Positions 1 through 64,000 of a DNA stretch of 64,000 nucleotides are shown one piece after another. The translations under genes were made by a program, and so were the position numbers. The DNA is taken from assembly GCA_038087875.1 (NCBI GenBank), contig CM075985.1, positions 22,258,001 to 22,322,000 of the forward strand, read 5' to 3'. Source of the DNA: Malacoraja senta. Its lineage: Eukaryota. The notes beneath the pieces were generated by a model. That model was not told the origin of the DNA and made no database searches. It saw only the letters and a list, made by a program, of their open reading frames with translations. Position 1 is the first letter of the stretch; each line of letters opens with the position of its first letter.

Positions 1-1875
1 TAAGCATCTTTTATACTCTTGTTTCTATGTCTGAATTGAATGCACTGAAATTCCATAGAAATTAAATTTCTTATAGAATTGGCCTGTGTTTGTAAGCTTC
101 ATTTGCACCAACCAAATTAAGTGAATGAAATATGGCAAGTTGAAACACACTGGAAATTTGAGATGGCCATCCTTTTTGGGTCAATATGGTATTTTTGTTT
201 TAACGTTTGCCAGTTTATAAACCTGTTCAAGCATGAACAGCGTTGCAGATATGAATTATGCTGATTATAAATGTATAGTTCTGAAATTGTATATGAATTA
301 AAAGTTAACAGCCTACATAATTAACGGCTGTCAGTTGTCAGCAGCAGTTTGTTTAATTTTAATTTCATGGGGCAAAGGTTTAGAAGGAGGAAAATAACTT
401 AATGTGTGCAAAGATTTATTTTACTAGGAATCGCGTGCCTCGTCAAAATTGCTTATTAGCCTTTAACTGGTCTCTTTTGTGAAAAGTTCTTTCAATCTCT
501 CTTGGAGAACAGGCCCCTAACATTTTTTACTGTTATATGGCCTAAGTCATGTGTCAAGTCTTTAATCTTTTGCAATCTTCAGCTGCTAGTTATTTTTTTT
601 CGTTAATGGCAAGACAACCTAAAAGAAGCAGTATCTCACAGTACTCTGGGATTCCATCAACTCTGCCCAGCTGGATTCCAATGATGTCTCATGCAATGAA
701 ATAAGATATCTCTTTGTGGTGTCTCAATAACATTTTGTTTAAACTACAAGCATGCTACATTCCAGCTATAGGTTCCCTTAAGACCCACTTGAGCTGAGGA
801 CAATGCAGCCATCCAGAGCTCGGGACTAGCCTCCTTTTCTCACTCAGTGCTTCATTGTTTCCCACTGCCAAGGAGACTTCTTTCGGGTCTGATTTGTCAA
901 AATGTCTTGGAGGAATCCAGCTGCTTTCTGTAAGGAATGCAAGCAGGAAGAAGCAATTGCTTACCCCGCTCTCCCCCCTCGACAGAAAGCTTTCATTTAG
1001 GAGGCCCTGTGTCTGAGAGGCTCTGTAACACTGAGCACTTGATGAGTCTGTGTCATTCAGCTCACAGTTCTACAATCATAGCTCACATCTCGGAGTAATG
1101 CTTCCTGCTTCGTATATGCTGGAAATGTGGATATGATCTCATTTGCAAAGCATTTGATCTGGTGTGCCCTTCTCGTGACTTAACTCAGATAGTTCCACTG
1201 AAATTAAGTAGCCTACAGTTTTTTTCTGACAATGGTCAGTCAACATAACCACGCAGGATAAAATATAGAAAAGAAAATGTGCTCAGACATCTTTTCTAAA
1301 GCGAGATCATTTGAAAAACACTCACATTAAATACAATTTCAGCATATTAAACATAACCTTTCACATCTTATTCAGATTATACAGTTGAAACCACAGTAAC
1401 AACTTTAGATTGTTTCATTCTTAGCTTCCAACGAACATAGGAGAAGGGTAACGTTAGTCGAATTCCTTGCCAGTCAACAACTGTAATTGCTTCCTGCCGA
1501 TCTTGGGAATGTGATTCAAACCGTTAGCTTTGATCAGAACTTATTATCGATGAAGAATGCTTGTCACGCAGTGTTGACAGTGCTTTTATTAATGTCTAAG
1601 CCAGAAAGGTTGACGATTGCATTGAATCAGAACTGATCAATTGTTTTAAAACATATCAAGCATATCAAAAATTAACGCCATCCTACAGTCAATTATAAAA
1701 TGAATTAAATTAGAATGGGTGTTTGCTTTTAACAGGAGCATCTTTGTGATAACCACGTTACTAATAACTTCAATACATATAAAAATGCCATGTAATGTTT
1801 GGCAAACATGTAATTGCTTTTTTTCACTGTAGTATCTAAGGTAGACTTTATTTTCTATGTGTTTATTCTTTATTT

Positions 1876-2130
1876 GAACATAGAACATAGAACAGTACAG
1901 CACAAGAACTGGCCCTTCGGCCCAAAATGTCTGTGCCGAACATGATGCCCAGACCATCATTTATCTACCTGCACATAAGCCATGTCCCTCCATTCCCTGC
2001 ATATCCATCAGACACACAGCTCCTTTGTCTCTCATCTTAAAGTTATGCCTCTAGTATTTTTCATTTTTCCATCCTGGGAAAAGCATTCTGACTGTCCACC
2101 CTATCTATGCCCCCGATCATTTATTGTCTC
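1876..2130 (-). mobile_element. CR1 LINE 3' end fragment
   Basis: (AACATAG)n tail at 1877-1895 followed by sequence matching, in reverse, the 3' UTR/ORF2 end of other CR1 copies in the window. Confidence 0.7.
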
Positions 2131-2364
2131 CTTTCTTTATATCCCTCAAAGTCCGTGTCTTATTCTAACCTCTTAAACCTCTTCTGCTTCATTGAATAAA
2201 GTATAATTGATGAGAAGCTCTATCATGCAAAATATCTCAGGACTAGAAATATTTAATATGAACAAATTAGTCTGAATATGTAAGTATATCGGGTCTACAT
2301 TTTTTTTACAAAATGTATCAATAATTATCGCTTGATTTATATATGGGTATGATTACATGAAATT

Positions 2365-2556
2365 NNNNNNNNNNNNNNNNNNNNNNNNNNNNNNNNNNNN
2401 NNNNNNNNNNNNNNNNNNNNNNNNNNNNNNNNNNNNNNNNNNNNNNNNNNNNNNNNNNNNNNNNNNNNNNNNNNNNNNNNNNNNNNNNNNNNNNNNNNNN
2501 NNNNNNNNNNNNNNNNNNNNNNNNNNNNNNNNNNNNNNNNNNNNNNNNNNNNNNNN
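2365..2556. other. Assembly gap (N run)
   Basis: Run of N. Confidence 1.
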
Positions 2557-3390
2557 AAAACTCTGTGGCTGCCATCCGTCCATCCGTCCGTCCGCCTGCT
2601 TGACTTGTGCCACCCAGCCCCTTTGATACCGCCCTACGCCCACACCGCACGCAGAAACGCCGATATTGTTTTCAATTTCGAAAGAGATTTCATTTTTCTT
2701 TACGAATAGCAACTCCTGATTAAATTTCGTCATGTTTATGTACACTTTTTAAAAATAAAATACTTCTCCTCCCCCCACCCCAACATTTCAAAATGTTAAA
2801 CAAACAGCTCTCAGCCATACAATGTTAGTGAAGTTTCAATTGTGTGATGTCACAATGCCCGACCCTCACACATGTCCAATCGGAATGGATCCATTTACAT
2901 ATGCCTTTGCAGCAGCCCCAGCCCCAGCCCCTCCCCCCAACCCCACAGCCTGTGTCGAAGGGCGTCGTCACGTGTGTGGGGGTGATACGGAATGGGGAAA
3001 TTTCAAAATGTTAAAAAAACAGCTCTCAGCAATAGAATGTAAATGAAGGTTCCATTTTGTGATGTCACAATGCCAGATCCTCACAGATGACCAATCGGAA
3101 TGGATCCATTTACATATGCCTTTGCAGCAGCCCCAAGCCCCAGCNNNNNNNNNNNNNNNNNNNNNNNNNNNNNNNNNNNNNNNNNNNNNNNNNNNNNNNN
3201 NNNNNNNNNNNNNNNNNNNNNNNNNNNNNNNNNNNNNNNNNNNNNNNNNNNNNNNNNNNNNNNNNNNNNNNNNNNNNNNNNNNNNNNNNNNNNNNNNNNN
3301 NNNNNNNNNNNNNNNNNNNNNNNNNNNNNNNNNNNNNNNNNNNNCAAGCACTTTCGGGGACCAGACCCAACGGGTCTGCACTTGGTCTAG
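2557..3390 (+). mobile_element. Non-autonomous Helitron, unit I (5' end hidden in gap; second gap 3145-3344)
   Basis: 3' hairpin CAGACCC-AAC-GGGTCTG (3362-3378), then CTAG (3387-3390) followed by T; 5' region homologous to units II, III and V. Confidence 0.8.
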
Positions 3391-6293
3391 TATACTTTTA
3401 AAACTCTCTGGCTGCCGTCCGTCTGTACGTCTGTACGTCTGTACGTCTGTACGTCTGTACGTCTGTACGTACAACGTTCTGCTTGACCTGTCCCGCCTTT
3501 GATACCGCCCTGCGCCCGCGCGGCTCGCGGAAACGCCGATATTTTTTACTGTTTCTAAAGAGGTTACGTTTATCTTTACGAATAGACGATCCTGATTAAA
3601 TTTGGTCGTGTGTACGTACGCTTTTTAAAATAAAATACCTCTCCCCCCCCCCAAACCAAACATTTCAAAATGTTTAAAAAAACAGCTCAGCCGTAGAATG
3701 TTAGTAAAGATTCCGTTGTGTGATGTCACAATGCACAATGGTCACAGATGTCCAATCGGAATGGATCCATTTACATATGCCTTTGCGGCGGGCCCAGCCC
3801 CGGCCCCTCCCCCCCAACCCCCGCAGCATTGGGCATTGTGACATCACAAAACGGAACCTTCATTTACATTCTATTGCTGAGAGCTGTTTGTTTAACATTT
3901 TGAAATGTCCCCATTCCCTATCACCCCCACACGTGGCGACGCCCTGCGACACGTGTGACAAATCGAAATGAATCCGTTTACATATGCCTTGGCAACAGCC
4001 CCAGCCCCAGCCCCTCCCCCCCAACCCCACAGCCTGTGTCGCAGGGCGTCGCCACGTGTGTGGGGGGATAGGGAATGGGGACATTTCAAAATGTTTAAAA
4101 AAACAGCTCTCAGCAATAGAATGTTAATGAAGGTTCCGTTTTGTGATGTCACAATGCCCAATGCTCAAAGATGTCCAATCGGAATGAATCCGTTTACATA
4201 TGCCTTGGCAGCAGCAACAGCACCAGCCCCAGCCCCTCCCCCCCACCCCCACAGCCTGTGTCGAAGGGCGTCGTCACGTGTGTGGCAATAGAGAAAGAGG
4301 ATTGGGGGTGATAGGGAATGGGGTAACAGATGGACTGTCCCTACCCCTCCTACTTCAACTCTCCCTCCCCACTCTTCCCCCTCTCTCCTCTCCCCCTCCC
4401 TCCCCTCCCACACCCTCTCTTCCCCCTCCACCACCCCTCTTCACCCCCATCTCCCCCTACCCCCTTCCCCTCTCTCTTGCACCACTCCCCGCTACCCCTC
4501 TGCCCCTCACTCACCACTCTTCCCCTCTCCCTCCCCCACCTCTATCCCTCCCCCCTCCCTCTCTCCCTCTCTTCCCCCTACTCCTCTCCCCTTCCCCTCA
4601 TCCCCTCTCTCCACCTCTAACATCCCCTCCCCCCTTCCTGCCCTCCCCGCTCTCCTCCCACTCCCCACTCTCCTCCCCGTCCCTCTCCCCCCACCCTGCT
4701 CTCTTCTCCCTCACCAATCTCTCCCCTTTCCTCCTCCCCCTCTCTCCTCCCTCCCCTCCCTCCCCTCTTCTCTCCCCACCCCGTCTCCCTCTCCCCCTCC
4801 CCCCTCTTCTCCCCCAACACCATCGCCACCCTCCACCCTCCCCCACACCTCTCTACCCTTCTCCTCGCCTTACTCACCCCTCTCTCCTCCCCCTCTCCAC
4901 CCCCTTCTCCTCACTCCTCTCCCTCTCATCCCCCTCCTCCTCCCACCCCCATTACTCTCTCCCACATCCCCCTTCCCTCTCTCACCCCGTCCCCTTCCCC
5001 CTACCCCGCTATCCCTCTTCAACCACTCCCCCTGCACCTCTCCCCCTCCCTCTCTTCCACTTCCACCACTCCCCCTACACCTCTCCATCTCCCCATTCTT
5101 CCACTTAACTCCCAAACCCATCCCCACCTCCCTCCACAACCCCCACCCCCACCCCTCTCCCCCCTCCCTTCTCTCTCACTCCCCACTCTTCCACTCTCCC
5201 TCCCCCACCTCTATCCCTCCCCCCTCCTTCTCTCCCTCTCTTCCCCCTACTCCTCTCCCCTTCCCCTCATCCCCTCTCTCCACCTCTAACATCCCCTCCC
5301 CCCCTCTCCTCCCTTCCTGCCCTCCCCGCTCTCCTACCACTCTCCTCCCCCTCCCTCTCCCCCACCCTGCTCTCTTCTCCCTCACCAATTTTCTCCCCTT
5401 TCCTCCTCCCCCTCTCCCCTCCCTCCCCCTCTCCTCTTCTCTCCCCACCCCGTCTTCCTCTCCACCCCTCCCCCCGCCTGTGTTTGGGGGGTGGTTAGTG
5501 TGAGTGTGATGTCGCAGTCCCCCCCCCCCCCGCAAACGCGCGTTGGGAAAACAGCCCGCCAACAGTCTCTCTGTCTTTAAGACAGAACTGCAGATGCTTG
5601 AAAATCAATGGTACACAAAAAAATGCTTCATAACCTCAGCGGGTGCAGCAGCATCTATGTATCAAAAGAAATAGACAACGTTTCGTGAAAACCCGTCTGA
5701 GGATGGGTTTCCGCCAAAAGCATTGCCCATTTCCTTCACTCCATAGATGCTGCTGCACCCGCAGTGTTTCTCGAGTTTTATTGTGTGTACCAGTCTATCT
5801 GTCTCTCCCCTCTCTCTCTCTCTCTGCCCTTCTCTCTTCACAGCCCGCGACTCAACTCATGCACGCCTGCTCCAACCCACCCCCTTCACCTCTCTCCCCA
5901 TCCTCTTCTACCTCTCCAACCCTCTCCTCTCTCACCCTCCTCTCTCCCCACCTTCCTCACCCCCCTTCCTCTCAACCCTCCTCCTCCCCCACCTCACAAT
6001 TTTTTTTTCTAACATTAAATTTTCTCTCTCTGCACCACCCCCCCTCGAGACGTACCTGAGAGGTGAGGGCTATTTGTCAGTGGATAGGGTGGAGATGGAA
6101 TAAAAGAAGAAAATTAAAATATTAATATAATATCAAGGGGTGTGATGAGTGTGTGGGTTTGTGGGTGCCAGATTCACACCCTGCAACCCTGCTTTGGAGG
6201 TACAGACCCAACGGGTGGTTAGTGTGACGTCACAGCCCCCCGCCCCAAACGCACGTTCGGTGTCCAGACCCAACGGGTCTGCACTTGGTCTAG
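3391..6293 (+). mobile_element. Non-autonomous Helitron, unit II
   Basis: Starts TATACTTTTAAAACTC; ends in hairpin 6265-6281 and CTAG 6290-6293; contains (GTCTGTAC)n, ~200-bp subrepeats with a local inversion (~3830-3960), a C/T-rich tract and a Penelope-derived palindrome. Confidence 0.8.
4340..5480. repeat. Polypyrimidine (C/T-rich) low-complexity tract; related tract at ~6800-7520
   Basis: Almost purely C/T on the + strand with internal duplicated blocks. Confidence 0.95.
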
Positions 6294-8317
6294 TATACTT
6301 TTAAAACTCTCTGGCTGCCGTCCGTCTGTACGTCTGTACGTCTGTACGTCTGTACGTCTGTACATCTGTACGTACAACGTTCTGCTTGACCTGTCCCGCC
6401 TTTGATACCGCCCCGTGCCCGCGCGGCGCGCGGAAACGCCGATATTTTTTACCGTTTCTAAAGAGGTTACGTTTATCTTTACGAATAGACGATCCTGATT
6501 AAATTTGGTCGTGTTTAGGTACGCTTTTTAAAATAAAATACCTCTCCCCCCCCCCAAACCAAACATTTCAAAATGTTTAAAAAAACAGCTCAGCCGTAGA
6601 ATGTTAGTAAAGATTCCGTTGTGTGATGTCACAATGCACAATGGTCACAGATGTCCAATCGGAATGGACCAATTTACATATGCCTTGGCAGCAGCCCCAG
6701 CCCCTCCCCCCCACCCCCGCAGCCTGTGTCGAAGTGCGTCGCCACGTGTGTGGGAATAGAGAAAGATGATTGGGGGTGATAGGGAATGGGGAACAGATGG
6801 ACTGTCCCTACCCCTCTTACTTCCACTCTCCCTCCCCCTCCTCTCTCCTCTCCCCCTCCCTCTCTTCCCCCTACTCCTCTCCCCTTCCCCTCATCCCCTC
6901 TCTCCACCTCTAACATCCTCTCCCCCCTTCCTGCCCTCCCCGCTCTCCTACCACTCCCCACTCTCCTCCCCCTCCCTCTCCCCCACCCTGCTCTCTTCTC
7001 ACTCACCAATCTCTCCCCTTTCCTCCTCCCCCTCTCCTCTTCTCTCCCCACCCCGACTGTCCCTACCCCTCCTACTTCCACTCTCCCTCCCCACTCTTCC
7101 CCCTCTCTCCTCTCCCCCTCCCTCCCCTCCCAAACCCTCTCTTACCCCTCCACCCCCCTCTTCACCCCCATCTCCCCCCACCCCCTTCCACTCTCTCTTG
7201 CACCACTCCCCGCAACCACTCACTCCCAACTCTTCCCCTCTCCCTCCCCCACCTCTCTCCCTCCCCCTCCCTCTCTCCCTCTCTTCCACCTACTCCTCTC
7301 CCCTTCCCCTCATCCCCCCTCTCCACCTCTAACATCCCCTCCCCCCCCTCTCCCCCCTTCCTGCCCTCCACGCTCTCCTCCTAACTCACCACTCTCCTCC
7401 CCATCCCTCTCCCCCACCCTACTCTCTTCAACCTCACCAATCTCTCCCCTTTCCTCCTCGCCCTCTACCCTCCCTCCCCCTCTCCTCTTCTCTCCACACC
7501 CCGTCTTCCTCTCCCCTTCCCCCCGAGTGTGTTTGCGGGGTGGTTAGTGTGTGTGATGCCGCAGCACCCCCCCCCCCCTTCCCGCAAACGCGCGTTGGGA
7601 AAACAGCCCACCAACAGTCTCTCTGTCTTTAACACGGAACTGCAGATGCTGGAAAATCAAAGATACACAAAAAAAAGCGGTATAACATCAGCGGGTGCAG
7701 CAGCATCTATGGATCGAAGGAAATAGGAAACGTTTCAGGTTAAAAAAAAAACCTGAGGATGGGCTTCGGCCCAAAGCTTTGCCTATTTCATTCGCTCCAT
7801 AGATGCTGCTGCACCCGCTGTGTTTCTCCAGCTTTTTTTTGTGTACCAGTCTCTCTGTCTCTCCCATCTCTCTCTCTCTCTCTCTGCCCTTCTCTCTTCA
7901 CAGCCCGCGGCTCGACTCATGCACGCCCGTTCCAAACACCCCCTTCACCTTTCTCCCCCATCGTCTCCTTCCTCTCTCCACCACTCTCCTCTCTCCCCCT
8001 CCTCTCTCCCCACCTTTATCTCCCTCCTCCTCCATCCCTCTTCAAATTTTTAACATTAAATTTTGTCTCTCTGCCACCCCCCCTCTAGAAGCACCTGAGA
8101 GGTGAGGGCTATTCATCAGTGGATAGGGTGGAGATGGGATAAAAGAATCAAATTTTAAAATTAATGTAATATCAAGGGGTGTGATGAGTGTGTGTGTTTG
8201 TGGATGGAGGATTCCGTGCATTGGAGGAAAGGGGGTGGTTAGTGTGACGCAACAGCCCCTCCCCCCCCGCAAACGCACATTCGGTGTCCAGACCCAACGG
8301 GTCTGCACTTGGTCTAG
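6294..8317 (+). mobile_element. Non-autonomous Helitron, unit III
   Basis: Near-identical 5' end to unit II; same hairpin followed by CTAG 8314-8317. Confidence 0.8.
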
Positions 8318-9514
8318 TATACTATTAAAAGTCTCGACTTGTTTGTCCGTCTGTGATCTCAGGAGCTACGCCAAAACGGTACACAATAGCGTAAATTTTT
8401 TTGCAGAATCTTACTCAGCTTTTTCCCGTGGTCATTCATATCAAGTTTCTTCACATTTTATGTTATATTTCACATTATTGACATTCCAAGGTTGAAACAA
8501 ATCCACTTTAACAAGATTTTAAAGGCTCTGTCTTACCTGTTTGCGGTCATCGGCGGTGAAGCGCGGCGTCGCCGGTAGCAAGGACCGCGCGACAACGGCG
8601 AGAGCGTCGAGCCTATCCACCGGAGCGCCGCACGGATGCTGCGCGGGGGCCGAGTTAATTCAAACACGGCGGGTCCCACGTGCTTGCGGTGAGTAAATAA
8701 ACGGGCGGGCCGACTGCGATGACGTCGGCCCGCCGCACGTGACTCACCAGCGGCGGCTGTGGCAGTGGAGGTTTGACGCACGGCGCTCGAGCCATACTGG
8801 CGGCGTCCGTGCGAGCGGCCGTGCCTCACTGGCGGCGGCACGTGCCTCACTGGCGGAGGCTGTGGCAGTGGAGGTTTGACGCACGGCACTCGAGCCATAC
8901 TGGCGGCGGCCCGTGCGAGCGGCCATGCCGCACTCGTGCATCACTGGTGGAGGTTGTGCGGTGAGTATTTAGTTTTGGACATTGTCGATTTTATTTTAGC
9001 ACCGCGCGGTGTTGGGAACACCGCCGCACGGCCCGGGAATTGTACTTTCTCACGAGTGCGTGGTCTATGGCGGCAGATTCTTCCCGTTTCGCCGTCATAG
9101 ACCGCAGACTCGTGAGATAGGCCTTTTACTCTTAGAATCCTTCCTGCCAGCTTCCAACAAACTTCAATACAAAGTTGCAATACAGGAACACTGTGTTTCC
9201 ACCAACTTTTCACCTGAATGGGATATCACAGTCCTCCACCTGACATTTGCAACAATGTTGCCATCATACAGCACTTACTCCAGCTCCTTGCAGGACAGGA
9301 GGGGAGGGTGAATTGGGGAAATGCAATTGGATTTTTTTTTAAACTCCAGTGCTGTGGAGGCAGGGGAGTGTTGGAATCTTATGTTCGGCAATGGGGGACC
9401 ACACCTCCCATGGGGGCTCCGGGTTAGTGGTGCAATACTGCATTGGGGAACGGGTTGCATCCGGGGACCAGGCCTCCCGTGTGACAGGGACCTGACAAGT
9501 CCCAGTTAGTCTAG
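8318..9514 (+). mobile_element. Non-autonomous Helitron, unit IV (different subfamily)
   Basis: Starts TATACTATTAAAAGTC (compare intact TCTATATAATTAAAAGTC at 43711); ends GGGAC..GTCCC hairpin and CTAG 9511-9514; GC-rich core with ~100-bp tandem duplication at ~8750-8950. Confidence 0.7.
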
Positions 9515-9528
9515 TATCTATCTATCTA

Positions 9529-10016
9529 TCTATATACTTTTAAAACTCTCTGGCTGTCGTCCGTCTGTACGTCTGTACGTCTGTACGTCTGTACGTCTGT
9601 ACGTCCGTACGCCGCCTTTGATACCGCCCCTGGCCCACACAGCGCGCGGAAAGGCCCATATTTTTTACCATTTCCAAAGAGATTACATTTATCTTTACGA
9701 ATAGCCACTCCTGATTAAATTCGGTCCTGTTTATGTACACGTTTTTTTAAATAAAATCCATCCCCCCCCCACCCCCATGTGATTTTCTCCAATTGTCTCC
9801 GATTTTCTCAGAAAACGACGCCATCTTTTTTTCTCCGATTTTCTCCGAAAACGACGCCATCTTTTTTTCGCCGATTTTCTCCGATTTTTTCCGAAAACGA
9901 CGCCATCTTTTTTTCAGCAGATTTTCACCCCGGGGTCTGAAGCACGTTCGGGAACAACACCCCAGGGTGTCAAGCACTTTCGGGGACCAGACCCAACGGG
10001 TCTGCACTTGGTCTAG
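9529..10016 (+). mobile_element. Non-autonomous Helitron, unit V (complete TC...CTAG)
   Basis: TCTATATACTTTTAAAACTC start preceded by a (TCTA)n run; ~35-bp internal repeats 9795-9915; hairpin followed by CTAG 10013-10016. Confidence 0.8.
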
Positions 10017-10562
10017 TATATTACTAAAACTCTCATCTTGTTTGTTCGTTCCCGAAACTCCACAGAAATGGTACACAATAGTGCAACAATTTTAGGCCCA
10101 CCTTACTCACCATTGTCCTGCGATGTGCATTAAACAAGATTCATTCAGATTGATGTTATATTTTACAAGCTCCCACTTGCCAGCCATGCCTGTGCAGTTG
10201 GGGGAGGGTTGCCATGCGCATCACAACAGGGATCTCTGGCATCTCAACGGGAACCTCTCAGCCGCGCCTGCGCAGTTGGGACTTTTGCCGATTTTCAGTT
10301 CGCCTTTTTTTTTTCAAGTGTATTTGCCTGACCTCACAACGGGGACCCAACGACTCCACGGGTAAGTTTCCTACTATTTTACAAATGCCTCCATGGGTCC
10401 TCTATTCACTTTATTAACTTTAACTTAATTTCTGCCGCAAACGGCACAACTTTGAACGTGGCAGTAGTGCCTATGCAGTGCGGGTCCATCAGCAGCACCC
10501 ATGCAGTTTGGTGGAATACTGTGCTGGGGGAACGGAACCCAACGGGTCCACGCTTGGTCTAG
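10017..10562 (+). mobile_element. Non-autonomous Helitron, unit VI
   Basis: Starts TATATTACTAAAACTC; ends GGAACCC-AAC-GGGTCC and CTAG 10559-10562 followed by T. Confidence 0.7.
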
Positions 10563-10624
10563 TTATAATTAAAACGGGTTTTGTAATTACTTATAAAGAA
10601 TTGGGCACAACTATAGAGAACAGG

Positions 10625-11582
10625 TCGGTGGTGCAACAGTAGAGTTGCTGCCTCAAGGGCCTGTCCCACTTGGCCGTCATTTGCACCTCATTTACGTGTC
10701 ATATGTAAAATAGGTCGACGCGTCGTGATGCACGACGTCGCGTGCAAATCACGCATCAGCACAGCCGTCTGGTGCGTGTGACGTCATTAGAATACCCTGC
10801 AGCGCGCGGCAACGCATGGTTACGGATGTCGATGCACGGCGACATAACCATGCGTCACCACGCGATACACGTGAGACGTCGGGACGCCAGCTTGTGACGC
10901 CAATGCGTCAGCGTGCGTACGCGATACGTCACTCAGGTGGCGTGCGAGGATTTTGATACCGTGCACCACCGCATGTGATACCACGCGCCACCGTATGCGA
11001 TACCGCGTGCCACCGCATGTGATTCCATGCCGCACCATGCGCAATACGTGCGTCACCCACGCGCACCTCACGCATCACGACTCGTCGACCTATTTTACAT
11101 ATGAAGCGTAAATGAGGCGCAAATGACGGCCACGTGGGACAGGCCCTTTACAGTAGCAGCCCCAGACATCCAGGTTCGATCCTGACTATGGGTGCTGTCT
11201 GTATGGAGTTGGACGTTCTTCCCGTAATCACGTGGGTTATCTCGCGGGTGGAGACGGAGGAGAGAGAGAAGGGGAAGAGAAGCGAGAGAGAGGGGGGTTG
11301 GGGAGAGAAGGGGGGAGAGAAGGGGGAGAGAGAGAAGGGAGGGGAAGAGAGAGGAGGAGAGAGAGGTGCTCTCTGTATGGAGTTTGTACATTCTCCCTGT
11401 TTTTTTCTGGGTGCTCTGGTTTTCTCCCACAAATTCAAAGACGTACAGATTTGTAGGTAAATTGGGTTCTGTAAATTGTCTGTAGTCAGTTGGATAGAAC
11501 TAGTCTATGGGTGAACCTTCTGGTCGGCACAGACTCAGAGGGCTGAAGGGCCTGTTTCTATGCTGTTACTATAAACTAAACT
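10625..11582 (+). mobile_element. tRNA-derived HE1/V-SINE-like SINE, interrupted by a MITE and a GA-rich insert
   Basis: A-box-like GGTGGTGCAACAGTAGAG, B-box GGTTCGATCC, V-domain-like core, CR1-like 3' end and (TAAAC)n tail. Confidence 0.75.
10656..11147. mobile_element. PIF/Harbinger-like MITE
   Basis: Long (~75-bp) TIRs AGGGCCTGTCCCAC.../...GTGGGACAGGCCCT; 3-bp flanks TCA/TTA in a host SINE whose other copies read GCC-TTA-CAG. Confidence 0.8.
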
Positions 11583-13137
11583 ATCCCGTTTCCCCTTCTC
11601 CCACTGCATAAACCTTGTTAGGACTTTGGCCACATGTCATTGACCAGCGCCTACCCTAGACCAGACCATCAGGTGGCCATTGTTTGATTCAAGACAGGCA
11701 CACCAAATGCATTCGTTCATTAGTGTGGGCTGTAGTGTGATCTGTGCATGCACTCCTTATAATTTTTTTCATCCTAAGTTTCAAATATATATAATTGGCT
11801 GCAGGATACCTTAGCACATTGTGAAATACCTTCTTTAACCACCAGTTTATTTTGCAATGTCAGGTTTGGTTCTCCTCTCGAGTGAACAGAATAGGAATAG
11901 GTCCAATTGCGTGAAATCTTCGCCCTTTTTCATTTGACAGGATTTTCATTGAGAGTGAGGTTCATTGCAAAAACGTGCCTGCTCACTTATGTGCAGATGT
12001 ATGCAAATGTTGCAGCAATTGCAAATGACATCATGCACCTAATTTCCTGACATTTTCTGCTCCATTTGCATTGAATATAATGTATGCCTGTTGAAAGCCC
12101 ACTGTCCAGGACAAGCTGCCAAAGTGTAATTTAAACAGACAAAACGGGTCACAATTGTTTTGCCTGTAAAACCTTAGTTCTGGCTTTAAGTACTGATGTT
12201 TGAGAAAGAATCCTTTCATGGGCTTTACAAATTCATTTTTGTCAGATTTAAACATTTAACCTTTCTTCGACTTGCTGAGACTATCATGGAATATAATGGG
12301 TTCAAATTATCTGCTTGGATTTGTTCAGCCATTTCAAGTTCATGCTATCAGTGTTTGTCTTTCCCCTTTGCTTCTATCTAGACCAAAGCACCGTTTCCAC
12401 GTGCCAATGTCATTTCTTTATCCCCTCTCTAATTTGCAAAGTTCTTTTGTAGATTTCTGTTAACTGAACTCTAGCATATGATCTTAGCCTTCTGCACCAT
12501 TCTAAAGATAGCAATCTACCTCCATTCATAAAGTTTGAATACTTTGCTTTTGGTCTTCAGGTGATGCCCTTATCCCAACACCACAATTTTTGTGCTACAC
12601 TAAATACCTCTTACTGGAAGTGAACTAACTCTTTACACATCAGAATGTGATAATATATATACACATTTCTAATATTCTAATGTTCCCAAGCATTAAATAC
12701 ATGACATCTTTTGTAAAATTAATGATAAAGAGAACCTGCATTTTTTCAGGTCACATGGCTTAGGTTACATTTTATTACACACGTTTATTAAAATTAAAAA
12801 TTAAACTAAGCTGGTAAATAGCGTAGCAAGTTTCAGAGCCAGTGCAACAGTTTTTACTTGTTCACACCCTACAACTTCCTTGGTTCTTAAAATAATAAAA
12901 TCAGTATTTCCCTTATTCACTCTCTGAAATATCTATGACACACAGTACACAGCACAATTATTTATTTTATTTTACTAAACCTAAACATGAAGAAACATGA
13001 CAAGAACTAAGTTCCTCATGGAGTCCTCACTTGTTCACTTCCACTTATGCAATCAGCTGTGGAACTGGAAGAATTGCTAAACTGGAGCTGTCAGTAGGAA
13101 TCATCTAAAGAATTTGGCTGGGGTGAACACCATGATA

Positions 13138-14874
13138 TAGCGATGTTACAATACTCACCTTCAGCGGCGCTGCAGTTCTGCCACTGGCCGTGTGCGCGAC
13201 TTTGGTGCCTTTGAGGAGGGGGGGGAAGCGGGATTAAAATGCTGTTTTCTCCTGCCTGTCGGATTCGAACTTCCTCAGGCTGTTAAGCTGCTGAAGAATA
13301 ATCGATCCGACTTTCGTTCTCGGAAGTTTTTTTTTTTAAATTGCGGGACAATTTAATCCCTGGAGTAAAATAAAAAGATACTTCTAATGCCGTCAACTGC
13401 GACAACAGGACGGATCTCACGTATGGGACAAAACATAATGGAAATCGTTTATTTTACATATAAACTTGCTTCTTAAGGGCCTGTCCCACTTACGCGTCCT
13501 TGGCTCACAAATTACGCGACCTCGTGGTTGCTTGAGGCGTACGGGCACCATATGGCCGCGCGGGGCAGGTCCCACTTAGAAGCGCGGAGGGGTATGGAGT
13601 TGTGCGGGGCTGGTCCCAACATCGCGCGGGGCACCAAAATTCTTGCAGTGAACAAAATCTTCACGCGCCAACGGCCTGTCGCAGAACTGACGGCCAAAGT
13701 GGGACAGGCCCAAGACCCTGTCTCACCTCCAACAGCAGCAGAAGCAGGCAAATGATCGCCGAACTCAGCCTGGGGCTCACGGCCGTTGCGGTCCGGATCC
13801 GCCCCCACTTCTACTCCCAGAGTGGGGCCAAGAAAATTGAAGATAGACACAAAATGCTGGAGTAACTCAGCAGGACCGGCAGCATCTCTGGAGAGAAGCA
13901 ATGGGTGATGTTTCGGGTCAAGACCCTTCTTTTCAGACTGAAGAGTCTCGACAAGAAACGTCTCCCATTGCTTCTCTCCAGAGATGCTGCCGGTCCCGCT
14001 GAGTTACTCCAGCTTTGTGTCCATCTTCAAATGACGTCACGCGTTCCAGACGGCTGTGCGTATGCGTAATTGCGCCTGACTTTCGCTCGACCGTCTCGGC
14101 TCAACGCGACCACGAGGTCGCGTAATTTGCATGCCAAGGACACGTAAGTGGGACAGGCCCTCTGGGATGACTTTAATCAGAATTTCCTTGGCTATAATGT
14201 GATTTTGGCCTCATATGAACTGGTAGTGTTTTTCCTGCCGATATGGGGTTCAAATTCACTGCAACCGCAACGTTCCAATCGATCGCATTCCACAAAAACC
14301 CACTCGCAAGATGATTAAAATTACCATTAACTTACGGGAATTAAACATTAAATTCCTTCCATTTGGCCTATAAATGCATGACAATGAGATTTAAAAAGCA
14401 TGTTATATTGTGAATTCTTGTGTGAATGTTATTTGGACACTTAGGCTATTTAAAAATGTTAACCTTTTCTTAAGAAACGGATAGATGCTTAGATCTAGTA
14501 ATTGAATTTTGTAATTAGCTACAATTAGGTAACTAACTAATTATATGTTTTAATTTCAGGTCATGCAAGTAAGATTGTTTCATATTTGTTTCAGAATGCT
14601 TCAATCTATAATGACTGAAAATCTCATTCAGTTCTCTTAATTTTTAAGAAAGTTATGGGGTTTTGATTGTCCTCGATCACTGCTTTTGAGTTAAGTCAAT
14701 GGAAAAGCAATAGGGAACAAGATGCTAATTTCAGTATGAAAATGGCCATAACTTTTTTAATACTGAAGATATGAATGTGAATTAGGTGTCAAATTAAACT
14801 TCTTTTTATGCTTTATCTGATGGGATAAATTGCAGACTTGATTTTTAAAATCTCAAAATTTTGTAACATTGCTA
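13138..14874. mobile_element. Non-autonomous TIR DNA transposon (hAT-like termini, 7-bp TSD)
   Basis: TIRs TAGCGATGTTACAA / TTGTAACATTGCTA; direct repeat CATGATA at 13131-13137 and 14875-14881. Confidence 0.8.
13476..14161. mobile_element. Harbinger-like MITE nested in the 13138-14874 element, containing a Penelope-derived palindrome (~13838-14030)
   Basis: TIR AGGGCCTGTCCCACTTACG.../...CGTAAGTGGGACAGGCCCT; left flank TTA; extra internal TIR copy at 13697-13711. Confidence 0.75.
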
Positions 14875-15241
14875 CATGATAGGCCACCACTCTCTCCTGT
14901 TGGACCAGTGTTAATCTTCTGGAAGGGATTATAGTTTAAAGTTGGAATGGTGATCAGGTAAAGAGAGAAAAACCTGATATCAAGAGCAACATGTCAAGTC
15001 AGTGATTCACAACATTTCCAGTTTACGCAACCTATTGGCAAAAGAGGGTATAACGACAATGTAACGCTGATAAGGACGTGTGACTTTGCTGGTGTCAACC
15101 AAAGAATTTAAAGAATTTTGATGGAATTTAGATTTTGGAAGACAACAGAGGAATTGTTAGAATGAGAACCAGACATTTAAAAACTATGCCTCATTTTAGC
15201 ACCACCTCTTTGGTTATGACAGTGAGGTATTCTACTGATGG

Positions 15242-16099
15242 CAGGCACGAAAATCGCTATCGGGGGGGCCGGGTGACAGGGGGGACACAATTTCTTGGCG
15301 GCCGCACGCGCATGCGCACACTCTCACACACACACACACGCGCGAGGCTTCAGAGGCTCAATCCAGCGCTAAATGCAGCTCAACTCTGCCTGTCTCGCCG
15401 GGTTAACCTACAGCCCTGCCTGGACTGCCGGGACACCAGCCTTGAGTCGTGGAGCTAGCACTGCTTCTCCACACTGGCTGTAAACCTGGGCCATATTTCC
15501 CGTAAGTCCAGGCAGGGCTGTAGGTTAACCTGGCGGGACAGGCAGAGTTGAGCTGGGTTTCATCGCTGCTTCTCTGTGCTGGCTGTGGGCCTGGGGGCAC
15601 AGCTCCCGTCTGACTCCCGACGTCTCTGGCCATCCCCGGGGGGGCACTTGGGTGGGGACGTGGATGGTCCAGTGGCGGTTCGGCAGCGATTGCAGCGCCA
15701 GAGAGCCGGGTTCAATCCTGGCTGTGGATGAGGTGCAGGTCTGTGTCCAGGGCTGCTGAGAGTGTTTTGGCATGTCTCCCTCCTCCAATCACCGTGCTCT
15801 ATCTTCGGTCCCACCCCCCCTACCTCCGCCTCTGACCTACACCTCCCTCCTCCAATCATCGCGCTGAATCATCATGTCCCGCCCCCATTGCCTGCAGACA
15901 GGCGTCTCTCTTGTCCATTCGGCGCCCTCGATCAGCAGTCGTACCCCCACTGTCTCGCAGAAAGCGGAGATTTCACTGGGTTTTAAAATCCGGATTACAA
16001 AAAATGGGGGGGGGGGGAAATCATCCCCCACCTCTCAAAACAGGGGGGAAGAGGGGGGGGGGACGTGTCCCCCCCGCCCCCCCTGGATTTCCGCCCCTG
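15242..16099. mobile_element. Non-autonomous hAT-like element
   Basis: Imperfect TIRs CAGGCACGAAAATC / GATTTCCGCCCCTG; 8-bp TSD ACTGATGG / ATTGATGG; internal ~50-bp inverted repeat 15376-15426 / 15505-15555. Confidence 0.75.
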
Positions 16100-16865
16100 A
16101 TTGATGGCAAGTCAGTCATCATAAAAGACTACAGGCTTGGATGTTGCCTCAAGGTTAGCAATAATAAGCAGTGCCAAACCACCTGATTTAAAACTGAAAG
16201 CAATTTAATGATTAACGCAGAGCTGGGAAGGTAAGTGCCCTGCAATGTTCACCAGGATCCAGATGCGTGTGTCATCAGTCTGTCTACACCAGACCCTGCC
16301 AGAAATTTGTCTGCATTTTACACCACTCCGTGATTTAACCAACAGCTCCACCATTGCCCTCTCACCTTAAAGCTATGCCCTCTTATCATTGACATTTCCA
16401 TCCTGGGGCAAAGGTTCTGACTGTCAATCTATCCAGGCCTCTCTAACTTCGCTCAGATCTTCTCTCAACCTCTGGTGCTCCAGAGAAGACAATCCAAGTG
16501 TGCCTAACCTCTCCTTGTAGCTAATACCCTCTACTCCAGGCAGCATTATGGTAAACCTCTTCTGCACCCTTTACACAGCCTCTACATCCTTCTTGTAATG
16601 GGGTAACCAGAACTGCACACAAATGCAGCCCAATCAAAGTCTGAAAGAGCTGCATCACGACTTCCTGACTCTTATACTCAATGTTCCTACTTATCAAGGC
16701 AAGCATACGATATGTCTTCATTTTTACTCCATCTACTTGCTTTGTCACTGTCAGGAGCTATGGACATGGACCCCAAGATCCCTCTGTACATCAATGCTGT
16801 TAAGAGTCTTGGCATTAACTATATACTTTCCCCATACATTTGACAACCCAAAGTGCGACATCTCA

Positions 16866-17660
16866 AAAGGTGGCAAAAACAGGAAAGCAGACTATTATCT
16901 AAATGGTGGCCGACTAGGAAAAGGGGAGATGCAGCGAGACCTGGGTGTCATGGTACACCAGTCATTGAAAGTAAGCATGCAGGTACAACAGGCAGTGAAG
17001 AAAGCGAATGGTATGTTAGCTTTCATAGCAAAAGGATTTGAGTATAGGAGCAGGGAGGTTCTACTGCAGTTGTACAGGGTCTTGGTGAGACCACACCTGG
17101 AGTATTGCGTACAGTTTTGGTCTCCAAATCTGAGGAAGGACATTATTGCCATAGAGGGAGTGCAGAGAAGGTTCACCAGACTGATTCCTGGGATGTCAGG
17201 ACTGTCTTATGAAGAAAGACTGGATAGACTTGGTTTATACTCTCTAGACTTTAGGAGATTGAGAGGGGATCTTATAGAAACTTACAAAATTCTTAAGGGG
17301 TTGGACAGGGTAGATGCAGGAAGATTGCTCCCGATGTTGGGGAAGTCCAGGACAAGGGGTCACAGCTTAAGGATAAGGGGGAAATCCTTTAAAACCGAGA
17401 TGAGAAGAACTTTTTTCACACAGAGAGTGGTGAATCTCTGGAACTCTCTGCCACAGAGGGTAGTCGAGGCCAGTTCATTGGCTATATTTAAGAGGGAGTT
17501 AGATGTGGCCCTTGTGGCTAAAGGGATCAGAGGGTATGGAGAGAAGGCAGGTATGGGATACTGAGTTGGATGATCAGCCATGATCATATTGAATGGCGGT
17601 GCAGGCTCGAAGGGCCGAATGGCCTACTCCTGCACCTAATTTCTATGTTTCTATGTTTCT
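16866..17660 (+). mobile_element. Young 5'-truncated CR1 LINE
   Basis: Open CR1 ORF2 C-terminus (RPHLEYCVQFWSP...GYGEKAG), (CTATGTTT)n tail, TSD ATCTCA at 16860-16865 and 17661-17666. Confidence 0.95.
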
Positions 17661-18168
17661 ATCTCATACTTGCTCAGATTAAACATCATCTGCCATTTCT
17701 CCATCCCTTTATGTAGCTGATCTATATCCTGCTGTATACAGCAACAGCCTTCTTCACTGCCCACAGCTCCAGCAATTTTGGTGTCATCTGCAAACTTACT
17801 AACCAACACGTCTACATTTATATCTAAGTCATTTGTATACATCACAAACAGCAGAGGTCCCAGCAGAAATCCTGGTGGAACTCCACTGGTCACAGTCCTC
17901 CAGCCAGAATAACACCCTTCTGCTACATCCCTCTGACTTCCATGAGTAAGCCAGTTCTGAATCCATATGACCAAATCACCATGCATCCCCCATGCATCTT
18001 GATTTTCTAGATCAGCCTATCGTGGGGGACTTTATCAAATGCCTTACTAAAATCCATGTAGACAACATCCACTGCCCTACTCTCATTGATCACCTTTGTC
18101 CCAACCTCCAAATGCTCGATCAATTTATTTAAGACCTGCCATGAACAAAGTCATGCCGAATGTCCTTA

Positions 18169-18930
18169 AGGGGCTGTCCCACTGCGGCGACCTAATCCGC
18201 GAGTTAAGAAGAGTGTCTTCGACCTTCAAGCTCGAGGGCACTCGCCTGGAAAACCTCGAGCTGGATCGATCGTCTGCATTGTAACCGCGAGCTGGATCGA
18301 CCAACCGCACACACACACAAACAAACACATCGCAAAGGCGGGGGCCAGGGAAAGCGGGGGAGCGCTGTCTGAAATGCACACTCGCGATGAAGAGGAAGGT
18401 TAAAGACGGCTGCACAGTGTAATGTAAGTTCTTTAGAGAGCGTGGGGGGGGGGGGGAGAAGGGGAGAGAAGGGGAGAGAAGGGGAGAGAAGTGGAGAGAA
18501 GGGGGAGAGAAGGGGGGGAAAAGGAGCGGCGACACTTTTAAGAAGTATAATAAAGTTTAGCGGGCATTTTACTTACCGGTTGATTTTCCCTGGTCCTGAA
18601 AATTCCAATGAGCCAATCAAAATGCCCGGTCTGCGAAGGAGATTGCCTACGGCTGCCCTCGACTGCCTGTAACTAAATAGCGACCCCACTCCACTGCACT
18701 ACGAGTTAAAAAGAACCATGCCGACCAAATTTTACTTGCGGAAACATTTTCAACAGGCTGAAAAAATTTCCGCGACCTAGCTGAGGCCACGAGTATTCGG
18801 GAACTTCCCTCGAACATGAAGGAGAGTTCCAGTGACCTCCTAGGAGCACGTGTCGACCATGCTGCGAGTTTGAGTCGAGGGCAAATTCGTCTAAACTCGC
18901 AGATTAGGTCGCTGCAGTGGGACAGCCCCT
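18169..18930. mobile_element. Harbinger-like MITE
   Basis: ~35-bp TIRs AGGGGCTGTCCCACTGCGGCGACCTAATC / GATTAGGTCGCTGCAGTGGGACAGCCCCT; TTA-like flank; right TSD ambiguous. Confidence 0.75.
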
Positions 18931-20117
18931 TAGATTAGTTAATTCTCTTCCTAAAGGGAGTAAATCCTATTCGAAAGAATCCTCCCCAATAGCCTCCATA
19001 CCACTGATGTGAGGTGTATAATTCCCTGGATTCTCTCGACTTCCTTTCTTAAATAAAGGAACATTATTGGCTGCTCTCCAGTTTTCGGGACCTCGCCTTG
19101 GCTACAGAAGATACAAAGATCTTCATCAAGACCCCTGCAATCTCCTCTCTTGCCTTGCTTAATATTCTGTGATTGATCCCATCGGACCCAGGGGATTTAT
19201 CCATCTTTAATGTTCTTGAAGAGCCACAACACCATCTCCTTCTTGATCTGAATCTTCCCTTATATATTAGTATTCTCTACACTGTCCTCCATCTCCTTCT
19301 CCTTGGTGGATACAGATGCGACGTATTTGGTTTGTAACTCACCTACATCCTCTGACTCACAGCACAAACTCTCTCCATTACACCCTAGTGGTCCTACCTT
19401 CTCTCTTGTAACACTCTTGTTTTTAATGTTTGTAAAAAAAGCCTTGAGATTTTCTTTATTCTGACTCACCAGATACATTTCACGGACTCCTGTGGCCATT
19501 TTAATCATCTGCTTGAGTTCTTTCCTACTTGCTTTATCTTCCACAAAGGCCCTGTCTGATTTCATCTCCGTAAACATTACTTACACTTTCTTCTCCTTCT
19601 TGACCAAATTTACAATCTCTTTGGTCAACCAAGGTTCCCTTACCTTGCCATCGTTATCCCTCTTTGTTATCGGAACGTGCTGGTTCTGAGCCTTGATTAG
19701 CCAATTTAGGACCTTGCCCCAAAGTCCAGACTTATCCCTATTCAAACCAATCTTTAAACTCATAGTGTAGGAAGGAACTGCAGATGTTGGTTTAAGAAGA
19801 TAGACACAAAAAAGCTGGAGTAACTCAGCGGGTCAGGTCGTTTCTGGTTGAGTCAGAAGAAAGGAGTTGTAATCTCTATCCCCAAGACACACTTCCACTG
19901 GAACATCACTAACCTGGCCAGGCTTGTTTCCCAATACCACATCCAGAATGGACCATCCTTGAGCTGGATTTGCATCTTTCTGCAATCTGTGTATATATCT
20001 GTTCCTCGATCTCCTGATGACCATTGGGATTCTTTTGTAAAATCCCATTTGTGTGAGTGCACCTTCCATATTTTTGAGCTCTACCATATTGTCTCAGTAG
20101 ACAAAGCATCCACTATG

Positions 20118-20301
20118 TGCTGGAAGGAACTGCAGATGCTGAATTAAACTGAAGAAAGACTCAAAAAACTGGAGTAACTCAGCAGGACAGGCAGCATCTC
20201 TGGAGAGCAGGAATGGCTGACGTTTTGGGTCTGAAAGAGAGTCTTGACCCGAAACGCCACCCATTCCATCTCAGCAGAGATGCTGCCTGTCCCTCTGAAA
20301 C
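20118..20301. mobile_element. Penelope-derived palindromic mini-element
   Basis: Inverted arms around a decayed hammerhead core; TSD CATCCACTATG at 20107-20117 and 20302-20312. Confidence 0.75.
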
Positions 20302-20369
20302 CATCCACTATGCCCACTCTGAGTGCCGCTACAACATCCTCCCAGATTAGTAACGCAACAAAGAGGCAT

Positions 20370-20660
20370 CACTCCCGGCCGAGCTCAATGTTCTACACTC
20401 ACTTTGAAAGGTTGAATCCAAAGCGTCTTCTCGGGTCCCCATAGCTCTTTGGCATTGTTATCTCAGTCGCCGAGGCCAACTTCAGATGATCCTTTGGGAG
20501 GGTGAACCCTCCCCAGACTTAATGGTGTATCTGGCCGCATTCTGAAAAGTTGCTTGGACCAACTGGCTGGAGTTTTCAGGGACATCTTCAACCTCTCATT
20601 ACTAAGGTCCAAGGTTCCCACCTGCTTTAAAAGGGCATCAATAACACTGGTGCCGATGAA
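20370..20660 (+). mobile_element. Decayed Rex/Babar LINE fragment
   Basis: Matches the element at 36690-36990 (…LAGVF.DIFNLSL…[10 protein letters not shown].). Confidence 0.75.
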
Positions 20661-22439
20661 GTGTAATGCTGCAGTAAATGTTGCTGTGTAAAAACATTGA
20701 GATATGCGATGCAGGGGAATTATTGTGAGGACATGTTAAATTAATACCCTGCAATAAATAATTAATTGCACTAATCAATGAGTTTGCTGTTTCTATTTAC
20801 TCAAATGAATGCTCTCAATCAATGCAAAATAGATTTAAAAAAGTGGCCGATAGTATTCTCCGAATTAAAAGTGTTAATAGGCAAGATGCATTCAGTATAA
20901 TGAGTGTGGCCACTGTAATATTCGTTCTTAGGGAAGAAATGCATGGTAACATTTGCAGCAAGCCATTTGGTTCTTAACCAGTACTGATCTTCTCCAGAGA
21001 GGTTTAAAGATGGTTTGGCTGGTGCATATTTATGTACTTCAAACCCTACCCTGTGAGGGATTGAAATAGTCAGACAGTTTACTAATTAAGTACTCCCTCA
21101 CACGTTGTTCACGGACAGTAAACATTCTGATTAAGAATGCAAGAGCCGTGGATACAATAAGTTGGGCTGATTCATGAGAACTCACAGTGGAGTGAGCTGT
21201 AATGATGAAAGGAAAATAAATCAAACAAGGCTCCATTAAGGACTAAGAGGAACTTGTACAGCACCAGGCACATTATGATTAAAATAACACTGGACAGCTG
21301 GAATAAGCTGATGGCTGCAGCCCAGCGAGGGTCCAGTTTCCTGCAGCCAGCTGCTGTCTGAGCGACGGAGAGGAGTAATTGATTGTTGATTGGCGTTTCA
21401 AAAGGAAGAACAAATTAACAAGAAAAATTCACTGCCAGGTACTGCAAAGCAACTCCACAATTAAAGGCAAGCCATTCTGCCACTGAACGTGTGTGGCATT
21501 ACGGCACACTCTTAAAGAAAAACAATTAAGATGTCTCCACAAGCACAACCCGTGGAGTGTCAGGAGTAGGCTGGGCAAAGGATATGCCTCTGAATGGCAT
21601 CTCAAACCAAGAGCACAGACATCAAAGTCATGCGTCTACCCCACAGAGCATCCATTCGTTGGCTGCAGGTGAATGAAACACCACAGGATTGCAAAAGACA
21701 CTTTGCTAATGCAGATTAAAGCAACCGTGCAAAGTGAAGGAAGGAAAAGCAATGCAATGGTGCTGATATATCTAATCATTTGTGTGAGATCAAGAACTAG
21801 CACTCCTCTTATAAAATACACGCAATGTATCATCTTGGACCCACAGCATATAGACAGGCGATGTTAGGTGGGACTCTCACAAGTGATTTTCAATGTTGTG
21901 AAATTGAAAGTATAGACTGTGAGATAGCGCTGCAAATCACAAGCACCAGATAGAGCAATGTTTGTACAGATAGCTGTAAAATGCTGTTTAATTTTACAGA
22001 GTGAATAGACAAAACAAGAGGAAATTATCAGGTTTACCTAATGGATCTGATGAGGAAGACATGTCTTACTTATTTTGGAGTGTCATTTTCTATTGAATTT
22101 GCATAGGAAAACAGCTCTCCCTTCAATGTCGTATGATGTAGCTGAATCCCACTGTGGCCACCTAGGATACATTCACAGAATATGATTTTGATAGCTGGTG
22201 TGTGCATTTTCTGCCTGACTCTAGGTGGATAATACGACCTAGAGTAAATCTGTTTTGGTGTTGATAATCATTGCCTTCATACTGGGTTATATTTACATGG
22301 TGAGGACAGATTAAATTAACATTTTTATATTATGGACATCAGGTTGAATTGTGGAGCTCCTTGCACCATTTGATCAAATCTTACTTATGTCATAAACAGT
22401 TTGGAAGCTGTCCAGTGGTGGTAGGAAGGGAAATGTGGG

Positions 22440-22587
22440 TAGTTTTGGAGGATTTTCCAGAACACCCTGAGAAAACACATATGATCACGGGGAGAACGTA
22501 CAAACTCAGACAGCACCCGTAATCAGGATTGAACCCAGGTCTCTGGCGCTGTAAGGCAGCAACTCGACCGCTGCACCACCACGTCGC
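22440..22587 (-). mobile_element. HE1/V-SINE-like fragment
   Basis: Reverse complement of the SINE tRNA-like head. Confidence 0.7.
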
Positions 22588-23095
22588 CCAGTTCTGGTCG
22601 CTAAATTATTGGAAAGATGTGGAGGCTTTGTCGAGGGGGCTGGAGAGATTTACCAGAATGCTACATGGTTTAGAAGGTATTAGCTATAAGGACAGGTTGG
22701 ACAGACGCAATTTGTTTTCTCTGAAACATCTAAGGGTCAGGGGAGACCTGATAGAGGTTTATAAAATTAAGAGATGCATAGATAGGGTAGTCAGAACCAT
22801 TTTCCAAGGGAGGAAGCTAGAGGGCATAGCTTTAAAGTGAGAGGGACAAAGTTTAAAGGACAAGTTTTTTTTACACAGAAAGTGGTGGGTTCCTGGAACG
22901 CGCTGCCAGGGGTGGTGATGGTGGCAGATACAATGGTGGCATATAAGAGATTTTCAAATAGGCACATGAATATGCAGGGTATAGATAGAGATATGTGGAT
23001 TACATGCAGGCAGAAGAGATTAGTTTAACTTGGCATTCATGTTCAGTGTGGACATTGTGGCCTGTAGGGCCTATTTCTGCACTGTGCTTTCTATA
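22588..23095 (+). mobile_element. CR1 3' fragment
   Basis: QFWS...RVRGDLIEVYKI...FFTQKVVGSWNALP motifs. Confidence 0.85.
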
Positions 23096-23749
23096 ATTTA
23101 GCATAGAGAGAGCCATTCAGCTCACTGAGTCTATGCCAGCTCCCTGAACTTTCCACCAGTCCCCTTCCCCATGTTATTTAATTGCACCCTACTCTGTTCC
23201 ACTGATTGGAATTGGAAGCATAAATTCACCAGAATCAATAACGATAAGGGATAAACTTTAAAAAATACACAAACTTGGTTACTATCTCTAGAAAGGATTT
23301 AATCAGTGTTTCCTCTGAATCTTGGAGAATTAATGGGGAAAGTAGAGAAAGTTCTTTCTGTTATTTGAGGAGTCTAGGAGAGGGGGATTGACCTCAAAAT
23401 TAGTCAGCATTGTTAAGAACAAGTTGGGAGACATTTCTAAATACAGTGAGGGATAGGTATTTGAAATTCTTTCTGCAAAAGGCATTAATGAGAAATTGAA
23501 AGATATTTGATAACAAAAGATATTGGAGGAAGTGAAGAGAATGTAGATACACAGAAACAAGGAACTGCGGGTGCTGGTATACTGGTTTACAAAAAAAGAC
23601 ACAAAGAGCAGGAGTAACTCAGGTCAAGCAGCATCTCTGGAGGACATGGATAGATGAAAATGGACCCTTCTGAGATTGATGTAGTGGGGTGGGGGTGAGA
23701 GATGGAAAAGTGCAGGGGCAGGACATTTTTGTGGCTTTTTGTTAGGCAG

Positions 23750-24290
23750 ATGATTGAGAAAAAGGTTGTGACTGTCTATCCTATCCATGCCTCTCATAAT
23801 TTTATATACTTCTATAAGGTATACTTCTATCACCTCCAGCCTTCTAGAGAAAACAATCTAAATCTGTCCAACCTCTCCTTTTAGCTAATACCCTCGAATC
23901 CAGGCATCATTCTAGTAAACCTCATCTGCACCCTTTCCAAAGCCTCCACATCTTTTGTATTGGGGAGACTCGAAATGCACACAGCACTGCAAATGCACAC
24001 AATACCATAACCCGAGCATTCTTGGTGTCATCTGCCAATTTACTAACCAACCCATCTAGATTTTCATCCAAGTCTTTATATGTAGCACAAGCAACAGAGG
24101 TTCCAGCGCAGATTCCTGCAAAATCCCACTGGGCACAGACCTCCAGCCTGAATATTGTCCTTCCACCACAACCCTCTGTCTTCTATCAGTAAGGCAGTTC
24201 TGAATCCATACGATCAAGTCACTCTTAAACCCATGCTGTTTAATCTGATGGATTAGCATATAATGGAGGACTTTATCAGTCTTTATCACA
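23750..24290 (-). mobile_element. CR1 RT fragment
   Basis: WIQNCLTDRRQRVVVEG and IEVYKIMRG motifs. Confidence 0.8.
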
Positions 24291-26536
24291 GTGAAGATAG
24301 TTCCTCATCAAACAGATATGTACTTTATTGTTTTCTGCCATTAGCATTTATTTTAATTAGTCCCTTTAACACAATTATAATTTTGGTATTTACAGGTTAA
24401 AAATAGGGAAGAGCTTTTCCTTCATTGATCTCAATGTTGTACCCAATTTGACAAGAGACCTGGTGCTTTGTTTCTAGTGGATAACCCAAAACACTTTGCA
24501 GTCACTGAAACCTCCGTAGTCATGTTGTTGCAATGGAGTGAACTGTGAACAGGCCACATGACACAGAATGTCAGCACAAGAGTCTGTTTTATGGAGGTTT
24601 TCTGTTAATTCTGAATATCACACTAGAAAATTGAAGTTAATTTTTGAAAAGATGCATGTACTTCAGCAAGTAGAAATATTTTTATTCACTATTGCCCACA
24701 AACAAAATGAAGCACTTTGTGTAAATCATCAAAGGAGTTGCCCCTCCCCCACCCATGTTAACCCAGCGATGCAGAAGGATGTTCGGAAAGACAAGTGCTA
24801 AACCGAGTTGCTCCGACTACATTCACAAGCTTCCAAAAATCATTCATCATCCCAGTATGTTGCGCCCTTTGATTTCCCTGTGAGTTGAAGTGGAGACCAC
24901 ACACACAACAGCATGCTAGACAATCAAATTGTAAGCGCGGCAGCAAGCATTTAATATCAATAACCTCTGATAGCAAAAAGCAAAGAGAAACACTGCTGAC
25001 AGTAGGCAGCACATCTTACCAACATTCGCTAGTTAGCTGATTTGTCCTTTTCAATCGGCTAAAAATGTAAGCCTTACCTTTCGTCGCTATCTTTTATCTC
25101 AAGCGACTGAATAAACTAACACATTAACTTCCACATTTAAAAAAGTTTCATAACAGTTATTTTTTATTACACGGATAAGTAAGTTTGTGACTGCAAAGAA
25201 AGGCTATGTAGAACACGTACGTTATAATAAATATTTGGCTGCCATTAGCTTCGGAAGCAGCAAATCCAGTCAACAATTAATAAAATCCTATGAAAATCAT
25301 AGAACAAACAAAAGAAACCAAAACATTTATGCAATCATTCACAAATAACTCATGCCTGAAAATGAACTGGTTTTGAAATCACCATTATGTTGAGGAATGT
25401 AGCCATATATTAAAAATTACTTTAAAGACATAGGAAGGAAATGAGAACATATAACTGCTCAGTGTTAAATTGGCATTCTTCGCAGCATGTTCGAATGCCA
25501 TATAGGGGACCAGTAAATCACTATTGCAAATTTAGCTCTTATTCAGAGGAAACTACACACACTCACATATGGCTGTGCTGTGAAAGCACTGCCATTCATT
25601 AGTGGTCTCTAACCATTCACAGGCACCCACAGAGTGCAGGAACTTTGAAACTCTACAGTGGAACTCTGTTAATGCTAATACTTGTGATGCATGTGAGATG
25701 GCTAATCAGTTCTCCTGGAATGGTCAGCCGCAAACCAACATAAGTATCATTTGAATCAATACACAGTAGGTTAAAATGTAACTAGGTTAAAATCCCCTAT
25801 TGTGCTCTGGTGCTGCAGCAAAATTAGGCACTGCAGAACCACAGCCAGTTCTGCGGAGTCCAGCAGACAAACCCTCAGAGCAGCTGGTAGTTCAGGGCTG
25901 CAGTTATTCATTTACACATGAGAAGCTTTTTTTCCCCTTTCAGTCTCTCAATCAGAGAACAGAAGAACAGATGTTTTCTTTATTCAGCAACTGATTATGG
26001 ATAAATTAAACATGATCTAGAAGACCCTACTAACTGTTGGAATTAGGTAGATCTTTTCTTCTGTACCATGGAGTTTAAAATGGAAAGGTTTTCCATTAAG
26101 TAAAGCTATGTGATGAGGAAGTATTTAAACATGTTCTTTGTCCTCCTTAAAAAAAACGTGTCCTACTCTTGTTGTAATACACCAAGATCATAACAATATG
26201 TGTGGAAAAAATAGAAAGGAAATAGATGTAATACACATTTCTGGTTAAAAAAGAGTCATGGCTTCTAATTTTAGCTCAGCAGGAGAATTGTTCTGTTTCA
26301 ACAATCTATGCAAAGGAGCTTTGGCAGACAGCATTTTTTTATGAATGAAGCCACTTAACCACGAGTGGTTTGTTTTATTTTCATTTTTTTCAAGTTGGTA
26401 AATTCCTGCCCCAGACCCTCACAGGGGAACCAGTGTCCCACTGGGTGAGCTATCCCTTTAACCTCTGGGGACTCTGATTTACATTCAGACACGCAGCCTG
26501 AAGGTATAAAATCATAATTGGCAGCAACGATGACCG

Positions 26537-26915
26537 TTCTCGCTAGAATTTAGAAGATTGAGGGGGGATCTTATAGAAACTTACAAAATTCTTAAGGGGT
26601 TGGACAGGCTAGATGCAGGAAGATTGTTCCCGATGTTGGGGAAGTCCAGGACAAGGGGTCACAGTTTAAGGATAAAGGGGAAATCCTTTAGGACCGAGAT
26701 GAGAAAAACATTTTTCACACAGAGAGTGGTGAATCTCTGGAACTCTCTGCCACAGAGGCCAGTTCATTGGCTATATTTAAGAGGGAGTTAGATGTGGCCC
26801 TTGTGGCTAAAGGGATCAGGGGGTATGGAGAGAAGGCAGGTACAGGATACTGAGTTGGATGATCAGCCATGATCATATTGAATGGCCTACTCCTGCATCT
26901 ATTTTCTATGTTTCA
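26537..26915 (+). mobile_element. Young CR1 3' fragment
   Basis: Near-identical to 17240-17650 apart from two short deletions. Confidence 0.9.
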
Positions 26916-27424
26916 AAGTTTCTGTGACCACTGACCTTCTAGCCAGCACATTGTGAGGGGAACCTCAGAAATCACAAAAGAAATGGAGAGAGCTTGTTGG
27001 AATTAACACCTGTCCACACTCAGAATACCTAAAGTGCCTCACAGTCAAAGAGGCACTTTAGAAGTGTAGTGGAACAGTCTTTGGTTCCCTGGTTGTTTCC
27101 TACTTCTGAGTCAGTAGACAACATGTTTGAGTTCCACGCGGCAGGAAAATGCAGCTTCTGCTCTGAGTTCCAGTTGAGTTGCCAGAGGATATTTGCATCT
27201 GATGAGTATGAGTGCCCTGCATCATTGTGATGGGTCATTCAGTTCCTGTTGCCAACAACCCTTTGACCGATGTAAGGGTGGTGGACAAGCAAAGGCCTTC
27301 ATTGCTGCAAGTCGTCCAGCAAACATTACCTCCTCCCCCTCTTCCAAAGTGAAATATAAGTCACTCAGAAACAGAAAGCTATTAGCCTGAGTTTCACATG
27401 TTCAAGTGGTGATGGTACAACATA

Positions 27425-27655
27425 ATACCAAAGAACTGCAGATGCTATTTGATATCAAAGGTAGACACATAACGTTGAAATAACTCAGCAGGTTAGGCAG
27501 CATCTCAGGACACAATGGAAGGTTAACATTTTGGGCCGGGACCCTTCTACACACTGAAGAAGCATCCTGACCCATAACGTCACCTATCCATTTTCTGCAG
27601 AGATGCTGACTGACCTGCTGAGTTACTCCAGCACTTTGTGTCTATCTTTGGTGAT
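27425..27655. mobile_element. Penelope-derived palindromic mini-element
   Basis: Inverted arms with decayed CTGAAGA..GACCC..ACGTC core. Confidence 0.7.
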
Positions 27656-27787
27656 AATACAAACCTTACTTGAATAATGTTGGTTACATCTGCCATCTGT
27701 TGCACCTCTGCAGGCCATTGATCTTGCTGCAAGATGAATTTTGTGGGTTTGGCTGGTGGGACTGGACCATCTCGATCAGCATCCTGA

Positions 27788-28555
27788 AACAATAGACAAT
27801 AGATGCAGGAGTAGGCCATTCGGCCCTTTGTGCCAGCACCGCCATTCACTGTGATCGTGGCTGATCATCCACAATCAGTACCCCGTTCCTGCCTTCTCTC
27901 CATATCCCCTGACTCCGCCATCTTTAAGAGCTCTAACTCTCTCTTGAAAGCATCCAGAGAATTGGCCTCCACTGCCTTCTGAGGCAGAGAATTCCACAGA
28001 TTCACAGCACTCTGTGTGAAAAAGTTTTTCCTCATCTCCGTTCTAAATGGCTTACCCCTTATTCTTAAACTATGGCCTCTGGTTCTGGGCTCCCCCAGCA
28101 TCGGGAACATGTTTCCTGCCTCTAGCATGTCCAACCCCTTAATAATCTTATATGTTTCAATAAGATCCCCTCTTATCCTTCTAAATTCCAGAGTATACAA
28201 GCCCAGCCGCTCCATTCTATCAACATAGGACAGTCCCGCCATCCCGGGAATTAACCCTGTGAACTTACGCTGCACTCACTCAATAGCAAGAATGTCCTTC
28301 CTCAACTTTGGAGACTAAAACTGCACACAATACTCCAGGTGTGGTCTCACTAGGGCCCTGTACAACTGCAGAAGGACCTCTTTGCTCCTATACTCAACTC
28401 CTCTTGTTATGAAGGCCAACATGCCATTCGCTTTCTTCACTGCCTGCTGTACTTGCATGCTTACTTTCAGTGACTGATGAACAAGGACCCCCCAGATCTC
28501 GTTGTACTTCCCCTTTTCCCAACTTGACACCATTCATATAATAATCTGCCTTCAT
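27788..28555 (-). mobile_element. CR1 3' fragment
   Basis: CR1 ORF2 C-terminal ORFs 27865-28533; CAATAGACAATAG tail. Confidence 0.9.
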
Positions 28556-29352
28556 GAAGAAGAACCTTAAAGCTGTTTATTTTGTTTATTAAATGACTAA
28601 GAGCACTTTCTCTGCATGACTTAATTTGCCTCATCTGAGCTGGTTGCCCTCTCTGCTTGGTCAGTCTACGTTACCAGCAAGATATAACCTCGTAATTAGC
28701 ATAAGGCAGATGATGTTGCCCCTGGCCCAGGTGCTTGAAAAATGCCCCAAACTATTTACACTACAATCATTGTGAAATGTGATATTTTGATCCCAAATAT
28801 AACTGTGTTTTCCAATTTTCACAGATAACTTTCACAAATAATCATCAAATCATATAGTGCTTTGGTCAGATTACTTCTTGAAAGGCCCACCTATAATCAA
28901 GGAATATGCAAACACTGGAAATAACGTAAGTAATAACCACAAGTAATAACCACAAGGTGGAAGCCAGTGATGGGGTACGAGCTAACAGGAAACACAGGAT
29001 GGGCTCTGAGCTGTGGTCTTCACTACTTCAAAAAGAGATACCAGGGAAGGGAAATTGTTGAAGATCTAGGAAAATTAACCTGGTAAAAGGACTAATAGAT
29101 TGAAACTTTTAGATATTAATTTTAGCATAGTCATTGGAAGATTCTTCAGAACATAAAGTTATCAAAATGACGAAAAAAGCTCTGGGCAGAGTTGTGCAGA
29201 CCAGAAGCCCTGGAATCATTGGGGAACCAATTAATTAGTTTCAAAACGATATACAGCAGGTAGGATAATTTCAGTTGAGCTTCCTCCTCTGTAATTAACC
29301 TGTGACTTTGTTTCAAAGTGATGAGATTTAGGCTCCAGTTTTTTAATCTGTG

Positions 29353-29626
29353 CAGGGAGGCACAGTGGTGCAGCGGTAGAGTTGCTGCCTTACAGCGCTT
29401 GCATCACCGGAGACCCATGGTCGATCCCGACTATGGGTGCTGTCTGTACAAAGTTTGTATGTTCTCCCCGTGACCGCATGGGTTTTCTCCAAGAATTTTG
29501 GTTTCCTCCCACACTCTAAAGACGTTAATTGGCTTGGTATATGTGTAAATTGTCCCTGGTGTGAGTAGGATAGTATTAATGTGCGGAGATTGCTGGTCGG
29601 TATCTCTAAACTAAACTAAACTAAAC
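29353..29626 (+). mobile_element. HE1/V-SINE-like SINE
   Basis: A-box and B-box-like head, V-like core, (TAAAC)n tail, TSD TAATCTGTG at 29344-29352 and 29627-29635. Confidence 0.85.
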
Positions 29627-31516
29627 TAATCTGTGGAAGGGAAGAGAGTTTAGAATGCTATTTGTGTTTTCAGTCAAGATAATGTCTCTTCTTGTCATCA
29701 TTGCCTTTGTTAGATGCTCCCCTTCTAAATTCCATTGTCCATAATAAAAATGGAATTGTCCTCTGCCAATTGGCTTCTCCCCACCATTGTACTAAAGTCA
29801 GTGATTATAATTCCACAGTAACAGGAGACTGTTGACCTTTTCAATTTCAGTGTAGGATAATATAAAGATAATATAAAGAAAATGATTGATAGAGAGATTC
29901 ATCAACAGCAATATGACTGCAGGTAGAAAATACCCTTAAATATGAGGTATTTAGGCAGAGCTATCTGTGGACGAAATGGGCACATATGGAGGCTATGTCT
30001 GGGCAGATGGCCATTTTGGTGAAGAGGCTTAGGCGCTTGAAAGTCCTGTGGCAGCTTAATGCCTAGTGTTCAGTCACTGAATCTGACCTGGCTGTGTGAA
30101 GCTGACCTTCTGTCTTGCTGTTGTTGGCTCCACTTTACTCAGGTTGGTTGAAAACTGGCACCGCTCCTTCGGTGCTCCCTTTGGAAACTCATAGTCCTTC
30201 TTCTGATGCCATTTTATTTTTGTGGAACACTTGTGTTTTATTCAGTGTTAGGTTTACAAACTGAAAAAAAAGAAATGTCAGTCCATCAGCAAAGCTCAAT
30301 TATTTTTGGATCTACCAAAAGTCTGAGAGTAAAAATCAAATTTGAAGAAACTAATCTTTCATATAAATCAGCACAATATAATGGTTCATTTCTCACAACA
30401 GAAGTTATTAGATGCCACTTTTTGTGGCATTGTATTCACTTTATAATAATCACATTTGTTTCCTGTTAATCTTATATATGAAAAAAGCAAATAATAACCT
30501 TAAGGTAATTATAATTAATTAATTATTGAATTTAATATCATTGCTTTTAAAAATAAAATTTGCGTCAGGTGAATAGCAACATTTGTGATTGACTTGTCAG
30601 AGGTATTTTATAGATTTTTCTTGCTCTTACAGTGCAATTATATAAAACAAATACATTTTAAATTAAATAATTGAAATCTCCAGCACAACTGCAACCTAGT
30701 TTTAAGGACTAGAGTTGGCATCAAATTTGCTTTAGACAGGTGAGATGAAAGTGCTCTTTATAGAGTGCAAGTGGGGCTATGGGACAGTAAATGTTGGATA
30801 TGATTGTGTTCTTGGCACAACTTGATACCATATTTGGGAACTCCTGCTACAAGAGACATTAAACCCACTTGGCAGACACACAGTCTACACAAAGCATTAA
30901 AACAGTGTGCCACACAGAGCGCTTCCTCCAACTGCTACCATAGCAGCAAGCAAACATCCAGCTAACACCCTGCAATGTGCAACAGATAAACAGCGGAGAA
31001 TTTCAAAACTAACAAAAAAAAAAGCACAGAAAAAAATGTATAACAAAACAAAAAATGAATGCACCATTTAATTACAGGGTTGATGTAGGCTTTCCCTTTA
31101 CCACCAATAAAGGGATTAAAATCAATCCTGTTATTATTCCAGAGAGGATGGAAACTATTTTTGCACCAAATGTTAAATCTTAACAAGATGAGCAAAGGGT
31201 GTGAGGGAAGAAGAACTGTTTGGTGCTGGAGGAGTGGAAAGAGCGAGAGACACAGCAATGGCATTAAGTATAGGAGGCATGAGTGAGGCAATGATATCTT
31301 CAGCATGGAGAAAGCAAGACTGTGGAAGGAAGTTAAAAGTCAGAGCTGAGAAAGTTAATGATGAGACGAAAATAAAAGATGCTGGAGACACTCAGTAGGT
31401 CCGGCAGCACATAAGGAAAGCGAGACAGAGTTAAAATCTCAGAGCGGAGAGTGCCACGTGAACACCATCTAAATAGACCTACTTATGGCGCGCCAGTCCA
31501 TATAACCATGGTGTTG

Positions 31517-31727
31517 AGTGTAGGAAGGAACTGTAGATGCAGGTTTAAACTGAAGATAGACACAAAATGCTGCAGTAACTCAACAGGTCAGGCAGCATCA
31601 CTGGAGAGGAGGAGTGGGTGACATTTCGGATCTGAAGAAGGGTCTCGACCCGAGACGTCACCCATTCCTTCTCTCCAGAGGTGCGGCCTGACCTGCTGAG
31701 TTACTCCAGCATTTTGTGTCTAACTTT
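31517..31727. mobile_element. Penelope-derived palindromic mini-element
   Basis: Inverted arms; CTGAAGAAGGGTCTCGACCCGAGACGTC at 31632-31659. Confidence 0.75.
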
Positions 31728-32649
31728 AACCTGTGGTGTTCACAGATTCATGGGCATCAGGGTACTTGTGTAGCTGTCCATGTGTGCACATATACATATG
31801 CACAAGGAATCTTAGGCATTGTTCCAGGAGTATATAGATACACATGTGTAAATGTATGGTTGTCCAAGACCCTGGGAGTACAGAGGTACATCAGTCCAAG
31901 GGTGCATAAATATGTGAGTCAGTGCACAGATATAGGGTTGAGCGGTACACAAATACTTGAAGCAAGGTCACACATGCAACGGGCCCAGCAATAGATAGAA
32001 ACATGAGCTCAATTTTGGATAGCTAGGTCTGAGCATTCGAGTCACGTAGCTAAAGGCATACAGATTCATGGAGCCACTGTTACTCACACATATGGATCTG
32101 AGGGTATTAAGATAGCTGAGATCCTTGGTGGGGCTTGGCAGGGTAGATGATGAGATGTTTCTCCTCTCGGTAATGAAGCTTTGGAATTCCCTGCCCTTGA
32201 GAGTAGAGGAGGTCAAATCATTAGATAAGATAAATATGTGAAAGATTGAGGAATTAAGCATCATGGAGAACTGGCACAGGAGCGGAAATGAGGCCAGCAT
32301 AGATTAGCCATGGAAAAAAAGACACAAAGTGCTCGAGTAGAGCAGCGGGTCAGGCAGCAACTTTGGAGAACATGGATAGGTGACATGTTGGGTCAGGACC
32401 CATCTACAGACTCTCCATTCTGACATGAATGTGTTGATCAAAGCACCTGCTAGACGTTACTCCACTTGTTCTAAATATTCACACAATCATTTGGCCGTGT
32501 TCTGTCAAGTTTGCAGCCGGTGCATTGCTGTGATCTCTAATTCACTGATCATCCCATACCTGATGATATTGGGCTATCCGTTCCATCAGGACTCCCTCAG
32601 GGAAATAGGGGGTGTCCACAATCACTAAAGAGCACCTAATAATGCGTGC

Positions 32650-33040
32650 AGTTCTGTTCGCCTCTTTACAGAAGGGTGTGGAGAAGAGGTTTACCACAAT
32701 GCTGCCTGGAGTAGGGGATATTGGCTACAGGGAGGGGCGAGACAGACTTGGATTGTTTTCTCTGGAATGTCAAAGGTTGAGTGGAGACCTGATAGAAGTA
32801 TCTAAAATTATAAGAGGCAAAGATAAGGTAGACAGTCAGAACCTTTTTGCCAGGGTGGAAATGTCATCGACCAGAGGGCATAGTTTTAAGATGAAATGGG
32901 CAAAATCTAACGGTTCAGGGGAAGATTTTTAAACAGAAGATGGAGGGTGCCTGGAATGCATTGCCCGCGGTGGTCATAGGCACATGAATATGCAGGGAAT
33001 GGTGAAATATGGATCATGTGCTGGCAGATGAGATTGGATT
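32650..33040 (+). mobile_element. CR1 3' fragment
   Basis: RLGLFSLE...GDLIEVSKII...TRGHSFK motifs. Confidence 0.8.
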
Positions 33041-34825
33041 ATCTTCAACAGCAAATCCAGACCTGACCCTACAATGGCCAAAATCCAATTCTGGACCCTG
33101 ATATGAGCAGAATCAATCCAAACAAGACCAATGTCCCACCAGAACCATTCCAAACCCAACCTGAGCCCCGTCTGACTGCAGCCAGTCTAAGTGTAACACA
33201 TATCGTGTCCGTTTGGCTGAGGATGGTAGCCTGGTTCTAGAGAGAAGCAGAGTGGGGAGCTGCCTCTTGTAATGCCAGCACCCTCCTAGCTACTTGTGGA
33301 CAGATAGCCCCATCACTTATAAAGGGCTGGTCTGCCCCAAACCAGCCCAAGACTAAACTATAATAACAATTTGTTGGCTGCACGCACTGACCTACTAAAC
33401 ACCCAACGTATAATGGAGCCATTGGCCTTGTTTGTGGTCGCCAGGCATCGTTTTCCAGCTTGCTGAAACAGGTACTGACACAAATAGTACCCCCCCCCCC
33501 CCCACAGAAAGTAATGCCATGGAAAGTAATTAACTGCAATCAGAATATCCTTGAAAATGTGCATGGCCCTGAAATGCAGACCATGAATTCTATTATTGAT
33601 TAGCTAGTGCTACCTAAAGTCTTCCCACATGAAAGCAATGCCAGTCCCTTGATGGTGTTCACTGAAGAAATATGTCTACTGGTGACAGGAAGGCTCTCCT
33701 AAGTCTGATGGCAGTTTTAGATTTTCAAAGGACCAGGCAAATGGTAAAATATCCATTGGTGATTTTTTAGTTACCCATCGATCAAAGAGCCTCAGGGTCA
33801 TGTCAACCTCTGGAAAAAGTGGGATGTGATTCCTCCTCATTGATGCACTCAAGAGAATGGAAACCATGCACTAAATCTTTACCCCAATCTGTAATATCCT
33901 CTGGGATTGAGGAGTGTGCCAGGAGACTGCACCTATTCAAACACTGGGCAACATTGAACGATAATACCAAAATGTGCTGCCATGTGCAGAGGTGTAAAGT
34001 AAGATGGATTACATGATTTTTTATCCTTTACCTAACTCTCTCCTTCAAAATTTTAACTAATTGCATCCTGAGGAAAGAAAGATCTTACTGGGTAATTAAA
34101 GGGTTTATAGGATCTCGTGAATTCACAGTCCCCACGTGAAAGTGTTTCAATCTTCCAGCAAGGTGTGAGTTTGCAAAAGTAATCTTTGAAAAGCACCGAG
34201 TGTGGTGGGAGGTAGTTAATCATGCGTGTGACCAAGGCAAGGACTGTTAGAAACCAAATGATTAATGAATAGAAAAATAAACAAAAAAATTGCACATTCT
34301 GGAAATAGGAAACAAATACAGAACATGTTCAAAAATTCACGCATCTATGGGGAAAAAACTGAGATACGACAATTTGGGTGTGATGCTATAGTTTGTTTGG
34401 AGAGGTAAGCTAATTAATCGTAAGCTACTTAAGGGATAATTGTTTTAATCTTTGTGCTGTTGAAGGTAACAGAATAGCCCTGAAAATCCTGATAATGCCA
34501 TTCACTTGGTGTAGGGGTCAATAAAAACAGAAATCCAGGTGTTTTGCCAGCTCTCTGATTTCCAGGGCTGCACGGTTGCAATAGAAGAAGGCTGGATAAT
34601 TCCTTCGAAGTCGGTGGGATTGGTCCCACTCGTCTGCTCGATCTGCAGCAGGTTTAGGAAAAGTTGGTATTTTGCCTTCTACAGTGTTGTGTAAATCAGA
34701 TGGCAGAAGAGGAGAGACCTTGGACTAAGCTGAATTACCAGGAGGACAGACAGTGATATTGTTATTTTTTTCAACTCCTGAGGTGCTTTGCCATCATCTA
34801 GAATACACAGATACTGCAGGCCTGT

Positions 34826-35290
34826 GGTGGCACAGTGGCGCAGCTGGTAGAGCCGCTGCCTCACAGCACCAGAGACCTGGGTTCAATCCTGACCTCGGGT
34901 GCTGTCTGTGCGGAGTCTGCATGTTCTCCTTGTGACTCTGTGGGTTTCCTCCGGATGCTCTCACATCTTAAAGACGTGCAGGTTTGTAGCTTAGTTAGCC
35001 TTTGTAAGTTGTCCTTCGTTTGTAGAAAAGTGGGATAACATAGAACTAATGTGATCAATGGTCAGCGTGGACTCAGTGGGCCAAATGGCCTGTTTCAATG
35101 TGAAGGAAGGAACTGCAGATGCTAGTTTAAACTGAAGATAGACACAAAAGCTGGAGTAGCTCAGCGGGACAGGCAGCATCTCTGGAGGGAAGGAATGGGT
35201 GACATTTCGGGTCTACCTTCTCTCCAGAGATGTTGCCTGTCCCGCTGAGTTACTCTGGCATTTTGTGTATGGCCTGTTTCCATGTTGTCT
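34826..35290 (+). mobile_element. HE1/V-SINE-like SINE with a Penelope-derived palindrome (35097-35268) inserted in its 3' end
   Basis: tRNA-like head; insert flanked by ATGGCCTGTTTC at 35085-35096 and 35269-35280. Confidence 0.8.
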
Positions 35291-35310
35291 TGGTTACTGT
35301 TTTCTCTCAA

Positions 35311-38300
35311 GTTCAAGTGAGTTTATTGTCATGTGTCCCTGATAGGACAATGAAATTCTTGCTTTGCTTCAGCACAACAGAACATAGAAGGCATTGACTA
35401 CAAAACAGATCAGTGTGTCCATATATCATTATATAAATATATACACACATAAATAAATAAACTGATAAAGTGCAAATAACAGATAATGGGCTATTATTGT
35501 TCATAGGTTTGTCCGAGCCAAGTTTAATAGCCTGATGGCTGTGGGGAAGTAGCTATTCCTGAACCTGGTCGTTGCAGTCTTCAGGCTCCTGTACCTTCTA
35601 CCTGAAGGTAGCAGGGAGATGAGTGTGTGGCCAGGATGGTGTGGGTCCTTGATGATACTGCCAGCCTTTTTGAGGCAGGGACTGCGATAGATCCCCTCGA
35701 TGGAAGGGAGGTCAGAGCCGATGATGGACTGGGCAGTGTTTACTACTCTTTGTAGTCTTTTCCTCTCCAGGGCGCTCAAGTTGCCGAACCAAGCCACGAT
35801 GCAACCGGTCAGCATGCTCTCTACTGTGCACCTGTAGAAGTTAGAGAGAGTCCTCCTTGACAAACCGACTCTCCGTAATCTTCTCAGGACGTAGAGGCGC
35901 TGATGTGCTTTCTTAATAGTAGCATCAGTGTTCTCGGACCAGGAAAGATCTTCAGAGATGTGCACGCCCAGGAATTTAAAGCTCTTGACCCTTTCAACCA
36001 TCGACCCATTGATATAAACGGGACTGTGGGTCCCCATCCTACTCCTTCCAAAGTCCACAATCAGTTCCTTGGTTTTGCTGGTGTTGAGGGCCAGGTTATT
36101 GTGCTGGCACCATATGGACAGTTGCTCGATCTCTCTTCTGTACTCTGACTCATCCCCATCAGTGATACGTCCCACAACAGTGGTGTCGTCAGCGAACTTG
36201 ATGATGGAGTTCGCACTATGACCGGCTACGCAGTCATGAGTATAGAGTGAGTACAGCAGGGGGCTGAGCACGCAGCCTTGAGGTGCTCCCGTGCTGATTG
36301 TTATCGAGTCTGACACATTTCCATCAATACGAACAGACTGTGGTCTGAGAATGAGGAAGTCGAGGATCCAATTGCAGAGGGATGCGCAGATACCCAGTTC
36401 TGCGAGTTTGGTAACCAGCTTGGAGGGGATGATTGTATTAAATGCCAAGCTGTAATCGATGAATAACAGCCTGACATATGAGTTTTTGTTGTCCAAGTGG
36501 TCCAGAGCAGAGTGGAGGGCCAGCGAGATCGCATCCACCGTTGATCTGTTGTGGCGGTAAGCGAACTGCAGTGGGTCCAGGTTTTTGTCGAGGTGGGAGT
36601 TGATTTGCACCATGATCAACCTCTCAAAGCACTTCATCACCACTGGCGTTAGTGCCACAGGTCGATAGTCATTGAGGCACGTCACCTAGCTCTTCTTGGG
36701 CACCGGTATAATTGATGCCCTTTTGAAGCAGGTGGGAACCTCAGACCTCAGAAGTGAGAGGTTGAAAATGTCCGTAAAAACTCCAGCCAGTGAGTCCGCA
36801 CAGGTTTTTAGAACACGACCAGGTATACCATCAGGTCCAGGCGCTTTTCGAGGGTTCACCCCTCTGAAGGATTTCCTGACGTCGGCCTCTGTGACTGAGA
36901 CTGAAATACCATCACAGCGAATGGGAGCTTGGGAAGGCACATCGGTGTTCTCCCTATCAAAGCGTGCGTAAAACGCATTGAGCTCATCAGGGAGTGATGT
37001 TTCGCCGACATTCGAGCTGCCTCCTGATTTCGCCTTGTAGGAGGTGATTGCATTCAGGCCCCGCCACAGCTGCCGAACATCTGTCTCATCCTCCAGTTTG
37101 GAGCAGAAGTCCCTCTTGGCCTTTTTGATGGCCTTACCAAGGTCGTATCTGGACTTCTTGTAGACCACTGTGTCATCAGACATGAATGCCCGGTGTCTGG
37201 TCTTCAGAAGAGTGCGGATCTCAAAGTTCATCCAAGGTTTCTGATTGGGAAACACTCGGAAGGTTTTTGTAGGGATGCAGTCGTCCACACACTTCTTAAT
37301 GAAGTCTGTAACGACTGTGGCGTATTCGTTCAAGTCCGTTGCCGAGTCCTTGAACATTGCCCAGTCTACAGACTCCAAACAGTCCTGTAGTTGTTCCTCT
37401 GCCCTCCCCCCCCCACCCCCCCCCCCCCCCCCCACAGGAAGAAGCAGCACCGCAGTATGGTCGGATTTACCGAAGTGAGGGCGAGGGATAGAGCAATAGG
37501 CATTCTTGATGGTGGTGTAGCAGTGGTCGAGGGTGTTTGGTCCTCTGGTGCAGCAGGAGACATGTTGGTGGAAATTAGGGAGTGATTTCTTTAGGTTTGC
37601 CTTATTGAAGTCCCCAGCAATGGTGGTAAATGCCTCGGGGTAAGACGTCTGATGTTTGTTGACCACGGCGTGCAGCTCCTCCAGTGCCAGACGGATGTCT
37701 GCCTGGGGTGGGATGTAGACCGCGGTCAGGATGATGGAGGTGAATTCCCTTGGAAGGTAGAAGGGACGACACTTCACCGCCAGATGTTCGAGGTGTGGAG
37801 AGCAGGAGTTGGACAGGACTGCCACGTCTGAGCACCACGCAGAGTTGACCATGAGGCAGACGCCCCCTCCTCTCCCTTTCCCAGATGCCAGTGTACGGTT
37901 CATACGATGGATGGAAAACCCTTCAGGCTGGACCGCTGAGTCTGGGGAGCTGGGGGTGAGCCATGTCTCTGTAAAACAGAACACAGAGCATTGCCTCAGC
38001 TCCCTTTGATAAAGCAGTCTTGCCCTTAAGTCCTCCTCTTTATTTTCAAGGGACTGTACGTTGGCCAGTAGGATAGTAGGGAGAGGGGCCAAAGTCCCCT
38101 GCGCTTCAGTCTGACCTGAAGTCCTGCCCGCCGGCCACGTTTCCGGACACAATGGATGCTTCCTCTTTGTTTCCAGGTACTGTGCTTACTGTACCTGCTG
38201 TATCTGCGGACCTGCGCTGGAACGGGGATTCCTTCACATACGGCAGCTCCAGCTCCGCAACGAACGGGGGTACATTCAAAGTCGGCAGCTCCAGCTTCAT

Positions 38301-38594
38301 TGTTCCTGGAGGATCCAGCTCGTCGGCTCTGGAGGTCATCCCGGGGTTTCCAGGTACCGTACCTGGGTTCCTCAGTCGGGTCGGGAGTTTTACAGCCAGC
38401 GTGGGAAAGTTTAAAGTCCGTGGCTCCCGCAGCTGCGGGAGATCGCAAAATTGCGAGAGCCTTGAGGTGCTCAAGCAGCTTGTCCGAAACTGCACCGTTT
38501 GCTGCCGTTTTCCTGATTCAGGTGAGTTGATTGAAGTTGTATCTAAGCCTTTTAGGTTCTGGTGCTCCGCAAAAGTCGCCGCCGGCAGGCGCCA
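35311..38594 (-). mobile_element. Near full-length Rex1/Babar-type LINE (APE endonuclease + RT), disabled
   Basis: [47 protein letters not shown] and KFADD motifs; in-frame TAG at 36686-36688; frameshift near 38095; G-run scar 37402-37433; (CTTGAA)-type tail; possible TSD TCTCAA. Confidence 0.92.
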
Positions 38595-39140
38595 TCTCAA
38601 AAGCAATGTGCCCAGCACTTCAAAGCTGTTCTTTTGTTTTTTACATTGATTTCTGCCCGCAAGTCCAATCAGGTGATAGGGCTACAATAGTGAAATTCTA
38701 AGACATATTAATATCCCAAAGCTTGGTGTTCCCACATCTGGGCCTTAGGAAGACATTCCCTGGATTCAGCACAGGAGCAGAGGATCATCAAGAACATTAG
38801 CCCTGAATGATGGGCAGGTATATTACACCCCTGAGAAGCACCGGTCCACACTGACACAACAACCTGCTCAAAGGAACAGCAAACATAAGAGACACCTCAG
38901 ATGCACCGAACCTCATGAGTGTACAAAATATGTTGATTCTAAAGAAAAGATTTTTTCAGATATTACATTTCTTTAAAAATCAAATATCTGATTTATATGA
39001 ACTGAGTCCTGATGTAAGTAAGATAAGAGTGCAAGGCGAGCAATCTGTCATGGTACCCAGTCATTTGTTTTGAAATTGGTTGATGGAGATATCCAATTTA
39101 AGACACGTAGCTCATACAGCACAGAAAAGGTCCACTGGCC

Positions 39141-39248
39141 CACCCCGGCCATGCCAGACACCCCGCCCACGCCAGACACCCCGCCCATGCCAGACACCCC
39201 GGCCATGCCAGACACCCCGCCCATGCCAGACACCCCGCCCAGGCTAGA
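39141..39248. repeat. 18-bp minisatellite, 6 copies (CACCCCGSCCATGCCAGA)
   Basis: Direct reading; lies in a minus-strand SINE/CR1-type 3' tail. Confidence 0.95.
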
Positions 39249-39329
39249 CATTAGACACCCAGTTACACCAATCCTTCTTTTCCTCTAATATTCCAATCAG
39301 TTCCCTTCTGGTTCTCCTGCTACCCAATG

Positions 39330-39555
39330 GCTCGAGCAGCAATATTTTGTCGCAAATTAACTGACCATCCAATAGAACACTGGCACCAGGGAGGAAAGTT
39401 GAGCACCCATGGGAAACTCATATGGTCACAGGGAGAACACAGACAGTATCAATGGGGCTATTCCTGTGCTGTACTGTTTATGTGCTATGTTCTATGTTCT
39501 ACCCAAGGTTAGGATTGAACCCATGTCACTGGAGCTGTGAGGCAGCAGCAACGCG
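39330..39555 (-). mobile_element. Decayed HE1/V-SINE-like SINE
   Basis: Reverse-complement head (GGTTCAATCC B-box) and V-like core. Confidence 0.6.
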
Positions 39556-39907
39556 CCTTCTTGTTCTGCATTGTCACTTTCTCCCCACACAATTTTAAAA
39601 TGTGGTAAATAGTTCATCTGCTAGACAGCAAAGTAAAAGCTAGCACTCTTACCTATTACTGATTAGCCAGTCAGCTGAACGGTCAGCTTGTCCTTGGCAG
39701 GGAATGGCACATCAAAGGAAGCCGCTTATTTTGAAGCATGTTTCAAAGCACAGTAGCTATCACAGGAATTAGGCTTATCAGGAATTTGGCATCTTATGAA
39801 GCAACAAGGACACACTATTTCATGGCTGGAGGCAGTGCAAATTTGTTTTAGTACCAAGCCAGAATATGAACTGATCTGTAAAACCAAGCTATGAACTGAG
39901 CTGCAGC

Positions 39908-40420
39908 GAATAACAAAGTGCTGGACGAACTCAGCGGGTCAGGCAGCATCTGTGGAAGCAGAGACCCTGCAGTAGGACCGAGAGTGTGGTGGGGAGAGAG
40001 ACAATATAAAGAGGTGAGGGGGAGAGGTGTGAAGGCTCTGGCAGGCAATAGATGGATCCAGGTGAGGAGAGGGATGATAGGCAAGTGGAGCCAGGTGGGT
40101 GGAGGAGAGGGGGACAGAGGGACAGAGACTGTAAGGTGATGAGTGGAGACTATAAAGGACTGCAAATTCTAGATTCTATTAACTATGGAAGGGTGATAAG
40201 TGGAAGCAGAGGAAGGAGGGTTGCAAGGCAGATAAAACCATTGGGGAGTGTTTACGAGACGTATTGGAGTAATTCTGTAGGTGATGGGTAGGCTGAACCA
40301 GGTGGGGTTGGGGAAAGAAACTGGGTTAGAGAGGATTGTTGGAAAGAAGGGCAGGTGAGAGAACCTAGGTGGATCAGAAGGAAAGAGAAAGAACCCATGG
40401 AGCATGGGTTACATGGAACA
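39908..40420 (-). mobile_element. Decayed Penelope-like 3' region
   Basis: Terminal arm GCTGGACGAACTCAGCGGGTCAGGCAGCATC followed by a purine-rich tract, like the reverse of 47145-47335. Confidence 0.55.
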
Positions 40421-40888
40421 TTTCAGCTGCATTCCTATTAGCACAGTGACTTGGCATTTGGTTAATACTCTAATAAAAATTGAAAGATGAAAGATTAGTG
40501 TCTTAAAAAGTTAATTCTGCAATTGTCTCCATATGATTTGCTGAATAGTTGGAGGTTTAACTTTATTGTTTTGGATAGCATTAGTTTGGAGTCAATTTAT
40601 CCCTTAAAAAGAACTGCACACACTCACATGTAGAAATGTAATCTATTTCTATCTTTATACTATTTAGGTTCACTATTAGAGTGCGATCAGTAAATTTTTA
40701 TAAGCATCAGCCCTTGTTGTCCATCGATGGGAATCTTTATCCTGCATCTTATTGACGTTTTGTTAATATATATCCTGCAGCTCCTTATATATATCTGATA
40801 TGCCCCATTCAACTGAATGGAGTTGCCTATCTATATTTGATTAAACTTATATATTTCCATATATCTGGAATTTAAAAATATATATGTA

Positions 40889-41591
40889 CTAGACTAAGTG
40901 GGACCCATTGGGGCCCAGCATCACACGGGAGGGCTGGTCCCCCAACGCAATATTCCACATCTCCACCAATTCCAATATTGGTGGCCAGTGGGGGGGGGGG
41001 GGGGCTTTCTGGAGCGCTAGCACGGGTGTCGTGGGCTGAAGGGACTGGTTTCCAGAGGGCTAGTATGGACATTGTGGGCCAAATGGATTCTTGGGCTGGC
41101 GGCTCAGTCACTCAAGCCTGTTGTGCTGGCAGCTCACTCACTCATGGCTGGTGGGCTGGCAGTTGACTCACGGCTATTCCTTCAAATTCCATTTCAAGCA
41201 GGGTGCAAGGCCACCAAATTCAATTGCAGTTTCTTACCACTTCAAGCAAGGTGCAAGGCCACTAAAGACAGCGAGTCATGACCTCTCCCTCCACCATCTT
41301 GCAGAGACTGACCCACACCCACACTTCTGGGTTTTATAGTCCCTCCCCCCTCCCACCAGAAGGGGCGTGGCCTTCATGGCGCGATTGACAGGAGAGAGAA
41401 TCTCAACATTTTTAAAACACTAATAACTCTTTTAATTTTCATGGATGGGAAAAATCTTCGGTACCAGATGAGTGGAGGGGGACTCTGAGTAAGATGACCA
41501 AAAATCACAGCCGTACTTGGTAGTGTTTTTTTTTAAATCAATATAAAGCGCAAACAGGAAGTGGTCAAGATTAGACTTTTAATTATATAGA
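40889..41591 (-). mobile_element. Non-autonomous Helitron (same family as 43711-45318)
   Basis: Minus strand reads TCTATATAATTAAAAGTC ... GGGCCCCAATGGGTCCC-ACTTAGT-CTAG|T; both ends homologous to 43711-45318. Confidence 0.85.
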
Positions 41592-42164
41592 AGGCAAGGC
41601 AACTTTAATTAGGCAAGGCAACTTTAATTATATAATTTTTAAAAATCCATATATATATGGAAATATGTATATGTTATATTATATTTATATTCAATTTTTG
41701 TCAACATTTGAGTCAAGTCCCTTCTGCAGCCAATCACAAGTACTCTCACCAACAAGAGTTCAGTCTGAAGAAGGGTCTTCTCTCCAGAGTCCCTGCCTGT
41801 CCCGCTGAATTACTCCAGCGGGACAATTTTCAATTCAATTTTTCAATTTTTATCAACATTTTTTCTATTGATCAATATTTTCTTGTCATCAGAGACACTT
41901 AGGAATATCTGAAAAGACCATTGACACCATGAGTTGTCATTAGGGTGGTCTGAGGGTGGGTTCTCAGCAGTGATGGAAATGGGTTTTAGGAACTAGGGGT
42001 ACTCTAAGGTCCGTGCGGCTTAGGTTGGGAAGGAAAGGGGGGGGGAGGGGATTTTTTTTAATGTGCGGTCATACCCATGTAAGAGTACAAGAATGCATAA
42101 CTTGTTTATTGTGTATTTATAATATTGTTTATTGTGCATTATATGCCATAGCTGCTTTCTTGCA

Positions 42165-42195
<31 letters not shown>

Positions 42196-42240
42196 GTTGG
42201 CTGCAGCCATCGTCTGCTTCGGTGAGGGAAGCAGGTCGGT

Positions 42241-42425
42241 GATTGATTGGAGAATGTGTCTGATTGGCTGGCGAGTGACCAGCGCATTATGTGATTGGAC
42301 ACAATGGCCTTGGAGACAGCGGCTGAGTGGACGGGAGGAGACCGATTGGTTGATTGGACGGGAATTTTAAGGGAAGCTGGTCGGTGATTGGACGCAACCC
42401 CCTTATAGACAGCGGTTGATTGGCT
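42241..42425. promoter_or_regulatory. Cluster of seven ATTGG (CCAAT-box) motifs
   Basis: ATTGG at ~42246, 42263, 42294, 42345, 42353, 42387 and 42419; function not shown. Confidence 0.35.
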
Positions 42426-42517
42426 GCCAAATAATCGGCACAAAAAATTGACAAATAGGAAAACAATAAAATCGGAATTATGATTTAAATCGGAAGAATA
42501 TCATGCCTGATCTGCAG

Positions 42518-42549
42518 CAAAGATACCAGTACCCGCTCTGGTATCTTTG
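42518..42549. mobile_element. 32-bp micro-MITE
   Basis: Perfect 12-bp TIR CAAAGATACCAG / CTGGTATCTTTG, 8-bp spacer, perfect TSD ATCTGCAG at 42510-42517 and 42550-42557. Confidence 0.8.
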
Positions 42550-43097
42550 ATCTGCAGTTCCTTCCTATTGAAGAAGAACCATGGCCCGAAACAACTCCTA
42601 ATCCATTCCCTCCACAGATGCTGCCTAGCCCGCTGAGTTCCTCCAGCACTCTGCGTTTTTTATTTAACTCTTGAAATTGAAGTTAGACATAAAGCTGGAG
42701 TAAATCAGCGGGACAGGCAGGGACTCTGGAGAGAAGACCCTTCTTCAGACTGAACTGAACTCTCGTTGGTGAGAGTACTTGTGATTGTCTGCAGAAGGGT
42801 CTTGGTTCGAAATGCCACCCAATCCCCAGAGCCGCCGCCTGTCCCACTAGCCACCCCAGCCCCCCCACCCCCCCCCCCCCGTGCCCACCTTCAACTCCAG
42901 AGCCAAACAAAAAACACAGTGCTGGAGGAACTCAGCGGGCCAGGCGGCACCCACGGAGGGAACGGACCAGGAGCTGCCACGGGCCAGGGTTCCCCCCACC
43001 CAGGAACCGCAGATGCAGCCGACCCCGCAAAATGCCAAATTATTCCGGGAATGCCGAGGCGAGAGGGTGAGAGAGAGGGAGTGAGAGAGCGAGAGAG

Positions 43098-43493
43098 ATC
43101 CAAAGGACGGATTCGGATCCCAACTACGCCTCGCTGAGACCTCGCCAGAAGTTTCAAACCTACGGCCCCCTCCAGTACGAGCCACGTGGACCAAGATACC
43201 ATGTTGTAAACAACCACGTTCGCTACTTTGACTGGGAATTTGCGTTCCACCACATTCCCGCCAGCGGTTTACAGCTCTTTGATATCCATTTCAGGAAGGA
43301 GCGGGTGGTCTACGAGTTGAGCGTCCAGGAGGTGAACTCCATTTACTGCAGAGAGACGATAGGTCTGATGAGGGCCAAGTTCTTAGACAGTCATTATGGA
43401 ATTGGGAAAAGTTCCAATGATCTGGTGAAAGACATGGACTGCTCTTACAGCGCTACTTTCCTCCACACTCTCCATCTCATGGAGACTGGAAAC
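43098..43493 (+). pseudogene. Copper amine oxidase (AOC2/AOC3/AOC1 family) gene fragment
   Basis: Manual translation (frame open 43071-43520): ...NYASLRPRQKFQTYGPLQYEPRGPRYHVVNNHVRYFDWEFAFHHIPASGLQLFDIHFRKERVVYELSVQEVNSIYCRETIGLMRAKFLDSHYGIGKSSNDLVKDMDCSYSATFLHTLHLMETG. This parallels recalled vertebrate AOC3 sequence (PLQFYPQGPRF...W.F.F...[23 protein letters not shown]...GVDCPYLAT). It ends before the TPQ NYD motif. Confidence 0.85.
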
Positions 43494-43609
43494 CAAAGAT
43501 CCTATAGCGGAGCAAGATAGTCCACTCGACAAAAAAGCTGTGGTAGGATCATGGGTAATCTTCAGCACCATTTCCGTAACCGGCTTCCATCTCCGCTCTA
43601 GTATATTTG
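43494..43609. mobile_element. 116-bp TIR element truncating the AOC fragment
   Basis: TIR CAAAGATCCTATAGCGGAG vs reverse complement of right end CAAATATACTAGAGCGGAG (16/19); no matching TSD. Confidence 0.65.
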
Positions 43610-43710
43610 CTTTGGTCATGGCTTCTTCATGCACAAATCATCTTTTTGTTTCTCAGCTGCAGGTGATCATTTTGATATTCCTGCCTAGTCTTCCTTATTA
43701 ACTTTGAACA

Positions 43711-45318
43711 TCTATATAATTAAAAGTCCCATCTTGACCACTTCCTGTCTGCGCTGTATATTGATTTTAGAAAAAATGCTACCTTTTATGGCTGTGATTT
43801 TTGGCCATCTTACTCTTAGTCCTCCTCCGCTGTGCAGGCCCCGAGTATTTTTCCGATCGATTAAAAATAAAAGTGTTATGAGTGTTTAAAAAACCTTGAG
43901 ATCCTCTCTCCTGTTAATCACCGTGATGAAGGTAACGCCCCTTTTAAGGGGGGGGGGGCAGGACTATAAAACCCCAGATGCCTGGACATGACTCAGTCTC
44001 TCTGCAAGATTGCGAGGGAGAGGCCACGACTCTCATTCTGCTGTGAATCAACTGAACTGTAAGTCTGCAATGTACTTGAATAAATGATTTGTTAGCCCTT
44101 AATGAAAATGAAATGAGTTGTTTGGCCCGCCCTGTGCTTTGAAACTGCAATGGCAATGGAAGTGAAATGAAACTGCAATGAGCTGTTTGGCCTGCCCAGT
44201 GCTTGAAACTGCAATGGCAATGGAAGTGAAATGAAAATGCAATGAGCTGTTCGGTCTGCCCTGTGCTTGAAACTGCAATGGCAATGGAAGTGAAATGAAA
44301 ATGCAATGAGCTGTTCAGCCTGCCCTGTGCTTGAAACTGCAATGGCAATGGAAGTGATGAAAATGCAATGAGCTGTTCGGCCTGCCCTGTGCTTGAAACT
44401 GCAATGGCAATGGAAATGAAATGAAAATGCAATGAGCTCTTTGGCCTGCCCTGTGCTTGAAACTGCAATGGCAATGGAAGTGAAATAAAAATGCAATGAG
44501 CTGTTCGGCCTGCCCTGTGCTTGAAACTGCAATTGAAATGGAAATGAAATGAAAATGCAATGAGCTGTTTGACCTGCCCTGTGCTTGAAATTGAAATGAA
44601 ATGAAATGAGTTGTTTGGCCTGCCTGAAACCACTAATTTTGGCCCACAAGGCCCATATTAGCCGAGAAACCAGTGCCTTTTGCCCAAAATGCACGTATTA
44701 ACCCAGGAGGAGCATTTTGGCCCAAAAGGCCTGTGCCAGGCCAGGAAAAGTCCAGAAAAAGTGCCTTTCACTGAGATTTCACTCAGATTTATTTTAAAGA
44801 GCCCCTTCTGCCCATCAGGCCTGTACTAGCCCAGGAGGTCCCTTCGGCCCATCAGAAAGTATTCCCCCTGCAAGTATTAAACCTCATCTCAGTATTTTTC
44901 TCCCTCCCTTCATTGGCTCCGTGTGAGATCCAGGCCAGGATAGACTTTCATCCTTCATTGCTGTAATCTGCAGAAAAAGATGAAAAATGACTAAAATTGA
45001 TTCTCCACCCTCTCCCCCTTCTCTCTCACAGAGTCTCTCACCTGTTTTTGGCAGAATTTCTGGCAGTTTCTGAGCTGCCAGCCCACCAGGCATGAGTGAC
45101 TGAGCTGCCAGCCCAAGAATCCATTCGGCCCACAATGTCCATAATAGCCCTCTGGAAACCAGTCCCTTCGGCCCACAACACCCATACTAGCGCTCCGGAA
45201 AGCCTCCCCCCCCTCCCACTGGCCACCAATATTGGAATTGGTGGAGAGGTGGAATATTGCGTTGGGGGACCAGCCCTCACGTGTGAAAATGGGACCCAAC
45301 GGGTCCCACTTCGTCTAG
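43711..45318 (+). mobile_element. Complete non-autonomous Helitron
   Basis: A|TCTATATAATTAAAAG...GGGACCC-AAC-GGGTCCC (45291-45307)...CTAG|T; inserted between A and T with no TSD. Confidence 0.92.
44100..44630. repeat. ~64-bp minisatellite, ~8 copies, inside the Helitron
   Basis: Unit GCCCTGTGCTTGAAACTGCAATGGCAATGGAAGTGAAATGAAAATGCAATGAGCTGTTCGGCCT. Confidence 0.95.
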
Positions 45319-45610
45319 TACAAAATATTGCTATTAGGAAGGAGTTCCATAAAATCCTGCACCCACTCAAGCCATCCCCCCACCCCCCTCTCCCCTTCCC
45401 TCCGACACAGACACGGAGCGATTGCCGGCACCCTTTTTTTTGTTAAACATCTATTTCCTTCGAGTGTTTTTTAAAAATGTCCCCCTGGCATGACCCGTTT
45501 GATGTCATCCTTCGCCCTGCTCCTGGTCTCGACCCGCACCGATCTGCCAGACATGCTGTGTGTGTGTGTGTGTTTGGCGCAGTCTGAGGGGAGAAGCGCC
45601 GGCACCAAGA

Positions 45611-45895
45611 GCGAGCGAACGTGCGGACAGACGGACGAAAGCAACGATCATAGAGCGGAATAGGTGACATTTCGGGTCGAGACCCTTCTTCAGCCTGACA
45701 GTCAAGGGAAAGGGAAACGGGAGATATAGGCATATCTTCCATTCATTTGTCCTTAGTACCGTCTATATGTCTTTGTTCCTCTTTCCCCTGATTCAGTCTG
45801 AAGAAGGGTCTTGACCCGAAATGTCACCTATTCCGCTCTGTGATCGTTGCTTTCGTCCGTCTGTCCGCACGTTCGCTGTCCGCGCGTTCGCTCGC
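45611..45895. repeat. ~285-bp palindrome with two oppositely oriented hammerhead cores
   Basis: Arms ~45611-45730 and ~45760-45895; cores at 45666-45693 (-) and 45798-45825 (+). Confidence 0.85.
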
Positions 45896-46315
45896 CCTTG
45901 GATTAAGTAGCGCAGGATAAAGCTGCGAATTCATGCACAGGATGGAAACTGGAAACTGAAAACTAGGGGAACACCGTCCCCCTGCGTACCCCCCCCCCCC
46001 CCCATTTCCATCACTGGTCCTCAGGCTCCAATGCCTACTTGCCTCTAGTCTCTCCACTTCATGGGAGGACAAAGTGAGTCTTCTGATCATTGCGAGGTGC
46101 ACATCACAAAAATGTTAGTGGGAATGTGGGAATGGGATGGGATACGTACTCAAGGCACAGGCTAAGCATTGTGTTCACCCAGTTGGTAGACAATAGGGGA
46201 AGATACAAAAGCAAAATATGGCTTTTGCTAGAAATCTGAAATTAAAAAAATGGAAAATGGAAATATCCAGGAGGTCACATGGGGATGAGGAGATAGCCAT
46301 GGGAATCAGTATCTG

Positions 46316-47335
46316 TACTACACCTCTTCCCACCCTGCTTCCTGTAAGGACTCCACCCCTACTCCCAATTCCTCCATCTACGCCGCATCTGCACCCAGGA
46401 TGAGATGTCCTCATTCTTCAAGGAACGGGGGTTCCCCTCTTCTCCTATAGATGAGTCTCTCACCAGGGTCTCTTCTATACCACGTGACTCTGCTCTCACT
46501 CCCCATCCCCCCACTCGTAACAAGGGCAGAATCCCCCTTGTCCTCACCTTCCACCCTACCAGCCGTCACATACAACAAATAATCCTCCATCATTTTCGCC
46601 ACCTCCAACGGGATCCCACCACTGGCCACATCTTCCCATTTCCTTCACTGTCTGCTTTCCGCAGAGACCGCTCCCTCCGTAACTCCCTAGTCATTTCATC
46701 CCTTCCTACCCAAACCACCCCTTCTCCTGGCACTTTCCCTTGCAACCGCAGGAAATGCTACACTTGTCGCTTTACCTTCCCCCTTGACTCCATTCATGGA
46801 CCCAAGCAGTCTTTCCAGGTGCGGCAGAGGTTCACCTGCACCTCCTCCAACCTCATCTATTGCATCCGCTGCTCTAGATGTCAGCTGCTCTACATCGGTG
46901 AGACCAAGCGTAGGCTTGGCAATCGCTTCGCCCAACACCTCCGCTCGGTTCGCATTAACCTACCTGATCTCCCGGTGGCTCAGCACTTCAACTCCCCCTC
47001 CCATTCCGAATCCGACCTTTCTGTCCTGGGCCTCCTCCATGGCCAGAGTGAGGATGACCATAAATTGGAGGAGCAGCACCTCATATTTCGCTTGGGCAGT
47101 TTGCACCCCAGCGGTATGAACATTGACTTCTCTAATTTCAGGTAGTCCCTGCTTTCTCCTTCCCTTCTCAGCTCTCCCTCAGTCCCCTGTCTCTGCCTCT
47201 TCCTTTCTTCTTCCCTCCCCCCCCCACCCTCACATCAGTCTGAAGAAGGGTCTCGACCTGAAACGTTGCCTATTTCCTTCGCTCCATAGATGCTGCCTCA
47301 CCCGCTGAGTTTCTCCAGCATTTTTGTCTACCTGT
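46316..47335 (+). mobile_element. 5'-truncated Penelope-like retroelement (RT thumb end, GIY-YIG endonuclease, 3' UTR)
   Basis: ORF 46405-47145 with NLIYCIRCSRCQLLYIGETKRRL..RF..H, VAQHFN and GMN motifs; upstream YTSSHP..CK motif. Confidence 0.92.
47240..47267 (+). ncRNA. Minimal type I hammerhead ribozyme motif in the Penelope 3' region
   Basis: CTGAAGA-A-GGGTC-TC-GACCT-GAAA-CGTT. Confidence 0.7.
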
Positions 47336-49159
47336 CAAAAAGAGTGTGTTTTTTTTGTGCTTTGACAACAACCTTTCAAAACCTTGTAGGATAATTAGAA
47401 TGCAAATGCTTCAATCTTTACGTGAACACAATGGAATTATATTGGTAATTCTGCAAACACATATTAAAAATTCTCCCTCTTTGTTGAATCCAGTTTCATT
47501 GAAATTCATTGGGAGAATTTGCATCCCTGCCGACTGAAAATTTGATGCCGTCGAATAGTGGAAAAATGAAAAATCTGTCAAAAGGAAACAGATGCGAGCG
47601 AGCAAAGATCTTCCTAAAGCAAAATAGTTCTTACTGTTGCACAGTTGACACGTAGCGATAACACATTTCTTTCCAAATCTGTGTGACATACTAACAGATG
47701 GCTGTGAGGGTTCCCAGCTTTCAGCAGGAATCTGCTGAAGGTCTGGTCATTCAAAAGGTACGGAGTAGCCAGTGGAAGATTTGCGTCCACTGACGAGCAA
47801 ACATCTAGGTGGCATGCTGGGATGCAGAAATGTGCAGACAACACCTCAGCAGGTCCACAACAGATTCCAGCATCAATTCAACAGAGGCTTGTTCAGCCAT
47901 TTCAGAGTTACAGGCATGTCTAATCCAATCACGTTTAATTGCCTGCTGCCCGTCTACCTCCCATAAAGCAGAGTTTAGGAAGTTTAAAGCAAACTTCAGC
48001 TCATATTGCTCTTCCCTGTTGTTGTCCTCTCATTCTGTAAAACCAATCTGTCTCCGTCAGGCACACAGAACTAATCCTCTTTACTCTCCTCATCAAATCA
48101 ACCATTTTCTATGTTCATATCCTTTGAAGCAGTAACAAAAAAAAACAAAAGCATGCAGATCATTTACATGGTGACATGCAAAATCCTGAATATTTTCCAT
48201 TTGACAAACTGTACATTAACTGTTAGCAGTTTCCTCCACAGTCTGGAGGTCAGCTGGCCACACATCTCAGCTCAAACGACAGCCTGCTAATTGTGAAAAC
48301 ATTTGTTTAACATTTCTTCCGTTGTGTAAACTCAATTCCTGCTAAATGTTTATATGCAGCACATTTACTATTTATATTTTGATAAATAAAATCATACATC
48401 AAAATTCGATATATTCATATGATGGAATGATTTTGATATACATGAACTTTGGCACAGATGAATTTGGTAAAGATTGATCTACAGCAAATACATATGTACA
48501 CTTGTATTACATCATGTAATGAATCAATAAATTATGTGTTAAAATCCTACCTAAATAGTGATTTTTGTGGAAATTGTGGATTTTTACAATATTTGACACT
48601 ACCACAATTTTTTGATCCAAGACATGAAGCTGCTGTGGGAGAAGGGAGAAGATTGTTGGCACTCCGGCGGAACTATCTTCCCTGGTCACAAAAGGGGTGC
48701 CACATGGCAAGAGGACAACAAATGCGATACCTTTGCTGAAGAAGGTCAGCAGAAGAAGGCAAACAAATCGAACATCAATAGTGCGGAAATTATTGGAAAA
48801 AATCTGAGGTGCAGGGTTCATTCGCATTTGGAGAGACAGGGATTAATCAAGAATAACGTTTCTTTGTTAGGGGAGATCCAATCTGATTCATTTTACTCCA
48901 TTTTTCAATGTGACTACGTGTTGATGGGGGCAGAACAGTTCATGAAGTCTTCATCATCAGCAATAAGGCCCTTGACAGGATCTTGCATGAGAAACTGTTC
49001 CAAAGATGAGAACCCCAAAAAAAACAATGCAATTTGGCAAATTGGAACTGAAATTGGTTTGCAAATAGATGGCAGAAATTAATGATGGAGGATTATTGTT
49101 GTGAACTGCATTGGGATGTTTGCTGTTTGTTAATTTGATTGATTGAAATGTTATTGTAA

Positions 49160-49457
49160 GATACTGTTTGGAAACAGGCACTTCGGCCCACGGAGTCTAT
49201 GCTGACCATTGAACACCCGTTTATACTTATTCTATGTAATTGCACTTTCATATCCATTGCCTGCACACTGGGGGCAATTTACAGAAACAAATTAACCTAC
49301 AAACCCAGATGACTTTGGAATGTGGGTGGAAATTAGAGGATCCGGAGGAAGCTGTAGTCACAGGGATAACAACATGCAAACTCCATTCACCTGAGGCTAG
49401 GATCAAAACTGGGTGTCTGGCGTTGTGAGGCAGCAGCTCTACCAGTTGCACTACTGT
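49160..49457 (-). mobile_element. HE1/V-SINE-like SINE
   Basis: Reverse complement of the SINE family seen at 29353 and 34826. Confidence 0.8.
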
Positions 49458-49778
49458 GATTAGGAAATAATGGTAAGACGATCAGGAAAATGGTAGAAGG
49501 AATTTTCTGTGAAAATTCTGTGAAACATTCTGTGTGAATGAATGAATTCTGTGAAAAATCGGAGGCGTTTTTTGGAGGGGGAAATTAAGAAAGCTTGTAA
49601 ATACTCAATGTATATTGAGGTAGGACTCTCAGAAGTGCCGAGGAAGAAAGCAAGCTTCATACATATGTCCTCTGAAGGTAACAGCACAGTTCGATAAGTG
49701 GTTAAGAAATCAAACTATTCTGTGGTACCGAATCTGTGCTAAGAGCAGGTAGATTGTGGCACAACTATATAAAACAGT

Positions 49779-49965
49779 CAGATACAAGGTGCTGAAGTAA
49801 TTTAGCAGGGCACGCTTAGCAGCATCTCTGGAGATCATAAATAGGTGACGGTCTGAAGAAGGGTCTCAACCCAAACCTTCCCCTATCCATGTTCTATCCA
49901 TGTTCTGCCTGACCCCTTGAGTTACTCCAGCACTTTGTGAAAGCAGCACCTGCAGTTCCTTGCTT
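49779..49965. mobile_element. Penelope-derived palindromic mini-element
   Basis: Perfect 14-bp TSD CTATATAAAACAGT at 49765-49778 and 49966-49979; hammerhead-like core at 49853; inserted in a decayed + strand CR1 that continues to ~50350. Confidence 0.8.
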
Positions 49966-51449
49966 CTATATAAAACAGTTGTTAGGACACAGCTGGAGAA
50001 TGATGTGCTGTTCTGGTTACCACAGTCTAGGAAGGAAGTGATTATACTGGAGAAGGTGCAGTGGACATTCACCAGAATGTTGCCTGGGATGGAGTGTTTC
50101 AGCTCCAGAGTTACTGGATAGGATGAATTTGTTTCCTTGAAGTGGAGATGACAAATGGGGTTTCTGAATATGACGTAAGTAAGGTTATGGAGATGAGGGA
50201 CAAAGATAAGATAGTTTGTGAGAATTATCCCTCTAAGCAGAGATGTCTATAACCAAAAAGCATAGGTATAATGTGAGGGCAGGAGATTTAGAGGGGATTT
50301 GAGGAAGGCTTTTCATACCCAGAGGTTGGTAGAAATCTGGCCAGCATCGTCCAACTCCATAATGGATGTTATTGTTCGCACATAATTTAACAAGCGGTGG
50401 ATCTGGGATCAGCACTCACTAGCAGCAGTAATGGAGGGTTTCTGGACTCAATCTGCATTACTGACAAGGGGCAATACACTATAAAGGTGGGGCGTTTTCA
50501 GAGCTGGATTGGGCTGATGGTTCCCAGTCTATGTGTGAGAGGGAAGAGGCAGCCCCCTCTTCCCCCCTCACCCTGGGGTCTCAGCTGGCCCACACTGATA
50601 ACTGGAGAGGACACCAGCTCACTCTCACCTAGAGCCCCTCAGTAGCAGCATCATTAGCCCGTACCAGCTGTTCAAAAACAGGTATCAAGTCTTTGTTTAG
50701 TTTACGTTGTCTTCCCGTGCTCAGGACCAAATTGTAAATTATCGTTATTAATACAAAGTTGATATTACTTTTACTGTTCACATCAAAATCTGAAAATGCT
50801 GAAGGCACTCAGAGGGGCAGGTGGTGTATGTAGAAAGAGAAGCAGAGTTAACATGTCAAGTGAACTGGGAAAGTGAGAAAACAAGTTAGTTTTAAGTTAT
50901 AGAGAGGTTGGGGGAGAGATTGATAGAAAAAAGAGAATATCTCTGATTATGTGATGCCCAGATTGCCATGGTGATAAGCTATTGATGAAACCATCTGGTT
51001 GACAGGTTATTGATGGAAGTTAGAGATGCAGAATATGTAAAAGGTGTGAGATGCAAAGCTGTAGAAAATACCTCGCAGTTCAGGCCATGCCAGCAGAGAG
51101 AAAGAGAACCTGAGGCAGAATCATAGCTAGACGACCGACAGTCTGACGAGTACTGATGCAAATAAAGAAAGCAAGTTTGACCTTAGACATTGCAATGCAT
51201 GAGTGGGGCCCCATGTATTGGAGTGCAGTAGGTAATCACTCCATGATGGTTCCAGGGTCCATGCATCGCCCCATGTGAGGCTCAGTTTAGACCCTATCTC
51301 TGCTCCTCCATCCTTGCTATTTAAAGCAAGTTTTCAAAAGAGTAGTGTGAATCATAAATTAATAATGGTACGTAAATATGTATTAAGAATATTCTTCAAG
51401 CATCACTTAATTTAATGTAGATGTTTACAATGCAGATATAGATATTGTA

Positions 51450-51622
51450 TAGGTGGGAACTGCAGATGCTGGTTTTAACCGAAGATAGACATAAAAAGCT
51501 GGAGTAACTCAGCAGGACAGGCAGCATCTCAGGTCGAGACCCTTCTTCAGACCTAAGAAACGTCAAACATTCTTTCTCTCCAGAGATACTGCCTGTCCTG
51601 CTTTCTCCAGTTTTTTGCCAAT
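51450..51622. mobile_element. Penelope-derived palindromic mini-element
   Basis: Inverted arms; imperfect TSD TAGATATTGTATA / TAGATACTGTATA. Confidence 0.7.
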
Positions 51623-52576
51623 GTAGATACTGTATAAATGCTATTGTACTAAATATAGATGAAGACTATCAATAAAGCAAATATCCATGTTGGGAATGTA
51701 TTAAAACATTTCCAACTTGTTGCAATTTACAGCCAATAGGTAAGAATTAAAAATACATTAATAAAAGCAAAAATCAAACCAGGAAAGAACAAATAACTTA
51801 ACATTTCTTATTTCTGAAATGGGAAAGACAACATGACAGGTAAAAGTTGAACATTGCGTTCTACCTCTTCAAAAACAAGGATAAATTCAAAATGCCAATC
51901 AAAACTCTGCAAATACTGCACCGTGCCCCAACTGAATCTCAATGACCACGTTGTAACAGTTGACAGAGAAAAGCTGAATGGGTAATGTTGACATAGCAAT
52001 GTGACCTGGTGGCCTGTAAATTCCTGCAACTGTAATGCATGCATTAATCGCACTGAACTCCCAGAGTCCTGAATTCCAGAGCTGAGGTGAAAGTGATTGT
52101 TCCTGACAACAAGGCACCGTCTCACCTAATCGGATGTGAAAGTGCAGCGAAACTGAAGTTGATGGAAATCGAGGAGAAAATTCTCGGTTGGTAGTAATTC
52201 ATGCCTGGAACATGGGAAGGTGATTGTGCCTGTGAGAGGTTAATCATCTCAGCTCCAGGATGTATATCACTGTCTGAATGTCTCAGGAATGTGTCCTGGG
52301 TCTAACCATGTTAAGCTCTTTCAACATCAAATTTCCTTCAATCATTGAGGTCAGAGGTGCCCTGGTGTCCAGTTCCATTCACTATTCTCTAGGTGAGGCA
52401 GTCCTTCAAAACATACACAAATCTTCAATAGCTTGACAAGACTAATTGGAGGGGGGATGTTTTCCTTGACTGGAGTCTAGAACAGAGCACACAGTTTGAA
52501 TAATGAAAAGACTGTTTAAGACTGAGATGAGGAGGAATTTCTACACTCGGAGAGTGCTGAACTTTTGGATTCTCTG

Positions 52577-52833
52577 TGCAGGAAGGAACTGCAGATGCTG
52601 GTTTAAACCGAAGATAGACACAAAATGCTGGAGTAACTCAACGGGACAAGCAGCATCTCTGGAGAGAAGGAATGAGTGCCATTTCGGGTCGAGATCCTTC
52701 TTCAGTCTGGATGTGACATTTCAGGTCGAGACCCTTCTTCATCTGAAGAAGGGTCTCGACCCGAAACGTCACCCATTCCTTCTGTCCAGAGATGCAGCAT
52801 GTCCCGCTGAATTACTCCAGCATTCTGTGTCTA
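52577..52833. mobile_element. Penelope-derived palindromic mini-element with three hammerhead-like cores, inserted in a CR1 fragment
   Basis: Cores at ~52678-52705 (-), ~52714-52742 (-) and 52743-52770 (+). Confidence 0.8.
52743..52770 (+). ncRNA. Minimal hammerhead ribozyme motif (best-preserved copy)
   Basis: CTGAAGA-A-GGGTC-TC-GACCC-GAAA-C-GTC; predicted cleavage after 52770. Confidence 0.72.
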
Positions 52834-53382
52834 TTTTGGGGATCCTCTGTTCTGTATGGCTGTGGAGACTTTGATAGATCTCTGGATATGAAAAAAATCA
52901 AAGGATATGGAGTGTGTTGCTACAAAATGACACAGTTATAGAAGATCAGCCATGGTTTTAGTGAAGAGTGTAGGGACCACAACAGGGCCTAAATGATAAA
53001 GGCTTTTAAAACTCATCTGCTACATAGGAAACTATGAATTTAAGCCCATTTTTGCATGTATCTGATTGTGACTTACAGGGATAGAAAATAAAATGGAACC
53101 AAAGTAACCTGTGATTATTCAGGGGTATTTACTATCTAGTATTATCAAGGGTCTGAACCTTCTTCATGTTTGGATATATCTTTCTTACATGTTTATTAAG
53201 TAACATAGGGATCTTTGGCAAAGCCAGCATTTATTAGCCATCCATACTTACTCTGAGGAAGTGGTGGTCTCATTCTGAACACTGGTCACCTTTCCAGTGA
53301 AGCTACTCCCACAGAGTTCCAACATTTAGATCCAATGACAATGAAGGCACTGTAATATTATTCCAAGCCTTATCTTATAATT

Positions 53383-53697
53383 TAGTTTCATTTGGTTTAG
53401 AGATACAGCATGGGAGCAGGTCCTTCGGCCCAACGAGTCCACACCGACCATTGATCACCCGTTCACACTAGTTCTATGTTATCCCACTTTCACATTGTGT
53501 CCCTACACACTCAGGGCTATTTAAGCAGGCCAATTAACCTACAACCCCACATGTCTTTGGGATGTGGGAGGAAACTGGGCCACACGGTCACAGGGAGAAC
53601 ATGCAAACTCCACAAAGATACCAGCTAAGGTCAGGATCAAACCCGGGCCTCTTGTGCCAGAGGCAGCAGCTCTACCAGCTGCGCCACTCTGCTGCCC
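53383..53697 (-). mobile_element. HE1/V-SINE-like SINE
   Basis: Full reverse-complement copy from (TAAAC)-like tail to tRNA-like head. Confidence 0.8.
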
Positions 53698-55569
53698 CTA
53701 ATGGCTTTACAGAAGGAAAGTTTAAAGGAAATTAATGAGGCAGGTTATTTTGCACAGGGCAGGTGGTGGAAGCAGATACAAGCATTTAAGAGGTATATAG
53801 ACAGGCACATGAACAAGCAAAGGATGGAGGGATAAAGACCATGTTTACATAGGCCTCATGCTCATCATAGACACCATGGGCAGAAGGGTCTGTTCCTGTG
53901 TTGTACTCTTTGATGTTCTATGTAGAAGTAGCTATTTCGGCCTAAAGACCATGCTACTGCCAGAGAAGCAATCCCATCCCCCCATGCCCTATCTCCCTCT
54001 ACCAATGCAGCTTATTCTCTCTAACATGTACTCATCAACTCCTCTCTGATTCTTTTTCCCAATTAACCCAGTGTAAAAGGTGAGTTGAGAAGTCAGGAAG
54101 GCAGGTTCCTCAGAAGGGAGGCTGTAGTTGGTGATACTCTCATCTGCCTGACGTTGGAAATGTGGCCTCGATGAAGCATTAGTGAGAAAGAACAGTGCGT
54201 TTTGTTGACAGTATATGGTAGTGAGTGAGCGTGAGAGTAAGGAGGCAGGATGGTGTTGGGACTTGCCCTCACCCAGTTAAGTCTTCCATATCTTGTTGGA
54301 CACAATTGTTGCTTGGTACTAATGTGGAGCAAATGTTACTTGTCACATGTTTATCAATAGTGTATTATTCCAAGGGCTTCTAAGGTATGAGGTGTACAAG
54401 AGGTGAGATTTCTAAGAGCTCTGGTTTCCATGGAACAGCTTGTCTAAAGGAGTGGTATTTCTGTCAGCACCGGCCACGTGAGGGAGTGGAGATTTCACAG
54501 TCTATGGGTTTTCCTGGGCATCTCAATTAGAGAGCAGGCGTTTTCCTCAGGTGTGAGGTTTACAAGAATGTGGCGATTTCAGCAAGGATTACCCATGTGT
54601 TTGAATCAACAAAATCGTGAGTTTTCCAATGATTTTGTTTCTAAAAACTTTTCTGAGGTCTGGGTTTTATCAAAGCGGTGATTACCATTTTGTTTCTCTA
54701 TGTTGGAGGACAATTAGGTCTCACAGTCAGCGCCTTCAGGAGGTATGAGGAAAAAAGAGGAGTTAAAGCTAACTGGGGGAAAACAGGCCTTTGACATTTC
54801 TATTCTTTCAGACGCAGAGGATGTGGACATTTGTCAGATCACCCATGACTGTTTGCAGACAGTGACACCTAGTGCCAGTCATTGTATTTACCACAATTGT
54901 ATCCTAATCAGCGTCAATGCGACTGATACCATACATCCAGCAACCAATTCTGATGTGTTTTGGGGCAAGGTATTTACACAGTTAAGGCGAGGTTTCAATT
55001 TTAGGCAGAGATACAGAAGCATTATTTATTTTTCATTTAAGATGCAATAATGAGACGGACAGGAGGCTTAAGAGAAATTTAATCTTTGGCTGAAATGTCT
55101 GTCGAAATTCTTGCAAAAATAAAGAAATTTTGATTTTGTATATTCTTCGTTTGCCTATATTAGGAATGCAACTGAAAGCGAATAGACTACATTTGTGCAG
55201 TGCCTTTTGTAATTTCAAGATAACTTTAAGCAAGTTAAGATTAAGTGAGACATTTTTTAATTACACTGTTCTAATACATATTGGATTGATGTAGTTTTAA
55301 ATATTCTCACATTCTAAATTATTTATATCGTAATACTCAGATAAAGAATCACATTGTGATTTGATGAATATTTTTTCCTTTTGGGTTTTCTCTGCACAGG
55401 GTTGTGGCTCTGAGATTCTTACTGGATTTCTTCACTATGTCAGTCCATATTAAACTTTTTTAAATGCCAATGATTCTTACTGCAAAATCTGTCACTGGAA
55501 ATCTTAACTGGTCTTTTTGACTGTTGTTCCATCCTTATCTATCATATTCATTATATATTATTGACTGTA

Positions 55570-56180
55570 AATAAAAACAGGAGCATCAGTAGGCCATTCA
55601 GCCCTTCCAGCCTGGTCCACCTTTCATTAAGATCAAGGCTGGTCCACTACCACAAAATGCTTTCAGTGCCCAATTCCTTTGATTTTCTTAATGCCCAGAA
55701 ATCTATCGATCTCTGTTTTGAAAAACCCCCCACAATGATTGAGCCTTCCCAGAGCTCCAGGATAGAGAATTCCAAATGTTCACTATCTTCCGAATGAAAA
55801 GAATTTCTGTTCACCTCAGTTCTAAATAGCATATCCTTTACCCTATGATGAGTATACCTATTCTCGGCAAGGAGATCAAAACAGTACACAAAACTCTCAT
55901 CAAGGTCTGATACAATTGCAATAAAACCTCCTTATTCTTGTATTCAAATCATCTGTAAATAGAAATTAACACACTGCTCGCCTGTTTATTGATTGCTGCA
56001 CCTGCCTAATGACCTTCTTTGATCAATCAGCATGTACAGCTTAGTCATTTTCAACATCACCACAACACAGTTTCTCTAACAAATACTTTACTTTTCTTTG
56101 AAGTGCACCAAAGTGCATGATCTCACATGTTCTCACACATTCTCACCAAGCTCGCCCATATTCCCTGAATCCCTTCTCAG
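55570..56180 (-). mobile_element. Decayed CR1 3' fragment
   Basis: HRVK...FRTEVNRNSF motif and CR1 3' UTR in reverse. Confidence 0.7.
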
Positions 56181-56461
56181 AGCTCCCGTGGATTTGGAAG
56201 CAACAGCAACAAAGAGAAGCAGGAGAAAACACTGATTGGCTCTAGCCCGAGTGGGAGGAGAGTTAGAAGTGAGTCAGAGGGGGAAAATAGTTTAAAACTG
56301 AGGAATTTGGTTTGTAAATTGGTAAATTTGGCAATTTATCAATCAATATAAGCAATTGGCTCTTAGGGAGCAGCAGTGAGGGAAGTGCCCTGTGAGAAAA
56401 GTGCGAGTCTTAGGAGAGGAGGCTACGTAAAACCCTGGAGAGGGAGAGATGAAAGAAGGAG

Positions 56462-57359
56462 ATGTCAGGCAAGCTGATTCAGTGTGATGCTTGCAGTATG
56501 TGGGAGGTCAAGGACACTGCTGGTGCCTCTGGCTACTACAAATGTGAGAAGTGCATCCAGATACATCTCCTGAAGGACCGTGTTGGGGAACTGGAGAAGC
56601 AAGTGGATAACCTCAGGTTCGTCCGAGAAACTGAGTCGTTCCTTGACAAGTCCTACAGTAAGATTGTTACACCTAAGGTACTGGAAGAGAGAAGGTGGGT
56701 GATGGTGAGAAAGGGAGGGAAACATGGAATGCAAATGTCCCCGGGTGTTGTACCTCTTGTGAACAGGTTCACCCACTTAGAAACTGTCGGAAACATTAAC
56801 GCACTGAGCGGCGGACTGGCTTGCGAAGCAAAAAGGGCTGTTGAGCCAAAACCAAAGAGGCCAACGTCAGGCAACGCCATTGTAGTTGGACAGGGGTTTC
56901 TGCGGCAACAGATGGGATTCGAGGATGGTGTGCTGCCTTCCTGGTGCCAGGATCCAGGATGTCACGGACAGAGTGCAGAAAATCCTCAAGGGCGAAGGTG
57001 AACAGCCGGAAGTGGCAGTGCATGTCGGCACAAATGATGTCGGAAAGAAGGGGATGAATATTCTGCAACGTGACTTTAGAGAGCTCGGAAAAATGCTGAA
57101 AAGCAGGACCTCCAGGGTTGTTATCTCCGGTTTGCTTCCAGTTCTTCATGCAGGCGAGAGCAGGAACAGGGAGATACGGGACCTGAATGTGTGGCTGAGG
57201 AACTGTTGCAATGGGCAGGGATTTAGATTCTTAGATCACTGGGATCTGTTTTGGAGTAAGGGGGAACTGTACAAAAGGGACGGATTGCATCTTAACAGGT
57301 GGGGGACCAGCATTCTGGCAGGCAGGTTTGCCACTACTACAGGGGTGGTTTTAAACTGA
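56462..57359 (+). pseudogene. CR1 ORF1, frameshifted at ~56888
   Basis: CDAC/CEKC zinc-finger-like N-terminus; AIVVG then frame change into DRGFCG..CLPGA..HVGTND..DGLHLN; the expected GDS block is absent. Confidence 0.85.
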
Positions 57360-57505
57360 ATAAGGGTGGTGGGGTGTCAAATGGGATAGTCGAGGATGGA
57401 GTTAAAGGGAAAAAGAGTAAAGTGATGGTTAATGACCCCAGAATTAACGGGAAAGGAAGCTCATAAAGGGATAGGAGAGTATGGCCAAGTGTAATAGGGA
57501 TCGAT

Positions 57506-60340
57506 GTGAAAGGTGAGATGCGTAAGGAATTAAAAGTATTGTATATGAATGCGCAAAGTATAAGAAGTAAAGTAGATGAGCTTGAGGCTCAGTTAGAGGT
57601 TGGTAGATATGACATTGTGGGGATTACTGAGACATGGCTGCAGGAGGATCGGGCCTGGGAACTTAATATTCAGGGTTATACATCCTATAGAAAGGACAGG
57701 CAGGTGGGCAGAGGAGGGGGGGTAGCTCTGCTGGTGAGGGATGGAATTCAGTCCCTTGCGAGGGAGGACATAGGGACTGACGAGGTAGAGTCACTGTGGA
57801 TTGAGTTGAGGAATTGTAAAGGCAAGAAGACACTAATTGGTGTTATTTACAGACCCCCAAATAGTAGCCCGGATGTAGGGTGTAAGTTGCAGCAGGAGTT
57901 AAAACTGGCATGTAGCAAAGGTAACGCCACTGTGGTGATGGGGGATTTCAATATGCAGGTAGACTGGGAAAATCAGGTTGGTTCAGGATCCCAAGAAAGA
58001 GAGTTTGTAGAATGCCTCCGAGATGGATTCTTAGAGCAGCTTGTAATGGAGCCGACCAGAGAAAAGGCAATTCTGGATTTAGTGTTGTCCAATGAACCAG
58101 ATATGATAAGAGAACTCGAAGTAAAGGAACCGCTTGGAGGTAGTGATCATAATATGATTAGTTTTAATCTGCAATTTGAGAAGGAGAACGTTAAATCGGA
58201 AGTGGCAGTGATGCAGTTGAACAAAGGGGACTATGAAGGCATGAGAGGGGAGCTGGCCAAAGTAGACTGGAAAGGGATCCTAGCAGGAATGACGGTGGAA
58301 CAGCAATGGCAGGAATTTCTCGGCATAATCCGGGAGACGCAGGATCATTTCATTCCAAAAAGGAAGAAAGATTCTAAGGGGAGTAGGAGGCAACCGTGGC
58401 TGACAAGAGAAGTTAGGGATAGAATAAAACTAAAAGAAAAGATGTATAACACAGCAAAGAGAAGCCGGAAGCCAGAGGATTGGGAAACTTTCATAGGACA
58501 ACAGAAGGAAACAAAACGGGCAATACGGGCTGAAAAGATGAAGTACGAGGGGAAGCTGGCCAGAAATATAAAGAAGGACAGTAAAAGCTTCTTTAGATAT
58601 GTTAAGGGAAAAAGAGTAGCAAAGTCAAATGTGGGTCCCTTGAAGGCAGACACGGGTGAAATTATTATGGACAACAAGGAAATGGCAGAAGAGTTGAATA
58701 GGTACTTCGGATCTGTCTTCACTAAGGAAGACACAAACAATCTCCCAGATGTACTGGAGGACAGAGGCTCTCAGGGGGTAGAGGAACTGAAAGAAATTTT
58801 CATTAGGCGAGAAATAGTATTGGGTAGGCTAATGGGACTAAAGGATGATAAATCCCCTGGGCCTGATTGTCTGCATCCCAGGGTCCTCAGGGAGGTGGCT
58901 CTAGAAATAGTGGACGCATTGGTGATCATTTTCCAATGTTCAATAGATTCAGGATCAGTTCCTGTGGATTGGAGGATAGCTAATGTTATCCCACTTTTCA
59001 AGAAAGGAGCGAGAGAGAAAACGGGGAATTATAGACCAGTTAGCCTGACTTCGGTGGTGGGAAAGATGCTGGAGTCAATTATTAAAGATGTAATAATGGG
59101 GCATTTGGATAGTAGCAAAAGGATTAGTCCAAGTCAACATGGATTTATGAAAGGGACATCATGCTTGACTAATCTTCTGGAATTTTTTGAGGATGTGACA
59201 AGTAAAATGGATGAAGGGGTGCCAGTGGATGTAGTGTATCTAGACTTTCAGAAAGCCTTTGATAAAGTCCCGCACGGGAGATTGGTGACTAAAATTAGAG
59301 CACATGGTATTGGGGGTAGGGTGTTGACATGGATAGAAAATTGGTTGGCAGACCGGAAGCAAAGAGTAGGAGTGAACGGGTCCTTTTCAGATTGGCAGGC
59401 AGTGGCGAGTGGAGTGTCGCAAGGCTCGGTGTTGGGGCCGCAACTGTTTACCATATATATTAATGATTTGGAAGAGGGAATTAGGAGCAACACTATCAAG
59501 TTTGCAGATGACACAAAGCTGGGTGGCAGTGTGAACTGTGAAGAGGATGTTAGGAGGTTGCAGGGTGACCTGGACAGGTTGAGTGAGTGGGCAGACGCGT
59601 GGCAGATGCAGTATAATATAGATAAATGTGAGGTTATCCACTTTGGCGGCAAAAACAAGGGGGCAGATTATTATCTCAATGGGGTTAGGTTAGGTAAGGG
59701 GGAGGTGCAGCGAGACCTGAGTGTACTTGTACACCGGTCACTGAAAGTTGGCGTGCAGGTACAGCAGGCCGTGAAGAAAGCTAATGGAATGTTGGCCTTC
59801 ATAACAAGTGGATTTCAGTATAGGAGTAAAGAGGTTCTTCTGCAGTTGTATAGGGCTCTGGTGAGACCACATCTGGAGTATTGTGTACAGTTTTGGTCTC
59901 CTAATTTGAGGAAGGACATCCTTGTGATTGAGGCAGTGCAGCGTAGGTTCACGAGATTGATCCCTGGGATGGTGGGACTGTCATATGAGGAAAGATTGAA
60001 AAGACTAGGCTTGTATTCACTGGAGTTTAGAAGGATGAGGGGGAATCTTATAGAAACATATAAAATTATAAAAGGACTGGACAAGCTAGATGCAGGAAAA
60101 ATGGTCCCAATGTTGGGCAAGTCCAGAACCAGGGGCCACAGTCTTAGAATAAATGGGAGGTCATTTAAGACTGAGGTGAGAAAAAACGTTTTCACCCAGA
60201 GAGTTGTGAATTTATGGAATTCCCCGCCACAGAGGGCAGTGGAGGCCAAATCACTGGATGGATTTAAGAGAGAGTTAGATAGAGATCTAGGGGCTAGTGG
60301 AGTCAAGGGATATGGGGAGAAGGCAGGCACGGGTTATTGA
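57506..60340 (+). CDS. CR1 ORF2: APE endonuclease and reverse transcriptase (944 aa, uninterrupted)
   Basis: YMNAQS, GITETW, YRPP, GDFN, SDH, NYRPVSLTS, YLDFQKAFD, QGSVLGP and KFADD motifs. Confidence 0.95.
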   Translation: MKGEMRKELKVLYMNAQSIRSKVDELEAQLEVGRYDIVGITETWLQEDRAWELNIQGYTSYRKDRQVGRGGGVALLVRDGIQSLAREDIGTDEVESLWIELRNCKGKKTLIGVIYRPPNSSPDVGCKLQQELKLACSKGNATVVMGDFNMQVDWENQVGSGSQEREFVECLRDGFLEQLVMEPTREKAILDLVLSNEPDMIRELEVKEPLGGSDHNMISFNLQFEKENVKSEVAVMQLNKGDYEGMRGELAKVDWKGILAGMTVEQQWQEFLGIIRETQDHFIPKRKKDSKGSRRQPWLTREVRDRIKLKEKMYNTAKRSRKPEDWETFIGQQKETKRAIRAEKMKYEGKLARNIKKDSKSFFRYVKGKRVAKSNVGPLKADTGEIIMDNKEMAEELNRYFGSVFTKEDTNNLPDVLEDRGSQGVEELKEIFIRREIVLGRLMGLKDDKSPGPDCLHPRVLREVALEIVDALVIIFQCSIDSGSVPVDWRIANVIPLFKKGAREKTGNYRPVSLTSVVGKMLESIIKDVIMGHLDSSKRISPSQHGFMKGTSCLTNLLEFFEDVTSKMDEGVPVDVVYLDFQKAFDKVPHGRLVTKIRAHGIGGRVLTWIENWLADRKQRVGVNGSFSDWQAVASGVSQGSVLGPQLFTIYINDLEEGIRSNTIKFADDTKLGGSVNCEEDVRRLQGDLDRLSEWADAWQMQYNIDKCEVIHFGGKNKGADYYLNGVRLGKGEVQRDLSVLVHRSLKVGVQVQQAVKKANGMLAFITSGFQYRSKEVLLQLYRALVRPHLEYCVQFWSPNLRKDILVIEAVQRRFTRLIPGMVGLSYEERLKRLGLYSLEFRRMRGNLIETYKIIKGLDKLDAGKMVPMLGKSRTRGHSLRINGRSFKTEVRKNVFTQRVVNLWNSPPQRAVEAKSLDGFKRELDRDLGASGVKGYGEKAGTGY

Positions 60341-60524
60341 TATGGGACGATCAGCCATGATCACAATGAATGGTGGTGCTGGCTCGAAGGGCCAAATGGC
60401 CTCCTCCTGCACCTATTTTCTATGTTTCTATGTTCTATGTTTCTTTGCTCTCAATCCCACCTGGTGCAATATTTTGTGTAAATTTGGAAGTACGACATTT
60501 GGCACAGTGTATAAATTTATAAAT

Positions 60525-60855
60525 TCTCGGAGCAGAATTAGGCCATTCGGACCATCGGGTCTACTCCACCATTCAATCATGGCTGATCAATCTTTCTCTC
60601 TCAACCCCATTCTCGCTCCATAACTCCTGACAGCCTTACTAATCGAAAATCTGTCAATCTCCCCCTTCAAAATATCCATTGACTTGCGCTCCACAGCTGT
60701 CTGTGGCAATAAATTCCACAGATTCACCACCTTCTGACTAAAGAAATTCCTTCTCATCTCCTTTCTAAAGGTACGCCCTTTTATTCTGAGGCTCTGACCT
60801 CTGGTCCTAGACTCTCCCACAAGTGGAAACATCCTCTCCACATTCACTCTATCCT
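60525..60855 (-). mobile_element. CR1 3' fragment
   Basis: MFPLVGESRTRG..FFSQKVVNLWN motif. Confidence 0.85.
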
Positions 60856-61009
60856 CAGCCAGTTGATATAGAATATGAAAAGTTGGAACAGCTTTCTGTG
60901 ACAACCCACAAATCACAGCCAATCTGAGAATGGCCCATTTGTTTCCATTCTTTATTATCTTTTGAATAACCAGTTCTCAACCAAGTCAGTATATCACCCA
61001 CAATTCCAG

Positions 61010-61700
61010 GTTTCAATGTTTCAAGGTCAGTGTATTGTCACATGTACCAATTAATGTACAGTGAAATTTGAGTTCCATACAGCCATACTAAGTGAAAAGC
61101 AACAAGACACACAACCACATAAAAGTTAACATAAACATCCACCACAGTGGATTCCACATTCCTCACTGTGATGGAAGGCAATAAAGTTCAATCTTCTTCC
61201 TCTTGTTCTCCCGTAGTCGGGACAGTCAAACCATCCGCAGGCGGGGCGATCAAAGCTCCCGCAGCCGACGATCAGTGTGATCGAATCACCCATGTCGGGG
61301 CGGTTGAAACTCTGTCCGCGGCATGGAGCTCCAGAATCGGCCTCTTCTTACTAGAGAACGCGGGCTTCACGATGTTAAAGTCCACAGGACCCACGGTTGG
61401 AGATTCAATCCCCGGCAAAGAGATCGCAAGCTCCGCGATGTTAAAGCCCCGCAGACTCCTACGGCTTGGGGCGCCCGTCGGTCTCCAGGAAAGGCCGTCA
61501 ACTCCACGATGTTAGGCCGCAGTGGGGACGGAGATACGACACAGAAAAAAAAACGCATCTCCATCAAGGTAAGAGATTGGAAAAAAAGTTTCCCCCAACC
61601 TCCCCCACATAAAACAAACCAAGAAACACTAAAACATACTTTTTAACACATACTAAAAATAACAAAAAGAAGAAAGGACAGACTGTTGGCGAGGTGCCAC
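61010..61700 (-). mobile_element. Non-coding element with a Rex/Babar-like 3' tail (putative non-autonomous partner)
   Basis: TTCAAG..TATTGTCACATGT..CAGTGAAATT resembles the Rex 3' end at 35311-35370; no RT ORF. Confidence 0.5.
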
Positions 61701-62159
61701 CCGTGTTAAATCTTTTAATCACCCTGCTTCATGGAACTTTATTAAACATCACCCAAAAATCCAAACACATCATATCTACTCATTCAACACTATCTAATCT
61801 ACTGGTTACACCCTCAAAGAATGACAGCAGAGTTTTCAAACATGATTTTTATTTTTCACAAATCCTATTTTCTTTCAAGGCTTTCTGTTGTTACTCTTGC
61901 ATCCTACTGAAATTATACAGGATCTTGGTGAGATTACACCTGGAAAATTGTGTACAGGACTGGTCTTCCTGCCCCTGGGAGGGCATCCTAGCGGTAAAGG
62001 CAATCCAATGAAGGGTCATCAGATAGATTGTCGGGATATATTCCAATGAAGAGATATGAAGCATTATAAATATAGGGATGGGCTACCTGGAACGAGGAGT
62101 TACAGTCTAAAAATAAGGGATTGGTCATATAGATGGATCAGAAGAAATGACTGATTGGA

Positions 62160-63030
62160 TCAAGGCTGATTTTTCTTTCCCTCACAACCTCATTCCCTGC
62201 TTTCTCCCAGTAAACTTTGACACCGTTACTAATCAAGAACCTGTCAATTTCTGCTTTAAAAATAACCAAAGATAGTCTCAACAGCCGTCTGTGACAATGA
62301 ATTCCACAGATTCGCCACCCTCTGGATGAAGAAATTCCTCCTCATCACCTTTATAAAGGTATGTATTTTTATTCTGAGGCTGTGCTCTGTGGTCCTAGAC
62401 TCTCCCACTAGTGGAAACATCCTCTCCACATTCACTCTAACCAGGCCTTTCATTATTCAGTAAGTTTCAATGAGATCCCCATCATACTAAACTCCAGTGA
62501 GTGCAGGTCCAAGGCTATCAAACACTTCTCACACATTAACCCAATCATCCCCAGGATCATTCTCGTAAACCTCCTTTGGACCCTCTCCAACACCAACACA
62601 TCCCTCCTCAGATATGAGGCCCAGAACTGCTCACAATACTTCAAATGTAGTCTGACCAGCGTCTTATAAAGCCTCAGCATTACATTCCTGCTTTTATATT
62701 TTATATTCTAGTCCACTTGAAATGAATGCTAACATTGCATTTGCCTTTCTTACTCGTAATTCAACCTGCAAATGAACCTTTTGGGAAACCTGCACCAGCA
62801 TTCCCAAGCCCCTTTGCATCTCCGATCTTCTCCCCATTTAGAAAATAGTCTCACCATTTGGAAAATAGCCTATGCCTTTATTCCTTCTACCAAAGTGCAT
62901 GACCATACACTTTGCTACGCTGTATGCTATTTGCCACTCTCCCAACCTATCCAGGCCCTTCTGTAGACTTCCTGCTTCTTCAACACTGCCTCGCCACCTA
63001 TCTTCATATCATCCGCAAACATGGCCACAA
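62160..63030 (-). mobile_element. CR1 3' fragment
   Basis: LYKTLVRLHLKYCEQFW and RRFTRMILG motifs. Confidence 0.85.
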
Positions 63031-63279
63031 AGCCAAGTCATTAGGCATTCATTATCATTCACATCGGTCAAAGATACTTTTAATAAATACAACATTTACT
63101 CGTTATTAATTCTTCCATGTTCAATCTATCTCATTCTATCATTTTCTCTTAAAGGCTCTGTTATCCAGACTCTTACATTCCTTTGTAGCAGATTAATAAC
63201 TTGGTACTACAAGTAAATTGCTAAGCCATTTCATAGGCAGTTTAGAATCAAGCATGTTAGCATGTGGGCAGGGTCACAT

Positions 63280-63620
63280 ACTGGTTTCCACTGGTGGGAG
63301 GGTCTAGGACCAGAGGTCATGGGACCAGAGGTCATAGCCTCAGAATTAAAGGGCACTCTTTTAGAAAGGAGGTGAGGAGGAACTTCTTTAGTCAGAGGGT
63401 AGACAAACTATGGAACTCATTGTCACAGAGGGCTGTGGAGGCCAAGTCAGTGGATATTTTTAAGGCAGAGATAGACAAATTCTTGATTGGAACGGGAGTC
63501 AAGGGTTATGGGGAGAAGGCAGGAAAATTGGATTAGGAGGCAGAGATGAGCAGTGATTGAATGACGGAGTAGACTCGATGGGCCGAATGGCCTACGTCTA
63601 CCCATAACTTGTGAACATAC
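63280..63620 (+). mobile_element. CR1 3' fragment
   Basis: FPLVG.SRTRGH..FFSQRV..LWNSL..GYGEKAG; short tandem duplication of GGACCAGAGGTCAT. Confidence 0.85.
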
Positions 63621-64000
63621 AGAGCACCATGGAGAGATTCGAGATGGTTCCTTCCATGAAAGAGTAGTACAATTCCGCAAAGGTTCGGCGGCTTCATAGT
63701 CACTTTTACTAAAATTAGTTAATTTAATTTCAGATTTTTAAAAGCATATTTAAATTTTCAGAATATTGTGGGATTAGAATGTACACTTTCCTTCAGATAA
63801 ACCAAGACTTTTGTATTAGTAGTATGACAGCCTGACCTGAGCAGGAGCTGGGAATAACTGGGGAATTGGCATGAATTGGCATGACCAATGGTCATGATAC
63901 ACGTAATATATAATGGAATCACACATATACATAGACATGGATAATCTGTATATGTTTAATATGTAGCCTCCTAATACAGTCAAATGTAAATTCCTATGCT

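Follow-up and report, generated by a model that had tools for sequence, protein, structure and literature searches.

When Helitrons lie head to tail, the arrangement is generally taken as a trace of rolling-circle replication. In Myotis, Helibat elements form tandem arrays with perfect head-to-tail junctions, as described in PMC2267711 and PMC5876387, and Helraiser forms circles (PMC4778049). A maize pair was read differently in 2008, as follows. Two unlike Helitrons with different cargo lie head to tail and were interpreted as consecutive insertions, not as a tandem repeat (PMC2267711). In one model for the pair, the newcomer's target is the A^T created at the 5′ end of the resident (here and below, a caret marks a junction or a cut). 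For fungal Helitron2 elements, insertion of a Helitron into another's 5′ end, or 2 bp upstream of it, was proposed by Chellapan et al. (2016, PMC5148889). Three tandem copies were explained there by either repeated 5′-end insertion or rolling-circle replication, with composites arising afterwards (PMC5148889). Helitrons of maize insert preferentially into other helitrons or close to them (Dong et al. 2011, PMC3288121, with reference to Yang & Bennetzen 2009 and Du et al. 2009). In the IS91 family, whose HUH transposases act by a rolling-circle mechanism, the target tetranucleotide closely resembles that of the element's terminus, and one-ended read-through is also known (PMC13181058). Our literature search found no reports on the Helitrons of skates, the vertebrate lineage considered here.

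The window, that is, the whole 64-kb stretch of skate DNA analysed, contains a pile of unlike, non-autonomous Helitrons placed head to tail within 8 kb. There are at least five of them and probably six (Table 1). Adjacent and nested Helitrons are known already in maize, bats, and fungi, and the pile is a sharper version of these arrangements. The units are canonical Helitron1-type elements, Helibat-like and non-autonomous. Helibat, Helraiser, and the pile have in common the CTAG ends, the 3′ hairpin, the AT-rich TC..TATA.. left end, and the head-to-tail placement. No RepHel open reading frame is present in the 64-kb window, the large open reading frames of which encode LINE reverse transcriptases and a GIY-YIG protein. 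An assignment to Helitron2/Helentron was rejected, given the CTAG ends, the A and T flanks, and the lack of a terminal inverted repeat match; the reverse complement of the first 12 bases finds, at best, a match with 5–7 mismatches in the last 80 bases of each unit. The heads and tails are covered by tens of thousands of contigs from four runs and three organisms, and the word depths on them add up to 1e4 to 1e6, an extreme copy number.

Table 1. Elements of the Helitron pile, adjoining assembly gaps, and solo copies in the window.
Feature	Position	Strand	Remarks
Assembly gap, 192 N	2365–2556		Covers the pile's left end and the first nine bases of the unit I head
Unit I(a)	2557–3144	+	A-type head from its tenth base, body modules
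Assembly gap, 200 N	3145–3344		Separates I(a) from the next tail
Tail I(b), 46 bp	3345–3390	+	Hairpin, with CTAG at the end; same as tail of V
Unit II, 2903 bp	3391–6293	+	A-type head without TCTA; live tail at 6293
Unit III, 2024 bp	6294–8317	+	Same family as II; head without TCTA; live tail at 8317
Unit IV, 1197 bp	8318–9514	+	B-type head without TCTA
TA and three extra TCTA units	9515–9528	+	With V's own TCTA, (TCTA)4
Unit V, 488 bp	9529–10016	+	A-type head; tail as I(b)
Unit VI, 546 bp	10017–10562	+	Head without TCTA; hairpin decayed
TTATAATTAAAAC	10563–10575	+	Immediately 3′ of the last CTAG
Solo Helitron	43711–45318	+	...aaca^TCTATATAATTAAAAG ... hairpin CTAG^TACAAAAT; without target-site duplication
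Solo Helitron	40889–41591	−	Head TCTATATAATTAAAAG at 41591; tail ...CTAG^TACATATATA at 40889

Six homologous Helitron 3′ ends lie on the plus strand of the pile, at 3390, 6293, 8317, 9514, 10016, and 10562. The exact string GACCCAACGGGTCTGCACTTGGTCTAG terminates at four of these positions (3390, 6293, 8317, and 10016). The tail pattern of the sequence-only reading, an earlier annotation of this DNA, has five matches in the window and none in 100 shuffles. When the 64 kb were searched with a profile made from the tails, exactly eight tails were found, the six of the pile and two solo ones, with E-values of 1e-7 for the tail at 9514 and 3e-10 for that at 10562. CTAG is the 3′ terminus in all eight, in agreement with the CTRR of Helitron ends. 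Folded as DNA, the tails at 3390, 6293, 8317, 10016, and 45318 have good hairpins, with stems of 7–8 bp and an AAC loop, 8–10 nt upstream of CTAG. The hairpin of the tail at 40889 is weaker than these five, and those at 9514 and 10562 have decayed (z-scores of −0.27 and +0.9), although both tails are still homologous. Of the six hairpin-plus-CTAG termini first listed, all hold as CTAG tails, but the hairpins of two are not convincing any more. The pile has four tail types: I and V are identical (46/46) and II and III nearly so (45/46), the pairs that the sequence-only reading had recognized, and those of IV and VI are each unlike all others. The base after CTAG is T in 8/8 window tails, continuing as TA in seven and as TA(C/T)A in six, which fits canonical insertion between A and T with a TAYA preference. 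The base before the solo heads is A at 43711 and T at 41591, the latter being the one exception to A^T.

The junctions are as follows. CTAG^TATAC... is found at 3390, 6293, and 8317, CTAG^TATATTAC... at 10016, and CTAG^TA(TCTA)4^TATAC... at 9514. At the right edge, 10562, CTAG^TTATAATTAAAAC... is followed by unrelated, partly palindromic DNA. Since unit V and both solo copies start with TCTATATA, the heads at the four direct junctions are lacking TCTA, and the direct fusion of CTAG to such heads at 3390, 6293, 8317, and 10016, claimed earlier, is confirmed. The canonical 5′ TC is present in V and in both solo copies; II, III, IV, and VI are without the first TCTA, and V alone within the pile has the complete head TCTATATAC. 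There are three head types, one of them common to I, II, III, and V. The heads of IV and VI, which had been called different, are clearly distinct, yet they are related (69% alike over 160 bp). Heads, tails, and cargo do differ among the units, but to speak of different subfamilies throughout goes too far for four units with one head family and for II and III, which are close. All units of the pile have the same orientation. The five junctions show five different tail/head pairings; each of them therefore arose on its own, and the pile is not the amplification of a single composite.

The units also differ in their contents. Unit I(a) is a 588-bp contig flanked by the two N gaps, 84% like II and 77% like V. 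Its 3′ limit falls within a repeated internal module, and the sequence restarts 46 bp 5′ of a CTAG. What is called unit I may comprise two elements, and more ends may be concealed in the gap at 3145–3344; of the six Helitrons originally counted, five are secure and the sixth hangs on this gap-broken unit. From 3345 to 10562 and beyond, the sequence is free of gaps for 7.2 kb. Unit II contains a (CGTCTGTA)6 run, a long CT-rich tract, and internal modules that are duplicated and inverted. Both II and III have an internal dead tail, at about 5470–5565 and about 7520–7615, respectively, in which half of the hairpin is deleted and CTAG has become CTCT. The two units are 95.6% identical over the first 437 bp and 79–89% beyond, and about 880 bp of extra modules make up the difference between their bodies. 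Unit IV carries a GC-rich, CpG-rich cargo (about 8523–9057) that is present only in the runs of one organism, organism F, and its tail is of a different type, akin to that of the solo copy at 40889. Unit V has an internal tandem repeat of 36–46 bp and a CpG observed/expected ratio (o/e) of 1.41; for VI, the body of which is found in the runs of three organisms, the ratio is 0.65. The extra TCTA units before V may be head remnants of earlier insertions or the result of microsatellite slippage. The TTATAATTAAAAC segment resembles a solo-type head minus TCTA across just 12–13 bases, and would be either what is left of a seventh head or a host target that happens to look like one.

Among the described systems, the maize pair is like the pile in that unlike Helitrons lie head to tail in a single orientation. 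In the maize pair, however, the junction is CTAG^TC and the whole resident head is kept (position 0), whereas in the pile the resident head is cut after its fourth base; in addition, the pile is five to six units deep, and orphan TCTA is left behind. The fungal Helitron2 cases agree with the pile in the insertion at another's 5′ end. They differ in having asymmetric terminal inverted repeats, the cases are few, and the report on them mentions neither a fixed +4 site nor tetranucleotides left behind. The maize multi-terminus helitrons have multiple 3′ ends, some of them damaged pseudo-ends comparable to the dead tails of II and III, but for the nested helitrons of this plant lineage no site-specific strike on heads is described (PMC3288121). 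In Helibat and Helraiser, the junctions are precise CTAG-TC, the copies are of one element, and they are credited to rolling-circle replication, in contrast to the unlike, TCTA-less units of the pile.

We propose that the pile results from successive, independent, canonical A^T insertions at the TCTA^TATA of a resident head, a reading to which we assign a probability of about 0.6. The incoming Helitron would be pasted as a single strand between A and T. In this lineage, a full 5′ end, TCTA^TATA(C/A/T)-TTAAAA, offers an A^T four bases into the head, with AT-rich DNA after it, and this site is similar to the one at which the element itself is cleaved 5′ (A^TCTA). The transposase, together with the incoming copy, would cut the resident head at TCTA^TATA and join the newcomer in the same orientation. 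The newcomer's CTAG would then adjoin the resident's TATAC, and the resident, without its TCTA, would probably no longer be nickable. The orphan TCTA would remain to the left, before the intact head of the newcomer, which would be the next target. The pile would grow leftwards, with the older units on the right and (TCTA)n building up at the left edge. The order of events, the cause of the site preference, and the immobility of truncated residents are what we infer. Canonical chemistry alone, with insertion at TCTA^TATA, would account for the single orientation, the loss of TCTA, and the run of TCTA before V.

Helraiser inserts at A^T, with a strong preference for AT-rich DNA that is most marked beside the transposon's 3′ end (PMC4778049). 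Its 5′-TC junctions are canonical without exception, and it cannot do without its left terminal sequence (LTS, the 5′ end; PMC4778049). It follows that insertion into a head would be ordinary, whereas a 5′-truncated newcomer placed after G would be unusual. The window has 9032 A^T sites, of which 281 are as AT-rich downstream as a head, and eight heads. The TCTA-less cut is at an identical position of the resident head in 4/4 direct junctions, and a generic A^T preference is insufficient to account for this, given the 9032 sites. The four-base truncation shared by unlike units points to site-specific insertion into resident left ends. Only tentatively do we suggest that the Helitron transposase of this lineage homes to such ends and cuts at TCTA^T. 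The IS91 family offers a parallel, with an HUH transposase, no target duplication, and a target tetranucleotide similar to its own end (PMC13181058), but it is bacterial and has a different protein architecture; it serves as a working analogy, not as a class to which the pile belongs.

Tail-to-head junctions are found elsewhere, too. In two other organisms, 29–36 unitigs join a different tail subtype to a VI-like head (loose ends at 10005). Three metagenome contigs carry a related Helitron with the same hairpin, in which CTAG leads directly into a head, and two of these heads are without TC. The metagenome scan, done with the pattern of the sequence-only reading, gave 58 loci, among which L025, L033, and L044 are the only Helitron relatives; the others look like chance bacterial matches. 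An open reading frame beside the L033 tail was suspected of being a transposase remnant and was dropped, as a Pfam scan gave it no support. A scan of viral contigs for the tail and a protein word search with the open reading frame spanning the 10016 junction each returned no match. BLAST of both pile flanks against the window found no paralogous empty site.

Several observations bear on the direction of growth. Extra TCTA units stand before V, the only unit with an intact head, which is what the model leads one to expect at a former left edge of the pile. The rightmost unit, VI, looks the oldest, considering its decayed hairpin and its low CpG ratio relative to that of V. Organism F runs alone contain the V body, the IV cargo, and a portion of III, whereas the VI body occurs in those of three organisms; the CpG and species-distribution arguments apply to families and cargo, not to dated copies.

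Other observations do not sit well with the model. The left edge, where a full head and several TCTA are predicted, is hidden by the gap at 2365–2556. The (TCTA)4 before V predicts four units from V rightwards; there are two, or three with the stub at 10563, and a strict count of units by (TCTA)n was rejected. As a matter of speculation, the excess of TCTA could be due to recombination that deleted DNA between same-oriented heads or to slippage. In addition, IV landed two bases upstream of the TCTA run and not at TCTA^TATA, and the closely related units II and III, whose junctions are identical, were possibly duplicated locally.

The alternative that survives best, although we consider it unlikely, is the arrival of a composite. 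Of two Helitrons placed head to tail, the left one would read through its own 3′ end and terminate at that of its neighbor, and the resulting multi-terminus composite would spread, so that V^VI or II^III would be a junction inherited from the donor and not made locally. This end bypass has been shown experimentally for Helraiser (PMC4778049), and multi-terminus helitrons of maize derive from nested ones (PMC3288121). The dead internal tails of II and III show that multi-terminus families exist here, and the dozens of unitigs with a tail joined to a VI-like head in the two other organisms are likewise in line with a spreading composite. But the five tail/head pairings are all different, and one tail type is followed by different heads: the I/V tail leads into both II and VI, and the II/III tail into both III and IV. 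Moreover, the first junction of a composite still needs an insertion targeted to a head; the composite would reduce the number of local events and keep the mechanism.

Local duplication, or unequal crossing-over between similar elements of the same orientation, would make insertions fewer than units. It concerns chiefly II and III, for which the similarity of the first 437 bp and of the tails, the identical junctions, and a collinear layout speak in its favor. Their bodies, however, differ by the 880 bp of modules and by the lower identity beyond the heads, units I, IV, V, and VI are not derivable from one another, and the absence of TCTA at every junction would be left unexplained. As an account of the pile, we find duplication quite improbable.

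There is a small chance that the assembly misjoined high-copy ends, such that the junction types are real elsewhere and the order of the units is wrong. Two N gaps lie at or in the pile, the word depths are extreme, and no public contig longer than 110 bp crosses a junction; over 7560–10750, the public contigs of four runs are only unitigs of 65–110 bp, too short for unit order. Against a misassembly, the 7.2 kb of gap-free sequence include 1.2-kb low-complexity CT tracts of a kind rarely crossed by short-read assemblers, each unit has private variants, and the CTAG-to-head pattern is also seen in unrelated metagenome contigs.

Growth to the right, in which newcomers minus their first four bases are pasted immediately 3′ of a resident's CTAG, between G and T, is very improbable. 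The maize study also entertained a G/T junction (PMC2267711), and Helraiser is occasionally found at non-AT dinucleotides (PMC4778049). However, each event would have to be irregular twice over, with a 5′ cut at +4 as well as insertion at G^T, whereas all Helraiser insertions examined have the canonical 5′-TC (PMC4778049). Rightward growth also leaves the TCTA run before V unexplained and would make the rightmost unit the youngest, although it looks the oldest.

A single rolling-circle concatemer, or a tandem array from one circular intermediate, has precedents in the perfect junctions and circles of bat Helitrons (PMC2267711, PMC4778049) and in the related metagenome contig L025, which looks tandem or circular with a CTAG^TC junction, but it is refuted for the pile as a whole by units unlike in head, tail, cargo, and length (488 to 2903 bp) and by CTAG^TATA junctions without TC, where a circle would give CTAG-TC. 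Because heads, tails, cargo, and pairings all differ, a concatemer of one element is ruled out. The preference of the sequence-only reading for repeated insertion over a single concatemer holds in this respect, and is qualified by the possible local duplication of II and III and by the left end of the pile lying within a gap.

The preferred reading, repeated insertion into resident heads, bears on the target choice of the transposase and on Helitron clustering, on the origin of multi-terminus, cargo-shuffling composites, and on the birth of a tetranucleotide microsatellite. If, as tentatively suggested, the transposase homes to resident left ends, these Helitrons would build oriented piles in the "safe" DNA of their own dead relatives, each resident being disabled by the loss of its first four bases. 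(TCTA)n microsatellites would be seeded as a by-product, and multi-terminus composites would be set up that drive the shuffling of cargo. If such homing is general, many head-to-tail Helitron arrays credited to rolling-circle concatemers would be serial, self-targeted insertions.

Six homologous Helitron 3′ ends (tails) lie on the forward strand between 2557 and 10562, and an identical 27-mer, GACCCAACGGGTCTGCACTTGGTCTAG, absent from shuffled sequence, occurs at four of them (3390, 6293, 8317, and 10016). A tail-profile search of the 64-kb window recovered eight tails, the six in this pile and those of two solitary Helitrons (solos) outside it (45318 on the forward strand and 40889 on the reverse strand), and nothing else notable; the tails at 9514 and 10562 had E-values of 1e-7 and 3e-10, respectively. 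A head-profile search gave eight 5′ ends (heads), each from these same Helitrons. Folded as single-stranded DNA, five tails have a GC-rich stem of 7–8 bp capped by an AAC loop, 8–10 nt upstream of CTAG. The six hairpin-plus-CTAG termini of the sequence-only reading are thus six homologous tails by profile, though at 9514 and 10562 the hairpins, likewise folded as single-stranded DNA, have decayed. The transposase gene aside, the window's elements have the features of canonical Helitrons; a Helitron2/Helentron identity was rejected, as they lack those defining that class. No Rep/helicase gene was found in the 64-kb window, where the large ORFs encode LINE reverse transcriptases and a GIY-YIG protein; therefore, the Helitrons here are all non-autonomous.

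N gaps on either side make 2557–3144 a 588-bp island. Its first base is the tenth base of the A-type head (that of units I, II, III, and V), and its end falls within an internal module of which units I and II hold several copies. After the second gap, the sequence restarts just 46 bp ahead of the CTAG at 3390 and is continuous from 3345 to past 10562. Further Helitron ends could hide in the gap separating the island from this tail, and the two may belong to different elements. Hence, of the proposed stack of six Helitrons, the six tails stand, but unit I is broken by a gap and the left boundary of the pile is concealed in another.

Features of the pile, of its neighborhood, and of related metagenome contigs
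Feature	Position	Strand	Detail
Assembly gap	2365–2556		192 N
Unit I, island	2557–3144	+	
Assembly gap	3145–3344		200 N
Unit I, tail	3345–3390	+	
Unit II	3391–6293	+	
Unit III	6294–8317	+	
Unit IV	8318–9514	+	
Unit V	9529–10016	+	
Unit VI	10017–10562	+	
(CGTCTGTA)6 runs in A-type heads	3420–3470, 6323–6373, 9562–9611		
Dead internal tails	5470–5565 (II), 7520–7615 (III)		
Unit IV cargo	8523–9057		GC 61%, CpG o/e 1.27, 50-bp tandem repeat
ATG-started stretches in unit IV cargo	~8634–8694, ~8925–8964		GTGAGT donors at end
Imperfect palindrome	10563–10596		TTATAATTAAAACGGGTTTTGTAATTACTTATAA
tRNA-like SINE	10626–11210		
MITE-like insert in SINE	10655–11148		494 bp
Shorter solo	40889–41591	−	
Longer solo	43711–45318	+	
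Minisatellite in longer solo	~44100–44600		unit ~60 bp
LINE-type ORF	35504–38152	−	RVT_1; one of the two with Exo_endo_phos
LINE-type ORF	57506–60337		RVT_1; one of the two with Exo_endo_phos
GIY-YIG nuclease-domain ORF	46405–47142		Penelope-like retroelement?
L025	1139–1310		precise CTAG/TC junction: CTAG/TCTATTATATAAAACTC
L044	200–330		CTAG/TTATAATATC...
L033	~1290–1400	−	CTAG/TAATAATAT..; unlike cargo either side

The GIY-YIG and LINE-type ORFs mark a neighborhood rich in transposable elements. The solos, members of one family, are inverted, with heads face to face 2.1 kb apart, and the longer one holds a minisatellite. Their CpG o/e of about 0.3 makes them look older than the pile. Directly to its right, the SINE is split by an insert with 84-nt terminal inverted repeats, 90% complementary.

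The head common to units I, II, III, and V carries a (CGTCTGTA)6 run, perfect or near-perfect in every case, 30 bases from the head start; the solos have a third head type. The units had been read as mixing heads and tails, and the sharing of tails was confirmed for I and V (46/46) and for II and III (45/46), those of IV and VI each being unlike any other. The heads of IV and VI, said to be different, are distinct from each other and from the A type, yet 69% alike over 160 bp. Since heads and tails differ in this way, the five junctions represent five different tail/head pairings. Unit lengths range from 488 to 2903 bp, and the cargo varies, with a 36–46 bp tandem repeat in V and a GC-rich, CpG-rich block in IV. 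The latter, with its two short ATG-started stretches, resembles a captured segment spanning a promoter and first exon.

Units II and III are the sole close pair (79–89% identity beyond their first 437 bp), with II about 880 bp longer. Both contain a dead internal tail, which has lost 10 hairpin bases (half) and reads AGTCTCT in place of GGTCTAG (CTAG to CTCT), and about 750 bp, including a SINE-like palindrome, separate it from the live tail. The two might have arisen by local duplication, as their 95.6% identity over those 437 bp would suggest. Parts of the pile might also have come as ready-made composites, since the dead tails indicate that multi-terminus Helitron families, known in maize (PMC3288121), circulate here.

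The junctions at 3390, 6293, and 8317 read CTAG/TATAC..., and that at 10016 reads CTAG/TATATTAC.... At 9514, the sequence is CTAG/TA TCTA TCTA TCTA TCTA/TATAC.... Both solos start with TCTATATAATTAAAAG and unit V with TCTATATACTTTTAAAAC; therefore, the complete head of the lineage is TCTATATA.., and the direct CTAG-to-head junctions first noticed at those four sites are indeed direct and are without exactly TCTA. The sequence 3′ of the window's tails is T in 8/8, TA in 7/8, and TA(C/T)A in 6/8. To the right of 10562, CTAG/TTATAATTAAAAC... gives way to unrelated, partly palindromic DNA and next to a SINE. The first 13 bases of the palindrome mimic a Helitron head without TCTA; they may be what is left of a head, or else a host target that resembles one.

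The window has 8 heads, 9032 A/T dinucleotides (both strands), and 281 A/T sites whose downstream sequence is as AT-rich as that of a head. Four tails adjoin a head at the identical base; in a fifth case, 18 bases separate tail and head. A generic AT preference cannot account for tails meeting heads at one base.

Helitron insertion is single-stranded, falls between A and T, and leaves no target duplication. The head, TCTA/TATACTTTTAAAA, provides an A/T site and then an AT-rich run, and directly after the cut comes TATA, similar to the TCTA with which the element itself begins. This echoes the IS91 family, in which the target tetranucleotide resembles the end tetranucleotide (PMC13181058). Helraiser favors AT-rich DNA, chiefly on the side that will flank the transposon 3′ end; it requires its left end, its 5′-TC junctions are always canonical, and it forms circles with a CTAG-TC junction (PMC4778049).

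We propose that a transposase loaded with a newcomer would cut the resident head at +4, and that the newcomer would be joined there, oriented like the resident. The resident would be stripped of TCTA, and probably of its mobility too, with the orphan TCTA left on the left side, ahead of the newcomer's intact head. That head would be the next target, and the pile would therefore grow leftwards. Such growth fits unit V, the sole pile unit with a whole head, which has extra TCTA units in front, and the rightmost unit VI, which has a decayed hairpin, a CpG o/e of 0.65 versus 1.41 in V, and a family common to several species. Unit IV is a misfit, as its insertion point is 2 bases upstream of the TCTA run, not at TCTA/TATA. 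Furthermore, (TCTA)4 before V predicts four units from V rightwards, and two are present, or three counting the stub at 10563. The excess could come from slippage, or from recombinational loss of units between same-oriented heads; the run is an unreliable tally of units at this locus.

In the alternative, 5′-truncated newcomers would have landed after a G; each event would then be irregular in two respects, and the TCTA run in front of V would go unexplained. A single rolling-circle concatemer fails as a one-element account, as the units differ in heads, tails, cargo, and length. The preference of the sequence-only reading for repeated insertion is thus supported by the five unlike pairings, and we regard serial insertion into resident heads as the best explanation of the pile, with a probability of about 0.6.

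In maize, two unlike Helitrons joined as CTAG/TC were ascribed to consecutive insertion (PMC2267711), and helitrons insert near or inside one another and gain multiple ends (PMC3288121). Perfect CTAG/TC junctions in bats, as passages of PMC2267711 and PMC5876387 describe them, were ascribed to rolling-circle replication. For fungal Helitron2, insertion inside the 5′ end of another copy, or 2 bp upstream of that end, was proposed (PMC5148889), and Xenopus has tandem arrays derived from Helitrons (PMC12001565). The pile differs from all of these in its fixed cut 4 bases inside the head, and also in depth, diversity, leftover TCTA units, and host lineage; the literature searched yielded no Helitron paper on skates or rays.

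Public reads were consulted as Logan contigs, which on the extremely repeated sequence of the pile are 65–110 bp unitigs, so that unit order rests on the assembly. Copy number over the pile is huge (summed word depth 1e4 to 1e6). Among the organisms sequenced, only F (two runs) has the IV cargo, at very high depth, the V body (9593–9913), and most of 7881–8201 in III; heads, tails, the VI body, and the 3′ part of IV occur also in A and B. Unitigs aligning from 10005 rightwards, over CTAG into a VI-like head, number 36 in organism A and 29 in B, with a different hairpin subtype, GGGACCCAACGGGTCC, upstream. They show that tail-to-head junctions of the pile type are present in other species. Further unitigs track the tail through CTAGTATAT and then split into assorted AT-rich DNA.

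Metagenome contigs scanned with the earlier tail pattern gave 58 loci, most of them chance matches. Three of the contigs, L025, L033, and L044, all from a single WGS set (JAAUYJ01...), carry a related Helitron with the hairpin core GCGACCCAACGGGTCGC of the window's elements, a similar head (..AAAACTCTGCGTTGTATGTATGTCTG..), and (GTAT)n in place of the (CGTCTGTA)6 run. L025 is a tandem or a circle, because its first 111 bases recur at its end. In all three contigs CTAG directly abuts a head, so the habit of running from CTAG into a head extends beyond this assembly and host.
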